From a virus, in IMG/VR virus record IMGVR_UViG_3300027795_000039, positions 32,001 through 96,000 of that record: a DNA stretch of 64,000 nucleotides; one strand, 5' to 3'. Positions 1 through 64,000 of this stretch are shown piece after piece. A program made the translations under genes and the position numbers. How positions within the stretch are numbered: position 1 is the stretch's first letter; the number at the start of each line of letters is the position of its first letter. Below the pieces are notes generated by a model. The model was not told the origin of the DNA. It worked only from the letters and a program-made list of their open reading frames with translations, and did not search any database.

Positions 1-2276
1 TCACCGTTTAGGTATACTGTCAGATCGCCAGTTGAACTAATATCGAGCGCCAGGTGACACAGTGTGTCAAGTGGAAATACCGCGAAACTAGTGTTAATCG
101 TCGTTGACTGTGACCATTGAACAAAACAAACGGTTGTTCCACTATCATCTGTTCCAGGAAAGTAAACACCAACAGCAGCAACCCAGCCGGGCGCTAGGTT
201 CGCGACACCGTTTGATTCGATGTATGGTTTACCGAAGAACTGGATAAGTGGCGTGGGCTGACCACCAGGTTCCGTGTTTTCTACACCAGGTACCGTGGTC
301 CATAGTTCAAATGCCATACCGTTTGTCTGGCCGATAACCGGTAGCTCATAGTCTGGGCCGTATACCGCACCAGATCCACGCAGCGGTGTTGTAGTGTAGT
401 TACTGTAGCTACTAACACCCATGCCGGTACCAGAGTCACCCTCGAAGTTAATTGTCTGGCCGGTTTCTACTGGTACATCTCCAGATAGGTAACTTGCGGT
501 ACGCTGGTTTACTCTCGAAGTATTAACAACAATCAAGCCGCTGGCGTCAGTGGCAGTCGATTGAGCACCGTTAATCGTGTTCGCTGTTATCTGGTATGAT
601 TCGCTAAATGGGAAACACGCATATGGTTCATCGGTTAGGATTTCACCTTGTACCGCTGATGGCATGTTAACTGCGTTGGCAATACCCACGGTATCCGTCG
701 CTACCATAGGGGAAAACCCCCATTGTGGCAGGTCAGGCCAAGTCTGCGGCCAGCGTTCCACGTAGCCGTAGCCGATGGGGAATCGTTGCCCTTCCCAGAA
801 AGCTGATACACGGACTGGAGTTTGTAGCTTAACAAGGCCGGTTTGTATCCCAGCGACACCAACGGCAAGTGCTGCTTCCGCAATGTAGAATGTTGTGGCG
901 TTTGATGGTGTGCCATCAAAACCACCAGCGATAATGGCAAAAACTGCACTTACCGGTGCTGTTACCTGGTCGGTGGTTACCTGTATCCAGGTATTTGATG
1001 GTATGGCGGTAACAGCACCAGTAGTGGAACTAATTGAGTTGCTGTTGACGTCAAACCACTGGATGATAGCGATGGCACCTGATGCCCAGCCAACGGGTGA
1101 GTATATCCAGAATGAGAAAGTGTAGGTTGGATTAATATACCTTGCCAGGTTAATCAACGTACTTGACTGGAATCCAGGCGAGCTCGCGGTACCAGATGGT
1201 GTAACCAGCATGGAGTATGAAGCGGTTACGTTGATTCCAGTAGCGTAACTGTAGGTATCTGATTGAGACAGCGTGGCATCATTAACCGCAACCCAGCCGT
1301 GAGTATTAGACTGAAATGACATGTTAGTGTTAAGTGCGTTACTGTAGTAGTGGCTACCAGGCCACGCAGGATCAAAAGCACCATCAACGTTGTTCAACAA
1401 GACATTCATCTCGCCAGCTTCTGGTGTGGCGAGTTCATACTGACGCCCTCGAGTTACTGTGATTCCAGCAACTTCACCACCAGCGATGGCACGTTGAGTA
1501 ATATCAGTCCACTGGCCATCAAGAATACTCTGGGAAAAATCACCGGGTGTCGTACTGAATGCTGCTTCTACTCGGACAACCGGGAAATTCGGGTTACCAT
1601 TCCACGGTGGGTAGCTTGTCTGGCTGATACCGATCATTACACCAGCGCCAGTAATCGCACCACTCTCTGCTGTAAATGATACGCTTACACTACTTGACTC
1701 GGTAAATGATGCGTATGCAGAAATTAGGCGACTTGGAACAGGGAGAGATATCCACGGTGATGCTGGGAAATTAGTCGAGCTTGTCTGACATAGTGCACAC
1801 ACGAAACAGTAGTCAGCTTGCTGTGCCACAGCTGAGAATGTAATATCTGTGGTTGACAAGCTCGTGTATGGCACGGTGAAATCAATAACGGAAGTGTAAC
1901 CTGCCGGCAAGCCGGTAAATTCTGCTACAACACAATCAATTTCACCAACGTAGCCAGCAGCTGAAATGGACCACCAGCCCGATGATGGAATCGCAAGTGC
2001 GTTATCACATACCCAGATCGCGGTACGAAGCGGCATATCTGGTACGTTACCGGTGTCTCCAATTAGTCGCCACCAGTTACCGACAGAGTCACATACGGTC
2101 ATTGCAGGCATTACAGCGGATGATGACATGGTTGCCGTGCTGGTGATGATTGAGGCAAACGCTACCAGCATGTTACCCGCTGTATTGAGCAGGTTAAGAG
2201 ACTGTGGCCCGATATTACTCGTTGGTGATGTTGGGAGCCAGTAATTTGAAGTGGTCCTGACCAGTGAAAATGCCAT
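1..2276 (-). CDS. Minor tail protein (3' end outside window), with a probable LamG/concanavalin-like domain
   Basis: ATG at 2276, just after the tape measure stop. Spot-checked segments are in frame, including ITVTRGRQYELATPEAGEMNVLLNNVDGAFDP (typical of actinophage minor tail proteins) and HLALDISSTGDLTVYLNG near the window edge. Absent from the ORF track, presumably because its stop lies outside the window. Confidence 0.75.
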   Translation of the reverse strand, partial: MAFSLVRTTSNYWLPTSPTSNIGPQSLNLLNTAGNMLVAFASIITSTATMSSSAVMPAMTVCDSVGNWWRLIGDTGNVPDMPLRTAIWVCDNALAIPSSGWWSISAAGYVGEIDCVVAEFTGLPAGYTSVIDFTVPYTSLSTTDITFSAVAQQADYCFVCALCQTSSTNFPASPWISLPVPSRLISAYASFTESSSVSVSFTAESGAITGAGVMIGISQTSYPPWNGNPNFPVVRVEAAFSTTPGDFSQSILDGQWTDITQRAIAGGEVAGITVTRGRQYELATPEAGEMNVLLNNVDGAFDPAWPGSHYYSNALNTNMSFQSNTHGWVAVNDATLSQSDTYSYATGINVTASYSMLVTPSGTASSPGFQSSTLINLARYINPTYTFSFWIYSPVGWASGAIAIIQWFDVNSNSISSTTGAVTAIPSNTWIQVTTDQVTAPVSAVFAIIAGGFDGTPSNATTFYIAEAALAVGVAGIQTGLVKLQTPVRVSAFWEGQRFPIGYGYVERWPQTWPDLPQWGFSPMVATDTVGIANAVNMPSAVQGEILTDEPYACFPFSESYQITANTINGAQSTATDASGLIVVNTSRVNQRTASYLSGDVPVETGQTINFEGDSGTGMGVSSYSNYTTTPLRGSGAVYGPDYELPVIGQTNGMAFELWTTVPGVENTEPGGQPTPLIQFFGKPYIESNGVANLAPGWVAAVGVYFPGTDDSGTTVCFVQWSQSTTINTSFAVFPLDTLCHLALDISSTGDLTVYLNG

Positions 2277-2278
2277 GG

Positions 2279-5200
2279 CTACCCACCAGGCCGCATCGTG
2301 CCGGTTACAGCCCCTGAATTCCTGATGTTATAACGGAATGTTTGTTGTTGAACTGCAGACCATAGTTCTTTATCATTTACTTTTCCTGATACTTCACTGC
2401 GCAAGTTGACAACAATCGGCTGAGTGGTACTTGCTACAGTTCGATGGCCACTACTTAGACTTGCAGTCCCTGCAGTTGCGGCACTGGACAGCTTCCCAGC
2501 AGCTTGTGATACTCGTCCCGCACCTGATTCCATTCCTCTGGCCAGGCCTTCTGCTACCATCAAACCATGCTGGATCATGACCCGAGATGGTGAACTGATG
2601 CCAAGTTCTTTCTTCAGCGTTGACACCATGTTAGTAGCGATTTTCTGCATCTCAGTGTTGATAGCTGATTCTTGCGACTTAAGACCGCTTAGGAAACCAG
2701 CACTAGCCTGAGAACCACCTTCATACATGATGTTGGCAGCAGATTCACCGAGTGATGTTGACATTGCACCGATTTGGGTTTGAGCGGCGTTAATCTGGCC
2801 TATTTGAGCGAGGTTCGCACCGGCAAGTTCAGCTGCGAGCTGACCGCCTTGAACCGGCCCCATCGCAATAATCTGGCTGATGTAGTTTTTATTCAGCCCC
2901 ATCTTAGCGATTTTCTGCAGGTTTACTTTAAACGAGCGAATCTGGCCCACGTCACCGCTTAGCGTGGAAATAATCTGGTTAACGCTGGCCACGCCACCAC
3001 TGCTATTTGTCATAGCTGAGCTAAGGTCGAAACTCGATACGGTAGCAGCAGCTGTTCCCTGAGCGAACTGAGCAGCATCAGCAATTTCGTGCGCGATGTT
3101 AGTACGCTGGGTGGCAAGTTTGGTAAGCGTGGTATTATCGTTTGACAACCACTTTGAAAGCGACGATTCTTTGGTGGTGCTGATGACATCACCAGCTGCA
3201 GCTGTCTTCAGCGTATCATTAATCGATGAAATTACCGTGGAAACTTGAGCTGCAGTGCCTTTTGTTAGTTCTTTTTCCATGCCACCAGTAAGTGCACTGT
3301 TAAGTGCGTTACTCAATTGTGATTTCAATGCGCTTTGCTGTGCACTAGAAATAGCGCCAGTCAAAGCAGCAATAGTAATCGTGTTACCAATCTGGCTGGC
3401 TGTGGCTTCTACATGTGCCTTGCTGCCATTCATGCCAAGCGCCAGACCAGTCATGATCTGAGTACCGATTTCAGCGAACACGGTACTCGGTGAAAAAACG
3501 CCGAGAACAGTTTTTGCCGCGCCAATAATACTCTTACCAATGTTTTCAACGGCTTTTATCGGATCAGTTGCAATTGCTTCAATACCACTGACCAAGCCGT
3601 GGATAACATCTTTACCGGCGTTAACAAGCCATGTTGCAGCATTCTTGAAGTAACCCAGGATGTCTTTACCAATTTTCTTTACCCATTTTATAACATCATT
3701 GTAACCGGTACTAAAGGCGTTTACAATTTGTTTCCAGTGCGTGGTAACGAATACGACAACAGCTACAAGTGGTCCACCGATAATTGAAATTATCAGCTTC
3801 CAGTGTATTTTTACAAAATCAATAACGTCATTAATAGCAGTAGTAAAGAAGTTTTTAATTTGTTTCCAATGCGTGGCTACCAGAACAGCGATAGCAGCAA
3901 TTGGACCACCGAAGATAGCAACTAGCAACTTCCAGTGGGTTTTAACAAATGAAATAACATCACCAACACCTTTTTCAACAGCGTGAAGTGCAGTGAGGAA
4001 ACCAGTTTTAAGTGCTCGGCCAACGTCATTAACCACATCACGGAATGTTTTAAAGTGAATATAACAAAGAATCACGATGGCAACAAGTGCAATAATTGCG
4101 ATCGTGATAATCACGATGGGGTTCATATCCATGACAAAGTTAAATGCTGCCTGAATACCAGTCCAGACCTTAGTTGCTGCAGCACTTATCTTCGACCAGA
4201 TTGTCCAGCCTTTAATCGCGGTAACAGCTTTGGTAATGTTGCCGCCGAGTGTTCCCCACATTCCAGTTGACTCAGCTGCTGCTTGATCAGCATCATTCAT
4301 CCCCTTTTTCAGGTTGCCGAGTGATGCCGATGGATAACTTAGTGCTTTCTTGATGGCCCCGCCGGCGGTACCCCACGGTCCAGTAGCCTCGCTGGCGGCT
4401 TTCTTAGCGTCATTGAAACCACTACTAAGGTTTTTGAGGTTCTTGGTTGTCGTCGTGATAGCCGTGTAACCACCCTTAAGAGTGGTAAACCCTTTACTCA
4501 CTACACCGAAAGCCTGGCCTGCGATTGATTTATACATCATGAGGTTCATGATGTTTTCAACCAGCGCACCGTGTGTTTTCATGAATGCGTTGGCAAACTG
4601 CAACAGACCTGGCACGTACTTCATCCAGACCATGTTTGAGTCACTACCAGCCATATCACCGATAAATTTGCCGGCAATTTCAACGAGGTTTTTCAGTTCA
4701 TTAACAACAGTCGGACCATTTGTCTTAACCATCGTCATGAACTCAGCAAAACCCTGTGTCTTCGACAAGCCCGCAGCCCACTTGTCGAAACCACCTGTCA
4801 TGCTGGTAAGGCCACTCAACACAACCTGAGCGAATGGTGCAAATGCTTCGAGCAAGTGCCCGATGCCGCCAGCCAAATTCATGATTGACTGAAGAATTTT
4901 CTGGATTGCTGGACCAGCATTCTTCGACATAGTCGTCATGAATGATACTAGTCCACCTGGCTGGCTAGTAAGCTTAACACCAGCACGGTTAGCAATTTGC
5001 CTCATCCCATTCGAGAAACTTTGTGCTGGTGCCATCGCAGCCCTGAGCTCGTTAACAATACTGGTCAGCGCTTTTTCGGTTGGCGGCAAGAAAGGCTGAA
5101 GCAGTTGCAACGCGCGCGGTAGCAGGCCGATACCCGCGGCCATAATCTGCGATACGCCGGATGAGTTAGCTTTCTCGAATGAAGTAAGGCTGGTTTTTGC

Positions 5201-6016
5201 GGTGGTGATTGACTGAGCAAGTGCAATCTGCCCGCTGTTCAAGCCTGCATATGCTGCCTTAAGCGCAGCAACCTTCGTGGCTTGTGCTTGCGCAATTGAC
5301 CCAGCTTCACCTTGAGCCACGAGTTGTCTTTGGAATGCTGTGGTTGCTGTGTCGGCAATTTTCGCATATTGCGTTTGAGTAGATTTTACTGAAGAAGCGT
5401 AAGCTGTATTGGCAGCAGCAGCGGCTGTGGCAGCTGTTGATGCGGTGGTAAATGAGCTCTTCGCAACCAAGGCGAAAGCACCGAGACCGATACCAGCTGC
5501 AGCGATGCCGGATAGGAGACCACCGGTGATAGCAATAAGCCCAGCAGCCATCGGTTCCAAAGAACTAGTAGCGAAGCCGGCTATCACCCAGATCTTCTTG
5601 AGCATCCCCATTTCCATGAAACTCTGGTTAGATGCATCTTCAGCTGATTTTGCCACCTTTTCATTTGAGTCAGAGAGACTTTTATTCGCGTTGGTAATCG
5701 CCTCTTGCAACGCTGCCAACTCGAGATCAGCTTTGATCTGGCTCTTCGTAGCATCTGTAGCAGCTTTTGTCGCGACAGTGAGTTCAATCTCACCATCAGC
5801 GTACTTGCTAGCCGCGTCTTTTGCGATGTCCATGGCAGCAGCAGCCCTATCTGCCGCTTCCATGGTCTCCAGACCCATCTGCCGAGCCTTCAACGCTGCG
5901 GTATCGGTCCGGTCACCGAATTGTTGAGTAGCTGCGATGGCTTTCTGCAGCGGCTCAGTGTACTGCGTGATGTCAGCGGTAAACTTAGCTATTGCGGGAG
6001 GCAACTCGGTGGCCAC
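2279..6016 (-). CDS. Tape measure protein
   Basis: 1245 aa, Ala-rich and helical, with hydrophobic segments, W/F-spaced repeats (THWK) and two G[IV]xSPS motifs; located downstream of the tail chaperones. Confidence 0.92.
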   Translation of the reverse strand: MATELPPAIAKFTADITQYTEPLQKAIAATQQFGDRTDTAALKARQMGLETMEAADRAAAAMDIAKDAASKYADGEIELTVATKAATDATKSQIKADLELAALQEAITNANKSLSDSNEKVAKSAEDASNQSFMEMGMLKKIWVIAGFATSSLEPMAAGLIAITGGLLSGIAAAGIGLGAFALVAKSSFTTASTAATAAAAANTAYASSVKSTQTQYAKIADTATTAFQRQLVAQGEAGSIAQAQATKVAALKAAYAGLNSGQIALAQSITTAKTSLTSFEKANSSGVSQIMAAGIGLLPRALQLLQPFLPPTEKALTSIVNELRAAMAPAQSFSNGMRQIANRAGVKLTSQPGGLVSFMTTMSKNAGPAIQKILQSIMNLAGGIGHLLEAFAPFAQVVLSGLTSMTGGFDKWAAGLSKTQGFAEFMTMVKTNGPTVVNELKNLVEIAGKFIGDMAGSDSNMVWMKYVPGLLQFANAFMKTHGALVENIMNLMMYKSIAGQAFGVVSKGFTTLKGGYTAITTTTKNLKNLSSGFNDAKKAASEATGPWGTAGGAIKKALSYPSASLGNLKKGMNDADQAAAESTGMWGTLGGNITKAVTAIKGWTIWSKISAAATKVWTGIQAAFNFVMDMNPIVIITIAIIALVAIVILCYIHFKTFRDVVNDVGRALKTGFLTALHAVEKGVGDVISFVKTHWKLLVAIFGGPIAAIAVLVATHWKQIKNFFTTAINDVIDFVKIHWKLIISIIGGPLVAVVVFVTTHWKQIVNAFSTGYNDVIKWVKKIGKDILGYFKNAATWLVNAGKDVIHGLVSGIEAIATDPIKAVENIGKSIIGAAKTVLGVFSPSTVFAEIGTQIMTGLALGMNGSKAHVEATASQIGNTITIAALTGAISSAQQSALKSQLSNALNSALTGGMEKELTKGTAAQVSTVISSINDTLKTAAAGDVISTTKESSLSKWLSNDNTTLTKLATQRTNIAHEIADAAQFAQGTAAATVSSFDLSSAMTNSSGGVASVNQIISTLSGDVGQIRSFKVNLQKIAKMGLNKNYISQIIAMGPVQGGQLAAELAGANLAQIGQINAAQTQIGAMSTSLGESAANIMYEGGSQASAGFLSGLKSQESAINTEMQKIATNMVSTLKKELGISSPSRVMIQHGLMVAEGLARGMESGAGRVSQAAGKLSSAATAGTASLSSGHRTVASTTQPIVVNLRSEVSGKVNDKELWSAVQQQTFRYNIRNSGAVTGTMRPGG

Positions 6017-6036
6017 GGATCGCCTCCACTCAGCTA

Positions 6037-6065
6037 TTTACATCACGGTGGTAGTGTGGTATAAT
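6037..6065 (+). promoter_or_regulatory. Sigma70-type promoter with extended -10
   Basis: TTTACA-N17-TATAAT with TG extension, followed by CAGGAACAAGGAA. Confidence 0.8.
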
Positions 6066-6085
6066 GGAACTATCAGGAACAAGGA

Positions 6086-6250
6086 ATGGAGCAAGAAGTG
6101 ATCGAAGAAATGGATGCGTTCCAACAGGCAATGTATGACGCCACGGTCGCAGGTATCACCAGGTTTGATCCAAATCGTTTCCCTGAGAAGAGCTACTACT
6201 GGCTGAGGAAGTATCAGGAAGAGCTGGCAAAGTACGCGGAAGTCATTTAG
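6086..6250 (+). CDS. Small hypothetical protein (54 aa)
   Basis: ORF MEQEVIEEMDAF... directly behind the promoter; converges on and overlaps the stop of 6247-6684. Confidence 0.65.
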   Translation: MEQEVIEEMDAFQQAMYDATVAGITRFDPNRFPEKSYYWLRKYQEELAKYAEVI

Positions 6251-6684
6251 TACAAACCGCACGCGTTCTTGAACGCACTAATCGCCGCATCACGTGCCTT
6301 CATCTGCCACTTCAGCTGTGCCGGTGCCACGTACGGCCGAGGTGGCAGGTGAGACTTGTGACCTTTACCAGCCCAGCCGCCCAATTCCTGGATTCTCGCG
6401 TACACCGTCGTACCACCCACGGTCGCGGTCCACTGTCCATTACCTGTTGGTTCCAGCCTCGTCATCTTCACGGACCGACGAAGTTGACCGCTGATAAGCG
6501 ATGGTGGTGAGCCAGGTGGTGATGGAGTTGGTGTACCAGCTGGGTGAGACGACCGGCTTAGCTCGAGTTGGACACCACGAATGAGAACCGCACCAGACGC
6601 CTTCGCCGCTGCTTTTGCTGCCTCATCTGCGTGATCAATCAGGCGTTGTAGTGCGTCTTCGAGACTCTCGAAGCCAGTAGCCAT
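6247..6684 (-). CDS. HK97 gp10-like tail completion/neck protein
   Basis: SGQLRRSV, YARIQELGG and LPPRPYVAPA motifs. Confidence 0.8.
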   Translation of the reverse strand: MATGFESLEDALQRLIDHADEAAKAAAKASGAVLIRGVQLELSRSSHPAGTPTPSPPGSPPSLISGQLRRSVKMTRLEPTGNGQWTATVGGTTVYARIQELGGWAGKGHKSHLPPRPYVAPAQLKWQMKARDAAISAFKNACGLY

Positions 6685-6686
6685 GC

Positions 6687-6908
6687 TTACCTCCGACGTG
6701 GGCCAGATGGTGGTGAAGAAGCGTTACCTTTCTTTTCGATGGCATGTGCTTCTGCTGCTTCGATTTCCGGCCACCACGTCACCGCATCAAGTGACGATTC
6801 TTCGGTCATCTCTTCAGTGAACCCATACGTCCTGGCGAAGAATCGCTTTGTGAAGGTATCAGGTGGCATTTTCTCCGGGAGTGGCAATTCATACTTACCA
6901 TTACTCAT
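6687..6908 (-). CDS. Tail assembly chaperone, frameshifted C-terminal part
   Basis: In the -1 frame of 6905-7285; open from the slippery site (PRDVTRLRGLFMSNGKY...). Confidence 0.75.
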   Translation of the reverse strand: MSNGKYELPLPEKMPPDTFTKRFFARTYGFTEEMTEESSLDAVTWWPEIEAAEAHAIEKKGNASSPPSGPRRR

Positions 6909-7285
6909 GAAGAGGCCGCGGAGGCGGGTGACGTCTCGAGGTTTGGGACATCCACCACCTTGGCTAGCATTGGTGCGAAAATCTTTTCGAGTGCGTTCCA
7001 GTCATCGATATCCAGTGCTTCACCGAAAGCATCACGAACATGCTCGTGCCACAGCTTCGAACTGCCGGTGCACTCCGGACACGCATGACGACTCGGTAGC
7101 TCATCTGGCAGTGACCAGTCTTCCAGCAGCCGAGATAGCAACGCTGTTTCCATGAGTGACAACGTGCCACCAGATGCCTCACCGGAACCGACGATGCTGA
7201 CAGCATTCTGAACGGCGAATTTATCTTTGGCGCGAAGTGCGGTTCTAATCTCTGCTGTTGCACCAGAGGGCAGGTCAACCTTCAT
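6905..7285 (-). CDS. Tail assembly chaperone
   Basis: Located between major tail and tape measure genes; contains a slippery heptamer. Confidence 0.75.
   Translation of the reverse strand: MKVDLPSGATAEIRTALRAKDKFAVQNAVSIVGSGEASGGTLSLMETALLSRLLEDWSLPDELPSRHACPECTGSSKLWHEHVRDAFGEALDIDDWNALEKIFAPMLAKVVDVPNLETSPASAASS
6941..6947 (-). other. Programmed -1 frameshift site C CCA AAC
   Basis: XXXYYYZ heptamer in the correct phase; a -1 shift joins the two chaperone ORFs. Confidence 0.75.
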
Positions 7286-7317
7286 GTCACGACTCTCCCA
7301 TCAAGAGACGTTGGGTA

Positions 7318-7346
7318 TTTACATCACCACCATGATGTGGTATAAT
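7318..7346 (+). promoter_or_regulatory. Sigma70-type promoter
   Basis: TTTACA-N17-TATAAT with TG, then CAGGAACAGGAA. Confidence 0.8.
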
Positions 7347-7379
7347 GTACTTAATCGCAGGAACAGGAATGAGGTAAAG

Positions 7380-7715
7380 ATGAGTGAGTCCCGTACCACC
7401 AAGTTCAACAGCGTACGAGTACTAAGCGCCGTCAAGAAAGTGTATGCAAGCTACATCATCGCCACCACGTGTGATTTTCCAGTCCTCCGTCAGGATCAGC
7501 GAAAGAACTGGCAGATCGTGTGGGAGGATGGACCCGTGGAGTGGGCGGTGTATTTCGCTGATGCCTGTCCACTCGGGTCTGACAGCCCAGATAAGGCAAC
7601 ACCAGTTCGTGACGCATTTTCTGGCGTTGCACAGTACCCGGCTCCCACAGGCATTCCGAGTGGCTTGCTACTCGAGCCGCAGAGTGATCACGTTCTCGGA
7701 GTCTACATGGTGTAG
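7380..7715 (+). CDS. Hypothetical protein
   Basis: GAGG ribosome-binding site before ATG 7380, downstream of the promoter. Confidence 0.7.
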   Translation: MSESRTTKFNSVRVLSAVKKVYASYIIATTCDFPVLRQDQRKNWQIVWEDGPVEWAVYFADACPLGSDSPDKATPVRDAFSGVAQYPAPTGIPSGLLLEPQSDHVLGVYMV

Positions 7716-7743
7716 GCCCATCCATTACACCAGCAGCTTGGTA

Positions 7744-7772
7744 TTTACATTAACGTGATGCTATGATATAGT
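7744..7772 (+). promoter_or_regulatory. Sigma70-type promoter
   Basis: TTTACA-N17-TATAGT. Confidence 0.75.
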
Positions 7773-7804
7773 TGTAACTAAGAACAGGAACGGGAGAAAA
7801 ACCA

Positions 7805-8188
7805 ATGAAATGCGCATCAGTTGACTTCGATGGTGTACTTCACTCATTTGAGCTAGGCTGGCATGACGGTCTTATTTATGGTCGCATCGATGTCAGCCTG
7901 ATCACAGATCTTCAGGAAGCCGGTTACGCGGTTGCAGTTTCCACCTGCCGCTCGGTCATCCAGACCGGTGAAGTACTTCGCTCCCACGGCGTTTTGGTTT
8001 ACATCGACAGGAGCCGTGTTTGCACGTCCTGGAATGATCCACGTCGAGTCCTAGTCACCAACATGAAAGTTGCAGCTTCAGCTTACATCGATGACCGGGC
8101 GATCAACTACCGTTTCGATCGAAAGTCTGGTTCTCGCAGAGAAGATGTAGTTGATCTGGTACGAAGCATGTCCTACCACCTGCAATGA
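7805..8188 (+). CDS. HAD-superfamily hydrolase-like protein
   Basis: N-terminal VDFDGV, central STCR and C-terminal K-x5-YIDDRA motifs. Confidence 0.75.
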   Translation: MKCASVDFDGVLHSFELGWHDGLIYGRIDVSLITDLQEAGYAVAVSTCRSVIQTGEVLRSHGVLVYIDRSRVCTSWNDPRRVLVTNMKVAASAYIDDRAINYRFDRKSGSRREDVVDLVRSMSYHLQ

Positions 8189-8210
8189 TACTCATACCTC
8201 ACGCAATCAC

Positions 8211-8237
8211 AGTACCAGCAGCCTGGCTGCTGGTACT
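8211..8237. terminator. Hairpin, probable terminator
   Basis: Inverted repeat AGTACCAGCAGCC/GGCTGCTGGTACT after 7805-8188. Confidence 0.55.
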
Positions 8238-8241
8238 CTTG

Positions 8242-8270
8242 TTTACACCACCGGTAACAGATGGTATAGT
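8242..8270 (+). promoter_or_regulatory. Sigma70-type promoter
   Basis: TTTACA-N17-TATAGT with TG. Confidence 0.75.
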
Positions 8271-8307
8271 AGTACACAGGAACACGGAACGATGACTGGA
8301 GAGGCAC

Positions 8308-9120
8308 TTGCAGATTAACGTCACCGCGGAGCAGTTTGAAGCACGGGCTGAGTACCTGGACAGCCTGACACTGGGACGTAAGATGTTCCGTATCAATGAG
8401 CTGAGGTTGATGAAACCATCATTTCAGCGAACACCTAACAAGCAGCACATCACGAAAATCGTAAATGAGTGGCAACCACACCGTTTCGATGACCCTGTCG
8501 TGATCATCTGCTCAGATGGTACTCATCTTCTCGATGATGGCCAACATCGCGTTGAAGCAGCTGCAGTTAAGCTCGGCGAAGATGCTGAAATCCTGTGCCG
8601 AATCGGTTACAGTGATACTCCTGGCCTAGAATTTGTCGCACTTAACAGCACTCGCCGGCTCGTAACGGCGTACTGGAAGCACACGGCTCATCTGTCAGAT
8701 GGTGAGGATATCGCTGTTGGTGTTACGGCTATGGCTAATAACCACGGCCTGAACATCACCAAGGGTAACACACCGCGTACCATCAGTGCGGTTAATACAG
8801 TTACTAATTTGTACCAGCGAGATCAACTGGCACTCGACAGGACACTGTATGTGCTAGCCAATGTCATCGAAAACCGTGAAGATGAAGTTGGTTGGCTAAA
8901 AGCCAATGTCATCCAGGGAGTATGGTATGTCATCCATAGTTATGACTGTGATGACAAGCTCATGATCCGCGGTCTCAGTAAGATTACGCCAGAACGAGCA
9001 GCACCATACAGCGCGAACGACACGTCACGCAACGCAAGTGACATCATCATCGCTTACAATAAGGGTCAACGGGATAACAGACGAATTAACATCGCACAGC
9101 CACGTGAGGTGGAGTACTGA
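8308..9120 (+). CDS. ParB/Srx-like (DGQHR) domain protein
   Basis: FQR and LDDGQHR motifs. Confidence 0.7.
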   Translation: MQINVTAEQFEARAEYLDSLTLGRKMFRINELRLMKPSFQRTPNKQHITKIVNEWQPHRFDDPVVIICSDGTHLLDDGQHRVEAAAVKLGEDAEILCRIGYSDTPGLEFVALNSTRRLVTAYWKHTAHLSDGEDIAVGVTAMANNHGLNITKGNTPRTISAVNTVTNLYQRDQLALDRTLYVLANVIENREDEVGWLKANVIQGVWYVIHSYDCDDKLMIRGLSKITPERAAPYSANDTSRNASDIIIAYNKGQRDNRRINIAQPREVEY

Positions 9121-10377
9121 TTAGTAAGTGGGAACGTTATTCGTCAAACTGACGGTAATTGGTCCGAGACCACCAGATCCACCGATGTTCGTGGAGTTGG
9201 CGATGCACTGGATCTCATCATCATATCCGACTAGTACCGATGACCGGTTTGGCTTTGCACTCGTGTAACCAGCTTCCTGAGCATTGATAACAACCTGGAT
9301 CAGGTTGGTACCACTGAGGCCGTTGGTAACGGTGACCTGCATCGGTGGCTGCTCGTTTTGAAGCATGCGTGTCAAACCGGTTTCATCAGTTGCCACCGAG
9401 TACATGAGTGAAGCTGTGGCATCGAGTGTACCACGGGCGATGATGAATGGTGACTGAGTACCTTGCGCGGTCCAGTAAACCTGTAGCTCTCGTTTGATGC
9501 TGAAACCATATTCGCCTGCCTGCGTCATGGTGCTACCACCGATGTCGATGACAGTTTCCCAAGCAGCGATTGGTACTGCAGGTGATGGTACGTTGACCGG
9601 CTTACCGGATCCAGCAGCCGGAACGCTCAGCCACGAGTTACCGCTTACCTTCATCTCGAATAGTTGCTCGGTATTACCGGTAATGTCGACCTGGCTGCAG
9701 CACAAGTCTGAGTAAGAACGAGCACCTGTCACCGCAGTGATGCCAGTGTAGTCTGTCGCGGTGAGCAATGGTGGCTGGCCGCTGCCGCTGTTGAGGATAG
9801 CGAATGTGTGGGTATACGGCCCCGCCACCGTCCACGCGGAACCGGTGGGGTGAGCGAACCGAGTGGGCGTATTCGCGAAGCTGATAACGGTGCCGGTGAT
9901 GGCGCTGATGATGACGACCTCAGCGATGGAACCGGTATCGAGTTGTACCGTGGAACCGGTACCGTAACCCGCTACTGATGACACGGTAGCAGACACGCCC
10001 CCGATGGGGATGGTGCCACCGAATGAGACGCCGTTGGTTGGCGAGCTGCCAGTTGATGACATGTCACCGAAAGTGTTATCGAGAAAATATCCCTCAATAT
10101 CACCGTAGAATGGGCCACCGTAGCTGAAAGTGGCATCTTCCGGGCCTTGGATGAGCTGGAAGACCTGAGCCATTGAACCACGGATGGATGTATCCATCAA
10201 CCAATGTGGCGTATCCTGTGGTTCGTACGATGACTTATCCAACGGGATGGTGCTCGCCATTCCACTGATGCCAGGATACACACCAGGGAGTTGCGCCACA
10301 CCTGGTACAGGCTGACGTGACAAGCCGAGGTAGGTAAGAGATGCTGGATAAACAGCGCTGAGCGAGGCGGCAGTCAT
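9121..10377 (-). CDS. Major tail (tube) protein
   Basis: 418 aa, T/G/S-rich with YTHTF, upstream of the chaperones; no sheath gene seen in the window. Confidence 0.78.
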   Translation of the reverse strand: MTAASLSAVYPASLTYLGLSRQPVPGVAQLPGVYPGISGMASTIPLDKSSYEPQDTPHWLMDTSIRGSMAQVFQLIQGPEDATFSYGGPFYGDIEGYFLDNTFGDMSSTGSSPTNGVSFGGTIPIGGVSATVSSVAGYGTGSTVQLDTGSIAEVVIISAITGTVISFANTPTRFAHPTGSAWTVAGPYTHTFAILNSGSGQPPLLTATDYTGITAVTGARSYSDLCCSQVDITGNTEQLFEMKVSGNSWLSVPAAGSGKPVNVPSPAVPIAAWETVIDIGGSTMTQAGEYGFSIKRELQVYWTAQGTQSPFIIARGTLDATASLMYSVATDETGLTRMLQNEQPPMQVTVTNGLSGTNLIQVVINAQEAGYTSAKPNRSSVLVGYDDEIQCIANSTNIGGSGGLGPITVSLTNNVPTY

Positions 10378-10454
10378 GCGTACCCCTTCATGTGGTCGTT
10401 CTTATGGTATAATGACTACGTCAAGCTCAATGAAGTAAACGTAGGAGTACTGGT

Positions 10455-10649
10455 ATGAATTACGATGATGCACTAACCGAACTCGGTGAGCAGTGGGGTT
10501 TTGGAGAAGATGATGCTCAGGCGATGCTCAACCTAGCCGCTAACCTCGGCTGGTGCGCCGTGGCGTGTTTTCCCGGTACCCCAATCACCGTGAAGTACCT
10601 GGATGAGCAGTATACGGTGACCACGCTCACGATTGAAACAGCTCAGTAA
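10455..10649 (+). CDS. Hypothetical protein
   Basis: AGGAG ribosome-binding site; TGGTATAAT at 10405-10413. Confidence 0.65.
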   Translation: MNYDDALTELGEQWGFGEDDAQAMLNLAANLGWCAVACFPGTPITVKYLDEQYTVTTLTIETAQ

Positions 10650-11145
10650 TCGTTAGTGAAATCTGGCCATCATAGCGATTGTAACTTTGATCGCTAAGTG
10701 ACCGCAGATCTATCTGGTAGCTCATCTTCTCACCCACGTCGATAAGCCACGATTGCGTCTCATCATACGGGTCCACTGCCAGGATCGGGTTCTGACAGGT
10801 CCGGAACGCCTTCATCACAGCATCCACGATCGATGGAAACAACGTATCACTGTTCGGGTCATCATCTTGCCCGAAGTACACGATCCACACGTCCATCGCG
10901 TGGACGTCGTTCTTCCACCCGCTCGGTGTTCCCGGACCAGTGTTCCGTGGTAGCGTACCAGCGGCTGGACCGCTATTGGTACGTGACTCATCACCACGAG
11001 ATGGCCAGACGTACGCCGTCGGGATGTCCGCCTCGTCATTCGGGTCTGGCGGAGTGATGTAAGCGGTGAGCGGTGGGATGCTGCCGTAGAGTGGCAGACC
11101 GTTGATGATCTGTTGGATGGCGAGCTGGGTGGCGCCGATGGTCAT
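10627..11145 (-). CDS. Probable tail terminator
   Basis: GGAGG site before ATG 11145 (MTIGATQ); position upstream of the major tail gene; function by synteny. Confidence 0.6.
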   Translation of the reverse strand: MTIGATQLAIQQIINGLPLYGSIPPLTAYITPPDPNDEADIPTAYVWPSRGDESRTNSGPAAGTLPRNTGPGTPSGWKNDVHAMDVWIVYFGQDDDPNSDTLFPSIVDAVMKAFRTCQNPILAVDPYDETQSWLIDVGEKMSYQIDLRSLSDQSYNRYDGQISLTITELFQS

Positions 11146-11161
11146 TGACGCCTCCAGGTTG

Positions 11162-11190
11162 TTTACATCATAATGCGAGTGTGGTATAAT
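11162..11190 (+). promoter_or_regulatory. Sigma70-type promoter
   Basis: TTTACA-N17-TATAAT with TG, then CAGGAACCAGGAA. Confidence 0.8.
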
Positions 11191-11225
11191 AGAACTACCA
11201 GCAGGAACCAGGAATGGAGCAGGAA

Positions 11226-11492
11226 ATGAGCAAGTACACGAGATGGTATGGTCCAAAGGCCAAGGCTCAGGGACTGCGCCCGCAGAAGTGGATCGTCAGT
11301 GACCTGATCGAGAAGCTTGGTGAACAGTTCACGGTATTCGTCTCATTTGGGCACGTGAACGGTATCGAGGGTTTTGGTCGAGAGACTGGTAAGGTAGAAG
11401 ATGACCACTTTGTCGTCCGTACAAACGATGGAACTGGTCACGTAATCACGCGTTATCGCCTTGACAGTTCTATTCGCATTCTAGTCAAGTGA
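11226..11492 (+). CDS. Hypothetical protein
   Basis: ORF behind the promoter and leader; alternative start at 11214. Confidence 0.65.
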   Translation: MSKYTRWYGPKAKAQGLRPQKWIVSDLIEKLGEQFTVFVSFGHVNGIEGFGRETGKVEDDHFVVRTNDGTGHVITRYRLDSSIRILVK

Positions 11493-11666
11493 ATAAAACG
11501 GTAATCTGAGTGACGCCGATGGTCATCAGATTACCGTCTCAATGTGAAGGCCTCAAACAGGCTGAGACAAACGGACATCTGATCATACTTGGCTGGTAAA
11601 CTGACTTTACTGATGGATGAACCGTGGCCTCTGTTTTGGCGGGCTTGATAAAGTACACATCAGCTG

Positions 11667-11695
11667 TTTACACTACCACGTTGATGTGGTATAAT
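11667..11695 (+). promoter_or_regulatory. Sigma70-type promoter
   Basis: TTTACA-N17-TATAAT with TG. Confidence 0.8.
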
Positions 11696-11729
11696 TGAAC
11701 TATCAGCAGAAACCAGGAAGGATCAAACA

Positions 11730-12059
11730 ATGGACGCAATGGCCGTTGAAGTCCTCGGTCATCTAGAAGTCAAGTTCACCGGCGTGGACATTCGTTGGGA
11801 GCCGGCGGAAGACAAGTTCTCACCCGCCCATTACTCGGTCTGGCCAACGTTTTCCGGCGTGGACCGCGAGCGCTCATCTGGTTGGGGCACGGGCAAGAGC
11901 CGGCCGCTGGCGAACCGGCTGGCGAAGGCAATCCGAGCTGGTGTGGCCATCGCCGACCTCGAGGTGCTCACCAACGTGAACGGCGAAACATACGTGAGCT
12001 ATCGGCACGTGGTTGGCGCTCGGCATCTGAACGCGGATCTGAAGCGACTCGGTTTCTAA
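11730..12059 (+). CDS. Hypothetical protein
   Basis: AAGGA site; ORF behind the promoter. Confidence 0.7.
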   Translation: MDAMAVEVLGHLEVKFTGVDIRWEPAEDKFSPAHYSVWPTFSGVDRERSSGWGTGKSRPLANRLAKAIRAGVAIADLEVLTNVNGETYVSYRHVVGARHLNADLKRLGF

Positions 12060-12068
12060 CACCGGCTA

Positions 12069-12097
12069 TTTACATCAGCCTGATGGTTTGGTATAAT
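12069..12097 (+). promoter_or_regulatory. Sigma70-type promoter
   Basis: TTTACA-N17-TATAAT with TG, then CAGGAACAGGAA. Confidence 0.8.
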
Positions 12098-12133
12098 TGA
12101 ATTACAGGCAGGAACAGGAATGGAGACAGAACC

Positions 12134-12397
12134 ATGATCGCTTACACGCTCACCATCCACGATGAGAAGTACCCCACGCAGCCGGATCAAGTCGGTGGCA
12201 TCTTCACGGAACCGGCGAAGGCGATGGACCTCGCCGGACACATCTGGACCACGATGGCAGGCGCAACTGCTGCACCTCTTCACTTCAACTCCTGCGACTC
12301 TAGCTACATCGGCCTGGACTTCCACGTCGCCAGCGGTTACCGCGATTTTACTGCTGGTAAGGTGACTTTCTCAATCAACGGCTTCAACGTCAAGTAA
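12134..12397 (+). CDS. Hypothetical protein
   Basis: GGAG site; ORF behind the promoter. Confidence 0.7.
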   Translation: MIAYTLTIHDEKYPTQPDQVGGIFTEPAKAMDLAGHIWTTMAGATAAPLHFNSCDSSYIGLDFHVASGYRDFTAGKVTFSINGFNVK

Positions 12398-12443
12398 CAC
12401 GCGACAGTGATCAGCACCGGCAGGAACAGGAATGGAGCAAAAA

Positions 12444-12593
12444 ATGGATAACAAGCAGATCGCAAGTATCATGGAGCAAGCCAAGGTGATCGTGGAAGAC
12501 GTTTTTCCTAAAGTTATCGTCATGCAGGCTGCCGCACTACCCCAGGTGGTCCAGATGCTTATTGACAACGAATCGCTGGTCACTTACCGATAA
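12444..12593 (+). CDS. Small hypothetical protein (49 aa)
   Basis: Preceded by CAGGAACAGGAATGGAG and followed by a hairpin. Confidence 0.55.
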   Translation: MDNKQIASIMEQAKVIVEDVFPKVIVMQAAALPQVVQMLIDNESLVTYR

Positions 12594-12611
12594 CACCAGG
12601 TAAACTCGCTT

Positions 12612-12640
12612 AAGCACCGGCAGGTTATTGCCGGTGCTTT
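12612..12640. terminator. Intrinsic terminator-like hairpin
   Basis: AAGCACCGGCA-loop-TGCCGGTGCTTT. Confidence 0.65.
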
Positions 12641-12673
12641 CGCATCAGATTATGCAATGAAACGGAGCATGTA

Positions 12674-12829
12674 ATGGACGCTGAAACAAAGATGCACGTA
12701 TTGAACCAGGCAGCTGATCGCTTGGAAGACGGCGTGGACGTGATCACGGTACTCGGCGAGGTATTTTCCAGTGGTTACGGGTACGGCCTGTACCAGGGTC
12801 ACTACGATAATGAGTGCCACCCTGGCTGA
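12674..12829 (+). CDS. Small hypothetical protein (51 aa)
   Basis: GGAG site; open frame MDAETKMH... Confidence 0.5.
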   Translation: MDAETKMHVLNQAADRLEDGVDVITVLGEVFSSGYGYGLYQGHYDNECHPG

Positions 12830-12907
12830 AGCGATGGGTCAGATCACTCGCCGGAATGGTGCTAGCAGCGGCTTGCTTATTAGCTTATATCAAAACACTT
12901 GCTAAGA

Positions 12908-14266
12908 TCATGCGAATGATTGCTGCAACACTGAAATGTTTTCGAGATCTTGTTGCGCCGCCTCACGCCACTTTTTGCCGTTAACCTTACCATTTACTTT
13001 TATTTCGGCGCTTACTGCCGCGTAAAGAGCGTTAATTTTGCCGGCGGCGCTTGAATCACCGGTGACAATAGCCTGAATTACATCTGCAGATTGCGCACCA
13101 ATCGCGCCGCCATGGCGGCCACCAAGACCTTGAATAGCGTCAATTTTTTGCTGCACTTCTGATTGCAATACCGGTCTGGCGCTTATTGCTTCGCGTTCAG
13201 CAATCTCGTTTTGACGAGTCTGAGCGCTCGTGAATGCGGTGCTTTCTTTTTCTATGCTGTTTGGTACCTGACGAACTGGGATGGTAAACACACCACTTCT
13301 TTTATCACGTGTTACCTGACCAGTTACTTGTAGGCTACCGCCAGATAGCCACTCAGCTTGATCCTTAAAGTCCAATGCGGCATATGGTTCTAGCTGAAGC
13401 GCTTGCGCACCTGGTTCAAGCTTCAGGATTACACCGATACGTTCTTGTTCCGGATGATATTCAACTGGCTTATTGCGACCAGAAAAACCACCGGAAATAT
13501 TCTCACGAGAGCTCCATGAACCGATACCATGATCAAAGGTATCACCTGGCTTAAGAGCGGTTAGGTCCTTAAGGCGCCGGTGTGTAGCCGCATCAAATTT
13601 GGTGGTCTGGATTCCACGGTAAAGTGAAGGTGCGTTAGACGGCGAGGCAATCACCGCTTCTCGCATCGCATTACTGATACCAGCCATAGGGCTACGTGTG
13701 TAAGCATCGATATCATGGTGAAGCCGGCGCGTGTAAGCGGTTTCAGCCGGTAGCTTACCGGCATTCAATGATATGGCAGCATTTTTAGCGTCATCTGTCG
13801 ACTTTACTGGCACGCTCGTCGTAGAATCTACGACATCGTTGACTGGATTCTCATTGATTTTAACCGGTATTTTTTCTTCAACGACGTCGCGTTTGGTTTT
13901 GCCGGAATTGTAATGACTCGCCAACGCTGATACTGCGGTCGACCGATCCTTATGATTAGAGACATGAGCATCTGAATGAGATGTTACATATTTACCAGCA
14001 TCATTTTTACCGATATGTCCAACCGCATAGCCAGACGGTTTATGAACCACGGTGCCATCGCGTTTGACTGAAAGATCTGAGGCTTTGAGTTTGTCTGGCT
14101 GTTTCCCACAGGGAGGCCGCACGCAGATAAATCCGTGAATGTAACCCTCAGCGCCGACCTTAACGATGTCCGGTGCTACTGGCATGAGAGTTGTAAAACG
14201 CTTTAGCGCGATTTGATCAATCTGCCGCTTTACCGCGACCAAATCACCAAACAAAGGCGCTACCAT
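12908..14266 (-). CDS. Tagged ADP-ribosyltransferase effector
   Basis: KVGAEGYIHGFICVRPPCG tag; LYRG...SWSS...QAEW (R-S-E) motifs. Confidence 0.75.
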   Translation of the reverse strand: MVAPLFGDLVAVKRQIDQIALKRFTTLMPVAPDIVKVGAEGYIHGFICVRPPCGKQPDKLKASDLSVKRDGTVVHKPSGYAVGHIGKNDAGKYVTSHSDAHVSNHKDRSTAVSALASHYNSGKTKRDVVEEKIPVKINENPVNDVVDSTTSVPVKSTDDAKNAAISLNAGKLPAETAYTRRLHHDIDAYTRSPMAGISNAMREAVIASPSNAPSLYRGIQTTKFDAATHRRLKDLTALKPGDTFDHGIGSWSSRENISGGFSGRNKPVEYHPEQERIGVILKLEPGAQALQLEPYAALDFKDQAEWLSGGSLQVTGQVTRDKRSGVFTIPVRQVPNSIEKESTAFTSAQTRQNEIAEREAISARPVLQSEVQQKIDAIQGLGGRHGGAIGAQSADVIQAIVTGDSSAAGKINALYAAVSAEIKVNGKVNGKKWREAAQQDLENISVLQQSFA

Positions 14267-15213
14267 CAGATTACTCTCCGGAATGGTGCTAGCAGCGACT
14301 GCGCTTGTTGAGTAAGCGTGGCTACCTTCGCACCACCACCGTCACTGCTCCCACCTGGGATACCCTGCACCGTGGTGGAAGTAGCACCTCGTGTCATTGC
14401 CATACTCGAGGCGAAGAGGATATTCGCCCAGGTCACCGACTGCGGTAGCGTCGTTACCACGACACCAGGTTGGTGAGAAAACGCGAGTGGTGCGGCGAGC
14501 GTCAGCGTTCCAGGTCCCGCTACAACACTCGCTGCGGTGACTTGCACCAGCTCTTGCTGACCGGAATCGAGGACCGTACCAGCAGCACCAGTGACATTTG
14601 AGAACGGCGTGGTGATGGCCCAACCCGTGCAATCATCCACGGTCAGCGTGCTGCCACCAGCAGTCGCGGTTGCAGTCAACCCGCAGTGTGGGAATCCGTT
14701 GTAATACTGCACCTGGATGATCACGCCCTGGCGGCCGTTGTCCCAGTTCACGTAGCCAGGTGCGATGATGATGGACTGGCCACCTTCACCCGCTGATGAT
14801 GGTGCGCTCGAGCCGTAGATGCCGATGGGTGGGTACTCCGGTTCGAAGTAACCACTGGGAACTGAGATCCACTGACGTGGGAACACGTTTGCGGCAGCAA
14901 CCTGGATCGCCACCACGTCGAGCACCGGTCCACGCTGTAGCACGATCCGACCGTTACGTGAGCCGTTCTGGATGGTAACCCGGAAGTCAGGACCGCGGAA
15001 CACCTCGGTGTCCAGCGTGGCTCGGAGTACCTGGTTGCAGTACGAGTCAGTCTGAGCAGTGGACCGAGCACACAGGTTGGACTGCTCCGCGTATCGCATC
15101 GCGGGGGTGACACCGCTGCCTGGTGGAATCGTGGACCATGATATACCCGTGGGAGCGGTAACCAGTACCTCAGGTGTGACGTACGGCGACAGCGGGCCGG
15201 TGGGTGTTGTCAT
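14266..15213 (-). CDS. Head-to-tail adaptor-like protein
   Basis: GGGAG site before ATG 15213 (MTTPTGPLSPYVT); DSYCNQ, VQYYNG and terminal LLAPFRRV; the ORF-track extension to 15657 is probably spurious. Confidence 0.72.
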   Translation of the reverse strand: MTTPTGPLSPYVTPEVLVTAPTGISWSTIPPGSGVTPAMRYAEQSNLCARSTAQTDSYCNQVLRATLDTEVFRGPDFRVTIQNGSRNGRIVLQRGPVLDVVAIQVAAANVFPRQWISVPSGYFEPEYPPIGIYGSSAPSSAGEGGQSIIIAPGYVNWDNGRQGVIIQVQYYNGFPHCGLTATATAGGSTLTVDDCTGWAITTPFSNVTGAAGTVLDSGQQELVQVTAASVVAGPGTLTLAAPLAFSHQPGVVVTTLPQSVTWANILFASSMAMTRGATSTTVQGIPGGSSDGGGAKVATLTQQAQSLLAPFRRVI

Positions 15214-15283
15214 GTGCTGGCACTCCCATCGGCAACGTGGTATAATGAAATTCCAATTTTCGCTGATTACCTTCAGTAGCTTG

Positions 15284-15312
15284 TTTACATTGCGCCGGCA
15301 AGTTGGTATGAT
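15284..15312 (+). promoter_or_regulatory. Sigma70-type promoter
   Basis: TTTACA-N17-TATGAT with TG. Confidence 0.72.
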
Positions 15313-15351
15313 TGCCTTACAGGCAGAAGCAGAATAGAAAGGAAGCACGAT

Positions 15352-15558
15352 ATGGCATCGGCACAGGACCAGGAGTTTGGCTTCGCGCTCGATGGCGGTA
15401 ACATCGTCACTGGCTTTGAAAGCTACGATCAGGCTATGAACGCGGCAAGCGTCTGGCAGCGTGGCATGGGACCAGAGATTGTACTGACGGTGGGACCCGT
15501 TACCCGCGCCACGGACTGGAAGCGCGGTAGTGTTCCAGTTCAACCGAATGCCGAGTAA
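15352..15558 (+). CDS. Hypothetical protein
   Basis: AAAGGA site; behind the promoter. Confidence 0.65.
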   Translation: MASAQDQEFGFALDGGNIVTGFESYDQAMNAASVWQRGMGPEIVLTVGPVTRATDWKRGSVPVQPNAE

Positions 15559-15708
15559 GCACCTGCGGCACGACCTGGATCCAGCGCTGATCATCAGTCC
15601 AGTCCGGTTGTCGATTATGATGGTGCTGGACAGGCGCATTACCGCGCTGCGTAGCATCCTGGATCACAGCCAGTTCATGCGGTGTGGCTAAGCGCGGCCA
15701 CTAGCCTG

Positions 15709-15737
15709 TTTACACAGCTAGGCAACCGTGGTATACT
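15709..15737 (+). promoter_or_regulatory. Sigma70-type promoter
   Basis: TTTACA-N17-TATACT with TG. Confidence 0.75.
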
Positions 15738-15776
15738 GGCTACGTAGCCACAGCAAGGCAACCGAAAGGAACCGAA

Positions 15777-16061
15777 ATGGAAACCGCAACCGCAGTCACG
15801 ACTGAGCTTCCGCAAATCGTCATACCGCTCGACTTCGCCTACGGTGACGACCGGTCAGTGCTCACCGCTCTCGAGGGCACGCACGACCACGGTGCCGGTC
15901 TGGTAACCGTGACTGTCTTGATTGAAAATGGCCCTGGCGGTGGCTGGCCAATGTGCATCGTGAAAGGAACAGCACCGGCGTTGCTCGCGTTCCTGCTCAA
16001 GCACTACACAGGTGGCCAACTCACTGGTCCGAATGGAGCACTCGGCCTGCTCGACGAGTAA
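15777..16061 (+). CDS. Hypothetical protein
   Basis: AAAGGA site; behind the promoter; contains GPGGGWP. Confidence 0.7.
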   Translation: METATAVTTELPQIVIPLDFAYGDDRSVLTALEGTHDHGAGLVTVTVLIENGPGGGWPMCIVKGTAPALLAFLLKHYTGGQLTGPNGALGLLDE

Positions 16062-16076
16062 CCGACACCGGTAAGT

Positions 16077-16115
16077 CCAGCAGCCAGGCGGATCACTTTA
16101 CCGCCTGGCTGCTGG
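16077..16115. terminator. Hairpin between convergent genes
   Basis: CCAGCAGCCAGGCGG...CCGCCTGGCTGCTGG. Confidence 0.65.
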
Positions 16116-16119
16116 TATT

Positions 16120-16767
16120 TCAGATACTCGGTACGCTGCTGATGTCATCCTCGAGTGACGTGGGTCCTACCGGTGGGATAACCCGAGCAGGCCGTGTTTC
16201 ACGCATCTCACGTGACTGACGTGGCTGGCGAACTGGCTTAGATACCGCAGTTGGCTCGACCACGGGAGCTGGCGACGGTGCTTCGGCGGTAACAGCTGCT
16301 GTGCTGACAGGCTGCTTTATCACACCGAGTTGTATCCCACACTCGCCACAGAAGTGAGCGGTGGGGAAATTATCGTGGCCATCCGAGCATCTGACCGTGC
16401 CCTGTTCGGCGGTCTGGATGGCCACGTTCTTCATCAGGTCACCCGCTGGCATACCGGCGATCCGAGCGAGTGCCATCGTCATGACATCGTCACGGTTGCG
16501 AGCGAAGAGGATATCCGCGTTTTCCTTACCGCGTTCCTCATCAGGTGTCGAGGGGATGTCAGCCAGGTTCCCTGACCAGAGCGGGTCGTTGGCAAGGTAT
16601 CCTTGGCACTGGGAGCACGCAAGCTTCCAGATTTTAACTGGGGCGCCTTGCACAACGGGTCGAGTGTGGGAGTTTCCACACCCTCCGTGCGCTTGGCCGA
16701 TGCTGACGCTCATCACGTCAGCGCGGGCGTAAAGTGGCATATTGCCTCCTGTATTTGTGTACGCCAC
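16120..16767 (-). CDS. Zn-ribbon protein in the head module
   Basis: CSQC and CSDGH...FCGECG motifs; likely start at 16740. Confidence 0.65.
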   Translation of the reverse strand: MAYTNTGGNMPLYARADVMSVSIGQAHGGCGNSHTRPVVQGAPVKIWKLACSQCQGYLANDPLWSGNLADIPSTPDEERGKENADILFARNRDDVMTMALARIAGMPAGDLMKNVAIQTAEQGTVRCSDGHDNFPTAHFCGECGIQLGVIKQPVSTAAVTAEAPSPAPVVEPTAVSKPVRQPRQSREMRETRPARVIPPVGPTSLEDDISSVPSI

Positions 16768-16792
16768 CTAATTGAGGTGGTACTATACTTAC

Positions 16793-17005
16793 ATGGTAAA
16801 TTTTGGTGAGGCACTTACGGCAGTAAAAGCTGGTAGTAGCGTTTATCGTGTGGCCTGGCGAGACATCGGGTATGAACCTGTACTACGTCTGCAAAAAGAG
16901 CCTTTTGCACTACTCGTGATGGATTATCCGGGTCGAGGACCGATGTCAGTGTTTGCTGGTGCACAAACAGATATCCTCGCCGAAGACTGGGAGATTTTGG
17001 ACTGA
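16793..17005 (+). CDS. DUF2829-like protein, probably leaderless
   Basis: MVNFGEAL...QTDILAEDW; TG-G-TACTAT lies 6 nt before the ATG. Confidence 0.7.
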   Translation: MVNFGEALTAVKAGSSVYRVAWRDIGYEPVLRLQKEPFALLVMDYPGRGPMSVFAGAQTDILAEDWEILD

Positions 17006-17010
17006 GGTTG

Positions 17011-17039
17011 TTTACACCACCCAGCCAAGGTGGTATAGT
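17011..17039 (+). promoter_or_regulatory. Sigma70-type promoter
   Basis: TTTACA-N17-TATAGT with TG, then CAGGAACAGGAA. Confidence 0.78.
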
Positions 17040-17077
17040 AAGCCTCGTAACCAGGAACAGGAACCAAGGAGGAACCC

Positions 17078-17428
17078 GTGAGCCAGGACACCAGCATCGT
17101 CCGCCCGCAGCCCGCTCCGCTCGCCGTACCCGAGGACGTGAAGGGTATTCGTGAGAAGCTCATCGAACTGCACCCGGATGCTGTCAAAGGCACGGTCGCT
17201 GAGATCAGCCCTGAGCTCGACGAGGCGTACCGGTACGCGAAGTGGGCCATCGACTACTGGACGAAGCAAGCAGATGCTGCCGCACTTCGTATCCGTGAGC
17301 AGATGGGTGATGCGGAGAAGGCAGCTGTGGATGGCGTCCCTGTCTTCTCCCGCCGCCAGTACCCGGTTAAGGGTCACTGGGTGGAAGGTTTCAACAACGA
17401 CGCCTTGTATCCGGTGGCTGGCCGGTAA
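17078..17428 (+). CDS. Hypothetical protein
   Basis: AGGAGG site with GTG start. Confidence 0.75.
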   Translation: MSQDTSIVRPQPAPLAVPEDVKGIREKLIELHPDAVKGTVAEISPELDEAYRYAKWAIDYWTKQADAAALRIREQMGDAEKAAVDGVPVFSRRQYPVKGHWVEGFNNDALYPVAGR

Positions 17429-17548
17429 GCAACGCAGCACTAAGTGATCCTGCAGCGATGTAGCTAACTCGAGTACGCTATCTCGGGTTAGCTTCACCGT
17501 AGTAGTGAAGCTACGGAACCAAAGCCGGAACAGAAAAGGCCAGGAACT

Positions 17549-18007
17549 ATGTTTGAAACCACGTCAGAAACCGCCTCGAATACCGCGACTCTCGACCTTA
17601 CCATCGTTGTCACTCGTGACCAGTACAAGGAAGCCATCACCAAGCTTCTCGATGAGCTGGACCGAGTCAGCAGCGAAATGCGCTGGTGCAGTGAGCGACA
17701 CCGTTACTTCAACGCGGTGATGGACGAATACTGCGATGGGGACGCTGACTTCGGCTTGGTACCCGAAGACACCAACTACGCGGCTCGGCTTCGTTCCATG
17801 CGAGCTCGCATCCTCTGGTACGCCAGGGCTGAGACGATCAAGCTGGACCTTGCGAACCGTCTCTTCACGGCTATGGGACTTCCCGAGTATGGTGGTGGCA
17901 ATAAGGCAGGTCCGAGGTACCGCGTGGAGTTGAATCTGGAACTCAGTGTCAGCGGTGACGACGGTCGTCGTTACCTTCAGCGAGAACTGAATGACATGGT
18001 CGCTTGA
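17549..18007 (+). CDS. Hypothetical protein; frame continues to 18148 past a TGA
   Basis: AGGA site; 46 further sense codons follow the TGA. Confidence 0.65.
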   Translation: MFETTSETASNTATLDLTIVVTRDQYKEAITKLLDELDRVSSEMRWCSERHRYFNAVMDEYCDGDADFGLVPEDTNYAARLRSMRARILWYARAETIKLDLANRLFTAMGLPEYGGGNKAGPRYRVELNLELSVSGDDGRRYLQRELNDMVA

Positions 18008-18138
18008 TCACTCGATGGTATACCGCAAAAGGATGACAATCGCTACATTCCCGGTTCGATCACTCTCGTGAGCACGCCATACGTTACCACTGTGACTAAC
18101 GAGGTGGTAGTCAACATCCAGGACACCGAGCGACCGAG

Positions 18139-18420
18139 CTACACCTGAGCATCTGACACCATCTCAGCATGACACCGCGGACATTCCGTGGCCCAAGCCT
18201 GACCATGAAACCGGCACGCGGTACACCGCGTGCCGGTTTTGGTTCCCAGGCTGAAAGACATCGGTGTTACCAGGCCGATGCTCCGGTGCTGCGAGCTGCG
18301 CAGTGACTTAGCGTCGTGATCTTCGAGAGTGATCGTGCCATTCGAGTTAGGTTTCAGTACCTCACCACGCATGGTAGTAAAACCTTGGCAGCCTGGCGGC
18401 AATGAAACCGTCTCACTCAT
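18139..18420 (-). CDS. Small Zn-ribbon protein
   Basis: CTAC...CPRC; AAGGA site. Confidence 0.7.
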   Translation of the reverse strand: MSETVSLPPGCQGFTTMRGEVLKPNSNGTITLEDHDAKSLRSSQHRSIGLVTPMSFSLGTKTGTRCTACRFHGQAWATECPRCHAEMVSDAQV

Positions 18421-18432
18421 GTTTAGTTTCCT

Positions 18433-18702
18433 TCACTCATCAGTACACAAATGGTAACTAAGTGTTGCAGAGCTGGCAGCGATGGCATACAACGTGCTGC
18501 CAGAACTAGTTGGGTACCCCACGTAGGTAACAGTCGAGCTGGTACCAACGAGAGCTCCCGTGGCAACAGTAACTGCCGTACCGGTACCAATCGCTACAGC
18601 GGTACCGCTTGCTACTAGTGCCAGTGTAAATGGACCGGGTGGTACACGCAGTACGGTTACTGCGGTACCACCGACTACGACCTGCCCAAGATCCAATGCC
18701 AT
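18433..18702 (-). CDS. Probable virion structural/decoration protein
   Basis: T/G/A/V-rich; paralogous to the next two genes (V[TAS]xATGxx and LYAI motifs). Confidence 0.6.
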   Translation of the reverse strand: MALDLGQVVVGGTAVTVLRVPPGPFTLALVASGTAVAIGTGTAVTVATGALVGTSSTVTYVGYPTSSGSTLYAIAASSATLSYHLCTDE

Positions 18703-19187
18703 TAGACTGACAGCGCCGTAACACTCAGGTTAGTGGATTGTGAGGTAAGTACAAGTGCAACAGTACCGCCATTGACGTGATCAAGACGAGTTGGACTAGT
18801 GATACTGATTCCGGTGCCACCAGTGAGAGTGGACACAGTAACAGTTTCTGCCGCACCACTGGCACCCACGACGAGTACTTCACCAACACTGTAGTTACCG
18901 GATGACGTTAGCGCCACCGTGGTACCGCCAGCGGCAGCGTTTGACGCAAGCGTGGTTCCGGTACCGGTGGTACTCACCGCTCCAATCGCGTAGAGAGTAG
19001 ATGGTGCGTTGGGGAATGCCACTTCTGCGTTTACATACAGCGGCAATCCAGTCGCTGACGTTACATCAGAACCACCCAGGTAGATAACACTTGGACCTGA
19101 GTTGTAGATGGTAACGCTGGGACTGTGCGCCGATGGATTCGGCACGAACACCGGTACTGCCACGTTACCTACCGCGAAGTTCGCCAT
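18702..19187 (-). CDS. Probable virion structural/decoration protein
   Basis: NSGPSVIYLGG...GLPL...LYAI. Confidence 0.62.
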   Translation of the reverse strand: MANFAVGNVAVPVFVPNPSAHSPSVTIYNSGPSVIYLGGSDVTSATGLPLYVNAEVAFPNAPSTLYAIGAVSTTGTGTTLASNAAAGGTTVALTSSGNYSVGEVLVVGASGAAETVTVSTLTGGTGISITSPTRLDHVNGGTVALVLTSQSTNLSVTALSV

Positions 19188-19227
19188 CGGCGCCTCGCCT
19201 CCTTCTGGCTAAGTTGGATCCGGTAAG

Positions 19228-19560
19228 TTAGTCCACGAGGCCTTGCGTGGTAAGACCAGCGTTGATGGTCGTGGTACCAGCTGCGGTGATGGCATACAGG
19301 TCGTGAGTGGTGGTACCACTCGTGGTGCTGTACCCCTCAATGAGGACTTGCTGACCTGGTGCGAGTGGCAACGCAGCGCTAGTAGTACTGGATCCGCCGA
19401 TGAATGCGGTCGTGGTACCTGAATTGAAGAGAGTGACGTTCTTAAGCGTCACCGCAGGGGTGATCGCAGCCAGCGTGGTGATTGAGCCACCGAACACCAG
19501 TGTGGCGCTGTTGGTGACGCTGGTGCTTTGGTACGCTGGGCCGTTGGCGTAAATAGCCAC
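19228..19560 (-). CDS. Probable virion structural/decoration protein
   Basis: NSGTTTAFIGG...LPLAPG...LYAI; first structural-type gene after the capsid/effector block. Confidence 0.62.
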   Translation of the reverse strand: MAIYANGPAYQSTSVTNSATLVFGGSITTLAAITPAVTLKNVTLFNSGTTTAFIGGSSTTSAALPLAPGQQVLIEGYSTTSGTTTHDLYAITAAGTTTINAGLTTQGLVD

Positions 19561-19624
19561 GAGGCTGTCCTTCCGGTTGATGATGTGGTATAATTACAGT
19601 AAGAAGGAAAAGGAAGTGAAGATC

Positions 19625-20041
19625 ATGACCGAAGAAACGGCCCCACGAGTTATCCTTAGTGAGATCGTGTGGCCTGAGTACAACAGCATCATGTACGTCA
19701 TGGCCACGCCAACTGCTGGTGGTGCAGTAACGGCCACAGTTATGGTCGGCGGTTACCCGATGGCATTCATGGATAGCTCCTACCAGCTGACCCCGCTAGT
19801 AGACCCGGATGCTGACCAGTTCAGCGAGAGCGTTACCAACCTGGTTATCTTCTACGCTCACATCGGCGTAATTCGTAAGGATGTCGTCACCAGGTGGCTG
19901 GCAAACCAGGAAGAGCGATCACTACGAGCCATCCTTGATGACAGTGGTGACCAGGGTTACGAGTGGCTCGCATTCAGTGAGACACTTGCCATGCTGCTTC
20001 ACCGGATGTACCCAGACTCGATGCCGAAGCCGGAGGTTTAG
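19625..20041 (+). CDS. Hypothetical protein
   Basis: TGGTATAAT near 19587; first gene of a plus-strand operon. Confidence 0.65.
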   Translation: MTEETAPRVILSEIVWPEYNSIMYVMATPTAGGAVTATVMVGGYPMAFMDSSYQLTPLVDPDADQFSESVTNLVIFYAHIGVIRKDVVTRWLANQEERSLRAILDDSGDQGYEWLAFSETLAMLLHRMYPDSMPKPEV

Positions 20042-20047
20042 TCCACG

Positions 20048-20632
20048 ATGGGGTATGACATCGACTTCGATGGGCAGGTTACCGTCACCCCGCCGCTTAA
20101 TGCGGCGGAGGTGGCGTTTCTGAAGCGATTTGCTAAGACACGTCATTGTGCGTGTCAATCGAGTAAGTGGGTCGCTGATGAAACGCTTTACTGTCCACCA
20201 GACAGACGTACTTATTGTACAGCTTCACACCTTGATAATCCCGGTTACTACTGTAAGTGGGAACCAAGTGATGATGGTACCACTATCCAGTGGAATGAGC
20301 AAGAAAAATTCGATGATGGTGAAGAATGGATGCAATTCCTCATCGAGGAATTTCTCAAACCAAACGCAAACATCTTTACCACGTTGATTCCAGTTATCAA
20401 CGGTGTGGCGGTTACTGACGCTCACCTTATCTTTGAGATAAGCGGCCACGTTCTCAATGGTGTCATCGACGCGCAGGGTGAAGAACCGGATGACCGGTGG
20501 AAGCTTGTGGTAAAAGACAACGTGGTTACGGTAGTGGAACCCACAGTTACCTGGCCTGTTGATGATGAGCCGGTAATCGTGAAGAGCTACGTGGTCGCCG
20601 GTGAAATCGAGAGTGGTGACGTGAAGTCATGA
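20048..20632 (+). CDS. Hypothetical phage protein
   Basis: GGAGG site; MGYxxDFxG...PGYYCKW...EKF; overlaps the next gene (ATGA). Confidence 0.75.
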   Translation: MGYDIDFDGQVTVTPPLNAAEVAFLKRFAKTRHCACQSSKWVADETLYCPPDRRTYCTASHLDNPGYYCKWEPSDDGTTIQWNEQEKFDDGEEWMQFLIEEFLKPNANIFTTLIPVINGVAVTDAHLIFEISGHVLNGVIDAQGEEPDDRWKLVVKDNVVTVVEPTVTWPVDDEPVIVKSYVVAGEIESGDVKS

Positions 20633-21054
20633 GCGATAGCAACTGGTCATACGACCCACGAGATGATATCGCAAATCTGCTGAGCGAGCTTCGGCCGCTG
20701 TGGGAATCACGTAAGCTTGGTCCAGCAGCTGCACATTATGAAGCCATCATCGAGGGACTCGGACAAGCTCGACTACTCACGATGGGTGAGTGGCAGGCTG
20801 CTGTCGACGAGGCATTGCCACAGCCAGTTACCCAGCATGAAGATCGCTGGAAGACGATGCAGACTGCGCGACGAAGCGTGTATGAACTCGCGGTGCAGTT
20901 CGCGATGCTGCAAGAGGGTAAGGCACGTGGTAGCGCTGATGCTCTCGAGCTTAAACACGACGATTACGCGAGGTTCTTCGCGGGGCAATACTCGGCGTGG
21001 GGTATTGCGCGATCTTACCTCGAGGCTGGGCTCAAAGAAAACGACAAGGACTGA
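20629..21054 (+). CDS. Hypothetical protein
   Basis: ATGA coupling with the upstream gene. Confidence 0.65.
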
Positions 21055-21062
21055 GGAGAATC

Positions 21063-21455
21063 ATGGCGAAGATGAGCAGCGCTAAGTTGCTTGAGGCATT
21101 CAAGGAAATGACCGTGCTCGAGTTGTCCGAGTTCGTGAAAACATTCGAGGAGACATTCGAGGTGAAAGCCGCGGTACCGATGGTTTCCACGGATGGTGGT
21201 GGTACTGGTCCAACCATACCTGTCATCGTGGAAGATGAGGAGCCAGACGAGTTTGATGTTATCATCGAAGCTGCTGGTAGCACTAAGATCCAGGTCATCA
21301 AAGAGGTGCGTGTTCTTACCAAGCTCGGGCTGAAGGAGGCCAAGGACCTGGTGGACGGGGCACCGAAGGTGGTACTGGAAGCTGTTAATAAGGAAACCAT
21401 GGAGAAGGCGAAGGCTTCTCTCGAGAGTGCTGGTGCCACCATCACGGTTAAGTAA
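21063..21455 (+). CDS. rplL: 50S ribosomal protein L7/L12 (bL12)
   Basis: [32 protein letters not shown]...KIQVIKEVR...[15 protein letters not shown]...[11 protein letters not shown]; GAGGAG site. Confidence 0.95.
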
Positions 21456-21476
21456 CTAACTCAGGAGAATCAACAC

Positions 21477-22091
21477 GTGATTGCTCAGATTACCGCTCCG
21501 ATCATCATCGGAACTGCGTTGTTGAGTGGTATGGCAGCGCAGCCATCATCACCAAGACTATCGCCGATTCCACAAAAAGCGATAACAGAAGGTGAGGCAT
21601 ACACAGCCACAGGTCAGATCCGGCCAGCGGATAACGCACACTGGTGCTTGACTGCAGACAGTAGCACGGGGAATAATACCCCACTATACGTGCTACCGTG
21701 CATTAAAGGATCATCGCTGCAGACCTGGTTCATGTACCGAATTCCACAGTCTGGTGGAATTAACCTGGAGGCGTACCCGGACGCGATCGTGGGGCAACGC
21801 GGATCATCGCATAACGCGGTGATCATCAACAACGGTCCGAACCCTACACCGAGTAACACAACCACTCTCGTGTACTTCACACCATATGAGAAGGGATGGC
21901 TTCTCGACGTTAAGAAGGGGAAGCTGCTCTGGTTCCTGACGATTCCATCACACCTGGTGGCTAGGAAGATGTACACCGTGCAGTGGAGCTCGGTAACAAG
22001 TAACAATAAGAAGAGCGTGGAGTGGCTGCTACCAGATTGGCAAGACCTGGATACTGAACCAGTAGTTCCAGGTGCTGGTAAGACGAAGTAA
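21477..22091 (+). CDS. Secreted protein with a ricin B lectin-like domain
   Basis: Signal-peptide-like N-terminus; CLT...LYVLPC...LQTW. Confidence 0.55.
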   Translation: MIAQITAPIIIGTALLSGMAAQPSSPRLSPIPQKAITEGEAYTATGQIRPADNAHWCLTADSSTGNNTPLYVLPCIKGSSLQTWFMYRIPQSGGINLEAYPDAIVGQRGSSHNAVIINNGPNPTPSNTTTLVYFTPYEKGWLLDVKKGKLLWFLTIPSHLVARKMYTVQWSSVTSNNKKSVEWLLPDWQDLDTEPVVPGAGKTK

Positions 22092-22507
22092 TGGATGAAC
22101 GACCAGAAGAGGCATTCAACTCTTCATGCATGCGACACGACATGGATGCCGCGAAGTGGGCGTTGCGACGGGAGCGGTACTTGCGATCGATGATGTCGGA
22201 TGTTAGCTACCTCATCGGTAACAACGCCGCTTGAGGAGATGCGTGGTTCGAGGAGTGTCAGCAGGAACGGCGGTGGCTGGGAGCGGAGGCTAAGATGATG
22301 ATGTGTGCTTACCGTGGTGAATTGTAAATGTGAGAAGGGATTACTATGACAACACCGATTGAGGCAGTGCAGGTGATACTTGCGCAAGCGCGTGGACTTC
22401 AGATGGCGATTGACGAAGCTAGAACAAACGGTTGCTCATGCAGTCCATGTGAGACACTGCGTGGTATGGCGATGACCATGGATACTACTGAGTCGTAGTA
22501 CGTAATA

Positions 22508-23836
22508 TTACACGTCATTATCTGGCATAACAACACTTAGGTTTACTGTTCCGTCTGCATCCACACTATCTACACGATACGTGGTTCCTCGAGGGAGGAT
22601 ATGCTCCTGTACTCCCTTATCACCGTTTACCATGTTGTACCCACGTGGTATGGTAATTTTCATCACGCGAGGAGTACCAGGTGTTATTTTCAAATCAACG
22701 AGTGGTGATTCAGTTTGCCCAGGCTGCAGTTGACCAGCGCGCGCGTAAGCAAAATTAGTCGCTTCTTCTTTGCTTTCAGTCGTTGATCCAAATGCTTTGT
22801 CGGTGAATTTCATACCTGGTTTAAGCTCAAAATCAGCGGGAGCTGACATTCCACGATACACCGTGGTATCTTGTCGTGCCCAGCTTTTAGCGATTGCACT
22901 ATCTAGGATCCCGATGTCACCGCTTACACCAGACAGATATGAACCGTCACCTCGTCGCAGTGCAGGGTTAAAGTAATCAGCGCCACCACTACGTGGTCTT
23001 TCGTAATCCTTTAGTAGGTACTTTTCTGGGTTTGATAGCTTACCAAATGGTGCATCTGGGTTATCTGCAACGCGTTTTGGCTCAGACAACGTCATTCGCT
23101 TAGACGCACCAGGACCAGGGATACCATCATATTTAATACTATTAGATAGTTTAAATGCTTGAGATCTTCTCAAACCAATCGGTGTATCTTTGTTGTTAAC
23201 GTGCCACGCTTGAGAAGCCAAATACAGATGATGATATGCCAGCGTTGGTGAACTATTATTAAGCGCTTCTTCTGCCTTAGGCAAGTGCTTACCGACAATT
23301 TTTTGCTCATCTTCTGGCAAGCTAGTGAATTGTTGTTGAATAGCTGGATCATTACTCAAAATTGAGAAGTGATCTGGTTCCACTTTATCGCTAACGACAT
23401 CTTCAACGTGATTAGCTGGTGTACCAATCGTTTTCTTTGGTGGTTTTACACCATCTTCACGTTGTGTTTTACCAGAATTAAAGTGACCTGCCAATGTTCT
23501 AACAGCAGTTTCACGGTCTTTATGAGATGAGGTATGACCATCTGAGTGTGTGGCCGTGTATTTACCGGTAATACCGCGGTCAACGCGACCAACACTGTAA
23601 CCAGACGGTTTATGTACCACGGTGCCATCACGTTTTACTGACAGATCGGCTGTTTTTAGCTTATCTGGTTTATCACCACAAGGAGGACGCACGCAGATGA
23701 AGCCGTGGATATACCCTTCAGCACCAACCTTAATGACATCTGGTATCACTGACATAAGTGGCATCAGTCGCTCAAACGCACGTTCATCTACCTGGCGCTT
23801 GGCGTCAGATAGATTACTGAACAGCGAAGCGATCAT
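22508..23836 (-). CDS. Tagged VIP2-like ADP-ribosyltransferase effector
   Basis: Same N-terminus and tag as 12908-14266; NPALRRG, VYRG, GSTT and QEHILPRG motifs. Confidence 0.82.
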   Translation of the reverse strand: MIASLFSNLSDAKRQVDERAFERLMPLMSVIPDVIKVGAEGYIHGFICVRPPCGDKPDKLKTADLSVKRDGTVVHKPSGYSVGRVDRGITGKYTATHSDGHTSSHKDRETAVRTLAGHFNSGKTQREDGVKPPKKTIGTPANHVEDVVSDKVEPDHFSILSNDPAIQQQFTSLPEDEQKIVGKHLPKAEEALNNSSPTLAYHHLYLASQAWHVNNKDTPIGLRRSQAFKLSNSIKYDGIPGPGASKRMTLSEPKRVADNPDAPFGKLSNPEKYLLKDYERPRSGGADYFNPALRRGDGSYLSGVSGDIGILDSAIAKSWARQDTTVYRGMSAPADFELKPGMKFTDKAFGSTTESKEEATNFAYARAGQLQPGQTESPLVDLKITPGTPRVMKITIPRGYNMVNGDKGVQEHILPRGTTYRVDSVDADGTVNLSVVMPDNDV

Positions 23837-23842
23837 GATGCC

Positions 23843-24640
23843 TCAATTATTCATGCCGATGTTGAGCGCCTGGTGGAGAGTGGGGATGAAGGAGTTGTTG
23901 TCGATGGAAGCGTGGGTGATGCGATGAGTACGATAACCTTTTTCAAGATGATATGTATCGCGTTTTGCATCATGTACCCGAGCCGAATGAGCGGTGTGAG
24001 CTAGACCATCGATTTCGATGTCTAGATTACATGATGGAATAAACAAATCTATTTCGTGACCGGTATCGATGTAATGTGGATCATATTCGATACCAATTTC
24101 ATCTAGATATGTCGCTACAATTGACTCATACGGATACAGTGGTGTATTTTTAAGCAATTGAAGCATGCGTTGCTTCGCTTGCTCACGATGCCCTTCACGA
24201 TCCCAGTGATACAACGGTTGATTAGGATCATCCCAGAGTCGGCGAGCGATTTCTGCTTGTTTTTCACGCTCTGCTGGGTCTTCGTACCGTTTGATCATCA
24301 TCTGACGCTGCGGTTCACGCATCTCAGGATTATTACGGTAGCTTTCTCGACCTTTCGCCTGAGCTGCACGAAATGTTTCAGTTTCACGGAACCGTCGTTG
24401 CGCCTCGTGCCATGCTTCTGATTTATTCGCGCCGTTAGAACCTTGTTTTTGGACTTCAACACCGGCATTAACGAGCAATTCTCGTGCTCTCCAATATTGG
24501 ATATCGTACAGCTCACCGAGCCTGCTTAGACTACCAGTGCGTTCATAATCAGCTTGAAGCTGTTCTCTACTAAGAGCAGACGCCGCCAGAAAATTTTGTT
24601 CGATTTCCTGGCGGCGCTGCTTACCACGATTATTTCCCAA
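23843..24640 (-). CDS. Free-standing DUF559/Vsr-like (EDxHD-type) endonuclease
   Basis: IDLF...IEIDGLAH...HDAKRD...GYRTHRI; paralog of the intron ORF 27253-28068; upstream TTTCCA-N17-TATAAT. Confidence 0.78.
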   Translation of the reverse strand: MGNNRGKQRRQEIEQNFLAASALSREQLQADYERTGSLSRLGELYDIQYWRARELLVNAGVEVQKQGSNGANKSEAWHEAQRRFRETETFRAAQAKGRESYRNNPEMREPQRQMMIKRYEDPAEREKQAEIARRLWDDPNQPLYHWDREGHREQAKQRMLQLLKNTPLYPYESIVATYLDEIGIEYDPHYIDTGHEIDLFIPSCNLDIEIDGLAHTAHSARVHDAKRDTYHLEKGYRTHRITHASIDNNSFIPTLHQALNIGMNN

Positions 24641-24716
24641 TTAACTGGACTCTTGTGGGATAATTTGGCTCACCAAATTATTATACCATAGAGAAATGTC
24701 ATTGGAAAATAATATA

Positions 24717-27700
24717 TTATGAGTATGGCGTGGTGTCCGATACTTGACAGTAAACTTTGTTACCAGTAAAATACTGGGCTAAGTCGTTTCCGCTTAGCTC
24801 TACGTGTTTCCACGCAGCTCAGACTCTCTCTTCATCTCGTTACACGAGAGCATCGTACATAGTCGTTGAACCTTCCCATCGCTTTCGCAGGTGGGCTCGG
24901 CTGCTGATTTTCCCTACTACCAGCTTCTCAAACCATCACGCTCATGTTTTCACATCACGTTGTGGTGCTGATATTTAATGGGAGGTTCCAGCAATTCTCG
25001 ATGTTATTGCCCGTTTCTCGCGAAACGGCGACCCTCACATTGTCGAAAGGCCTTGTAGAATTCCGGAGTAGAATGGCGCGTAGCTGACGAGCGCTCCATA
25101 GCAAGCTGTTACTACATGATTACTCATGCGACCAGATCGTTTCCGTCTGGTTCTCATGATTTACCATCTCATGAGATCGGACTGTCTCTTGATCTGCGAT
25201 ATTAACCACGTAATGCCTCGTAGCTGATATCATAACACAGATCCGGTACATACAGTCTCTGCACGCTGGTAGGCATTACCAACGCTCAGGATTCCCTATT
25301 ATAATGCAGGTAGGGTTCCCTGAACAGTACCGATTCACTTATTCTGTTACCAGAATAGTGCCCCTAATAAACGAGGAACAATGAATATCGGAAGGACGCG
25401 TCAATTACAGGCCACGCGATACTAACATAATCCTGGACGCCTTTTTGTTACTTAATTGAGCCATTATAGCTGCAATTAGAATTGGTCATTTCTGCCAATT
25501 TCTTACTATCTCCAGTAAGAACAGAGCACATCTTCATCCTGTTTCCAGGAGCCACGTGCATGCTCGTTGAACCTTCTCGTCATCATATGATAGGCGAGCT
25601 CGGCTGCTGATTTTCTCTGTCATTAGTTTCTCAAACCATCACGCTCGGTTTTTCAACTCACGTTGTGGTACTAATGCTTACCGAGATGTTCCAGCAATTC
25701 TCGTGGTTTATCATTACTCGTTACCGAGTATGGACCCGCTAATTCAGGTCATTTCCCAGGCATTCAGTATTGTTAAGTGCATATTAATACGCACTGCTTA
25801 GTCATTTCTGCTAAGCTCTGCATGTCTCCATGCAGCTCAGCCCATATCTTCATCCGTAAAGGACGCACCGTACATGGTCGTTGAACCTTCCTGTCGCTTT
25901 TTAAAGCAGGCAGGCTCGGCTGCTGATTGCCCCTGCTAACGCATTCTCAGGCATTCGCGTTTGCATTTTCATGCTACGCTGTAGCTGCGTTAGGTGGTAC
26001 GGGTTTTCCAGCAATTCTCGGTGTTTTCACTCACTCGTTACCGAGTGAGGCGCCAATTTTTACTTAGCGACGTTCGTCCACGTCTGCGGCAACTGATACG
26101 TTTGCAGCAGTGCGGTGCCTTGCGTAAGCCACGGGTGAACGACGAGGTTAAGGATAGACCGGGTAATCGGGTTCTGGAACTGCGAAACCGCCGCACCGAT
26201 CTTAACGCCACCAACATCAGGCTGGTCAAGGAACAGCCGGTAGTTCGTGGCTGCACCCTGGCTGATGATGTCGGTGGAGAGGCGCATGAGGTCGCCACCG
26301 TCGCCGACGATTTCCGCCGGGTCAGCACGGAACGCGCCTGGGTTGGTGAAGACGGATTCCCACAGTCCATCCAGCGCCTGGTAAATCGCGTTGTAGGAGA
26401 GATGGGTGCCGACATTCGGGTTGTAGTAGCCACCCTGCCACCCGGATGGGTAGACACTGGAGGTGGCTGACTTACCGGTCAGCGTCGGGATGATGCCTTC
26501 CATCCTGGTGTTCGCGCCGGTGCCAGTGTCGGTCGTCGGAGCGGTGGTGCCGATGGTTGGAATCGCACCCTGGAGCGTATAACGGACACCACCAACACCG
26601 GTGGCCATGCGGTACTGGTTACCCGCGCCCGTGGTGGTGCTGGCATAGATGTTGTACTGCAGCCCCGCATTGACGTATGGGATGGTAACGTCAACAACGC
26701 TACCAGTCGTCAGGGTGATGGAGCTGTTGGCGCTGCTGGCAGCCGTTTCGCCGTAGTAGTTCGTGGCGGTGACAGTGACGTACAGCGTGCCTGAGGTTGG
26801 AGAGAGTGGAGTTTCATTGGAACCTGCGGTACGAAGAGTGCAGGTTGGAGCGGATGGAGTTGTTAGCTTGACGCTGGAGTGGGAGAGCATTGCATATTCT
26901 TCGCCCCATTTTGTTACTCATCACTTACGTGATGGGGCACGTTATTTCTACGTGCCTCTGCAGGTTTACCATACCAGCAGTTCGGACTGTCTCTTAATCC
27001 GTGGCTAATCATGCATGTCGCTTCACATAAATTATCCGTAGCGGATTCGGTACATACAGTCTCTGCACACCATAAAGCGTTATGGTGCTCACGATTCCCC
27101 AGTAACATGGTGGGGTTCCCTGAACAGTACCATACATCTACACAATTACTTGCGTAGCGGACCAGCGATGATCATCATCTCTTGCAAGAGAATCAGGGAT
27201 GCCAATGCACTTACATCTTCGAACGGAGTTGTTACTTCCTAATAACTGAGAGTTATTTACTCTCATTGTCATCATCAGGAGAGCAGGTCATTTCTGCCTG
27301 CTTCTGCATTTTTTCCATCAATGCAGACCGGACTATATCATCGTCACTTTTTCGTCTACCAACTTGTGCCGACCGTAGAAGTCCATACGTACGTTGAGGT
27401 GAGCGAATTGTACATTCTGGGTTTTCTTCCGCTGGAATGCTGAGTGATCTAACACATTCATCCGCATGAGCGAATATGTCTTCAGCTGCGAATCTTACAA
27501 TTTCTATCCCAGAATCACGTATCTCTCGTGATCGCTTTACGTTGTACTCTTCCATAACACGATCTGGCTTAGCATCAATTTCGATAGCGAGAAGCCGGTC
27601 ATGAAGAAGTACATCAACGTAGTATTTACCACGTAGTACGATGGCATTTGAGGTAAATGAAACTGACGCTCGTTTAAGAGCATCTTGCAATTCAGCTTCA

Positions 27701-29848
27701 GCGGGCGGCAAGTAGTCAACACCAGTTGGTGTTTCTACAGGCCGAAGCCATTCTTTACGTCGTTGCCACTGAGCGAGAGCAATTTCACTGAGATTTTCTT
27801 TCCATACTGGATCATTCCAGAATTTTCTCTGTGATTCATACCACGCTTCAGTATGACGAGAACCGTTACATCCACGTTTCTGGATTTCGATGCCAGCTTC
27901 TACGAGCCACTTGCGTGCCTCGCCATAGTTAACACCGTATTTTGCGCCAAGCTTTCGCAAGCCGCCGGTTTCTTCGTAATCCTGTTGAAGCTGTTCTTTG
28001 CTAAGTGATGTGCTGCGTGTAGTCTCTACGGAGTCCCCAGGCTCTGGGGTTCCCTCGGTATTGTCCATTAATTTTATCCTACCACATGGTAGGGAGAGGA
28101 GTCCACCGATATAGCAGCATTGTCATCTGCCTGTTACCAAGCAGCGGGGCCTCGAAGATAACTTTTAGTAATAGAAAGTTACTCTCTGTTAACCCTGGCC
28201 GGCGAATTGCGCCAACCACGAAAGCGCTTCGGTCAAACCGAAGAAACGGTCATTTTGTTACTCATCGTTTAAAAAACGATGGGACTAGTCATTTCTGCTA
28301 GTCTCTACGTGTTTCCACGCAGATCAGACTATACCATAATCTGATGTAAATCAGACTCCGCGCGTCTAGTCGTTACGGACTCGCCAATCACTGGATGCAA
28401 TTGGATTGCCTCGGTATTGTCCACATAACCACTGATTTTCATCAATGCGAAGGAGTTTCACCGATACAGCGCGGTTTGCACTCACACATTACTGCATGAG
28501 GCCCCTACCATTCTTCATAGCGAGGGAACGTTCAAATCTACTTCCGTCTGCGAGCCAGACGGCGGTAGATTCATGGGCCAGTTCGTCGCACTCATGGTCC
28601 CAGAGTTTTGTACCAACTCTGGTATACTTATATCGACGACCCCTTGACCACCAGTTTGTGATCCACTGATGCCCGTGAACACCTTCGCTTGCCGTGCGGT
28701 ACCTTGACCAGCAGGACGAGGAAGCTTATTACGAAACACCGTATACACTGGATTGTGCTGTTACCTTCACGATCACTCGTGACGGGCTGGTCATCTCTGC
28801 CAGCCTCTTACGCTTTGACGTAAGACCAGACCATATCTTCGCCCGCCTCAGCGGGGTCGCGTGCATGGTCGTTGAACCTTCCCATTCTCATCCCGAGGAG
28901 TGGGCTCGGCTGCTGATCATCCCTACCACGTATTTCTCAAGCATTCGCGCTCATGTTTTCACATCACGCTGTAGCATACGTGTCTAACAGGAGGTTCCAG
29001 CAATTCTCGCGATTTAATCACGCTCATTACTGAGCGGAGATCCCTCCACTTGAGATCAGCCGCGAAGGTGCGACACTACTTCGCATTCAAGTGGAAGACA
29101 CACGCGTTACCGCGTGAGGACCCCATCGCAATGAAAGGTCGAACGGAACAAGGCCGGACACTGATCCAATGCCAAGTGCTAATTGTTACTCATCACATAG
29201 TGTGATGGGCCTGGTTGTTTCCACCAGACTCTGCAATTTTACCATCATTGCAGTTCGGAACGTCTCATGATCCATAAACGTTGTACTGTAGCATCTCAAT
29301 ACGCGATTCATCATGGATCCAGTACATACGTTCTCTGCACTACGATAGATGCCATCGTAGCTCAGGATTACCCATAATATGGAGGGCTTCCCCTGAACAG
29401 TACTGTTATCAGCTACTCGTTACCGAGTGGCGGGGCCACTTGACCCAGCAGTGAAACTTTTGGCAACTTCCGCCCCACCCGGCATGCTCGCCAGCAGCTT
29501 CTGGATCTGCTCAACAGGCGACGGGGTGTTTAGCGCAGTTGAGAGAAAACCTCTTTGCGCTAGGAAATCTGGACTCATACCCTTAACAACACTCGGGCGG
29601 TCCGTCAGACCTTGGTAGATCGACGTCCTGAGATCCAGCGTTGCCTGTGCTGATCGCATCAGGATTTCGCCTGGGTCGCTCAGCGGCTGGTTGAGGCCCT
29701 GGGCGTAGGTACAGCCCTTGACCAGGGTGGGCATACGCGACTTGATAACGTCGCTTACTGAGCCGGAGCGGTGTGCTTCGACTGCAGCCTCCCGTCCCGG
29801 GAGGCTAAGGTCGGGTCCAATCGGGACCTCGACGGTGGTGGTAGCCAT
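24717..29848 (-). CDS. Major capsid protein, spliced from 11 exons (608 aa)
   Basis: Exons 29848-29443, 29178-29136, 29075-29053, 28753-28523, 28250-28192, 27223-27171, 26906-26066, 25764-25746, 25440-25374, 25101-25048 and 24747-24717 join into a 1827-nt open frame. Capsid identity is inferred from synteny after the prohead protease. Confidence 0.82.
24748..25047 (-). ncRNA. Group I intron I10 (300 nt, IC1-like type)
   Basis: P AATTGCTGGAA, Q AATCAGCAGCC, R GTTCAACGACTA, S AAGAGAGAGTCT; U.G at the 5' splice site and terminal G. Confidence 0.9.
25102..25373 (-). ncRNA. Group I intron I9 (about 272 nt, IC3-like type)
   Basis: TTCAGGGAA, AATCCTGAGC, GTGCAGAGACT and AAGAGACAGTCC; the 5' splice site may be 3 nt upstream. 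Confidence 0.88.
25441..25745 (-). ncRNA. Group I intron I8 (305 nt, IC1-like type)
   Basis: P/Q/R/S elements with compensated P7 (GAGC/GCTC); P1 GACCT/GGGTC. Confidence 0.9.
25765..26065 (-). ncRNA. Group I intron I7 (301 nt, IC1-like type)
   Basis: AATTGCTGGAA, AATCAGCAGCC, GTTCAACGACCA and AAGATATGGGCT; P10 AAT/ATT. Confidence 0.9.
26907..27170 (-). ncRNA. Group I intron I6 (about 264 nt, IC3-like type)
   Basis: TTCAGGGAA, AATCGTGAGC, GTGCAGAGACT and AAGAGACAGTCC; 5' splice site uncertain by 3 nt. Confidence 0.86.
27224..28191 (-). ncRNA. Group I intron I5 (968 nt, IB-like type) with an endonuclease ORF
   Basis: TATCGGTGGA, AATACCGAGG, CCGTAGAGACTA and ATGATATAGTCC; 9-bp P10 (ATCTTCGAG with exon TTCGAAGAT). 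Confidence 0.92.
27253..28068 (-). CDS. Intron-encoded DUF559-like endonuclease or maturase
   Basis: YYVDVLL...LAIEIDA...KRSREIRDSGIEIVRF; AGGA site; overlaps the intron core elements. Confidence 0.75.
   Translation of the reverse strand: MDNTEGTPEPGDSVETTRSTSLSKEQLQQDYEETGGLRKLGAKYGVNYGEARKWLVEAGIEIQKRGCNGSRHTEAWYESQRKFWNDPVWKENLSEIALAQWQRRKEWLRPVETPTGVDYLPPAEAELQDALKRASVSFTSNAIVLRGKYYVDVLLHDRLLAIEIDAKPDRVMEEYNVKRSREIRDSGIEIVRFAAEDIFAHADECVRSLSIPAEENPECTIRSPQRTYGLLRSAQVGRRKSDDDIVRSALMEKMQKQAEMTCSPDDDNESK
28251..28522 (-). ncRNA. Group I intron I4 (272 nt, IB-like type)
   Basis: TATCGGTGAA, AATACCGAGG, CCGTAACGACTA and ATGGTATAGTCT. Confidence 0.9.
28754..29052 (-). ncRNA. Group I intron I3 (299 nt, IC1-like type; apparent terminal A)
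   Basis: AATTGCTGGAA, GATCAGCAGCC, GTTCAACGACCA and AAGATATGGTCT; P1 GATCT/GGATC. Confidence 0.88.
29076..29135 (-). ncRNA. 60-nt core-less group I-like mini-intron I2
   Basis: P1 GACCT/GGGTC, 7-bp P10 (TGCGATG with exon TGTCGCA), GTAA-loop P2 hairpin and terminal G; no P/Q/R/S elements; in-frame TGA. Confidence 0.7.
29179..29442 (-). ncRNA. Group I intron I1 (264 nt, IC3-like type)
   Basis: TTCAGGGGAA, AATCCTGAGC, GTGCAGAGAACG and ATGAGACGTTCC; P1 GGGT/GCCC; P10 CAAGTG/CACTTG. Confidence 0.9.
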
Positions 29849-30057
29849 AATGGCCTTTCATTTTTGGTTACGCGTGATTTTCAGCGACGCGCGGCGCGCC
29901 GCTTGCTAAGAAGTGTCGAGGAATGTTGTCGTCATGGTTATTATCCTTACTGGTTTACGCCAGCCTCAGCCAGCAACAGCACGCTTCATCGTGAAGCGTG
30001 CTGCTTTCATTCTGATGCGGCATCCCGCCGCAGTTAACCAGACCCGCTGGTTAAAGT

Positions 30058-30687
30058 CTATTCATCATCTTCATCGTCTTCATCATCGTCGCCATACTGT
30101 GATGATGAATCGTCATCTTCATCAAAGTTTTCATCCAGCTCATTACCATATGGCATTGGCTCATATGACTTATCACCATGCTCAAGGTCCTGGTAACCAT
30201 CTTCAGCACCGTGCTTCTCGTCATAACTCATTTCATCGTGAGACTTCCAACTAGCCTGTTCACGCGAGATTTCTGGTGTTGGTTTATAGGCCTTACCAGT
30301 AACACCGGAATACATCTTCTTAGCGCGATCAATGGTATTGTCACCAGCTGTAGTGGTAGAACGCGATCGTACACCGTGCCCAATTGCACGATTAAGGTGA
30401 TTCACAGCTTCATCGTGCTTACCAGCATCCAGCGCATCAGCAGCTTTACTAAATGCCACTCCAGCCTGATGATAGCGAGTAATATCACCGCCGTGATAAT
30501 CGTTGTCTTCTGCTTCGCTGTGCATCTTATCGCTCATGGAGCGTAGTTTTGTTGAAGCCTTACCAATGCTACTAGCATCATCAGTACCAGCGCCGACTTT
30601 TATCCAGCCGTGAATGTAGCCCTTCGGGCCAACCTTAGTGACATCTGGTTCAGCAACGTTCTTCGTAACTTCCTGTTCCGACTTCAT
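30058..30687 (-). CDS. Small tagged protein with an acidic tail, probably leaderless
   Basis: TGGTATAAT 6 nt before ATG 30687; VTKVGPKGYIHGWIKV. Confidence 0.75.
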   Translation of the reverse strand: MKSEQEVTKNVAEPDVTKVGPKGYIHGWIKVGAGTDDASSIGKASTKLRSMSDKMHSEAEDNDYHGGDITRYHQAGVAFSKAADALDAGKHDEAVNHLNRAIGHGVRSRSTTTAGDNTIDRAKKMYSGVTGKAYKPTPEISREQASWKSHDEMSYDEKHGAEDGYQDLEHGDKSYEPMPYGNELDENFDEDDDSSSQYGDDDEDDEDDE

Positions 30688-30799
30688 ATGATCATTATAC
30701 CACAAGCGCAGCCGTGTGGACGCATCATCATGAACTGACCGGTGATCATATGGTGCAGGAAACATCAGCTCACGATCCTCATATTAGTCGACTGGTGAC

Positions 30800-31486
30800 T
30801 TACCTGGTGCCACTAACCTCGGCCACAACCGCCTGGATGTGTGAGAATGAAGCCGCGAATCCGGGATGCAGCGGCAACATCTGCGCCTCAGCTGCGGTAA
30901 CCCATTTGGTTCCAACTGATTCACTGGCTGTAGTCGCATCTGACGCGTCCGGCGTAAACGTGGCAAGTGACTCAACCAGAACCGTGTGGTACTTCCAGCC
31001 ACCATAGTTAACCGTGATCACCGCGGTGTGCTCGAGGTTGCTGATGTGAGTTGAGCCAAGTTCTTCAGCAGCCTCACGCTTAGCACCCTGGATGGGTGAT
31101 TCACCGTAGTGCAATCCACCACCTGGCGTGCTCCAGGTACCAGATAGGTTCACACATTCACCACGCTGCTGCAACAGGTAGCGAACTTCGTCATCCGCTC
31201 CGTGGTTGTAGATGATCAGGCCTGCCGCACCATCGATACCGAAGTGTGACCTGCCGTGAACATCTGGCACGTAGTGCTCGCTGCTGTTGTCTGGCGGACC
31301 GCCTCGACCCATCTTGCCGAGCGTGGCCTTGATACCCGTGGAGAACCAGGCTGACGCCTTGTTGCCATCCACGTCGATGATCCTGCCGTACCGGTAACGC
31401 GGGTGGAAGATGATGCTGCCGGTTACCTCGCCAGTACGGCGAACGTACACCCAGCCGTTGATGCGCCTGTGCTTGATGATCCTCAT
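30800..31486 (-). CDS. NUDIX hydrolase
   Basis: Nudix box GGGLHYGESPIQGAKREAAEELG; upstream TGGTATACT and CAGGAACAGGAA. Confidence 0.85.
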   Translation of the reverse strand: MRIIKHRRINGWVYVRRTGEVTGSIIFHPRYRYGRIIDVDGNKASAWFSTGIKATLGKMGRGGPPDNSSEHYVPDVHGRSHFGIDGAAGLIIYNHGADDEVRYLLQQRGECVNLSGTWSTPGGGLHYGESPIQGAKREAAEELGSTHISNLEHTAVITVNYGGWKYHTVLVESLATFTPDASDATTASESVGTKWVTAAEAQMLPLHPGFAASFSHIQAVVAEVSGTR

Positions 31487-31588
31487 GTGTCTGGTTCCAG
31501 TTCCTTGTGGTTTCCTGTTCCTGTCCTACAAGATCAGTATACCACAAGGAGCATCAACTTGACACAGGTTCACTAGCTTTTCATGTGC

Positions 31589-31969
31589 TTACATGGTACC
31601 AACCTGGTTAACATCACTGGTACCATAACGACTTACCAGATAAGCATTAGTCTCGGCCTGAGCTGCTGTCCCCTCAACCCGAGACAATCCACGAAGGTGG
31701 TTCACCAATTTCTTATTACCGCCGCCAACAGCCACTGAATCAGCGGCGTCATCAAGACGATCACTCGCCTCAACGTGATCACCAGCGATTTTCGCGTCAC
31801 TAGCGGCGTCAAGATGCATAGCTACGTGTCGCTGGGATGTAGCATTCAACTTATTGAAAGCCTTATGCTCAGGGCTGCCAACTTTAATCCACCCGTGTTC
31901 GTACCCCTCAGGTCCGACTTTGATGACATCTGGCTCGGTATTCTTCGTGACTTCCTGTTCCTGCTGCAT
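31589..31969 (-). CDS. Small tagged protein, probably leaderless
   Basis: TGGTATAAT 6 nt before ATG 31969; VIKVGPEGYEHGWIKV; N-terminus paralogous to 30058-30687. Confidence 0.72.
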   Translation of the reverse strand: MQQEQEVTKNTEPDVIKVGPEGYEHGWIKVGSPEHKAFNKLNATSQRHVAMHLDAASDAKIAGDHVEASDRLDDAADSVAVGGGNKKLVNHLRGLSRVEGTAAQAETNAYLVSRYGTSDVNQVGTM

Positions 31970-32051
31970 ATGACTATTATACCACGTATGCAGCCGAGTA
32001 GCAGCTTCATCGTGAACAGATCTAAGCTGGTATGGATCATACGACACGGTA

Positions 32052-35000
32052 TCACAGTCCGCGCATCGTAAGGATCGACTTCCACGCTGCCTCACGTTGT
32101 GACGGATCCGCGCTGTTGCGGAACTGGTCCTCGAGCTCATGGAGCATCATGGCCTTGGTACGGTTCTGCACGTCTGCCATGTCTGGTACCGCCGACTGCG
32201 TTGCTGACGCTTGCTTGGCGAGGTACGTCGGTGCGGTTAGCATCCCACCACGGTACGCGTTCACCGCAGGATCAGGCTGGCTTGACAGCTCATCAATCGC
32301 CTTCTGCGCCTTCTTCAGCTGCTTGGACTGCTTGACCAGCAGTTCATCACGCTCAGCGATCTGCTTCGAGAGGTTCTCAATCGCCTCTCGTACCCCATCG
32401 CTCTCAGTTACCGACAGCTCACCAGTTACGGTTTCTGCCTTCGTAACTTCTGGTTCGGCTTCAGCCTTCGGGATCGCTGCCAGCGCAAACGCTGCCTCCT
32501 CCACTAGCCGCTTCTCGATCTGCTCAATCTTCCGCTGCCGCTTCAGGTCCTTCTTCGTGAAACCAGCTGCGACCTTATCTGCGATGGTGGTTGCAGCGGT
32601 GGTAGTGGCGGACTTGGTAAGCTGCCGTGGAATTACCACGTTATCCTGGGTGACTGGCTCACCGAGGACTGGCGGTGCAACCGCTTTGCTCGCTGTCTGG
32701 TCGTCATCATCATGTTTCATCGGGCACAGGTCGGGGAACACGTTGGCTACGTGATCGTGGATACCCTGCATCGCGGCCTTAACCTGGTCCTTGGACGCGT
32801 GCGAGTAGAATGTCCGGCTCTTCATGGCCGTGACGTTCGGTACTCCACTCAGGCCAGTTTGCAATCCCTGTGGCATAATTGGGATTGGAACGCTTCCCGG
32901 GATCGAGCCACCAGTCGCACGCAAACCCGACATCATGTCATTCGCCATCGCGACGTTTTGCAGCGCCTGAGTCACGGCCATGGACATCGGACCGTTGTTG
33001 ACTGGGCTCGGTGCTGCTTCACCCACGACTAGTGCTGGTCTGGTGAACTGCTCAGCGTTAATGCTGCCACTTACCACGGGAGTGGTGTTGGGTGGACCCT
33101 GCTGCGGTGACGGTGCAGCGTGTCCCATCGTGACATACGGCCGGTTATAACTGCCCGGCATGATATCACTTGCTGGTGTTGGTGCTGTGCCAGGGCCAGG
33201 ATTAGCGTCACTGAATGCCTTGTGCAGCTCACTTCGCGCCTCATCCAGCACCTTCTGGTCAGCACTCTTCAAGATGCTGGCATGTGCACCAAGCAGACTC
33301 GCCTTAGCTGCTTGGTGGTAAGGAAGTGAAGCGGTCAGGTTGAGCGACTTCTGCTGGAACTCCTCCACGTTCATCTCATCTACCAGATCACGCTCAGGAT
33401 AGCACTTCGCGATACTGGACGGATGGAACGCGGGGCAGGTCAGGTCGTGGAGGATACCGAGGTGCTGTGAGGTATCGAACTTGAGGATACGCTGCATGGC
33501 CCGTGAGCTGGCATCAGCTTTCAGCGTAGGCTGCTCAAGGTGAGTGGGCTGTGCTGGCGCGGAGTTCTGGTCGCCTTCTTGCATACCAGAATCATCCTCA
33601 TACGCCTCTACCTCGGCACCATCTGGCTCCCGGTGCTGTGCCATCGGCTTCGTGTCATGACCCTTTACACCATCAGCTGGTGATGGGCTGTCAACCGCTG
33701 GTGAGACACCCTTGGTGACATCCACCTCAGATGACTTCGATGCAGCTGGCAGTTTAGTACCACAGTTCTTGCACTTTACTCGTTTCGAGTCAGCGTGGTA
33801 GTTCTTACCGCACTCTTTGCAAGACCGCGCTCCACCCTTTACCAGGTCTGGCTCGGCCACGCTCTTCTTCGCACCAGTCTTCTCCGGTTCACTACCAGCT
33901 GCTGCACCACAAGCTGAGCAGAACTGGTGTTTCGCCTTCATGACGCCACCACACTTAACACAGGTGGCTCGGTTCTTCCCGAAGATTGGTGTGTCTGAAG
34001 CCTTATTTACTTCATCGTCATCATCGTTATTGTCATCTGAGTCGTCATCATCCGAGTTATCCGCGTCATCATTCGAATTATCCGCGTCGCTGTTGGAATC
34101 ACCACCATCGCCGTCAGAATCGTCGTCATCGTCATCGTCACCATCATCGTCAGAGTCATCATTATCATCTGTTTCGATGGTGATCTTTTTCTTTTTCTTA
34201 CTCAGCGCTGGTGCATCTGATTTTTCAGCATTATCGTTATCGTTATCATCGCTATCGTCATCTTGCGAGTCACCGTGCTCATCCGACTCACCAGTTGAAA
34301 TTTTACCATCGCCGTGGCACCGTGGGCAAGTTACGTTACCATCACGAATCTTACCACCACCGTGGCAAAGCGTGCATGGCTTAGCATCCTCTGCCTTCTC
34401 GACTTCGGTTTCTTCGCCTGCCTTGTCCACGGTACTATCCTCATTTTTCCAGGAGTCTGGTAGCTGCGCCACGTAGTCTGGTCCCTTACGGTGCGCAATA
34501 CGCTTTATGTTTGTCTTAAGTTGTTCAGGTGAGTGATTGTCATCACCAGCTCGGCCAATGGATTGCGCTGCGTCTGAGACGTCGCCTGGTGAGTGAATCG
34601 GGAATGACCGGTCCTTACCAGCGAAGTCTTGGCCTGGCATCGAATCGCGGTCCACGCCGCCTGGTGTTTTATCCTCACCCACGTTTGAGCTCTTGCTCTT
34701 CAGCGCCAGCACCTTCGCCAGGTCAGCCGGCGTGAACGCCACGCTCACGTCGGCCGGCAGCGTCAGGCTGACGGTTTCCTCCGCCAGTGTGGTCACGCTG
34801 GCTCCTCCCTCATTCTTACCAAAGAAAGCGTGTCTCTTAGCTGGTTCCGGCGCATCACCACGCGCCTCTTCCAGGCTGCTCTTACCGTTTTTAGCAGCCT
34901 CACCGAACCTGTCGATGTGACCTTGTATCTCTTTAGCCTCATCAGGATGACTATCACCAAGGTAAGCGTGTGCCTTGCGAAGGTGCTGGAGCATTTCGTG

Positions 35001-36128
35001 CTGACCACGTTCGCCAAGTATGTGTTGATCCGCCACGTCAGCCGCGTTACCGAGATGTTTAGCGGCAGCTGCTTCATCCGCATCTCGGCCGGAATGCTGC
35101 AGCTTTGCGGCGGTAGCTTTTATCTTGTCGCTGTCGCCGGGATCGACCTTGATCCAGCCATGAATGTAACCTTCAGGACCAACTTTGGTGATATCAGGGT
35201 CGATACTCTTACCGCGATAGTCAGGTTTCGGAACATTGCCAATACCGTGAGTGTGCATGGAACCTGGAGCCACAAGCGCGCCATCACTCGTAACCGGCTG
35301 AAATGGGTTGCGTGCCAGCGCGTTATGCATTTCTTCATGATAATGTAGCAACTCAGCTTTACTTGGGTTTTTTGGTCCTACGCGACGACCACCGATTGGT
35401 CCGCCAGAATGATATCCACTTAGATGAGCCTTTAGATCCGCTTTACTCATCTGATTCGCGGGTACATGATCATCTGCGATACCAGCAGGGCCAATGTGAA
35501 GCCAGTCGTGAGTAAAAGTATCTGGTGTACCGGCGACATGGTGTCCACCAATACTATCTTTTACCAGATCAACACCGGCAGCTTTGTTGATAAAATCTTC
35601 GTTACCGTCGATGCGATTACTACGTTCTGGACTGCCATCTTTTGCAGCTTTTACCAGCTGGATGCTGCAGTTCTTATTCGCAGGCCGGTCCACGAGGCTG
35701 ATCTCAACAACTTGCCCATCCGTAATCCGCCCCCCACGTGCCACCGGGTCACGAACAATCGTTGGCCGAGCGATGCCGACTGAGTAAGCCCGGAGCGCCC
35801 CCGCGTTTACCAGCTTCTGCGCGATTGGTTCAACAATCCGGCCCTTAACCCACGTGGCGCCAGTGCTATCAGTATCAGCTTCGACACCCACGCCTGCGGG
35901 ATCACGCTGTGGGTTATGTTGGACACGAATGTTGGCTCCATCCTGAAGCCAGTCTTGGATTGCCTTTGCTGCAAAATCACTATCAATAATTTGTTCATCT
36001 GAGTCGAGGCTGCCATCAGAAGCGCGACCATACACCATCACGTCACCAGTGGCCGGATCCACCTCTGTTTTCTCTATTGGGAAACTCACAAAAGTAAGTT
36101 CACCGCGTTGAGTCAAAGTCGAGGCCAC
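32052..36128 (-). CDS. Prohead maturation protease fused to a scaffold-like region
   Basis: AGGAG site before GTG 36128; VYGRAS...LDSDEQ, NIRVQH, AYSVG and EISLVDRPAN motifs; also Zn ribbons, an acidic tract, a C-terminal coiled coil and one internal tag. Confidence 0.85.
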   Translation of the reverse strand: MASTLTQRGELTFVSFPIEKTEVDPATGDVMVYGRASDGSLDSDEQIIDSDFAAKAIQDWLQDGANIRVQHNPQRDPAGVGVEADTDSTGATWVKGRIVEPIAQKLVNAGALRAYSVGIARPTIVRDPVARGGRITDGQVVEISLVDRPANKNCSIQLVKAAKDGSPERSNRIDGNEDFINKAAGVDLVKDSIGGHHVAGTPDTFTHDWLHIGPAGIADDHVPANQMSKADLKAHLSGYHSGGPIGGRRVGPKNPSKAELLHYHEEMHNALARNPFQPVTSDGALVAPGSMHTHGIGNVPKPDYRGKSIDPDITKVGPEGYIHGWIKVDPGDSDKIKATAAKLQHSGRDADEAAAAKHLGNAADVADQHILGERGQHEMLQHLRKAHAYLGDSHPDEAKEIQGHIDRFGEAAKNGKSSLEEARGDAPEPAKRHAFFGKNEGGASVTTLAEETVSLTLPADVSVAFTPADLAKVLALKSKSSNVGEDKTPGGVDRDSMPGQDFAGKDRSFPIHSPGDVSDAAQSIGRAGDDNHSPEQLKTNIKRIAHRKGPDYVAQLPDSWKNEDSTVDKAGEETEVEKAEDAKPCTLCHGGGKIRDGNVTCPRCHGDGKISTGESDEHGDSQDDDSDDNDNDNAEKSDAPALSKKKKKITIETDDNDDSDDDGDDDDDDDSDGDGGDSNSDADNSNDDADNSDDDDSDDNNDDDDEVNKASDTPIFGKNRATCVKCGGVMKAKHQFCSACGAAAGSEPEKTGAKKSVAEPDLVKGGARSCKECGKNYHADSKRVKCKNCGTKLPAASKSSEVDVTKGVSPAVDSPSPADGVKGHDTKPMAQHREPDGAEVEAYEDDSGMQEGDQNSAPAQPTHLEQPTLKADASSRAMQRILKFDTSQHLGILHDLTCPAFHPSSIAKCYPERDLVDEMNVEEFQQKSLNLTASLPYHQAAKASLLGAHASILKSADQKVLDEARSELHKAFSDANPGPGTAPTPASDIMPGSYNRPYVTMGHAAPSPQQGPPNTTPVVSGSINAEQFTRPALVVGEAAPSPVNNGPMSMAVTQALQNVAMANDMMSGLRATGGSIPGSVPIPIMPQGLQTGLSGVPNVTAMKSRTFYSHASKDQVKAAMQGIHDHVANVFPDLCPMKHDDDDQTASKAVAPPVLGEPVTQDNVVIPRQLTKSATTTAATTIADKVAAGFTKKDLKRQRKIEQIEKRLVEEAAFALAAIPKAEAEPEVTKAETVTGELSVTESDGVREAIENLSKQIAERDELLVKQSKQLKKAQKAIDELSSQPDPAVNAYRGGMLTAPTYLAKQASATQSAVPDMADVQNRTKAMMLHELEDQFRNSADPSQREAAWKSILTMRGL

Positions 36129-36157
36129 GTGGCACGTCTCCTGTGATATAATTAACC

Positions 36158-36499
36158 ATGAAACATAAGTCAAAGCGTCAACTTAAGAAGCACTACAAAT
36201 ATCGTACTAACACAAAAAAACTTCCGAAATCTATTACCGTAACAGCCAGTACACCAACACAAACCGATAAAGTAGCAGACTGGCGCGTAGTTATCGCTGA
36301 ACTTCACGCGCTGGCTGATTCTTTGAATCTTCTCGAGAAATTCGGTGTCACCGTGGAATTGGCTCACGGTGCTGTTGTCACTGACGCAGGTTACGTCCTC
36401 GCCATCGGTGGTGAAGCTGAGGATGCAAAGTGGCAGGTTCGCACCAGGCGACTAACTGAATTCACACCTGAACCATTTACGTACGATGAGGATGATTAA
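36158..36499 (+). CDS. Hypothetical protein, probably leaderless
   Basis: TG-A-TATAAT 5 nt before the ATG; divergent from the protease gene. Confidence 0.65.
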   Translation: MKHKSKRQLKKHYKYRTNTKKLPKSITVTASTPTQTDKVADWRVVIAELHALADSLNLLEKFGVTVELAHGAVVTDAGYVLAIGGEAEDAKWQVRTRRLTEFTPEPFTYDEDD

Positions 36500-36915
36500 A
36501 CAGAAACTGTCACTGATTCACGATTTTCACCGAAGCTGATGATTGCCTGGTCCACATCATCAGTACTTTCGATTTTAACAACTGACCGCGTTACCGGGTT
36601 AGTTACTTCATCGACACCGAAACCAGCAGCACCATATGGCATATCAGACAGTGTGGTAAACAGATCACCCTGTGATAGGATGTCTTGCACCAACTCAACT
36701 CGGCTACTCGATGTCAGCCGAAGACCGACAACATCACCGTATGGATTTGGTGAACCTGTCCAGCTACGATGACATAGCGCGTTGAAGTCAGCTACCTTCA
36801 TCATCATCATCAGCTTTATCCGCATTATCCGCGGCGTTAGTATCATCATCAACGAACTGGATATCACCGGGTTGCCAGGTAAACCGTGATTTGTTATCTG
36901 GTTTACTGGTATCAC
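36496..36915 (-). CDS. Hypothetical protein (true start likely near 36798)
   Basis: One of several small coupled ORFs downstream of the ART gene. Confidence 0.45.
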   Translation of the reverse strand: MIPVNQITNHGLPGNPVISSSLMMILTPRIMRIKLMMMMKVADFNALCHRSWTGSPNPYGDVVGLRLTSSSRVELVQDILSQGDLFTTLSDMPYGAAGFGVDEVTNPVTRSVVKIESTDDVDQAIISFGENRESVTVSV

Positions 36916-37062
36916 TTACCGGTGTCTTCTTGCTTAGTTTGTTTTCTTTGCTCATCACGTTTTTGCTTTCCATCATCTTGAGCTGGTGACTGCTGCTCAA
37001 ACGCAGTCAACAGCTCATCATCAACGTTAAAGTCTTCAGGGAACCAGCCAGGTAGTCCGGAG

Positions 37063-40000
37063 TCAGTGGGCACTGAAATCCTTTTGGGTTACATAAACGT
37101 TCATGATGCCATCTGCTGTCTGCACTTTGTCCACTGAGTACCGGCCACCAGTAACCACTTCACCTTCATTGAACAAAGACAATTTTGACAGACTCAAACC
37201 CTTCGCCCCGGGAGAGGTATGTATAATTACTTTTGTCTTCCCCGGTTCACCAGTCTTATCTGCGAAACTGGCTGCCCACTCTGGTTTAGTCGTCCAGGAC
37301 GCGACTGGCATATCCATGGTTTGACCAGGTTGGAACATCCGCTTCGCATCGGCATCACCCAACGTAATACCACGCGATATCTCACCATGCTGCACATCAG
37401 CATCTTTGTCAACCATACCGAGGAACTTGTGCGCTTCCTGGCAGCCATTCCCACAATTTTTCGGTGGTGTGTTCGTGGACAACAGCCGGTGAAGCTCGTG
37501 AGTAAAGTCTTCACCTTCTTTGCCGTGCATGTATGAGTTGTTTGAGTACCGGAATGAGTTGGACCAGATACTAACGAGGTGTTGCTTTGTGGCCGTTGAC
37601 AGCTCACCCGGCTTCGGTACTCGTGCCAATGCAGCCGGTGTGGTTGTTCCCGCAATAGCCTTAACAGCCTCAGCTGGCGTCTTATGGGTGGTGGTTGTAC
37701 CATCACCATGCGTGGCTTCAAATGATCCACCTGGCATATAACGAACCGCGCCAACTTCAGCGCCAGTTTTCTTGCTAACGACTGATCCATCATCATTAAG
37801 TTTGATGTCTGCCGATTTTACAGATGATGCTGGTGTAGCTGTCTTCGGTTTACCAGCTGAATCACTAGATGCGATAACATCTGAACCAGCTACCTTCTTC
37901 GGCTTCGCCTCAGTTGCACCACTGTGATCAGCTGACTTAGGCAGTTGCGTCAAATACACGTGACGCTGGCCTTTTTTATCAACCTCATCGCGGTCAACTC
38001 TAAAATTGCTATTGCGATTCAAAATCAACTCAGATTCCGTGGGTACAAATGATGCAGAACCTGGTTTGACAACCTTCGTGCCCTTTGGCACAGTGATATG
38101 CATAATAGCTGAATCAACACCTTCACCGAAGTTTTTCTCGGCTATGTCCGGTTCAGCACTCGTACTAACGTACGCTTTATCGCTAAACGTTTTACCAACG
38201 CTCTTACCAGCTGGACCAAGTAGCTGACTCGCCTGCGCCATGCCACGGTGAACGGTGATATCTCGATTAAGCGGTTTCGCACTGTCAAATGCACTATCGA
38301 TGCTTTTAACATTTGGACTGTTGACACTGTCAATGTTACCACCACGCAACTGACCATTAAGAGAATAGTAGTCATTAGCGGTGTAGTTGCTAACAGCTTT
38401 TACGGCTGCGGGTGACGCACCAGACGCAGCAACATCAGACATCTTCTTATAATCAGCAAGCGCATTCGCCGCAGCTGATTTTTTATCGTCAACCACGTTT
38501 GTTGGTTTAGCGGAAGTAACCGCTTCACTCGGTTTAGCGACAGCCATCGTGGACTTTGCACCACCACGCCGCGCGATCTCATCTTTAACCGACTTATGCG
38601 CCCGCGATACCTTACCGTCTTTACCAAGCTTCGTCGCACGGTTCGCGAATGCCTGGTCAGCGGCCTTCAGATCGTCATCTGAAGCATCGTGGACGATGTT
38701 CTTCCGGCTAGCAGCCGTTGGTGTTTTAGTCAGCTGATCCGCGAATTTACTAGTCGTATTAGTGGTTTTTGATGTATCTGATGGTTTTACGGACTCAACG
38801 ACTTTATCATTATCACCATGTGGTAGCACCGTAACATGAATCTGCCGGTTTCCATTTTTATCTAGCTCATCAGAATCAACATGAAACTTGGCGTTAGGCG
38901 CCATCGTATACTCATGAACCGCATTCCTCGACTTATTCAGTGCTTGACGTGATGATGAGTCACCAGTGATCAGATCTTTTGCTTTCAGCATCTGAGTACC
39001 TGAAGGAGCATGCACGGTAATATGTGCAGCATCCTTACCCTGGTACATATTTGCGATACCACCGATTGACGTCATGGACGTAAAGCCTTTATCCTGGAAC
39101 GTCTTACCATTCATTGAGCCAACGGGACCGAAGATATCATTGGCACCGTGTACCCCACGGTGTAGCAATGTAGGTTCTTCGGTTGGTTTTGCCTTGCCAA
39201 TCAACTTTGTTAGCCCATCAACAGCTTTTTGTTTACTAGCTGGAACTTTATCGTTTCGCAATGCTTTATTCGTAGCACCGAATGCAGAACTGTAATAAAC
39301 CGATTCTGCGTTCTTCTTATCCGCGTCTGAAATCCCACCTGGTACTTCACCATAATGCGTGGTATCCCAGAGTGGTATGCTGGTTAGTTCTTTGCCAGTA
39401 TCAGGACTTGGTTTTTCAGTTGCTGGTTTCTTACCACTAACAGCTGGTTTAATACCACTTTGCTGGACAGCTGGCTTCTCAACACTCGTAACCGGTTTTT
39501 TCGCCTCATCTGCACCATCGAAATCACGCTTCGTCTTACCGCTGTTGTAATGACCCATCAGTGCGCGGACAGCGGTTTCTTTATCTTTATGCGACGAGGT
39601 ATGACCATCGGAGTGAGTCGCGGTAAATTTACCTGCGGCGTTCTTATCAACGTGGCCCACACCGTAACCGGATGGCTTGTGCAGGATGGTGCCATCACGC
39701 TTAACCTGCAGATCATCACGTGATATCTTACCTGGCTTCTCACCACAAGGAGGACGCACACAAATGAAGCCATGAATATAACCCTCAGGGCCACCGAGCT
39801 TAATGAGATCCGGCTGGCTCTGCCAGAAAAAATCCGGCACCACCGACTTGGTCTTCGAGTGTTCAGCCTTTAGCTTCTCCCACTCAGCCAGCGCCTTACT
39901 AGCCGCAGCGCGAACCTCCGGTGTCACCTTACCACGACCAGATGCCCAGCGTTTCACCGCGCCAATGGCAATGGAAATAGCCTCGGACTCAGTGTGACCT

Positions 40001-40257
40001 GACTTAATCAGTGAGTGAGCGATGTTCTGGATGTACGCGGGGAGCTGTGCTTTTTTATCTCCCCAAAGACCGTGAGTACCGAGTAGGTGATGCATCGTAG
40101 ATAGTGTTGCGGTTTCAGCAGATTTAATAGTATTACCGGTGTTAGCACGCTTTTGATGCGCTATGTGAAGTTTATCCCGCTGTATCGACGTCATTCCAGC
40201 TGGGATAATGACACGGTTCCCAGCCTGGTCTTGCCCGGATACCTCTATGGTTTCCAT
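37063..40257 (-). CDS. Tagged polyprotein with three ADP-ribosyltransferase domains and a ChaB-like N-terminal domain
   Basis: LHRG..TSMT..HEY; VHRG..VSTS..ESE; ISRG..ASWT..EGE; tag LIKLGGPEGYIHGFICVRPPCG. Confidence 0.82.
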   Translation of the reverse strand: METIEVSGQDQAGNRVIIPAGMTSIQRDKLHIAHQKRANTGNTIKSAETATLSTMHHLLGTHGLWGDKKAQLPAYIQNIAHSLIKSGHTESEAISIAIGAVKRWASGRGKVTPEVRAAASKALAEWEKLKAEHSKTKSVVPDFFWQSQPDLIKLGGPEGYIHGFICVRPPCGEKPGKISRDDLQVKRDGTILHKPSGYGVGHVDKNAAGKFTATHSDGHTSSHKDKETAVRALMGHYNSGKTKRDFDGADEAKKPVTSVEKPAVQQSGIKPAVSGKKPATEKPSPDTGKELTSIPLWDTTHYGEVPGGISDADKKNAESVYYSSAFGATNKALRNDKVPASKQKAVDGLTKLIGKAKPTEEPTLLHRGVHGANDIFGPVGSMNGKTFQDKGFTSMTSIGGIANMYQGKDAAHITVHAPSGTQMLKAKDLITGDSSSRQALNKSRNAVHEYTMAPNAKFHVDSDELDKNGNRQIHVTVLPHGDNDKVVESVKPSDTSKTTNTTSKFADQLTKTPTAASRKNIVHDASDDDLKAADQAFANRATKLGKDGKVSRAHKSVKDEIARRGGAKSTMAVAKPSEAVTSAKPTNVVDDKKSAAANALADYKKMSDVAASGASPAAVKAVSNYTANDYYSLNGQLRGGNIDSVNSPNVKSIDSAFDSAKPLNRDITVHRGMAQASQLLGPAGKSVGKTFSDKAYVSTSAEPDIAEKNFGEGVDSAIMHITVPKGTKVVKPGSASFVPTESELILNRNSNFRVDRDEVDKKGQRHVYLTQLPKSADHSGATEAKPKKVAGSDVIASSDSAGKPKTATPASSVKSADIKLNDDGSVVSKKTGAEVGAVRYMPGGSFEATHGDGTTTTHKTPAEAVKAIAGTTTPAALARVPKPGELSTATKQHLVSIWSNSFRYSNNSYMHGKEGEDFTHELHRLLSTNTPPKNCGNGCQEAHKFLGMVDKDADVQHGEISRGITLGDADAKRMFQPGQTMDMPVASWTTKPEWAASFADKTGEPGKTKVIIHTSPGAKGLSLSKLSLFNEGEVVTGGRYSVDKVQTADGIMNVYVTQKDFSAH

Positions 40258-41948
40258 GGATCAAGACCATTCTCACTCATGTAAGCATGTACTTGACTTT
40301 GCAACTGCGGTAGCATTTGTAGGTCACCAAGTGCAAGTTGACCAGCTGGATTTTCATGGTGCTGTGAAGCAAGTTCAGCGAATTGTTCACGTGCAGCTGT
40401 GTTTGCGCCAACTACATCAGCACGGAAATGTGGTTCAGTACTACCGGGATACATTATTTCATCAATACCCTGGTATTTACTTATTTCTCTACTAAGCTGA
40501 CGCCACTTAGGTGTACCTGAGTATTCACCGTTCTCATCGAGGAAATGCATCGCCTCATGGACTGGAGCGTATTTGTCGCTTCCAGCAGCGATAAGCATTT
40601 TTTTGTTCCTGTGATCAGACAAAGCGTTAACGTTCAGGTTATAGCCAGCTTCACCTGGCGTCATCTGGTAATCAAAACCGTATTTATTCATCTGTTCTCT
40701 AGTAAGGCTCTTACCAGGAACAGATATAATTTTTACTTTCTTTTTCAGGAGTTTATCCTGGTTTTTATCAGAAATACGACCAAGTGAATTCAGCAGAAGG
40801 CCGTGCTCATAATTAGACTCATCTTCCATTGTTACTGCCTGTGATAGCTGACGGCCTAGAGCGTGAGTCCATTTACCGTGATCATCACGTGATTCAAGCG
40901 GGTTGAAGTGAAAGCTAACTTTCTCAACAACCACGCTGTTGTTGATTTTACTTACTGTGTTTTCATCACCAGCCATGAAGTCGTTGTTCCATGGCTGCTT
41001 CCCAGCCTTCATCGCCAACGCGGCGTGACTCGCCATAGCGAGTGCCATCGAATTCGCATCATCGGGATCCATGCCACCGTGTACTAGCTCAGAAGCCACA
41101 GCAGCAGCCACGTGGGCAATTGCGCCGGGTGATATAGACGTATCTGCCTTGGCAACACCGAGTGCTGTCACAGGCGCTCGGTGGAACGACATTGGGATCT
41201 TGCCGAGAACGGTTCTGGCTCGTGCCGCTACACCTGCCACCATCTTCGGCGCCCCGTGAGTTTTGATGTGCACGGCAGACTTAGCGAAAACTTTACCGAT
41301 TTCCGGCAAATGCTCGTGAAGCAATGGTGCCAGCGCTACCAGTGAAGCACCACCAGTAAAGAATGATAGAGCGATGGACGCGATAATTGTACCGATTTCA
41401 ATACCGATATCAATTTTCGAGTCTTTTTTCTGCTCGTCTTTCAACTCTTTTTGCAGGTCAGCGATGCGTTCATCGACTTGCTTCGCGTGCTCAGCAAGGA
41501 GGTCATCAATCGGTGATTTAGTACCTTGTGCTTCTTTCGCAGCCTCAGCTGTGATTGCCTCAAGTGTGGGGTGATCACTTGGCTTAGCTTCACCAGCTAC
41601 CTCAGCTGGTTTCTCCGCTGGTTTTTCTGGTGGTTTCCTGGTTTCCTCAGGCTTTACTGCTTTGTTATGACGGCGAGCGACAGCGGCAACAGCATCCGCA
41701 CGCTTCTCGTGATTGCTGTTTTTATCCTCACCTGGCCGTGACGCAACATACTTACCACCGCGCTTGCCAACTTGTCCCACGGCGTAGCCGGTTGGACGGT
41801 GTACCACGGTTCCATTACGGGTAACACCGAGGTCAGCCGCTTTTACCTTACCTGGACCATCGTGACCACACGGCGGACGCACGCATACCCAGCCGTGTTC
41901 ATACCCCTCCGGTCCCACCTTCGTGATCTCCGGTGCCATCACACTCAT
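40245..41948 (-). CDS. Tagged protein with a hydrophobic segment and a C-terminal HEXXH metallopeptidase
   Basis: Start MSVMAPEITKVGPEGYEHGW; IGIEIGTIIASIALSFFTGGASLVAL; VHEAMH...EQFAE. Confidence 0.72.
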   Translation of the reverse strand: MSVMAPEITKVGPEGYEHGWVCVRPPCGHDGPGKVKAADLGVTRNGTVVHRPTGYAVGQVGKRGGKYVASRPGEDKNSNHEKRADAVAAVARRHNKAVKPEETRKPPEKPAEKPAEVAGEAKPSDHPTLEAITAEAAKEAQGTKSPIDDLLAEHAKQVDERIADLQKELKDEQKKDSKIDIGIEIGTIIASIALSFFTGGASLVALAPLLHEHLPEIGKVFAKSAVHIKTHGAPKMVAGVAARARTVLGKIPMSFHRAPVTALGVAKADTSISPGAIAHVAAAVASELVHGGMDPDDANSMALAMASHAALAMKAGKQPWNNDFMAGDENTVSKINNSVVVEKVSFHFNPLESRDDHGKWTHALGRQLSQAVTMEDESNYEHGLLLNSLGRISDKNQDKLLKKKVKIISVPGKSLTREQMNKYGFDYQMTPGEAGYNLNVNALSDHRNKKMLIAAGSDKYAPVHEAMHFLDENGEYSGTPKWRQLSREISKYQGIDEIMYPGSTEPHFRADVVGANTAAREQFAELASQHHENPAGQLALGDLQMLPQLQSQVHAYMSENGLDPWKP

Positions 41949-41955
41949 CGGGGCC

Positions 41956-42300
41956 TCACGTTCTATTTTGACCAGGTGGTCCAGATATACCAGCGAAGGT
42001 CGTGGTACCATCCTGCTGCAATCGTTCTGCCCCAGGCCGGTCCCATTCCATAAGCCACTTCGCGGTCTGGATCTTAAGCTGCTGTGGCGCGGGAATCCAG
42101 GATGGCAACTGGGTAAATTTCTTAACCCGCTGCACGTCTTCCTCAGTGGGCGGGTAATGGATTCCCTTAAACAGGTGCTCGAACTGGTCAATATCACTGC
42201 CATCATAGTGCTGGAAATCCCAGGATAGCGTTTTCAGCCAGTCTTCATTCCAGTCATCATTACTAAACGAGTACGGCTGAGTCAAAGAGCTTTCGGTCAC
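41956..42300 (-). CDS. NEDW-SWD family small protein (candidate ART partner or immunity protein)
   Basis: NEDWLKTLSWD...LPSWIPAP; directly follows an ART C-terminus. Confidence 0.65.
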   Translation of the reverse strand: MTESSLTQPYSFSNDDWNEDWLKTLSWDFQHYDGSDIDQFEHLFKGIHYPPTEEDVQRVKKFTQLPSWIPAPQQLKIQTAKWLMEWDRPGAERLQQDGTTTFAGISGPPGQNRT

Positions 42301-42302
42301 GA

Positions 42303-45300
42303 TCAGCCCTTCGACTTTTCGATCTTAACCTGCCCCGGTGCTGCCATGACCACCCACTCTCGTTCCTTCAAACAACCGTTACCAGTCCGAGGAGTCGACA
42401 TGATCAGGTTAGCGGGAACACTCGCAGCAACCTGAACACCAGAACTACCGTAACCGTAGAACTTACCTGCTTCACCGCTGGCGTGCGACCACGATGACAA
42501 CGGCCGCCAGTCTGATTCCGCTACATCAGCTGTGCTACCGGCTGGCTTTAGCTTTGGGTTAAAATGACTACCACTAGGGTCAAGATTAGTCTTCAACCAA
42601 TTTGGTATCTCATTGTTTGCGTCAAACCCCATCGCTCGGTGAAGTGTAACACTCGTGATACCAGCTTTTTTCAGCTCTCGCTGAGTAACGTTATATTGCG
42701 CTCGGACAAATTCGCGAAGTGCAGCCTGGTTATCGTTGTAGTATTTGTCGACCTGAGTTTGCAGATCACCAGTTTCCGCAGCCCACTTCTTCGCGCTTGG
42801 AAGGCCAAACTCATCAGCAGCCGCACGCTGCACACCAAGCGCACCGAGGTGACTGTCGTTTGAGGTTTGCTTCCATACCTCAATTGCAGAGCTAACCAGC
42901 TCTGCACGGAGGTGACGCTCATCTTCGGCGGTAAACGGCTCATTTTTATCTGGAGCAAGATCAGCCAGGTACGCTGACAGCAACTTACGTGCCACATCAG
43001 CTTCATCAGCTACCTTCAGCTTCTCCGATGGTGTATTTGAATAAGTACTAAACGGCTTGTAACCAACGCTTCCATAACTACTCGTTACGATTCCTTTACT
43101 GGAACCAATCGCAGCAAGCACTTGTCTTTGCGATAGTGGCAAGCCACTAGCAGCGAGCAATTCTTGTGTTTCCGGTTTCGCCAGGTCTTGCCTCACATCG
43201 GCCGGAACCGTGTTCTTATTTTGCAACCGGTTTAGCAGGTCTTCAACTATCGGACGGCTTTTATTAGCATTCGCACTAAAATAGTTTCCTGGTTCGTTGA
43301 AAACATCAGCGCTGTGATGAACTGAAACTGCACTAATACCTTCTTTGGCGATGCTGTTAACTAGTGAATTTGGCAAACGTGAATTGTCATTGTTACCACC
43401 GGCCATCTTCGCCATGTCCTGTGTGGAAACACTACTCATCTCATCAGCAATCAGGTGAGCCGCGTTGTTTTTGTACTTACCAGCATCGCTAGTGTCAACA
43501 CTTTTACCGGTTACCTTGTTACCGGTAGCCATGTAACCCTCGGCGATGCTACTGCCGATGTCGCCAACACGGGCGGATGTAAACTGACCAGGTGCCTCTT
43601 CAGCTGTCAGCTTCTCGGCGGCTGCTGGCTTCACCTTAATGGAATCAGCCAGTTTCTTCACATCGGGTGAAAACGACTTTGAGTCATCACCAGCATACTT
43701 ACCATTCATGACCTTAGCGAGGTTACGCAAGCGAGATTCTGCTTCACTTACGTTACCTTCATCATGAAGCTTAGCAGCCTGACTAAGCATACCCTTATAC
43801 TGCGCCTTGTAGTATGAAGCAATATGTGTGTTTTCCAGATCAGCACGCAGCTTTGCTGCTCGATCGCCGAATGACTCAAAGCTAAGATCTTTATCATGCT
43901 GCTTCTCGAGTGCTGCAAGCGACTTCTTAAGCCCCGCTCGTGCAGCAGTGATCTTATTTTTTGTATCACCATATGCGTACTTACTAGCGTCAGCGAGTGA
44001 TATGTCAAGTTTCCGCGCAGACCTGATAACATCAGCAGCTTTACCTGCCTTCAACTGGGCGGCTACTGCATCCGAGTCTCTCAGCGATGCTACCATACCA
44101 CTGCTACCAGGTATAAGTGATTCAGCATTCTTTGTCGCATCAGCGATCTGTGATGCCAGCCCGTGTGCCAGTTGCACCGTGTACGGTGTTTCTGGTTTTA
44201 CTTCACTTGCTTTTTTCAGGCCAGCAGCCACGGAGATCTTGTCGTGGATGGCCTGGATCGCGTTAATCTGCTTATCAGTGGTATTTGTATTTACACCATC
44301 TGTAACATATTGATCGAGGATATCATGCAAATCATCGAGTATGCCGTGCAAGCTATCGAGTGCGCCTTGCGTGTTACCGTCAGTTAGCTGACTGCTAACA
44401 GCGTCTAGTGTATCTTTTTCATCAGCAAGAAATGGCAAGCTAGCCTTAGCTGTGGCGATACTAGCCTGAGCGCTTTCCACATCAGCTGACTTCAGTTTTT
44501 TCGGGACTTTTTTCAAACCGGCTGCGACAGAGAGCTTGTTGTGGATAGCCTGCATCGCAGCGATTTTTTTATCATCATCTGTAGCATCGATGATCTCTTG
44601 CAAGTGGCTAAGTGCACCTGGTGTGTCATTAGCCAGCACTTTGGCTTTAGCATTATTGAGTATAGTTTGGCCAACCAAACCAAATGCCAGGTCCGGATTA
44701 TTCTGCGCAGCGGTAATACTATCATAAACTGCTTTAGCATCAGCTGATTTGAGGTTTTTCGGTTTCTTCGGTGCTTTAGTAAGACCGGCAGCTGTGGAAA
44801 GCTTGTCATGAGCGATTTGAAGTTTACTAAGCGTACTTTCATCATATGTATCAGCATTATCAATTACTGATTGCAGATCACTCAACGCACCGTGAGAATC
44901 ACCCGCTACCAGTTTACTTTTAGCGCTTTCCAGTAGTTTATCATTGCTAGTGTGCGCTGCAAAATCGTTTTGTGCTTTTACTATTGCAAGGTGAATTGCC
45001 TCAACATCAGCCTGCTTCAACTTCGGTACCTTTGATGCACTGCCAAGGCCGGCAGCTGCAGATATCTTAGCATGAATAGCTTTAACTGCTTCAGCTTCAT
45101 CAGAACTGCCGTAATCATCTAGACTATCACTCAGTTCATGGAGTGAATCAAGCGCACCTTGCGTGTCACCGTCTGACAATTTCGCGCTGATAACATCAAG
45201 CTTGTTGTAAGAACCACTACCAGGCATAAAGCTATTCTGCGCAGCGCTGATATCATTCTTTACACTGCTAAGATCCGCTGCCTTTAGCTTCTTCAGCTTC

Positions 45301-48300
45301 GGTACATTTACCGGGTTAACCACAGCTGGTAGCTTACCAATTGGTGGATTCAGCTTCTCATATACACTATCATGGAGATCAGCAATTTCAGCTCCAGGAT
45401 AACCATCAACATCAAATTCGTATTTGGCATCTGACAAAAGATCAAGCGCCTTTGCACCGTCACCAGCTTGAAGCGCGGTTTTTATCGCGCCCAATACTTG
45501 GTCCGCGTGAGGATCACCGCTAAAAAGCGTCAAACCATCGATATCATTGATTTCATTACCGAAGTCTGGTGATCCGGCACCAGTTACAGCTGACACATCA
45601 GGTACCGGTTTACCAGCAGTCAGTGCATCTTGCAACAAGCTAACCTTATTGCTGTTAGCCAGGTCACCATCACCATTAAATGCATCAATGGCACCCTGAA
45701 GGTGTTCTTTGACATCATCGATATTGCCTGTATTCAACGCCAGGTATGCATCTGTTAGATGACCATTTGCTTGAATGTTTGAGGCGTTGTTATTTATATC
45801 TGCGATGGCATTTTGGTATGCATTAGTATCAATCGCAGGTGATTTCGCCGGTATAGCTGGTGAATTTTTCAGCTGGTTTTCAAAACTAATGGTGTGGTTA
45901 AGCAGATCGATGTCACCAGTCATCACTGCGTCACTCTTCACTTTATCAAGTGAAGCTGCTGCGACGGCTTCTTTACCATCAACCAAGTGTGCTGACGCTT
46001 CATTGAGATGAGCCGCTGCCACCGGATCTGTCGTCACCTGCGACAAACTTGCAAGGTTATCTGCAAGTGATTTACTCGGGTCCGGCTCCCAGTTCGCTAC
46101 ACTTTGGTCTACCAGGTGTGCTGCTGGTTTTACTTTTTTACCGAGAAGCGCATCATGAATCTGCTGGACTTTACTCGCATTCATGATATCATCTTTATTA
46201 CTACTAGCGTACAACACACTAGTCGCATCACTGAGGTGTTCTACCGCGTTAGTGGTATTCCCCGCACCAAGCGCATCGTATGCCAGCGTCAGGTGATCAT
46301 CTGCATCACTGCTCGCAATATGATCCTGCGTCTGGGATATAGCATCCATGTACGCATTAGTATTGATATCTGGCTTTAGCTTTACTTTTGGTTTTACTGG
46401 GTGAGCCACATCAGATGAGTGAAACGCCTCATTAGAAAGCTGGTACATCGCATGAGCGAGAGCCATGTCGTGCGTTCCATTACCAGCTTGAGTAAGAAGT
46501 TCTCCCGCCACATTATGATCACCACTTACCAATGATGCAGCGGCTGATGTCAGGTAATCTTTTACAGCTTCATCTGATGAAAGATCATGAATCGCAGCTA
46601 TCTTTTGTGGCAACGCGCTTTGAGCGAGAGCAGCGTCGATTGGTGAAACAGACGGTGCACTAGCTGGTTTTATCGCTTCACCAGCTGCTTCATCTGGTTC
46701 TCCCAGCAGGTCCTTCTCCCACTGTGCCATGTAAGCATCTGGTTTTACTTTACCAGCCTCAAGTGAAGTGCCGATTGTCATCGCTTGCGAGGCGACATCG
46801 TGCTCACCTTGCGCGTTCAATGCGACAGCGGCTGCGGCAAGTTTAGTGCTCGCTTTATCATAGTCACCGGTGTTAACCGCCGCATACGCGTTTGTTAGAT
46901 GCTCGTGAGCTGTCCAGTTTTCCAGTGGTGGAACCTGACCAGTCAACTGCTCAATCGCGTCTTTATACGCTTTATCGTTAACAGATGATTCACCGGGAAT
47001 GTAACCGTAGGTATCTTTGAAGTCTTCTGGACTTACATCTGATGGCAGTTTACCAGTTTCCTGGTAGTATTCCTCACTGGTCATCAATCCTTTATCCCAC
47101 AGGTAATCTGGGCTGTTTTTATCAACTGCCACTGGTTCAACAGGCTTGGCAGCGAGTTTGTCCTTCAGCGCCTGCAGTGCCTCTTCAGAGGCGATCTGGT
47201 CTTTTGTTTTACCAGCTGGTGCACTTACCGCAGGTGCGTTCAACGGCTTCGGTGCGTCTGATAGTGCCAGACCAGTATCATGAATATGCGTCTGAAGCAA
47301 CTTATTTGGTTTAAAGAACAGATTTGCTGCTTCTTCAGCTTTCGTCAGCTCAACACCAGCGGTAACATGATCACCAGCAGCGAGTGCTGTTTTTGCCTTT
47401 TCAAGGTGATCAGCAGCTTCATCGCTGGCATCTGGCTCTTTAGCACGATCATTCAATACTGATACGTTGTGATATAGTACAGCTGATTTTGCTGCGTCAG
47501 CTCGATTTGCGAATGTACCACCAAGCTTTACTTTCTTACCATCCGCACCGTGGTGCGTCATCGAGTAGGTACCATCCGCGTTCTTCCGCAGCGCACCGAT
47601 CTGGGTACCATCACCAGCGAGTACCTTGCCATTTTTCGTGTTAAAAACAGCCTCGCTGTATTGCGGTCCACACGGTGGTCTTACGCAGATGTAACCGTGT
47701 ATGTACCCTTCTTTGCCAACCTTTATCAGATGGGCAAGGCGGATGATGATCTTACCGGCCGCGTTTTTCCTAGCAAATGATACTGGTTCCCAGTTACCAG
47801 GAGCATCATCATCCCGGTTGTCTTCCTCTTCCGGTTCCTCGTCATTTTCTTGCTGTCCAACCAGATCATACGGCACCAAACCACTAACCGCACCAGAACC
47901 AGCAACCGCACCAGCGGTAATGTTCTTGGTAACGAATTCCCAGACCGTCGGCAGCTTCACAACATCATCTGGAGATAGCTCAGGTACTGGCTTCAGTATA
48001 TCATACATCACGGCGGCACTGCCAGTCGAGTGACCAGAAATTTTTATAAATTTATTCGCGGAAGCCTGGCCATTGCTAATCTGATAATCATGTGTCTGGA
48101 ACCACGGTGAATTCTCATTATCTGATGGCACGAAACCGACATATGCTTTAACAGGGCGGTTTTCTTTCCGGTACGCTAGTGCACGATGATGACCGTCCAC
48201 GATCTTCAGCCGATCATCACCTGGTACCTGCACCCCCACCACGGGGTGAACATCATTGTCAGCGCTACGGATTCGCTTCCGGAATTCCTTAACCCGCTTA

Positions 48301-48584
48301 CCCTGGTGACTCGCTGCCCACGAGTTCACATCATCCCAGTCAACTCGGTCCAGTGGAATCTCAACTGGACCAATCCACGGGATGGTGCGCACCCAGTTAA
48401 TACTATTGGGTGGGTAATTTGCGAGTAGCTGCTGGTAAACGTGCTCGGCCTCGACCGGATTCGGGTCGTGGAGGTTGGCAGCGTTTTTATGCAGTTCATT
48501 ACCGTTGAAGGAACCATAATCAAACGATACCGCGGCATCGTGATGCCAGTTTCCAAGAACACGTGATACATCAAGAGTTGTCAC
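42303..48584 (-). CDS. Giant polyprotein: ParB-like domain, tag, helical repeats and C-terminal ART
   Basis: GAGGA site before GTG 48584; IVDGHHR; LHRA...RPLSSWS...STPRTGNGCLKEREWVV. Confidence 0.82.
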   Translation of the reverse strand: MTTLDVSRVLGNWHHDAAVSFDYGSFNGNELHKNAANLHDPNPVEAEHVYQQLLANYPPNSINWVRTIPWIGPVEIPLDRVDWDDVNSWAASHQGKRVKEFRKRIRSADNDVHPVVGVQVPGDDRLKIVDGHHRALAYRKENRPVKAYVGFVPSDNENSPWFQTHDYQISNGQASANKFIKISGHSTGSAAVMYDILKPVPELSPDDVVKLPTVWEFVTKNITAGAVAGSGAVSGLVPYDLVGQQENDEEPEEEDNRDDDAPGNWEPVSFARKNAAGKIIIRLAHLIKVGKEGYIHGYICVRPPCGPQYSEAVFNTKNGKVLAGDGTQIGALRKNADGTYSMTHHGADGKKVKLGGTFANRADAAKSAVLYHNVSVLNDRAKEPDASDEAADHLEKAKTALAAGDHVTAGVELTKAEEAANLFFKPNKLLQTHIHDTGLALSDAPKPLNAPAVSAPAGKTKDQIASEEALQALKDKLAAKPVEPVAVDKNSPDYLWDKGLMTSEEYYQETGKLPSDVSPEDFKDTYGYIPGESSVNDKAYKDAIEQLTGQVPPLENWTAHEHLTNAYAAVNTGDYDKASTKLAAAAVALNAQGEHDVASQAMTIGTSLEAGKVKPDAYMAQWEKDLLGEPDEAAGEAIKPASAPSVSPIDAALAQSALPQKIAAIHDLSSDEAVKDYLTSAAASLVSGDHNVAGELLTQAGNGTHDMALAHAMYQLSNEAFHSSDVAHPVKPKVKLKPDINTNAYMDAISQTQDHIASSDADDHLTLAYDALGAGNTTNAVEHLSDATSVLYASSNKDDIMNASKVQQIHDALLGKKVKPAAHLVDQSVANWEPDPSKSLADNLASLSQVTTDPVAAAHLNEASAHLVDGKEAVAAASLDKVKSDAVMTGDIDLLNHTISFENQLKNSPAIPAKSPAIDTNAYQNAIADINNNASNIQANGHLTDAYLALNTGNIDDVKEHLQGAIDAFNGDGDLANSNKVSLLQDALTAGKPVPDVSAVTGAGSPDFGNEINDIDGLTLFSGDPHADQVLGAIKTALQAGDGAKALDLLSDAKYEFDVDGYPGAEIADLHDSVYEKLNPPIGKLPAVVNPVNVPKLKKLKAADLSSVKNDISAAQNSFMPGSGSYNKLDVISAKLSDGDTQGALDSLHELSDSLDDYGSSDEAEAVKAIHAKISAAAGLGSASKVPKLKQADVEAIHLAIVKAQNDFAAHTSNDKLLESAKSKLVAGDSHGALSDLQSVIDNADTYDESTLSKLQIAHDKLSTAAGLTKAPKKPKNLKSADAKAVYDSITAAQNNPDLAFGLVGQTILNNAKAKVLANDTPGALSHLQEIIDATDDDKKIAAMQAIHNKLSVAAGLKKVPKKLKSADVESAQASIATAKASLPFLADEKDTLDAVSSQLTDGNTQGALDSLHGILDDLHDILDQYVTDGVNTNTTDKQINAIQAIHDKISVAAGLKKASEVKPETPYTVQLAHGLASQIADATKNAESLIPGSSGMVASLRDSDAVAAQLKAGKAADVIRSARKLDISLADASKYAYGDTKNKITAARAGLKKSLAALEKQHDKDLSFESFGDRAAKLRADLENTHIASYYKAQYKGMLSQAAKLHDEGNVSEAESRLRNLAKVMNGKYAGDDSKSFSPDVKKLADSIKVKPAAAEKLTAEEAPGQFTSARVGDIGSSIAEGYMATGNKVTGKSVDTSDAGKYKNNAAHLIADEMSSVSTQDMAKMAGGNNDNSRLPNSLVNSIAKEGISAVSVHHSADVFNEPGNYFSANANKSRPIVEDLLNRLQNKNTVPADVRQDLAKPETQELLAASGLPLSQRQVLAAIGSSKGIVTSSYGSVGYKPFSTYSNTPSEKLKVADEADVARKLLSAYLADLAPDKNEPFTAEDERHLRAELVSSAIEVWKQTSNDSHLGALGVQRAAADEFGLPSAKKWAAETGDLQTQVDKYYNDNQAALREFVRAQYNVTQRELKKAGITSVTLHRAMGFDANNEIPNWLKTNLDPSGSHFNPKLKPAGSTADVAESDWRPLSSWSHASGEAGKFYGYGSSGVQVAASVPANLIMSTPRTGNGCLKEREWVVMAAPGQVKIEKSKG

Positions 48585-49329
48585 GTGGCACTTCCTCAAC
48601 CGTGATAACACGCAGATTAGGATAATCGTGGTGGTTTTCATTGGAGACCACGGTAAACTTACCGGATGGTGCCACGTACTCCGACTGGTATGCGTACTTC
48701 GGGTCACCATACCAGCTAACCGGGAGTGCGTGAATTCCAGTGATATTCCTGAGCATGACGTTACTGAGATCGCTTGAACCGGTTGGATCACTTAGCTCAC
48801 TTGACTGAGAAAACAGGTGAGCGACGCGCTCATCACTCGACCATGAAGCACTGTTATCAGTCGTAATTGTATCACCTGGTCTCAAGTTTTTCACCTGGTC
48901 AATCACGGCTTTTCGTTCGTCATAATCAGAATCACCGTTGCTCGTGTGAATACCGCGGTACAACGGTTTTTTCGTCACGTATGGCGAGCGCTTAACCACG
49001 TGCTCAACATTCAACAAATCCTGGTCACCAACAGCACTACCAGCGTATTGAGTGCGTTTCATGATTCCACGTTTAACACTGGTTTCATCTGGATCATCAT
49101 CGCGCAGTTTATCGAGATGTGAGATACGACTTGCGATGTCAGTCGCTTTTTTATCATCAAAACCATGACGTGTGACTGGAACAGCATCACCCGGACCAAC
49201 ATTGATCCATCCGTGGATATACCCTTCAGGACCTACCTTTACCAGCTCACCGACTGAAACAGACACGCGAAAACCGGCCACGGCTCGCGGGATTCTGATA
49301 TCTCGTACCGCAACAGCCATGGCCGGCAC
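48571..49329 (-). CDS. Tagged ADP-ribosyltransferase
   Basis: LVKVGPEGYIHGWINV; LYRG...SWSS...QSEY. Confidence 0.75.
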   Translation of the reverse strand: MPAMAVAVRDIRIPRAVAGFRVSVSVGELVKVGPEGYIHGWINVGPGDAVPVTRHGFDDKKATDIASRISHLDKLRDDDPDETSVKRGIMKRTQYAGSAVGDQDLLNVEHVVKRSPYVTKKPLYRGIHTSNGDSDYDERKAVIDQVKNLRPGDTITTDNSASWSSDERVAHLFSQSSELSDPTGSSDLSNVMLRNITGIHALPVSWYGDPKYAYQSEYVAPSGKFTVVSNENHHDYPNLRVITVEEVPRDNS

Positions 49330-49390
49330 CCTACCTTTTATCCAGTTTTCGGGTTACTCGCGCGTTAAAGTGCTAAGCGGTAAAACGATA

Positions 49391-49915
49391 TCACGTAGTT
49401 GGTGGCTGGTCCTCAGCCGTTCCCTCGGTGATAACGAGACCAGTTGCAGCCGATGATACGACGGTAAGCGCGTCCGTGGCCGTTAGCGCGGGGGTCGTCG
49501 TCGCATCCGTGACGGTGATCGTCGCGATGCCATCAGTTCCTGCCACACACAGGCAGGAGAGCCCATCAGCTGATGGGGTAATCGTGATTACCGCTGTGTT
49601 ATCCACGGACCAGGTGAGAGTGTCACCAGTAACGGGCTGGCCCTTTGAGTCCTGCTCGGCGACGGTAAGAGTTACCTGCTGAAGGTCGGTGAGCTGCACG
49701 GTATTCCCCTTCGTGATGGTTGGCATGCCCGGACCATCCGGTGCAGCCTGGGTGTAAGTGGTTGAATCATGAGCGAGAGTGAGGATAGCGGGGCCTTCTA
49801 GCCACCGGTAAAACACAGTCGCAGCGTTGGTGATGTCACTCGCGTTAAGCAAGTTTTGTGGAACCGTGGCTTGCACGGCGAGTTCCAGCGCCAGCGCGCG
49901 GTTTTCGGCGGTCAC
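49391..49915 (-). CDS. Protein with an Ig-like domain
   Basis: DSKGQPV...LTWSVDNTAVITI...GIATITVT. Confidence 0.65.
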   Translation of the reverse strand: MTAENRALALELAVQATVPQNLLNASDITNAATVFYRWLEGPAILTLAHDSTTYTQAAPDGPGMPTITKGNTVQLTDLQQVTLTVAEQDSKGQPVTGDTLTWSVDNTAVITITPSADGLSCLCVAGTDGIATITVTDATTTPALTATDALTVVSSAATGLVITEGTAEDQPPTT

Positions 49916-49994
49916 TGACTTATCGTCACCTTTCCTACCTTGCCACCTTGCCCTGGCATGTTATTATTTTATCGTATTCACAGCGATAAAAACA

Positions 49995-50225
49995 CTACTG
50001 AGAACGTGCATCATATTCAGCTGATGCCTCTCGAATAGCTGCTTCATTATCAGGCCGTATTATCGCGTTACTAAATATTCCACTCGGCTCATCCCAGTAA
50101 CCACGTGCCAGGATAGACGTGACTGGCAGGATTGTTGAGCCATCTGGTCCTCGCAGCATTCCACAGCTGAGATCATTATCACCGATGAGCTGGGCACCAT
50201 CATCTCTTACCGCGAGAATTTTCAT
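49995..50225 (-). CDS. Small hypothetical protein
   Basis: Begins 3 nt after the stop of the giant effector gene. Confidence 0.6.
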   Translation of the reverse strand: MKILAVRDDGAQLIGDNDLSCGMLRGPDGSTILPVTSILARGYWDEPSGIFSNAIIRPDNEAAIREASAEYDARSQ

Positions 50226-50228
50226 TAT

Positions 50229-53200
50229 TTATGTACCACTCGCTTTGAATCCACCGAGTTGATCGTAATTAGGCATATTTGGCTTTACTACTTCGGAACC
50301 AGCTACTTGTACCGGTGTCTCACGTGATTTTACACCAGCTTTTTGCAATGCTGCCAAACCTTTTTCTAGCCGCAATTGCACCGTTGTCATTTTTTGAAGA
50401 TCTTTTTTATCTTGATCCTCCACGTACGCACCTCCACCACCTGTGTACGTGGCAACACTGATGTGAAATTCTGCGATTTTATCATTTGTGTGCGCCAGAT
50501 CTTCCTGCGTTACTTCCAGCGCGCGTGATTTCTCTTCTGATGTCGCGGCCGGATCTTTAGCGATGGTTATGGCATTCCAGACCTTCCATGGAATACCGCG
50601 TTTAGTTAGCTTATCGGTAAGAGATTGTGGCGGTTTTTTATCAAACAACACGTGGTCAATGTCATCAGGCGTAAGTGGTCGTGCCTTACCATCTGATGAG
50701 TGAACCTGCACTTCATTGTACGCATGCTGACGGAAGTTGGGACTAGTGTAATCACGATTCATACCACGTAGTCCACGTGCTTGCATGATGCCATGTTTGT
50801 AGGTAGATTTTCCTGGCTCAATGATACTCGGTGTACCTTTATCATATGCAGCGAATGACCGCGTATCCGGATCCAGCATCCGCGATGGCATGCTGGCTTC
50901 ACTGTTGTTCAGCGAGTCACCAACGTTGAATGTCGCATGTTGCTTAACCGCGTCCTTCAGCACCACCTGCGTGGTACCAAATGAAGAAAGCTGGTCGGTG
51001 TTAAAGCCAAACCAATCGTTTACACCAACGCCAGCTGGCCGATCCACCCCATCAGTCACGTAGCCATACACCGGACGAAGAGATGGGTCCATGTTTTCCG
51101 GGTAACCAAACCACGTCCTCTCAAACACCGCACGGGTGTGATTGGACTTAAGTGCCTGTGATTTATTTGTCTCAAACTGCGTTTTGAACGCGTTGTCATC
51201 GAGGATGTGCTCAAGGCCAGGGTTGGTAACGCGAGTGGCAATATGATGAGATGCGATACCGCGTAGCTCTTCACGCATCTTCTCATCCGCGGCTTCAGGC
51301 GTAAGGCCGGCCTCAGCTGCAACGGTCGCGCGCTGCTCCTCATTTGATGCAAGCAACGCGGCCTTTTGTCGTACACTCATGTTGGCATCAAAGTCATTTT
51401 CATCGATACCGCTCTCGCGTAGCACATCAGGGATGGTTCGCGGTGCGTAACCAAGGTCACCTGGGTTCATCGAGAGGTTGCCATCGCGGATCGCGCCAGC
51501 TTGGTACTTCAGATAATACGCGCGTTCCCTATCCGCTGGATCCGCGCTCTTATCGAGCGTGTTTGCTTCATGATCCAGCCGATTGGCCTCGTTTACCAAC
51601 TCGACAGCCTCGTGTGGCGGATCAGCGCTGATGGGGGCAACAGATTTTACTGCTGGTTCAACTGGTTTTATTATCTCAGAGCCAGGAACCTGCACTGGCT
51701 TAATCTCATTCGTTTCTTCTGGCGTAAGAGCCCGAAGTGTTATATGACGAGTTGGCACACGACCAACGAGCGGCACGTGCTGGTCACGCAATTCATCTTT
51801 CTCGATGACGTATTGCTGTCCACGTGGAATCGTGTATTCGCCTTCATCTTCATCTTCAGGAAGATTACCTGTTACACTTCTTGCATCGAGAGCCTTCGTG
51901 CCGGCTGGCATAAGAATATGAAGCATTGCATGATCAGAACTTACTTCACCACTACGCCCGAAACCTGCTGCAACCTCATCAAAAGCAGAAGCTGAATTAT
52001 AACCTGAATCAGAATACACCTTACCGGTGTGACTGTCAACATCCCCGAAGAAGCTGTTAGCGTTAGCGATGCCGCGACTTAGTTGAACATCCTTTGGAAA
52101 TGCAGGAGTTTTACTAAACGCAGAATCTATCAAACTAATTTTCGTTCGCGCATCTTGAGCGGTAGGACCTTGTGTTATTGCTGAATTACGTAGGTAACTA
52201 TTTACTTGCTTGTATCCATTTAGGTAAAAATCATCGAGATTATTTTTTTCAGCTGGTGTCAAGTTTTTTGCGCGGCCATATGTTGCATCTTGAAGAGCAT
52301 CACCGGTTATCGCATCTTGTAGTCGTTTATCGACTGAAACTGATGCATCTGGTTTTGATGCCTTTGAATCAGGAACCTGCACTGAATTACCAGCACGTGA
52401 TATGACTCGCGCTTGAACGTGCAGTTGCCCATCATCATCTTTGTGAACACCGGTAACCGTGTATTTAGTTCCACGATCCAAGACCAGTTCACCCGCACCA
52501 CCGTGACCAGGCAATGCATGAGTACCAGCCGGTACGTTCATGCTCAAAACAGCATTGTTTTTACCAGCTTGACCTGGCACCAAACCTTGCTGTTTCGCCC
52601 AGTCCTCAGCCCACTGTTTACTAGCTGAGGTTGACATGTACCCTGGATCAATTACCTCATCACCGACACGTGGTTCTTTACCCGGCTCAACAGTAATAGC
52701 ACGGTGTACCATCGCATCGTATGATGTTGTACTCTTCGCCATGGCACCATCGAGGTTATCCATGATGTCTTGGGCGGCATCACTTCTCGGTGCACCATTA
52801 CGCAGACTCGCATTCAACCTGCGTGCGGTGTTCGGCAGCGTATACTGACTGCGTGCCCATTCCTCATCAGAAGTAAGCGGTGAGCTCAGCGTGGTTTTTA
52901 CTGGTTCAACGAGTGACGGTTCAATTTCACCAGTTAGCGCGGTATCGCTTGGCTTCGGCTCAACCGCGTTTTCACCACTCAGCCCCGTTCGGATGTGGTC
53001 TGCATGAGATGCCAGCCCATCATCACCACCTGCTCGCGCGACATTCGCCGCATCTCGGAGTGATGACGTCGCACCATCCACATCGCCAGCTGCCAACGCG
53101 TCGCGGGCACTCGCTACCGCATCTCTCGCCTCACCAGGCTGCATCTCACCGTGCATCGCGCTCAGGTCATGGTACGGTACCACGGTCATCGCAGCTTCGC

Positions 53201-56200
53201 CACGGTTCGCGTACGTGCCACCGAGCCTGGTCTTGGTACCGTCTGCCGCGAGGTGTGTGACTGAGAACGTGCCGTCCTTGTTCTTGTAGAGCTTACCGAT
53301 GCGGGTGTCACCGTGGATGACCGCGCCGGCCTTGCTGTCGAACTTGGCTTCCGTGTACTGTGGACCGCATGGCGGACGAACGCAGATGTAACCGTGTATG
53401 TAGCCTTCTTTACCAACCTTCAACAAAGTGGCTTTGGTATCAAACTCTTTAACTGTCTTATCACTCAAACGAACTGAAGTCTCACCGGGTTTCAACGGCA
53501 GGACGACAGCTTCTGATTCCTGGTATGTACCGAAGCCAGTTGGTGGCAGTGAGAAGATTCGCTCGGCTGGGATGCTCTCATGCCGGTTTCCGCCGGTATT
53601 GCTCTCACGCGTCCAGCCGGACATGGTTGACCATGATGTCCACGGGCGTGTTTTATCCCATTCTTCACCACGTGAGGCACGGTATGCTTCTACGTTTTTA
53701 ATACCGTTATTTTTCAACCACTCCTGCGTTGTGGCGTACATCGCATCGCCGATGGCGTGAGCGGCACGCTGAACTGCAGGACGAGCGGCAATGTAATCAT
53801 TAGTTCGAGTTTCGTCATCAGTGAGCTGGTACGATCTTCCTAGCCGACTTGCGACATGTGAGATCATCGCTACCTGCGCTGGTCCACCACTTGAACCACG
53901 CCAGCTGTTAAGGTACCCATCAACAACAGCTCGTTTTAGCTCATCACCAGACAGGTTATCAACATCATGCCGGCCGTCCTCAGCTGCCAACGCGTGAAGA
54001 TCCTCATCTGAGGCGTTCAAATGAGCGGCTACATCCGCAGCAGTTTGCTGGTACGACTTAGCAAATTCTCTGGTGTCATTTGACACGGAGAAGTCATTTT
54101 TATCAAGGCGTGTAAGTGATTCCGGTTGACCGCTGTTGTAACGAGCAATTCGAGATGTATTTACAATCATCCGGTTAATACGATCCGCATCACTATCCAA
54201 CCTGTCACGCGTCAAACTGTCACGCGCTGCAGCAAGCTGTGTCATCATGTCATCATAATGACCAGCTTCACCGTGTTTGATGGCGTCATCGATGAGTGGT
54301 ACGGCTTCATAGCCTTGTGCTGGGCCGTAGTCATCCGCGGGAATGGAGGTAACGGGGTTAGTCTTAAGCCGTGAGATAACGTCACGCGCTGGACCAGCTA
54401 TGTCTTTACCAGAAATTTTACCGGCATCAAATTTATCGTCGATGTTACCAGGTCCGACTTTAATCCACCCGTGGATGTAACCCTCAGGGCCTACTTTGGT
54501 TACACTTGGTTCCACTGCAGTGTCGTGAGAGCCTGTGGGTGTGGCTTTGTCCTCGGATATGACCGAGGCTATTCGCTTCTGGTTCCTGCCATCAGCTTGC
54601 TTTTCAGCGAGTGGTGTATCTGATAGCCGCTGGATAGACACGATACCAGTACCGGGTGCTGGCGCGATAACCACCATCTCACTTTCACGCACCATGCCAA
54701 AACCTGATCTCGGATATGACAAGATCTGGCTTACTGGTACAGTAGCGCTCATGATGACGGCGACAGAAGAGTCAGTGTGATCACTTCCGGCGAACTGGTT
54801 CGCATAAGCAACACTAGTTGACCACGATGACAAAGGTGCGAATTGCGGAGACTTAACGGTTCTTTGTTCTTTAACACTGCTATCACTTGCCCAAGCTGGT
54901 GGCACCATCCAATGAAAACCACGATGAAGCACTACATGAGTGATCCCTTTTTTAGCGAAATCAGCTTGAGTTAGCTCATGCTGCGCCCGCAGAAATGACT
55001 GCCATGTACCAAGTGAGCCCTGGTCTTCGACGGTAATTGGCTTTGACGACAGCGCGGAATTGCCGAGGCTGAATTCACGGCGCGCAGCTTCCTGTACCAC
55101 ATCACGTTTAGATGCCAATGACCAGCTAAAAAGCATCTGGAACAGGCTTTCTTGCCTGATCGCGCTGTCCATGCCACCATCAGCAGCTGAGTGCCATTCT
55201 TTAACTACTGTGTACTTTCCCCGTGGTGAATGACTTTCTGTTTTACGCTGGTCAGCTGGCTTTCCACGTGCGATTGTTACATGGCCATACTTTTTATCTA
55301 CCCAGTAACTGTATTCATCTGGGTTAGCAATCGCTTCATTATAGCGGTCTGCCGGCAAATTTGCGGCGCTAAGCAAATTCTCGGTAGAACTTGGCACCTT
55401 GTTAACGAGACGCTTAGCCGCGCGTCGTGTCATCGGATCAGAGTCGTAAACGTCGCTGTCCTTTAGGCTGATCATGCCTCCAGCCGTGACATCTGTTTTA
55501 TGCGGGTCATTGTAAGCGCCACTTAGCCTACCACTTAGTATTCGCGTTACACCACTAAAAGACGCGGACATCGTACCATCATCTGATGAGCTGGTAATAA
55601 TGCCACTACCAAGTATCGGATGGCTAACCTCATCACCGACTTTTCCACATGGAGGCCTTACACACACCCAGCCGTGGATGTAGCCTTCCTTGCCTACCTT
55701 TGCCAGGTCCGGCCGGACAGTGCTGTCGAGAGAGTCATCCCGCGGAGCTTCGTCCTCGGGTACCTGTTTCCGTACCTGCTTCTGGCTCTTTCCACCGGCT
55801 GGTTTCGCACCAACGGTGCTCGGTGGCACACCTCGCTTGCCACCTGGGCTGCTTTCCGGTGACTGCGGTTGTGGCTGGCTCGCTGGCCAGTAACCGTCCA
55901 TCGCCTGCGGCCCGGTGGGGAATGCCGCGTGAGGACGTTCCGACCTGACACGTCCCGCGTCTGGGTACATGCCGTCGTCGCCATCATCAGGCGCGGTCAT
56001 GATACGTGGCTGTGGTGACGAGCCATCCCAGCGTGGTGGTTCTGCACCAGCGGTGAAACCGGGAACACCGCCAGGTACCGGTGGCATTTGCATGGCACCG
56101 CCGCCTGCAGCTGGTGGCGCCTGGTCCTGGATGTCTTGCCAGGTTTCCTGACCATTCAGGTCTACCTGACGGCGAAGTTGCTTCGAGACAGCCGAGGTAT

Positions 56201-57161
56201 CCGGCACAATTGATGCGTCGAAAAACTGGCCTGATGGGTCAACCGAGTCAATCCGGAACGCGGTACCACGTGGCAGGACGTATTCACCCATGCCCTCACT
56301 TACTTGGAGAGCGTGAGTGCCAGCTGGTGCGTGAATCCGCATGATTCCCGGTATGCCACCGTTACCACTGGTGTTAACTGGTAGTGCTGGACTGTGACCG
56401 GTGCTACGAAACTCACTGAATGCCTTCGCCCAATGGGCTGATGATGACGTGGAAACAAATGACTTATCTGAGAATGTAGCACCGGGACGGAAGTCTGCCG
56501 CCCGGTGTGGTGAGATTGATACACCGCGGTACAAATGCGTGTCTTCGGTTAGCGTGGCATGATGAATGAGGTTGTCGAGTATCTTCATATCATCACGGAA
56601 TCCAGTAAGGCGCCTGTCATCAGGGTCGTAATGGTTTCTGATGCCGCTGAGGTCATCTTTACGAAGCGCTTTGGACATGGCATCGTTGAACTTCGGTGAC
56701 ACGTACCGGTCAACCGTATATTGTTCATACTTAGAACGTGACGGTTCCGAGTATGGTAGTTGTGGTGCCTTCCGGCTTTCCTGCAGCTTGGCACGCTCAG
56801 CTGGATCTTTCGGAAATTCTTTCGTCCACCGACCATCACGATCACGAAGTTCAGCATCCCACCAGTCACCTTTACCGCCACCCCACCACTTCTTCTCCGC
56901 AGTGAATGGTTGTGCGATATCAACATCATCATCGGTCCACGTAAATCGCGGTGCATAACCAGCAAGCTGGTTAACGTCTGGTTCTGGAGCGGTTACCAAA
57001 TCGTCATCATCGAGATCACTTGGCACGTTGATAAGCATGCCTGATGGCATCATAGCCAATTCAGCTGTTAGCTTAACCCACACCTCATGCTTCGAGTTAT
57101 CGACAACTGGTGACATACTACCCATTATAACACCGCTCAACACCCGTGTCGCGATGCTCAT
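50229..57161 (-). CDS. Giant polyprotein with three tags, five R-S-E ART domains and a DUF3626-like C-terminal domain
   Basis: LYRG/STSS/GEY; LHRG/SSWS/ESE; AYRA/TSWS/ESE; VHRA/STSA/GEL; LSRG/SASA/EGEY; FKTQFET...RPVYGY...NEVQVH. Confidence 0.85.
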   Translation of the reverse strand: MSIATRVLSGVIMGSMSPVVDNSKHEVWVKLTAELAMMPSGMLINVPSDLDDDDLVTAPEPDVNQLAGYAPRFTWTDDDVDIAQPFTAEKKWWGGGKGDWWDAELRDRDGRWTKEFPKDPAERAKLQESRKAPQLPYSEPSRSKYEQYTVDRYVSPKFNDAMSKALRKDDLSGIRNHYDPDDRRLTGFRDDMKILDNLIHHATLTEDTHLYRGVSISPHRAADFRPGATFSDKSFVSTSSSAHWAKAFSEFRSTGHSPALPVNTSGNGGIPGIMRIHAPAGTHALQVSEGMGEYVLPRGTAFRIDSVDPSGQFFDASIVPDTSAVSKQLRRQVDLNGQETWQDIQDQAPPAAGGGAMQMPPVPGGVPGFTAGAEPPRWDGSSPQPRIMTAPDDGDDGMYPDAGRVRSERPHAAFPTGPQAMDGYWPASQPQPQSPESSPGGKRGVPPSTVGAKPAGGKSQKQVRKQVPEDEAPRDDSLDSTVRPDLAKVGKEGYIHGWVCVRPPCGKVGDEVSHPILGSGIITSSSDDGTMSASFSGVTRILSGRLSGAYNDPHKTDVTAGGMISLKDSDVYDSDPMTRRAAKRLVNKVPSSTENLLSAANLPADRYNEAIANPDEYSYWVDKKYGHVTIARGKPADQRKTESHSPRGKYTVVKEWHSAADGGMDSAIRQESLFQMLFSWSLASKRDVVQEAARREFSLGNSALSSKPITVEDQGSLGTWQSFLRAQHELTQADFAKKGITHVVLHRGFHWMVPPAWASDSSVKEQRTVKSPQFAPLSSWSTSVAYANQFAGSDHTDSSVAVIMSATVPVSQILSYPRSGFGMVRESEMVVIAPAPGTGIVSIQRLSDTPLAEKQADGRNQKRIASVISEDKATPTGSHDTAVEPSVTKVGPEGYIHGWIKVGPGNIDDKFDAGKISGKDIAGPARDVISRLKTNPVTSIPADDYGPAQGYEAVPLIDDAIKHGEAGHYDDMMTQLAAARDSLTRDRLDSDADRINRMIVNTSRIARYNSGQPESLTRLDKNDFSVSNDTREFAKSYQQTAADVAAHLNASDEDLHALAAEDGRHDVDNLSGDELKRAVVDGYLNSWRGSSGGPAQVAMISHVASRLGRSYQLTDDETRTNDYIAARPAVQRAAHAIGDAMYATTQEWLKNNGIKNVEAYRASRGEEWDKTRPWTSWSTMSGWTRESNTGGNRHESIPAERIFSLPPTGFGTYQESEAVVLPLKPGETSVRLSDKTVKEFDTKATLLKVGKEGYIHGYICVRPPCGPQYTEAKFDSKAGAVIHGDTRIGKLYKNKDGTFSVTHLAADGTKTRLGGTYANRGEAAMTVVPYHDLSAMHGEMQPGEARDAVASARDALAAGDVDGATSSLRDAANVARAGGDDGLASHADHIRTGLSGENAVEPKPSDTALTGEIEPSLVEPVKTTLSSPLTSDEEWARSQYTLPNTARRLNASLRNGAPRSDAAQDIMDNLDGAMAKSTTSYDAMVHRAITVEPGKEPRVGDEVIDPGYMSTSASKQWAEDWAKQQGLVPGQAGKNNAVLSMNVPAGTHALPGHGGAGELVLDRGTKYTVTGVHKDDDGQLHVQARVISRAGNSVQVPDSKASKPDASVSVDKRLQDAITGDALQDATYGRAKNLTPAEKNNLDDFYLNGYKQVNSYLRNSAITQGPTAQDARTKISLIDSAFSKTPAFPKDVQLSRGIANANSFFGDVDSHTGKVYSDSGYNSASAFDEVAAGFGRSGEVSSDHAMLHILMPAGTKALDARSVTGNLPEDEDEGEYTIPRGQQYVIEKDELRDQHVPLVGRVPTRHITLRALTPEETNEIKPVQVPGSEIIKPVEPAVKSVAPISADPPHEAVELVNEANRLDHEANTLDKSADPADRERAYYLKYQAGAIRDGNLSMNPGDLGYAPRTIPDVLRESGIDENDFDANMSVRQKAALLASNEEQRATVAAEAGLTPEAADEKMREELRGIASHHIATRVTNPGLEHILDDNAFKTQFETNKSQALKSNHTRAVFERTWFGYPENMDPSLRPVYGYVTDGVDRPAGVGVNDWFGFNTDQLSSFGTTQVVLKDAVKQHATFNVGDSLNNSEASMPSRMLDPDTRSFAAYDKGTPSIIEPGKSTYKHGIMQARGLRGMNRDYTSPNFRQHAYNEVQVHSSDGKARPLTPDDIDHVLFDKKPPQSLTDKLTKRGIPWKVWNAITIAKDPAATSEEKSRALEVTQEDLAHTNDKIAEFHISVATYTGGGGAYVEDQDKKDLQKMTTVQLRLEKGLAALQKAGVKSRETPVQVAGSEVVKPNMPNYDQLGGFKASGT

Positions 57162-58255
57162 GATTGCCACCATTGGCTCTTGTTAGAAAATGACTGCCAG
57201 GCTGCCTGGTCGTGAACCTGCCATGTGGTGTTTAGTTTTTTACTACCAATGAGTGATGGTCTACTTCCATTATTATCCCACAGTTCGGCTGAATCAAAGA
57301 GGTTATCATCAAGCGCACTGCGGAAGGTATTCGTTACTGCGCTATGAGTGTCTCGTACCACGCTTTCCGGTACCACGCGACCAGTTACCGCAGCTCGCGC
57401 GTTCTCTCGGCGGACCGCTTCATCGGTATCAACGGTAATGTACTTAGCAGCCACCTGGTACCCAGCATCTCGCGCCTTCGCCAGCCGGTCCTGAATCGCG
57501 TTATACCTACCTGTACCAGTACTATCAAAGGTAACGTTCATGCCGTGTTGCAATGCATCGTGGTAAACTCGGCTGGCAATCAATTTTGACTCATCGTGAG
57601 TAAACAATGCTGCTCGCGGGTCACCATCCGCAATCATCTGCTGATACTCGGGAAGCTGCGTTTTGATTTCATCAGGATCAACGTGCACGTCAGTACTCGG
57701 AATCTTTATCACCGTACTTTTCCCACTCGCGGTACCACCACCGAGGAACGTGGCAACTGGGTGATCTGATGTAGGATGGTTGGTAAGAATCTTGGTGATG
57801 ATCTGACGGTGAAGCTTCTCACGTTCTGGATCTAGCTGGCCATTCCTGGTATGACGTGTTAGTGAGCAATCGTAATCAGGTGCTTGAATGCGACCTTGGA
57901 TCGGTGACACGTCACCGGGGCCGACTTTGATCCACCCGTGGATATAGCCATGCGGTCCTACCTTGTTAATTGTACCAACGGCTTTCACCACCGACCCATT
58001 CCGGATCGTGGTATCAGTTGCACTGTTAAGCAGTGTTGGTAGCACAAGTTTGAATGCGGGATGAAGTGGCAGTGACTTCATCTCCTCAGGCGTGAACCAG
58101 CCCCAGTCACCGTTTTCCTCAGGTGTTTCACCATCAAATGACGGCCAGAACGTCTCACCCGCGTCAGTCATGAAGGTGGTGTACGCCCAGCCGTTGCCAT
58201 GGTCATCAGTCACCGCGTGGCTAACCTGAACCGATGGTATATCGTTACCACTCAT
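57158..58255 (-). CDS. NUDIX C-terminal half, tag and zeta-toxin-like P-loop kinase
   Basis: ATGA-coupled start at 58255; GGGTASGKST, VDPDEIK, FDSTG, TGRVVP and LWDN motifs. Confidence 0.82.
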   Translation of the reverse strand: MSGNDIPSVQVSHAVTDDHGNGWAYTTFMTDAGETFWPSFDGETPEENGDWGWFTPEEMKSLPLHPAFKLVLPTLLNSATDTTIRNGSVVKAVGTINKVGPHGYIHGWIKVGPGDVSPIQGRIQAPDYDCSLTRHTRNGQLDPEREKLHRQIITKILTNHPTSDHPVATFLGGGTASGKSTVIKIPSTDVHVDPDEIKTQLPEYQQMIADGDPRAALFTHDESKLIASRVYHDALQHGMNVTFDSTGTGRYNAIQDRLAKARDAGYQVAAKYITVDTDEAVRRENARAAVTGRVVPESVVRDTHSAVTNTFRSALDDNLFDSAELWDNNGSRPSLIGSKKLNTTWQVHDQAAWQSFSNKSQWWQS

Positions 58256-58524
58256 GTTACTGGTCCACTCAGGTGGTTGTATGCTGCCAGGAACTGCCCT
58301 GCCTCGACCTTCAGCTGCCGTGGCGCGGCTTGCCAGCATGCCAGCTGGGTAAAATCACGAACACGATTCACATCGGCTGAGCTCGGCGGCTGTGTCACCT
58401 CCGGCCACATCTGCGCGAACGTGGTAACGGGTGTACCATCGTGATTCCACAGGTCCCAGCTGCCAAGCTTCGTCCAGTCCTCATTCGCATCAGCTCGTGA
58501 GAACGGATATGACCAGGTGCTCAC
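58252..58524 (-). CDS. NEDW-SWD family small protein
   Basis: NEDWTKLGSWD...LACWQAAP; follows an ART C-terminus. Confidence 0.65.
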   Translation of the reverse strand: MSTWSYPFSRADANEDWTKLGSWDLWNHDGTPVTTFAQMWPEVTQPPSSADVNRVRDFTQLACWQAAPRQLKVEAGQFLAAYNHLSGPVT

Positions 58525-58532
58525 GTGTCATC

Positions 58533-60377
58533 CTAAGAGTATCCATCATCACCAGTGGATGATTCCTGTATAATTACATCACCAGGTGTGCTCAGCACAA
58601 CCCATTCACGTTCACTCAAGCTGCCGTTACCACTTCGTGGTGTGGAGAACACTCGCTCCGCGGGAACACTGGCTTTAATCAACACGCCGGGACCATTAGA
58701 ACCGTAATCTTGGTAAAACGCTGCCGCTTGAGCATCACTTGATGACCACGATGATAGTGGGCGAGCATCACTGGTATTAAGCGTGGTAAGTGCGCCTGGT
58801 ACCTTAATTGGTCGATCATTATCATCATAGCCACTGCCAGTTGATTTCGGCATCGGACCCATCGCCCATTCCGGTGCTTCATTAACGCTATCCCAGTTCA
58901 TACCACGATACAAACTGACGTTCTTGATACCAGCTTTCTTCAGGTCTTGTTGCGTCAGATCGTATTGCGCTCGGACGAATTTATGAAGTGCTGGCTGGTT
59001 TTGCGTGTAGAATTCGTCTGTTTTCCGGCGGAGAGTGGCGTCTGAGTCTGTCCATGGCATTGCGTTTTTAATACCGAGTTCATTCTCAGCTGCGTGTTGC
59101 ACAGCCAGCCCAGCAACGTTGTGGTCATTCGATGACGCGGCCCACAAGTTCACCAGGCTACTCGTTAGCTCAGCGCGAAGTTCATGTTCATCTTCATCAG
59201 TCATCATGCCATTACCGGCGAGTTGTGAGTAAAGGTTTTTCCGGTGACGAGAAATGATATCAGTTGCTTCTTGCTGAATCAACTCAGCTTTTTGGTAACG
59301 CTCAGCTTTTTCACCAGGCGAGAGACCTGGTACCAAGTCACCGCTGAACAGACTCTTGAGTCGTTCAACATCTTCATTTGACATACCTTGCTCACGGAAT
59401 GTATCAGCAGTATTAATAATGTCCTGTGCCGTAAATGAGTCTCCCGGCGTCCAGTTATCTACTGCATCAAGTGTGCCATGCGCCAGCCCAACCGCGTCCA
59501 AAACGTGTCCAGCATCATCAGCTACCTGAAACTTATCTCGTGGATTTTCATCCACACCAGCATCAATTGCACTCGGTCCCACAGCTGCTACAGCCGAGAC
59601 AACTGCATGCCTCAACCGTGAATACTGCTCGTTACCAAGCGCAATTTTCGCCAGATCTTGGGTAGAAACATCACTCATTTGTTTCTCAAGACGCTGACTA
59701 ACTTCTTTTTTGTAATCAGGAGCTTCCTCGTTATACACGGTTCCATTAGAATCTGGATCACCATTGGCAAGGAAACTTTCAGTCTTATCAAATGATAGGT
59801 CATCATCACGTGACGCGCCGAGTTTCCCCGCTTCGGCGGTTGCGGTATCACCAAGGATACCAGTAGTACCATCACTGAACCGAGCGTAGAAACCATCAGA
59901 ACTGCCGCTGATAATGTGACCGGGGCCGTGAATCGCGTGGGTAACCGCATCACCGGATCCGCATGGTGGGTTAACACAAATCCAGTCATGGATGTAGCCT
60001 TCCTTGCCCACCTTCTGGATTATACCAGGTGAGGCACTGCTATCCACTACACTAATCTTACCAAGTTCTTCATTCGCTTCACGAGTGGCACCTTCGAGTG
60101 GTGTCTCACCCGGCAACAGCGCCCCACCGAACGTGCCCCACTTCCCAGCATTATCAGCTGCGGTGCTGGCACGCTGCTGCAGCAGGTATACCACATCACC
60201 ATTCGGTCGCCGGCCGCGGATCATCAGCCCAGCCGCACCTTCAGCACCACAATGCTTATGACCAAGGCCACAGGTGATAGATTTCTCACCTTGATGACGT
60301 TTTTCAACATCAGAATCTGCACTTGATTGCAGTTCAGCAAAGCACGTGGAAAACCACGGGTCAAATGTAACGGTCAC
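58533..60377 (-). CDS. NUDIX N-terminal half, tag and ADP-ribosyltransferase
   Basis: GGALLPGETPLEGATREANEELG; KVGKEGYIHDWICVNPPCG; LYRG...RPLSSWS...EREWVV. Confidence 0.82.
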   Translation of the reverse strand: MTVTFDPWFSTCFAELQSSADSDVEKRHQGEKSITCGLGHKHCGAEGAAGLMIRGRRPNGDVVYLLQQRASTAADNAGKWGTFGGALLPGETPLEGATREANEELGKISVVDSSASPGIIQKVGKEGYIHDWICVNPPCGSGDAVTHAIHGPGHIISGSSDGFYARFSDGTTGILGDTATAEAGKLGASRDDDLSFDKTESFLANGDPDSNGTVYNEEAPDYKKEVSQRLEKQMSDVSTQDLAKIALGNEQYSRLRHAVVSAVAAVGPSAIDAGVDENPRDKFQVADDAGHVLDAVGLAHGTLDAVDNWTPGDSFTAQDIINTADTFREQGMSNEDVERLKSLFSGDLVPGLSPGEKAERYQKAELIQQEATDIISRHRKNLYSQLAGNGMMTDEDEHELRAELTSSLVNLWAASSNDHNVAGLAVQHAAENELGIKNAMPWTDSDATLRRKTDEFYTQNQPALHKFVRAQYDLTQQDLKKAGIKNVSLYRGMNWDSVNEAPEWAMGPMPKSTGSGYDDNDRPIKVPGALTTLNTSDARPLSSWSSSDAQAAAFYQDYGSNGPGVLIKASVPAERVFSTPRSGNGSLSEREWVVLSTPGDVIIQESSTGDDGYS

Positions 60378-63300
60378 AGTGGTTTCACCTGCCGGACGTT
60401 GACCACGAGAGTGCCATCACCTGCGATACGAGTACCAGTCACCTCGAAGTTACCAGTGGCAAGGTACTCACGTTCATTAAAATAGGCCGGGTTACCGGCG
60501 AGTCGTTCCAACGGCAACGCTTTCTTCGGACCATCCACCCAGTCCAGCAGCACTGGTGTCGTGTTTTTAGCCGTGACGTGCTGGCCACCTGATACGTGGC
60601 TGAAGCTTCGTCCTACATCTGCGTTTGAAGAAAATGAACCGAGTGAGATATCAATTGGTGAACCAGTCTTATACCGTTCAGCAGCATCACCTGGAATCAT
60701 CATACCGCGATACAGGTGCTGTTCACTAACATCAGAGTCACGGATCGCGCTGAGAAGCAAGTTTACAGTTTTCTTCCGTCCCGGCGTGATATCACCACCG
60801 TTTACTGACTTCTCTACATCGGTACGGATTCGCGCGACCTGCTTACCACCTGTGTTTTGGAACGTGTCCAGAATCTTAACGAGTGCCTTGCCATCCGGCG
60901 TTTTCTCTAGCTCATCCAGCGCCTGATACCGCTGGTTCATGTTGAACTTACCACTGCGGGCTGGTTTCAGTACCGCTAGGTCTGACCGGAGCTTAATATC
61001 CGGTGCTGGCACAACTTTCGGCGTCTTCTTATCAAGTGCCGCCTGGATATCAGCTCGGTCCTGGTCGCTGATGTTCCGTTTCAAGTACTCACGCAGCTGC
61101 GGTACCTTAGCCATCGACCAGTGTTTAACACCTGCAGGCTGCGGTGTTACTCGGTTAAAGGTGTGGGTGCTACCATCATCGAACTGGGCGGTGACGTGTT
61201 TTTCATCATGGCTGGTAATAATACCGTGGCCGAGTGAGTCATGCTTAATTTCATCGCCCTCGCCTGGTATGCCGACGAAGATCCAGCCGTGGATGTACCC
61301 CTTGGCGCCAACCTTCACCAAGTTCGGCTGCCCGAGTGGTACCAGATTGAAACCGGGTAGTGGCTCCACGGTCATATCAGAGAGGTCGAAGTCACCAACT
61401 GACATCGGCGATGCGGCACAGCGACAGTTTGGATGACCAGGTGGTGCGTCAACGCCATTCAGGAATGCCTGGGAAAGTGGGATTGATCCTTCTGCTTCCG
61501 CAGCACGGCAAATTTTACACACGCGCTCATCTGGAGCAACTAGCCAAGATTTCATAGAAACACCAGCAGCAAGATACTGGTCCAGTGAGGCGGCCGATGA
61601 CGCTCGTGAGATCTCAGTCTGTGCGATCATCTGTGCTCGTGATGGTACGTTCAACAAACTCGAGATATCACTCGCCAGGCTATTCGCATCTTGCCCTGTC
61701 GCCAATGCAATACCAATGTACTTAGCCAGGTCATCGAGTTTGGTAGAAGACACGGACTGGATGGTATTAACGCCCCACTGGTGGAGAAGCTGTTGCAATC
61801 GTGGGCCGGTACCAATCTTCAGCGCGGATTCAACATCACCTGGTTCCCATTCGCCCCAGTCTGGGCCAGTAGCATACTCGGGATACGGATTGGTGCCGGT
61901 GTTAAGTTTGATAACAGGTTTTATTACCGACTTCCCCAGCGCCACATTCATGGCTGATCGAGAACCGGTAATCGTTACCTGTTGCGGTGAAAACGCAACC
62001 ATCTCATTGATTTTGCCATCTTTACCGCGTTGGATGATGCTATCGTGACCACGTTTTTCAGCTTCATCACGGATTGCGGTAGACAACTCATCTTGGGAGG
62101 TACTCGGATGCGCCGCACGATACTGGTTCTGAAAACTCCACACGTCATCATCAGCGCGGTTTGCCATACTTGAGTCCCACGGGTTTTTCACGTTAACCCG
62201 AGTGGATAGTACCTTTCCATCATCAGCAGCTATACCATACGTTGCAGCATAATCAGGTCGCTCAGTTAGGTAGATGCCCTCGCCGGCCCAGCCACGATTA
62301 CCTGAATTTTCACCGATATATGATTCATCAAATCCGTGATCGGTAATTGATGTCGCTTTATCACTGCTGGCGGTGCCGTGGTACATTTCTTGCGGTACAG
62401 CTGAATTTTTAGCCCAGTTAATGGCATCATTATCATCTTTAGCCGGTGACCAGCCAGCAACTCTTTTCCAGCCGTGAATATAACCTTTTGGTCCTACCTT
62501 GGTAATCATCGCTGATTTTGTCGTACCAACTGAACTCAAATCGTTTAGCTGAGTCGCCTGGACAACGAGCCGGCCACCTCGCCCCGTGGTAACGCCATTA
62601 ACACGGTACTTACCACCAGCAATCCATTCTTGCTCATTGGTAACCTGGACACCATCACGGGTGAATGGCGTCTTCGACATGTCAATGCCTTTACTACCGG
62701 GATCAACTTCGAGTAGCACGGAGCTATCAGCGGAAGCAAATTCTTTCGCTGACTCACGGTCCTCAGAAAACGATGATGCTGGAATGGTAAACGTATTACC
62801 TGGCGTCATCTGAGACATGAATGCTTTGGCTTTATCCTGGTTATCCCAGGTCCATGCCATTCCACGGTAAACTGGTTTACCTGAGGTTTCGGGATGCCGG
62901 AGGCTTTCAGCGATTGACCGAGCGTGATCCGGTATTTTAGCATCATGATCACTGATACCATGAGCGATATCATCGTAACTAACTTCACCGTGCTGCCAGG
63001 CTGCTATCGCATCTGGGTCAACTTTTATCCACCCGTGGATGTAGCCTTTTGGCCCCACTTTGGTAAGAATGGCAGATGCTGATGCGGTGGATGCTGGTGC
63101 TGCTGGTAGGTTAGCCAGCACGTGTCGCGCTGAAATCGCACCAAGCGTGTACCCATCGGTCCACAGTGGTGTGAGCACCGGTCGCAACGCTGCTGCGATA
63201 CGATTCCGTACCTCTTGTGCAGCGTAGGTGGGAGTGACGCGAACTTCGCCAGTGATGAGCTGGGCGAGGAATGAGCGAGCGGAAGCCATGCCATCGGAGA

Positions 63301-63634
63301 ACGCGGCTGCGATCTGCGGCGCGTAGATGCTGGCGAGTTGCTGATCGCGTTCCCAGCCGGGCCACTGCGCATCGGTTACCGATTTGCTGGCGCTACCAAT
63401 TGACACTGGGTCAAGTAGCTCAGCAACTTCATGCTGAAGTGTCGCCGGGGCAGCCTGCCACGACGGCAATGACATAAGCGAGCGCAGGTACTGGAGGTCA
63501 GCCAGCATCGGCGGATAACCATAGCCGGGGATCAGCTGGCTGAGATCGGTAACTGGTGAACCGTCATCGTTCCACCGATCCCATGACCGGGTACGAATCC
63601 AATCTTCGTTCAGATCAGTCAAAGATGCCGTCAC
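60374..63634 (-). CDS. MuF (phage head morphogenesis) polyprotein with three tagged ART-type domains
   Basis: RAQMIAQTEISRA...KSW...DERVCKIC...PPGHPNCRC; VYRG/SSFS/EQEW; MYHGT...GEGIY..YA; LYRG/GSFS/EREY; GTGA-coupled start. Confidence 0.85.
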   Translation of the reverse strand: MTASLTDLNEDWIRTRSWDRWNDDGSPVTDLSQLIPGYGYPPMLADLQYLRSLMSLPSWQAAPATLQHEVAELLDPVSIGSASKSVTDAQWPGWERDQQLASIYAPQIAAAFSDGMASARSFLAQLITGEVRVTPTYAAQEVRNRIAAALRPVLTPLWTDGYTLGAISARHVLANLPAAPASTASASAILTKVGPKGYIHGWIKVDPDAIAAWQHGEVSYDDIAHGISDHDAKIPDHARSIAESLRHPETSGKPVYRGMAWTWDNQDKAKAFMSQMTPGNTFTIPASSFSEDRESAKEFASADSSVLLEVDPGSKGIDMSKTPFTRDGVQVTNEQEWIAGGKYRVNGVTTGRGGRLVVQATQLNDLSSVGTTKSAMITKVGPKGYIHGWKRVAGWSPAKDDNDAINWAKNSAVPQEMYHGTASSDKATSITDHGFDESYIGENSGNRGWAGEGIYLTERPDYAATYGIAADDGKVLSTRVNVKNPWDSSMANRADDDVWSFQNQYRAAHPSTSQDELSTAIRDEAEKRGHDSIIQRGKDGKINEMVAFSPQQVTITGSRSAMNVALGKSVIKPVIKLNTGTNPYPEYATGPDWGEWEPGDVESALKIGTGPRLQQLLHQWGVNTIQSVSSTKLDDLAKYIGIALATGQDANSLASDISSLLNVPSRAQMIAQTEISRASSAASLDQYLAAGVSMKSWLVAPDERVCKICRAAEAEGSIPLSQAFLNGVDAPPGHPNCRCAASPMSVGDFDLSDMTVEPLPGFNLVPLGQPNLVKVGAKGYIHGWIFVGIPGEGDEIKHDSLGHGIITSHDEKHVTAQFDDGSTHTFNRVTPQPAGVKHWSMAKVPQLREYLKRNISDQDRADIQAALDKKTPKVVPAPDIKLRSDLAVLKPARSGKFNMNQRYQALDELEKTPDGKALVKILDTFQNTGGKQVARIRTDVEKSVNGGDITPGRKKTVNLLLSAIRDSDVSEQHLYRGMMIPGDAAERYKTGSPIDISLGSFSSNADVGRSFSHVSGGQHVTAKNTTPVLLDWVDGPKKALPLERLAGNPAYFNEREYLATGNFEVTGTRIAGDGTLVVNVRQVKPL

Positions 63635-64000
63635 GTTACCGCCGTCACCTTCCGCGACGAGTCGACGCCGACGCTGCCAGGCGCGGCCATGATCACCCAT
63701 TCTTCTTCCAGCAAGCAACCGAACCCGGTGCGCGGGGTGCTGAATACCAGCTCGGCCGGGACCGTTGTCTTTAGTACCAGCCCGGTCTCACCTGAGGTAC
63801 GCATCTCATCGGTGTAAGCGAACTCATTGGCTACTGTAGCCGCGCCGGACCACGATGAGATTGGGCGCCACTTCGGCGCGCTAACCTCATCTCCAGCCTT
63901 CATCGCCTTACCGTCATCACCAAATGCCCACGGCGCGGTATCGCCGGTGACGTGCATCCCGCGGTAAACCGTGACGTGGGTAATCCCAGCGGCCTTCAGG
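63631..64000 (-). CDS. C-terminal ADP-ribosyltransferase domain of a gene starting outside the window
   Basis: LKAAGITHVTVYRG...RPISSWS...STPRTGFGCLLEEEWVI. Confidence 0.78.
   Translation of the reverse strand, partial: LKAAGITHVTVYRGMHVTGDTAPWAFGDDGKAMKAGDEVSAPKWRPISSWSGAATVANEFAYTDEMRTSGETGLVLKTTVPAELVFSTPRTGFGCLLEEEWVIMAAPGSVGVDSSRKVTAVT

Follow-up and report, generated by a model that had tools for sequence, protein, structure and literature searches.

Nine group I introns and a 60-nt insert without a catalytic core in the major capsid gene of a phage

What kind of gene is represented by a stretch of phage DNA of about 5.1 kb in which the capsid reading frame surfaces only in pieces, and could such a gene still be functional? 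The locus is the major capsid gene of an uncultured 132-kb soil phage and runs from 29848 to 24717 on the minus strand, as do all its exons and introns; positions are those of the window, the 64-kb stretch of DNA that was analysed, which is part of the 132-kb phage record. An earlier note, made from the sequence alone, had described it as a capsid gene split into 11 exons by ten group I-type intervening sequences. That interpretation is supported here in the form of nine group I introns and one 60-nt insert within an HK97-fold capsid gene, and we consider it highly likely that this is the phage's one major capsid gene, still functional, and that nine group I introns of three families and one core-less derivative have settled in it.

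When the nine group I introns and the 60-nt core-less insert (intron 2) are removed, the 11 exons sum to 1827 nt and form a single stop-free ORF of 608 aa plus stop, confirming the fused product that had been claimed. Exon 1 (29443..29848, 406 nt) opens with an ATG at 29848 and carries residues 1-135 and one further nucleotide; it is followed by exon 2 (29136..29178, 43 nt), exon 3 (29053..29075, 23 nt, encoding VAPSRLI), exon 4 (28523..28753, 231 nt), exon 5 (28192..28250, 59 nt) and exon 6 (27171..27223, 53 nt). Exon 7 (26066..26906) is the largest at 841 nt and is succeeded by exon 8 (25746..25764, 19 nt, NAWEMT), exon 9 (25374..25440, 67 nt), exon 10 (25048..25101, 54 nt) and exon 11 (24717..24747, 31 nt including the stop), so that exons 8 and 3 are indeed the shortest, at the 19 and 23 nt first noted. 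Six uninterrupted homologues map collinearly onto the 11 pieces in tblastn searches, and at 10/10 junctions the spliced product agrees in length with 14 uninterrupted relatives and is near-identical to them in its residues. Together, the homologue mapping and the relatives' junction peptides place the boundaries of all 11 exons and ten interruptions almost to the base. Colinear alignment to intron-less homologues, a check named beforehand, returned an end-to-end match, and the comparison with homologue P0003 consists of one HSP with 54% identity over residues 24-608.

The observation that nine of the intervening sequences are group I introns is confirmed at the level of sequence, by several routes. 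A covariance-model search, again named in advance, matched six of the ten intervening sequences. Five stretches of the 64-kb window exceed the 50-bit gathering score of the Rfam model RF00028, each of them on the minus strand and within 24800-29067; these are introns 3, 4, 7, 8 and 10, at 50.7-69.5 bits. The sixth match, intron 9, falls under the cut-off at 48.8 bits, and across the whole genome all six lie in the capsid gene and none elsewhere. By similarity the nine introns form three related families. Family A comprises intron 3 (28754..29052, 299 nt, 50.7 bits), intron 7 (25765..26065, 301 nt, 69.5 bits), intron 8 (25441..25745, 305 nt, 52.5 bits) and intron 10 (24748..25047, 300 nt, 67.6 bits). 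Family B, for which the comparison is pairwise only, comprises intron 4 (28251..28522, 272 nt, 55.4 bits, with a U/G junction) and the ORF-bearing intron 5 (27224..28191, 968 nt). Family C comprises intron 1 (29179..29442, 264 nt, with a U/G junction), intron 6 (26907..27170, 264 nt) and intron 9 (25102..25373, 272 nt). Introns 1 and 6, each searched alone against Rfam, returned no RF00028 match at E <= 10, only chance matches of snoRNA type. Intron 5 as a whole had no Rfam match, its 3' flank reaching a non-significant 8.4 bits (E 9.1) against RF00028. The claim of nine group I cores consequently stands on five Rfam matches above the cut-off, one just below it, homology and covariation, while Rfam itself misses introns 1, 5 and 6; these three are linked to group I by homology, the column identity of intron 1 to introns 6 and 9, for example, being 76%.

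Covariation was assessed in two of the families. In the family A alignment of 10 sequences (introns 3, 7, 8 and 10 plus six from relatives), 96.7% of cells are paired vs 73.5% in shuffles, none of 500 shuffles is as high, 48 of 70 pairs show compensatory changes, and only 29-37% remain paired when the partners are slid. Family C, aligned as seven sequences (introns 1, 6 and 9 plus four from relatives), has 95.9% of cells paired vs 72.5% in shuffles (0/500 as high) and compensatory changes in 49 of 69 pairs, the Rfam-negative introns 1 and 6 included. Both structures, which were derived with RNAalifold on the very alignments that were scored and with P7 placed by hand, contain the P3/P7 pseudoknot. 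Profiles of families A and C match the 3' cores of all the other full introns (nhmmer) and have no other match in the 132 kb. Two further classes of intervening element were considered and rejected: inteins, given that no frame of the inserts is free of stops and that their RNA is structured, and group II introns, given that the matches are to group I.

Junctions were placed where they reproduce the relatives' peptide. In this arrangement the exon-terminal U that had been reported is present at 10/10 junctions, and nine of the ten intervening sequences terminate in G, the exception being intron 3, which terminates in A. At junction 3 the sole placement that gives the relatives' peptide, with its invariant Tyr, puts the A at the intron end; the junction of intron 6 was picked by the relatives' MMM-GEEY. 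From work on Tetrahymena, a terminal A instead of G would be expected to slow exon ligation. In intron 3 the invariant P7 G-C pair is unchanged despite the terminal A, and the orthologue of this intron in one relative, L012, terminates in G. All nine full introns end, on inspection of the sequence, in [G/T]TAAC plus 6-12 nt, as the earlier note had said. Its claim of a clear P1 and, in several cases, strong P10 pairing holds in part: each of the ten has a P1 of 3-5 bp closed by G.U, and P10 is strong in some, but P1 and P10 together outscore 95% of shuffles in only five of the ten. With a 1-nt offset allowed and an identical rule for the shuffles, the number as good out of 2000 was 66 for intron 1, 5 for intron 2, 92 for intron 3, 16 for intron 4, 0 for intron 5, 420 for intron 6, 141 for intron 7, 105 for intron 8, 358 for intron 9 and 79 for intron 10, which makes the P1/P10 support weak for introns 6 and 9.

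The identity of the encoded protein is drawn from structure. An AlphaFold model (pLDDT 78.6) of homologue P0002, which is 55% identical to the spliced product, matches 106 PDB chains at E <= 0.001, these being HK97-fold capsid proteins with the Pa223 capsid the best (5e-11), and 151 models in BFVD, where most of the top named ones are called 'major capsid protein'. Structure prediction for an HK97 fold, a check proposed at the outset, therefore had a positive outcome on this homologue as a proxy, and it supports the spliced product being an HK97-fold major capsid protein. By sequence, the capsid family had no match in Pfam, NCBIfam or PDB sequences; its sole family match is phrog_13692, of 'unknown function'. 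Nor did the five upstream ORFs yield a clear portal or protease call against PHROG that would speak for head-module synteny. A second capsid gene was considered and rejected, the genome search finding one copy. The expectation that ORF callers would miss this gene proved correct: callers see fragments of 142, 77 and 276 aa only, which leaves this phage group without an annotated capsid.

Judging from sequence comparison, introns have a hotspot in the capsid genes of this phage group. Among 26 distinct relatives, 16 have an uninterrupted gene and none exceeds six introns; members of the same intron families occur in the capsid genes of relatives that come from other samples. (Junctions in L007 were set by eye from alignment and translation, and the micro-exon junctions in L008 and L025 are given at tblastn resolution.) The INPHARED phage collection returned nothing, either to megablast of the 5.3-kb region or to tblastn of exon 7. 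The likely means of spread are suggested by intron 5, in which an ORF sits where intron 4 has a short hairpin. The core halves of the two introns, aligned separately because the ORF misplaces the 3' end in a global alignment, share 73% (5') and 69% (3') column identity, and the P10 of intron 5 comprises 10 bp, a pairing reached by 0/2000 shuffles. The intron-5 ORF (27253..28068, minus strand, 271 aa) carries Pfam HTH_58 and DUF559 (Vsr-like nuclease) domains and is a candidate homing endonuclease; it had no match among PDB sequences. Besides this nuclease ORF inside one intron, there is a free-standing paralogue just downstream of the gene (23843..24640, minus strand, 265 aa), 77 nt beyond the capsid stop. 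The paralogue is 54% identical to the intron-5 ORF over a 65-aa N-terminal domain, and matches Pfam MTES_1575 (below cut-off), DUF559 and PHROG homing endonuclease families.

Intron 2 (29076..29135) is of another kind. Its 60 nt comprise a P1 (GACCU/GGGUC), a 7-bp P10 and a P2 hairpin capped by a GUAA loop, and end in G, features that justify the 'group I-type' label it had been given; the catalytic core P3-P9 is absent, so the label fails in that respect and we do not class it among the autonomous group I introns. Rfam gives no match, and the only part of its siblings to which it aligns is the P1-P2 domain, the counterpart of its first ~38 nt. The tail pairs with the guide region of intron 3 at -18.2 kcal/mol, a value reached by 7 of 2000 shuffles, and that guide is the best partner of the tail among the nine intron 5' ends. 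One independent relative, L012, has a 53-nt counterpart, not a multiple of three, which adopts the same fold with compensatory changes, including in the helix to the intron 3 guide sequence, and the 23-nt exon and the intron layout around the mini-insert are kept there also. A metagenome scan produced no second independent copy, only L035, which is 99.99% identical to L012. The DNA pattern of the mini-insert occurs in two stretches of viral contigs, namely L012 again and L032, the latter being rejected as a chance match with no capsid homology. Our favoured reading of the insert is removal by a borrowed ribozyme. Specifically, intron 2 may be a natural non-autonomous group I intron, consisting of a substrate domain only (P1, P10, GNRA-capped P2 and terminal G) and excised by the core of intron 3, a proposal that we regard as an even call.

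Other explanations would account for the insert, or for the whole gene, differently. The 60 nt are exactly 20 codons, in frame and with a single TGA, and might thus be dealt with in translation, by TGA read-through or by a ribosomal hop of the type seen in T4 gene 60. The T4 bypass relies on matched take-off and landing codons with a stop right after the take-off codon, and its gap need not leave the mRNA. Neither matching codons nor a stop directly after a take-off codon are present in the window or in L012, where read-through of the 53-nt counterpart would reach a TAA inside the hairpin loop (coordinates hand-counted); the P1, P10, sibling-like P2 and terminal G of the insert also speak for an intron, and we judge handling in translation to be highly improbable. 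It is unlikely, too, that the insert is an autonomous minimal ribozyme with no need of a neighbour. Such a ribozyme would resemble the 56-81-nt introns of fungal SSU rDNA, which are described as having P1, P7, P10 and a 3' exon pairing and of which one, PaSSU, is reported to splice in vitro (PMC3160393), and intron 2 does have P1, P10 and a 7-bp 3' exon pairing; however, neither a P7-like element nor a G-binding site was seen on inspection of intron 2, the P1-P2 domain of its siblings accounts for its first ~38 nt, and its tail pairs instead with the intron 3 guide.

The gene as a whole could be a decaying pseudogene, in which the core-less intron 2 or the terminal-A intron 3 can no longer be removed and the record represents a defective provirus. 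The record is indeed classed as a provirus, intron 2 lacks a core, and intron 3 lacks the terminal G that is present in its L012 orthologue. Yet no exon is damaged or out of frame, the junction residues match those of relatives exactly or nearly so, and no second capsid gene is available. The dN/dS ratio is 0.09-0.18 against six relatives, although dS is saturated (1.5-2.9) and so the ratio speaks for past selection and not necessarily for present function. That L012 shares the mini-insert, the 23-nt exon and the intron layout, with compensatory changes, is unexpected under decay, and a group I intron without a canonical omega G is on record in Coxiella. We hold decay to be improbable. An assembly artefact we find barely credible. 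The record is metagenomic and its introns are paralogous repeats, which might invite misassembly, but the paralogues are 64-76% alike, too divergent to collapse or chain, and introns of these families also sit in the capsid gene of relatives recovered from other samples. For the 5.2-kb stretch no RNA run was listed and only one DNA run, a soil metagenome; a second assembly of that run, made with another assembler, contains a 14,058-nt contig that covers 24400-30100 with 0 differences at a depth of about 10, and since the run may be the source sample this assembly is not independent of the data.

In proposing how a functional, intron-colonised capsid gene would be expressed, we infer from sequence the splicing of the introns, its efficiency and the manner of their spread. 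The entire 5.1-kb stretch would be transcribed as one pre-mRNA, within which each full intron would fold to a group I core and remove itself through the usual two transesterifications; their removal would restore the 608-aa HK97-fold capsid ORF. Homing and spread within the gene are the most likely routes by which the introns accumulated. As intron 2 has no core, at least one step would call for a still hypothetical mechanism. Under the favoured reading intron 3, whose start is 23 nt downstream, would supply the catalytic core for the excision of intron 2. The tail of intron 2 would occupy the guide sequence of intron 3, and consequently the P1 of intron 3 could not form until the mini-intron had been removed, one ribozyme thereby performing two ordered splicing events.

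Several of these features have analogues elsewhere. Fungal mitochondrial cox1, a highly conserved protein gene, likewise contains many group I introns that separate very short exons, but belongs to organelle genomes with protein splicing factors and not to a virus. The closest phage case is the major capsid gene of the crAss-like Zeta group, which has been described in five fragments (Yutin et al. 2021, PMC7886860). There too a capsid gene is split several times by group I-type introns and defeats ORF callers, and there too it was found by metagenomics with splicing inferred; it differs in having four interruptions where there are ten here, in belonging to a gut lineage and in that no core-less insert is described. 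The introns of that crAss-like lineage are also scattered across many genes, with as many as 14 in a genome, while all those detected here are in one gene. In Jug phages a genome has 18.5 introns on average (PMC12880540), and three introns per gene are reported in Twort and Bastillevirinae. The earlier note held that phage group I introns usually number one to a few per gene and that ten would be extreme. Published work goes beyond the former, and given the five-fragment capsid gene and the Jug phages, ten is extreme in degree but not new in kind. The highest count for a phage gene in the literature consulted is five fragments, though supplementary tables may list more, and the interruptions here appear to outnumber those we found published for any phage gene.

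For the micro-exons and the core-less insert, parallels come from further afield. Twort orf142 has several paralogous group I introns with a 23-nt exon between two of them (Landthaler and Shub 1999; via PMC10136302); unlike the present gene it has three introns, all with cores, and its splicing is shown by experiment. Cross-talk between neighbouring ribozymes in Twort leads to exon skipping; the role proposed for it here is the rescue of a core-less insert. In the 23S rRNA of Coxiella burnetii a 34-nt exon lies between two group I introns (Raghavan et al. 2007; via PMC10136302), one of them without a canonical omega G (PMC3428280), as in intron 3, although this is a bacterial rRNA gene with two introns. 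The 'degenerate' introns of fungal SSU rDNA (PMC3160393) resemble intron 2 in their size, P1, P10 and 3' exon pairing and in missing most of the core, but they reside in eukaryotic nuclear rRNA genes, are said to keep P7 and stand alone, while intron 2 has retained P1-P2 and is paired to the intron beside it. Among the literature on core-less introns served by a neighbour that we consulted, only engineered systems were found: in trans-excision-splicing ribozymes and 'spliceozymes' (PMC2532722, PMC4094466) a core removes an internal segment from a core-less RNA and joins the flanks. Those are laboratory constructs that act in trans and use the ribozyme's guide, whereas intron 2 brings a P1 and a P10 of its own and is physically linked to its neighbour in cis.

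With ten interruptions, this gene, the most heavily expressed among the late genes of a phage, would extend the known tolerance of selfish introns far beyond what has been published. The phage burst would then depend on the success of ten RNA processing events on one transcript, and splicing might act as a timing or quality gate for head assembly. The conserved pairing of the core-less insert to the ribozyme next to it offers a testable case of an intron using the catalyst of another. If true, the arrangement would parallel engineered trans-excision-splicing in nature, would give RNA engineering a natural template and would add a new tier of parasitism among self-splicing elements.

The capsid gene, on the minus strand from 29848 to 24717, is divided into eleven exons by ten intervening sequences; the arrangement read by the earlier note from sequence alone is confirmed and its interpretation supported. 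As that note had foreseen, ORF callers miss the gene, since the ORF list at this locus gives only fragments of 142, 77 and 276 aa. When the 276-aa fragment was used in an exhaustive profile search, 154 relatives scored E <= 0.001; of the 150 matches listed, 50 were single ORFs of 540-640 aa. When six uninterrupted homologues were compared with the region by tblastn, each mapped in order onto eleven separate pieces, two of them tiny (VAPSRLI and NAWEMT), and the gap between VPFDL and VAPSRLI in our gene was absent from the homologues. For each junction we enumerated all donor/acceptor placements that restore the expected peptide and compared them with 14 uninterrupted relatives on viral contigs. 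In nine of the ten cases, the exon ends in U and the intron in G at the placement that agrees with the relatives in length and residues; junctions 6 and 9 both admit two or more U/G placements, of which a single one fits the relatives (MMM-GEEY and SLFL-YGAL, respectively). Junction 3 is the exception: the sole placement yielding the Tyr found in 14/14 relatives leaves intron 3 with a terminal A instead of G (3' end, 28754-28765). The orthologue of intron 3 in the related locus L012 has G at the aligned position; intron 3 itself keeps the invariant P7 G-C pair of its family unchanged. The exons (406, 43, 23, 231, 59, 53, 841, 19, 67, 54 and 31 nt, from the 5' end) total 1827 nt and reproduce the claimed single ORF of 608 aa, while the introns (264, 60, 299, 272, 968, 264, 301, 305, 272 and 300 nt) occupy 3305 of the gene's 5132 nt. 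G+C content is about 0.58 in the kilobase with the largest exon, against about 0.45-0.46 in the adjoining intron-rich kilobases.

The spliced product, joined computationally, aligns with uninterrupted homologues in one HSP, with 54% identity to P0003 over residues 24-608 and 55% to P0002. Sequence libraries gave no named family for the protein, the single match being phrog_13692, of 'unknown function'. The HK97 fold was found by structure prediction on the homologue P0002, standing in for the spliced product (50-sequence alignment; pLDDT 78.6, pTM 0.69). In Foldseek this model matched HK97-fold capsid proteins in 106 solved chains at E <= 0.001, with the Pa223, SPO1 and SU10 capsids at the top and HK97 itself among them; among 151 matches to viral models, the top named ones were mostly 'major capsid protein'.

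The parent virus record is 132,026 bp long, of provirus class, with an estimated completeness of 93%. A second contig set, from the sole public run containing the stretch (a soil metagenome that may be the source sample of the record), carries 24400-30100 in one 14,058-nt piece with 0 differences. Over the whole window the Rfam group I model RF00028 gave five matches above its gathering score, all on the minus strand within 24800-29067, and a permissive search of 24400-30100 added a sixth at 48.8 bits (cut-off 50); a search of the whole genome returned the identical six and none beyond the capsid gene.

The nine long inserts sort into three sequence families. Family A comprises introns 3, 7, 8 and 10, all recognised by Rfam. 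Family B consists of intron 4 (55.4 bits) and intron 5, which have both core halves in common (73% and 69% column identity) and differ by paired changes in stems farther downstream; an 816-nt ORF in intron 5 occupies the place of intron 4's short hairpin. Family C joins intron 9, the 48.8-bit match, with introns 1 and 6, which gave no group I match when searched alone with Rfam and show 76% column identity to intron 9. With homologous introns of relatives added (n=10 for family A, n=7 for family C), 96.7% of cells were paired in family A (shuffles, 73.5%; slid partners, 29-37%) and 95.9% in family C (shuffles, 72.5%), values that are somewhat favoured because the structures derive from the same alignments. 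Compensatory changes occur in 48/70 and 49/69 pairs respectively, and 0/500 shuffles attained the observed values in either family. The P7 pseudoknot, added by hand, is kept, intron 1 showing a double compensatory change there. When families A and C were used as sequence profiles, they cross-matched the 3' core of every other full intron and nothing further in the rest of the genome. All nine full introns end in [G/T]TAAC plus 6-12 nt, as claimed. The P1 and P10 pairings claimed alongside hold in part: both can be drawn for all ten introns, but together they exceed 95% of shuffles in five only (introns 1-5), and introns 6 and 9 are weakly supported.

Intron 2 (29135-29076, minus strand) is of a different kind: 60 nt long, in frame, containing a TGA and absent from homologues. 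Its P1 (GACCU/GGGUC) is 5 bp long with a closing U.G and its P10 is 7 bp, a combination attained by 5/2000 shuffles; it also has a 6-bp hairpin capped by a GUAA loop, and a terminal G. L012, the one independent comparator (L035 is the same phage, at 99.99% identity), has a matching layout, in which a 53-nt insert is followed by a 23-nt exon and then by a full intron (65.7 bits); 53 nt not being a multiple of three, the insert cannot be read through there. The two loci have a common fold (MFE z-scores -3.2 and -6.1) in which P1 and P2 are accompanied by two further helices: a long one, where the insert tail pairs with intron 3 over its initial ~12 nt, and an inner one, where the insert 3' end pairs with exon 3. 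Between the loci there are two compensatory pairs in P2, one in the tail helix (A-U vs G-C) and one in the inner helix (C-G vs U-A), the last permitted by the synonymous codons TCG/TCA.

Our favoured reading, drawn from two sequences, makes intron 2 a deletion derivative that the core of intron 3 would excise. Over roughly its initial 38 nt, intron 2 aligns with the P1-P2 domain of the family A siblings, and nothing is left in it of their ~240-nt core; it would present this substrate domain to the core of intron 3. The nucleotides of intron 3 paired by the tail are those of its own P1 and P10, making the pairings mutually exclusive, and prior removal of intron 2 would set free the guide sequence of intron 3. 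A rival is that the insert is served by any sibling core. Among the nine intron 5' ends the tail's best partner is intron 3, at -18.2 kcal/mol (attained by 7/2000 shuffles) against -11.8 for the next, and the L012 tail pairs with its own intron 3 at -17.7 (14/2000). Introns 1 (29442-29436) and 3 (29052-29045) begin with the identical 7-8 nt, CAAGUGG, so that the tail also pairs, more weakly (-11.8 kcal/mol), with intron 1. Exon 8 (25746-25764) and exon 2 (29136-29140) both end in GACCU, with GGGUC as the guide of introns 8 and 2; the intron 8 ribozyme could thus in principle recognise the exon 2/intron 2 splice site, which, if real, would mean either a risk of exon skipping or help in trans.

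Intron 2 might instead be an autonomous minimal ribozyme akin to the fungal introns of 56-81 nt (PMC3160393). A further rival holds that the capsid gene is dead; the gene is the only copy in the genome, and its dN/dS is 0.09-0.18 against six relatives, with dS saturated. Separately, a gene 60-type translational hop over intron 2 is not supported, there being no matched take-off/landing codons and no adjacent stop.

The 48 related loci reduce to 26 distinct sequences, of which 16 are uninterrupted, 7 interrupted and 3 too short to tell. The interrupted loci carry six introns (L007), three (L008, the L025 group and L012, the last at our junctions 2, 3 and 6), one (L022, and L044 at our junction 9) or at least one (L016). 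In L007, the closest relative, homologues of introns 7, 8 and 9 (7850-9190) lie near junctions 7-9, offset by 7, 5 and 14 nt in an alignment read by hand, and look as if they had slid or been re-inserted nearby; its sixth intron, 8 nt ahead of the stop, is followed by a final exon of just 8 nt, with the stop counted in. Micro-exons flanked by two introns also occur in L008 (6598-6624, 27 nt) and L025 (4999-5028, 30 nt), at sites not used in the window. Leaving out five junctions beside micro-exons, 8/8 junctions resolved by script in relatives have a U/G placement among the best-scoring, one of them in a poor alignment.

Only intron 5 contains an ORF (27253-28068, minus strand), with HTH and DUF559 Vsr-like nuclease domains. 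It starts inside the core block common with intron 4 and stops 29 nt short of the 3' splice site; coding sequence and core thus overlap at both ends. A free-standing paralogue (23843-24640, minus strand), also with HTH and Vsr-like nuclease domains, lies 77 nt downstream of the capsid stop and has 54% identity to the intron 5 ORF over the N-terminal 65 aa; it may serve as a homing endonuclease in trans for those introns that have no ORF, and in T4 the free-standing endonuclease mobE provides homing in trans (PMC2790892). Homing could plausibly have spread the introns, as could co-conversion where they lie close together, and mobilisation in trans. Large minus-strand ORFs flanking the capsid region (22508-23836 and 37063-40257) have ADP-ribosyltransferase domains (Pfam ADPrib_exo_Tox; PHROG Alt-like), and a NUDIX hydrolase ORF lies at 30800-31486.

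Precedents exist for several of these features. Cluster J mycobacteriophages have single introns in capsid genes, with splicing demonstrated (PMC3706429); Twort has a gene with three introns and a 23-nt exon (described in PMC10136302); Bastillevirinae have up to three introns per gene (PMC11878797); and Jug phages, whose terL is split into two or three pieces, average 18.5 introns per genome (PMC12880540). In crAss-like phages, with up to 14 introns per genome, a capsid gene occurs in five fragments (PMC7886860), the published maximum we found for a phage gene. In the main texts and abstracts searched, we found no report of ten introns in one phage gene, nor of any core-less group I intron in nature that depends on a neighbour for its removal. 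The multi-intron capsid gene is an extreme form of something already known. What might represent a new kind is the insert without a core, given its conserved link to the ribozyme beside it.

Follow-up and report, generated by a model that had tools for sequence, protein, structure and literature searches.

A core-less 60-nt intron in a phage capsid gene that may depend on the ribozyme core of the neighbouring group I intron

The window analyzed here is a stretch of 64,000 nt taken from the IMG/VR virus record IMGVR_UViG_3300027795_000039 (positions 32,001 to 96,000), which was assembled from a metagenome and is listed in IMG/VR as a provirus with 93% completeness. On its minus strand lies an interrupted capsid gene; the 132-kb genome of this soil phage has no other. 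[quoted passage not shown] All ten 5′ exons of the gene end in T, and 9 of the 10 inserts end in G. Removal of the 60 nt and the nine full introns left 11 exons of 1827 nt in total, encoding a 608-aa ORF in which the sole stop is the terminal one and which is colinear with its homologues at 47–55% identity. A Pfam search of the capsid exons returned no family, and the annotated phage collection gave no match either in megablast with the gene or in tblastn with the large exon. Public databases contain many N-terminal ‘proteins’ of this capsid family that are truncated.

Table 1. Coordinates of the mini-intron, its pairing elements and the adjacent exons and introns in the window.
Feature	Position	Strand	Description
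I1, full group I intron, I6/I9 type	29179..29442	-	264 nt; 76% mean column identity with I6 and I9
Exon 2 (..S-LGIGSVSGLVPFD-L)	29136..29178	-	43 nt; from tblastn with homologues and the 11-exon model
Core-less mini-intron	29076..29135	-	60 nt, in frame; TGA at 29089..29087, terminal G at 29076
P1	29140..29136 with 29123..29119	-	exon 2 end GACCT with GGGTC; 5 bp, U.G at the junction
Internal guide	29119..29130	-	GGGTC pairs with exon 2 end (P1); TGCGATG pairs with exon 3 start (P10)
P10	29130..29124 with 29075..29069	-	TGCGATG with TGTCGCA; 7 pairs, two of them wobbles; immediately 5′ of the P1 guide
P2 hairpin	29099..29118	-	GUAA loop at 29110..29107
Pa, tail strand of duplex with I3 head	29087..29098	-	pairs with 29053..29042
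Pb, tail strand of helix with mid-exon 3	29079..29085	-	pairs with 29067..29061
Exon 3 (V-APSRLI)	29053..29075	-	23 nt; coding kept in homologues; LAPSRLI in L008
Pairing strands within exon 3	29075..29069; 29067..29061; 29057..29053	-	P10 strand; Pb strand; 5′ strand of I3 P1
I3, full group I intron, proposed helper	28754..29052	-	299 nt; RF00028 50.7 bits

Uninterrupted homologues of 550–635 aa read PFDL/VAPSRLI across the site of the mini-intron with no break, and in tblastn with these homologues both SGLVPFDL and VAPSRLI were aligned to the window with exactly 20 extra codons between them, corresponding to the 60-nt insert. When the mini-intron is kept in the capsid ORF, a stop is met at residue 166 of 629, so that the single capsid gene of the phage can be read only once the insert is gone. 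Exon skipping was rejected as a productive route, because the exon phases showed that it breaks the frame.

The mini-intron has several marks of a group I intron, namely a 5′ splice site after U with a U.G pair in P1, a P10 and a terminal G. The original prediction, made from the letters of the sequence, had named an exact P1, an adjacent 7-bp P10, a GUAA-loop P2 and a terminal G, all of which were found where it had placed them on the minus strand, and it had rightly read the in-frame TGA as requiring removal of the insert. It had further claimed that the insert carries no catalytic core, and in cmscan over 23000–31000 no RF00028 match was obtained within 29076–29135 at E≤1, whereas 6 matches were obtained elsewhere in that region. 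The P3–P9 core with the guanosine-binding site in P7, which belongs to a group I intron, was absent, and neither the 60-nt sequence nor the folds showed a helix resembling P7, in which a bulged base would adjoin a G-C pair. Because there is no P3–P9 core, the mini-intron cannot be a self-splicing ribozyme of the RF00028 family. Downstream of P1 and P2 only 23 nt are left, and these pair with exon 3 and I3 in the folds. P2 was predicted in all four folds, and the P1–P2 geometry of the mini-intron equals that of I3's own module (5-bp P1 strand, 2 nt, 6-bp stem and GUAA). In shuffled sequences, the 5-bp P1 guide alone was common by chance (35,860 of 200,000 shuffles) and is not significant, while a P1 guide together with an adjacent P10 of at least 5 bp occurred in 592 of 200,000, the observed P10 being 7 bp. 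Pairwise alignment of the ends pointed to no clear parent of the mini-intron among its nine sibling introns. Taken together, the features of the sequence support the assignment of the insert as a core-less group I-type intron that would need to be removed for the capsid gene to be read.

The tail of the mini-intron, downstream of P2, can form two helices outside the mini-intron. One of them involves TCCACTTGA (29095..29087), which is complementary to TCAAGTGGA (29053..29045) at the 5′ splice site and guide of I3. Including wobbles, this pairing extends to 12 bp in the window, in which the partner strand consists of the last base of exon 3 and the first 11 nt of I3, and both predicted folds, of 116 nt and 108 nt, contained it. 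Of 20,000 shuffles, 0.085% gave 12 or more consecutive complementary positions between tail and I3 head. The other helix, Pb, forms with the middle of exon 3, and its loop encloses the terminal G of the mini-intron and the 3′ splice site. The original prediction did not mention Pb. Since I3's own P1 guide lies at 29043..29039 and the tail duplex overlaps both this P1 and the P10 guide of I3, the two structures are mutually exclusive, which agrees with an enforced order of splicing.

TCCACTTGA is also complementary to TCAAGTGG at 29443..29436, that is, to the start of I1, an intron of the same type as I9 (RF00028 match, 48.8 bits). Both complementarities had been pointed out originally and both are present in the sequence. 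The match to the start of I1 is explained by the P10 that I1 itself forms with CACTTG at the start of exon 2. I1 had been named, along with I3, as a neighbour whose core might be borrowed; a role of I1 in splicing of the mini-intron was rejected, because I1 is missing from a second phage lineage, L008, in which both the mini-intron and I3 are present, showing that I1 is not required.

Looking for the same mini-intron in related genomes had been suggested with the original prediction, and it was found in this second lineage, L008 (L063 and L064 have the identical sequence), which shows 71–76% nucleotide identity to the window. L008 carries a 53-nt version at the same junction (L008:3626-3678), also with a terminal G and also 23 nt upstream of the same I3. 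As 53 is no multiple of 3, the L008 insert must be removed too. There was no RF00028 match in L008:3626-3678, while I3 of L008 scored 65.7 bits, and L008 has only two full introns. In P1, P10, P2 and the tail–I3 duplex, 58 of 60 cells were paired over the two lineages, with 4 double compensatory changes. When the partners were slid by 1–3 columns as a control, 33–48% of the cells were paired with 0 double changes. Covariation here rests on two independent lineages at the DNA level, and a shuffle control with two sequences cannot be strong (30 of 500 shuffles reached the observed values).

The individual helices varied as follows. P1 is invariant in both lineages, and P2 has two double compensatory changes with no broken pair. 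P10 has one double change, one one-sided change and one broken cell (4 of 5 pairs in L008). The tail–I3 duplex, which is 10 bp in L008 with a shuffle value of 0.0034, shows a single double change (A-U to G-C), while two pairs changed on one side only and one cell is broken. A covarying duplex of 10–12 bp with low shuffle values was thus found between the tail and I3, as would be expected of a selected contact in a helper-dependent intron. The covarying I3 base of this duplex, 29048, is also the P10 partner of I3 for exon 4 (CCA vs CCG), so that exon 4 may have driven the change in I3, in which case the matching change in the tail is the sole independent evidence in the tail duplex. Pb is 7 bp in both lineages and has one double change (C-G to U-A), the fifth overall, which compensates for a synonymous TCG/TCA change in exon 3; Pb was counted by eye from the sequences and folds, because MAFFT misaligned those columns. 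I3 itself has two double changes in its P2 between the window and L008. Exon 3 and I3 are the only conserved, covarying contacts that the mini-intron has outside itself, and this conservation with compensatory change supports the view of a selected, helper-dependent intron coupled to I3. The duplex is conserved in L008 and overlaps P1 and the P10 guide of I3, which fits the original proposal that the pairing blocks the P1 of I3 and enforces the order of splicing.

In 62 related loci, the two flanking motifs were directly adjacent in 56 and separated by the insert in one (L008), and 5 were unscorable by motif search. The mini-intron lies 23 nt upstream of a complete I3 in 2 of 2 lineages, and neither was found alone in the 62 loci. 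Chained tblastn revealed no other short insert below 200 nt in these capsid loci, in which in-frame stop-free ones could hide. A pattern of the I3 head matched only the contig of L008 in IMG/VR; the mini-intron pattern and two looser patterns likewise gave the contig of L008 only, apart from chance matches, among the matches listed. In one looser-pattern scan of IMG/VR, two unrelated stretches remained after filtering among the matches listed. A metagenome scan yielded L064 (100% identical to L008) and one unrelated contig, L065, and a scan of genome contigs yielded one locus in an Actinomycetota MAG, L066. Five more protein clusters end in PFDL[N/K/D]GVLA[R/S/P/L]stop, the ending to be expected when an insert with the same guide, P2 and GUAA loop is read through.

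Our preferred reading, which we place just on the probable side, is that the insert is a group I intron that depends on a helper and is excised by the core of I3, with the pairing of the tail setting the order. The mini-intron would keep only the substrate side of the reaction, i.e. a guide holding the end of exon 2 beside the first bases of exon 3, a GUAA-capped P2 and a terminal G. As long as the tail duplex is present, I3 would be unable to form its own P1, and the folded I3 core would have an empty substrate cleft. The P1–P2 module of the mini-intron, having the same geometry and being tethered next to the P2 of I3, could then dock in this core, which would perform both transesterifications, the attack of guanosine at GACCU/U followed by the attack of exon 2 after G29076. 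The excised mini-intron would take the tail away, leaving the guide of I3 free, and I3 would splice itself. That one ribozyme core serves two introns in this fixed order, the mini-intron first and then I3, has in our estimate an even chance. Some observations run against this reading. The last base of I3 in the window is A instead of G (28754), so that the window copy of the proposed helper may splice poorly. The stability of the mini-intron folded alone was not unusual (z = −1.13 and −1.05), and the minimum-energy structure of the 116-nt window fold is without the P1 of the mini-intron. In addition, the 19-bp tail duplex might slow the release of the excised mini-intron.

It is also conceivable, though unlikely, that the helper is not I3 in cis but a related core acting in trans, such as I1, I8 or free excised introns, which are abundant during infection; such a core would dock P1–P2, and the tail duplex would only delay I3. 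All sibling introns have a GUAA-capped P2, I8 has the same P1, GACCU/GGGUC (exon ..ATGACCT, guide GCGGGTC), and 8 nt of the tail could pair with the start of I1, all of which would suit a helper in trans. On the other hand, I1 is absent from L008, where just two full introns occur, one of them I3 at a distance of 23 nt, and the sole conserved, covarying outside contact of the mini-intron is with exon 3 and I3. A still smaller chance is given to a dead remnant of a recent deletion, with the capsid gene broken, or to an assembly collapse, with a full intron in the true sequence. This alternative had been left standing by the original prediction, and it draws on the nature of the record (a metagenome assembly, provirus class, 93% complete), on the final A of I3 in the window and on short identical words that the neighbouring introns share and that could mislead an assembler. 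It does not agree with L008, which at 71–76% identity has the same architecture with a 53-nt version, many substitutions and five compensatory double changes (in P2, P10, the tail–I3 duplex and Pb), which speaks against both a recent deletion and an assembly collapse. Moreover, all 11 exons are open and colinear with homologues, and the same read-through tail occurs in five more protein clusters.

The mini-intron might otherwise be an autonomous minimal ribozyme that has no conventional core and is aided by pairings with exon 3 and flanking RNA. In vitro splicing of a 67-nt fungal intron has been reported (PMC3160393, in the available portion of the paper), and the mini-intron too has an intron–3′-exon helix; nevertheless, we consider this very unlikely, given that a helix like P7, with its bulge beside a G-C pair, was not found in the 60 nt, that the tail bases after P2, up to 3 nt before the end, are all used in pairing with exon 3 or I3, and that a complete ribozyme lies 23 nt away in both lineages. 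Removal by proteins, i.e. by an endonuclease and an RNA ligase of the host or phage recognizing hairpins, is in our view highly improbable, because what is conserved is exactly the set of features by which group I splice sites are chosen (U.G in P1, adjacent P10, terminal G) and P10 changes together with the exon. We know of no protein-only splicing of mRNA in bacteria or phages. The chance is close to nil that the insert stays in the mRNA and that ribosomes hop over it, as in the translational bypass of T4 gene 60. A short gap with a stop codon in an essential phage gene would be in line with bypass, and L008 has CUC before the gap and CUU after it as possible take-off and landing codons in principle. 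However, the window has no matching codon 60 nt downstream (CTT vs AGT, GAC vs AGT), the stop comes 17 codons past the junction and is not adjacent to it, the solution in L008 would delete a conserved Leu, and the covarying P10 and P2 would have no role. Since neither matched take-off and landing codons nor a stop directly after take-off were found in the window, bypass was rejected.

A ribozyme of its own is what defines a group I intron. Searches of openly accessible main texts turned up no report, for phages or otherwise, of a group I intron that has no core and relies on an adjacent intron. If dependence on I3 is true, ribozyme and substrate would be separable in nature, beyond engineered systems, selfish introns could decay to non-autonomous riders as transposons do, and base pairing could program a single core to act on two sites in sequence. 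The window and L008 constitute a natural set of compensatory mutants. In practical terms, gene callers fragment capsid genes of this kind.

The mini-intron resembles ordinary phage group I introns (RF00028), such as those of T4 td, nrdB and sunY, in its insertion after U, P1, P10, P2 and terminal G, but differs from them in having no P3–P9 core. Drastically shortened introns that are thought to depend on functions from elsewhere exist in Euglena plastids as group III and mini group II introns; these belong to another intron class, with another chemistry and host, and we know of no specific pairing of theirs to a neighbouring helper.

Degenerate introns of fungal nuclear SSU rDNA are of similar size, with 63–75 nt for PaSSU of Phialophora, 63 nt in Arthonia and 78 nt in Porpidia, and were proposed to originate by internal deletion of a full intron (PMC3160393; this and the following statements on fungal introns refer to the available portion of the paper). 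For a 67-nt member, group I splicing in vitro that requires a 3′ flank of about 300 nt has been reported (Harris and Rogers 2011, PMC3160393), and P1, P10 and an intron–3′-exon pairing PM were described for the small fungal intron. The size (56–81 nt there; 60 and 53 nt here), a P1 with G.U, a P10 and the loss of most core helices are common to both, and the intron–3′-exon helix of the PaSSU type has its counterpart in the 7-bp tail–exon 3 helix of both lineages. As that portion presents them, the fungal introns are found in rRNA genes with a U as their last base, their drawn structures include a P7-like guanosine site, self-splicing is reported for them when the flanks are long, and no other intron is next to them, whereas the mini-intron lies in a protein-coding phage gene, ends in G, has a GUAA-capped P2 and is paired to a complete intron 23 nt away; neither a P7-like helix in the folds, nor a terminal U, nor position 1516 or 516 of nuclear SSU rDNA, as in the PaSSU type, was found for it.

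[quoted passage not shown] The spacing of about 23 nt and the interaction of neighbours are similar here, and in both situations order and guide specificity decide between inclusion and skipping of the exon. In the tandem cases covered there, both partners have complete cores, whereas here one has no core and skipping would break the frame. In the spliceozyme, an engineered Tetrahymena group I ribozyme removes an intron in trans (Amini, Olson and Muller 2014, PMC4094466, available portion), and it works in E. coli; in both systems a group I core would excise a core-less intron and join the exons. The spliceozyme is man-made and recognizes both sites by its own guide, whereas the mini-intron has a guide within itself and would present the core with a P1/P10 helix already formed. 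If the proposal is true, the mini-intron and I3 would form a natural, cis-acting ‘spliceozyme’, and the mini-intron would be the first non-autonomous group I intron, comparable to a MITE, which depends on a complete transposon.

The mini-intron, its host gene and all introns described here lie on the minus strand, and the window comprises bases 32001-96000 of a 132,026-bp source record, which is classed by IMG/VR as a provirus, 93% complete. Rfam matched six group I introns on the minus strand of the window (24800-29067), five of them exceeding the gathering score and the other falling just short of it, and these interrupt a single gene starting at 29848. When its largest exon (285 aa) was used as a query against 1.84 billion representative proteins, 159 relatives were obtained (E ≤ 0.001), among them uninterrupted proteins of 550-635 aa. 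Neither of the two exons scanned matched a Pfam family, and the capsid label is the assignment of the first-stage notes. The 11-exon model of the gene comprises 1827 nt, equal to 608 aa, with the terminal stop as its sole stop, and the encoded protein aligns colinearly with homologues (47-55% identity). The gene carries ten introns, mini-intron included; each of the ten 5' exons has T as its last base, and 9 of the 10 inserts end in G, the exception being I3, the full group I intron next downstream of the mini-intron, which ends in A. No second copy of the capsid gene was found in the genome. For the capsid exon, genome_contigs yielded a single relative (L066, CAVQPP010000306.1); the MAG that contains it is labelled uncultured Actinomycetota, which hints weakly at the host phylum. 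An ORF at 22511-23842 (minus), just downstream of the endonuclease gene of the last capsid intron, matched Pfam ADPrib_exo_Tox (E 7.5e-06).

Nine full-length relatives compared with the region by tblastn read ..SGLVPFDL-VAPSRLI-YPVY.. unbroken, and the window has exactly 20 additional codons between PFDL and VAPSRLI, one of them TGA. In the exon model, retention of the 60 nt stops the frame at residue 166, so the insert must go for full-length protein, as the original prediction had stated. The parts then attributed to the insert at 29135..29076, namely P1 and an adjacent 7-bp P10 (the guide pairings with the 5' exon end and the 3' exon start), a GUAA-loop P2 and a terminal G without a core, were all present. 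Rfam gave no signal of a catalytic core in the mini-intron, and 60 nt leave no room for one. A 5-bp guide by itself arose in 35,860 of 200,000 shuffles, and one flanked by five or more P10 pairs in only 592 of 200,000, the observed P10 having 7 pairs. Folded alone, the mini-intron was not unusually stable, and its P1 was not drawn in the 116-nt minimum-energy fold of the window.

Features of the mini-intron and of its host gene (window positions)
Feature	Coordinates	Description	Strand	Source
Exons (11)		406, 43, 23, 231, 59, 53, 841, 19, 67, 54, 31 nt	minus	rebuilt from coordinates
P1	29140..29136 with 29123..29119	exon GACCU with GGGUC, U.G at junction	minus	sequence
P10	29130..29124	UGCGAUG, directly 5' of P1 guide, with first seven bases of exon 3	minus	sequence
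P2	29118..29099	GUAA cap	minus	sequence
Tail (3' part)		remaining 23 nt, terminal G29076	minus	sequence
Tail-I3 duplex	29098..29087 with 29053..29042	12 bp	minus	
Tail-exon 3 helix	29085..29079 with 29067..29061	7 bp, exon 3 middle	minus	

The original prediction had proposed a search for the same mini-intron in related genomes, and it was found in one. Among 62 related loci collected by a peptide-based IMG/VR scan with exon 4, the PFDL and APSRLI motifs were directly adjacent in 56, five were not scorable by motif search, and one, L008, has 53 extra nt at the junction where the window has its 60. L008 represents a second phage lineage with 71-76% nucleotide identity to the window; L063 and L064, at 100% identity to L008, do not count as further independent cases. 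Since 53 nt is not a multiple of three, this insert, too, has to be taken out. Downstream of it come the same 23-nt exon and then full intron I3 (RF00028, 65.7 bits); the window's intron I1 is lacking, and the only other intron of the gene lies ~650 nt downstream. The I3 head pattern occurred in IMG/VR only in the L008 contig. Mini-intron and I3 thus accompany each other in 2 of 2 lineages, and no case of one without the other was encountered. Both introns have a common P1-P2 layout in both lineages (5-nt guide strand, 2 nt, 6-bp stem, GUAA). GUAA loops reportedly dock on tandem C:G pairs (the work of Costa and Michel in 1995), and I3 P8, which appears to have such pairs, would be a candidate contact. 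The guides of the mini-intron (GGGGUCCU, 29117-29124) and I3 (GGGAUCUC, 29037-29044), both minus, are mutually complementary with wobbles, and were paired in the 116-nt fold of the window, not in that of L008.

In other relatives, introns near the mini-intron site, read by eye, are at different positions. Five further protein clusters, known from protein sequences alone, end PFDL[N/K/D]GVLA[R/S/P/L]stop; such tails would be expected where translation runs into the same guide, P2 and GUAA loop, in a mini- or a full-length intron alike. The 45 nt encoding GLVPFDLLAPSRLIYPVYTV constitute an intron hot-spot, in which introns of relatives take at least 5 different positions (before LVPFDL, after FDL, after LLAP, after RL, after YPV, after YTV), as seen in L013, L029, L049, L050, L055, L056 and L057 and in protein tails P0153-P0271. 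Many database 'proteins' of the capsid family are N-terminal fragments ending at these intron points.

When P1, P10, P2 and the tail-I3 duplex were counted in the alignment of the two lineages (window and L008), 58 of 60 cells were paired, with four double-sided pair changes, of which P2 has two and P10 and the tail-I3 duplex one each. Sliding the partners by 1-3 columns gave 33-48% paired and no double-sided change; a shuffle control, weak with only two sequences, reached the observed values in 30 of 500 shuffles. In P10 the double change tracks a codon of exon 3 that differs in coding, GTC to CTT. The predicted pairing of the insert's interior across the I3 5' splice site and guide was borne out by the tail-I3 duplex, which is 10 bp long in L008, against 12 bp in the window, and includes one double change; runs as long arose in shuffles at frequencies of 0.00085 (window) and 0.0034 (L008). 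Because the changed I3 base is also the I3 P10 partner for exon 4 (CCA vs CCG), only the matching change in the tail is independent. Independent folds of both lineages also gave a tail-exon 3 helix, absent from the original prediction, with one further double change, C-G to U-A, compensating a synonymous TCG/TCA difference. In the folded model, both helices would form one long interrupted hairpin, with the terminal G and the 3' splice site in its loop. Its stem would occupy the initial 11 nt of I3 together with the exon base just before them, covering two bases of the I3 P1 guide (29043..29039) and the whole I3 P10 guide, so that the tail hairpin and I3 P1 are mutually exclusive.

The alternative originally considered, that a full intron was recently deleted or collapsed in assembly, does not account for two versions of unequal length and 71-76% identity with five compensatory double changes. 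Judging from these sequences, the mini-intron is under selection as RNA, and because an essential single-copy gene is interrupted, its excision is probable. In the most economical mechanism, the chemistry of splicing would be performed by the core of neighbouring I3: the mini-intron would offer a ready-made P1/P10 substrate helix and terminal G, the tail duplex would block the substrate helix of I3 itself and tether the module beside I3's P2, and the I3 core would act on it; with the mini-intron gone, I3 would regain its guide and self-splice. Proper order matters, since by the exon phases exon 2 joined to exon 4 breaks the frame.

The 3' end of I3 is at 28754 (minus; ..GGTAACAGCACA|ATCCAG), and the frame is recovered only with A as the final base (T|AT = Tyr); in L008 the corresponding intron has a terminal G (..AACGTG|ATCC). 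The P7 G-C pair of I3, the putative guanosine site, appears unchanged. I5, a 968-nt intron of the same gene (27224-28191, minus), has a DUF559/HTH endonuclease ORF whose start (MDNTEG..) is within core-like sequence (..GGACAATACCGAGGGAACCCC..GTAGAGACT..), as also in L029 and L049; Rfam matched only a fragment of I5 (27306-27342, 9.4 bits).

P1-P2 or other domains were reportedly supplied in trans by Sargueil and Tanner in 1993 and by Doudna and Cech in 1995. Engineered systems show that a core acting on a separate intron is chemically feasible: a Tetrahymena 'spliceozyme' excises a foreign intron in trans (PMC4094466), and Tetrahymena introns placed in tandem on either side of a 24-nt exon still cooperate after each has been inactivated (PMC10136302). 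In the literature searched, no group I intron was described that lacks a core and is linked to an adjacent intron. The natural introns that come closest are 'degenerate' group I introns (56-81 nt) in the SSU rDNA of fungi. These likewise retain P1, P10 and a pairing between intron and 3' exon, and their self-splicing reportedly requires long flanks; they differ in host gene, terminal U, a drawn P7 and the lack of a neighbouring helper (PMC3160393). The mini-intron locus has, in addition, a covarying tail paired to both the short exon and the guide of the proposed helper.
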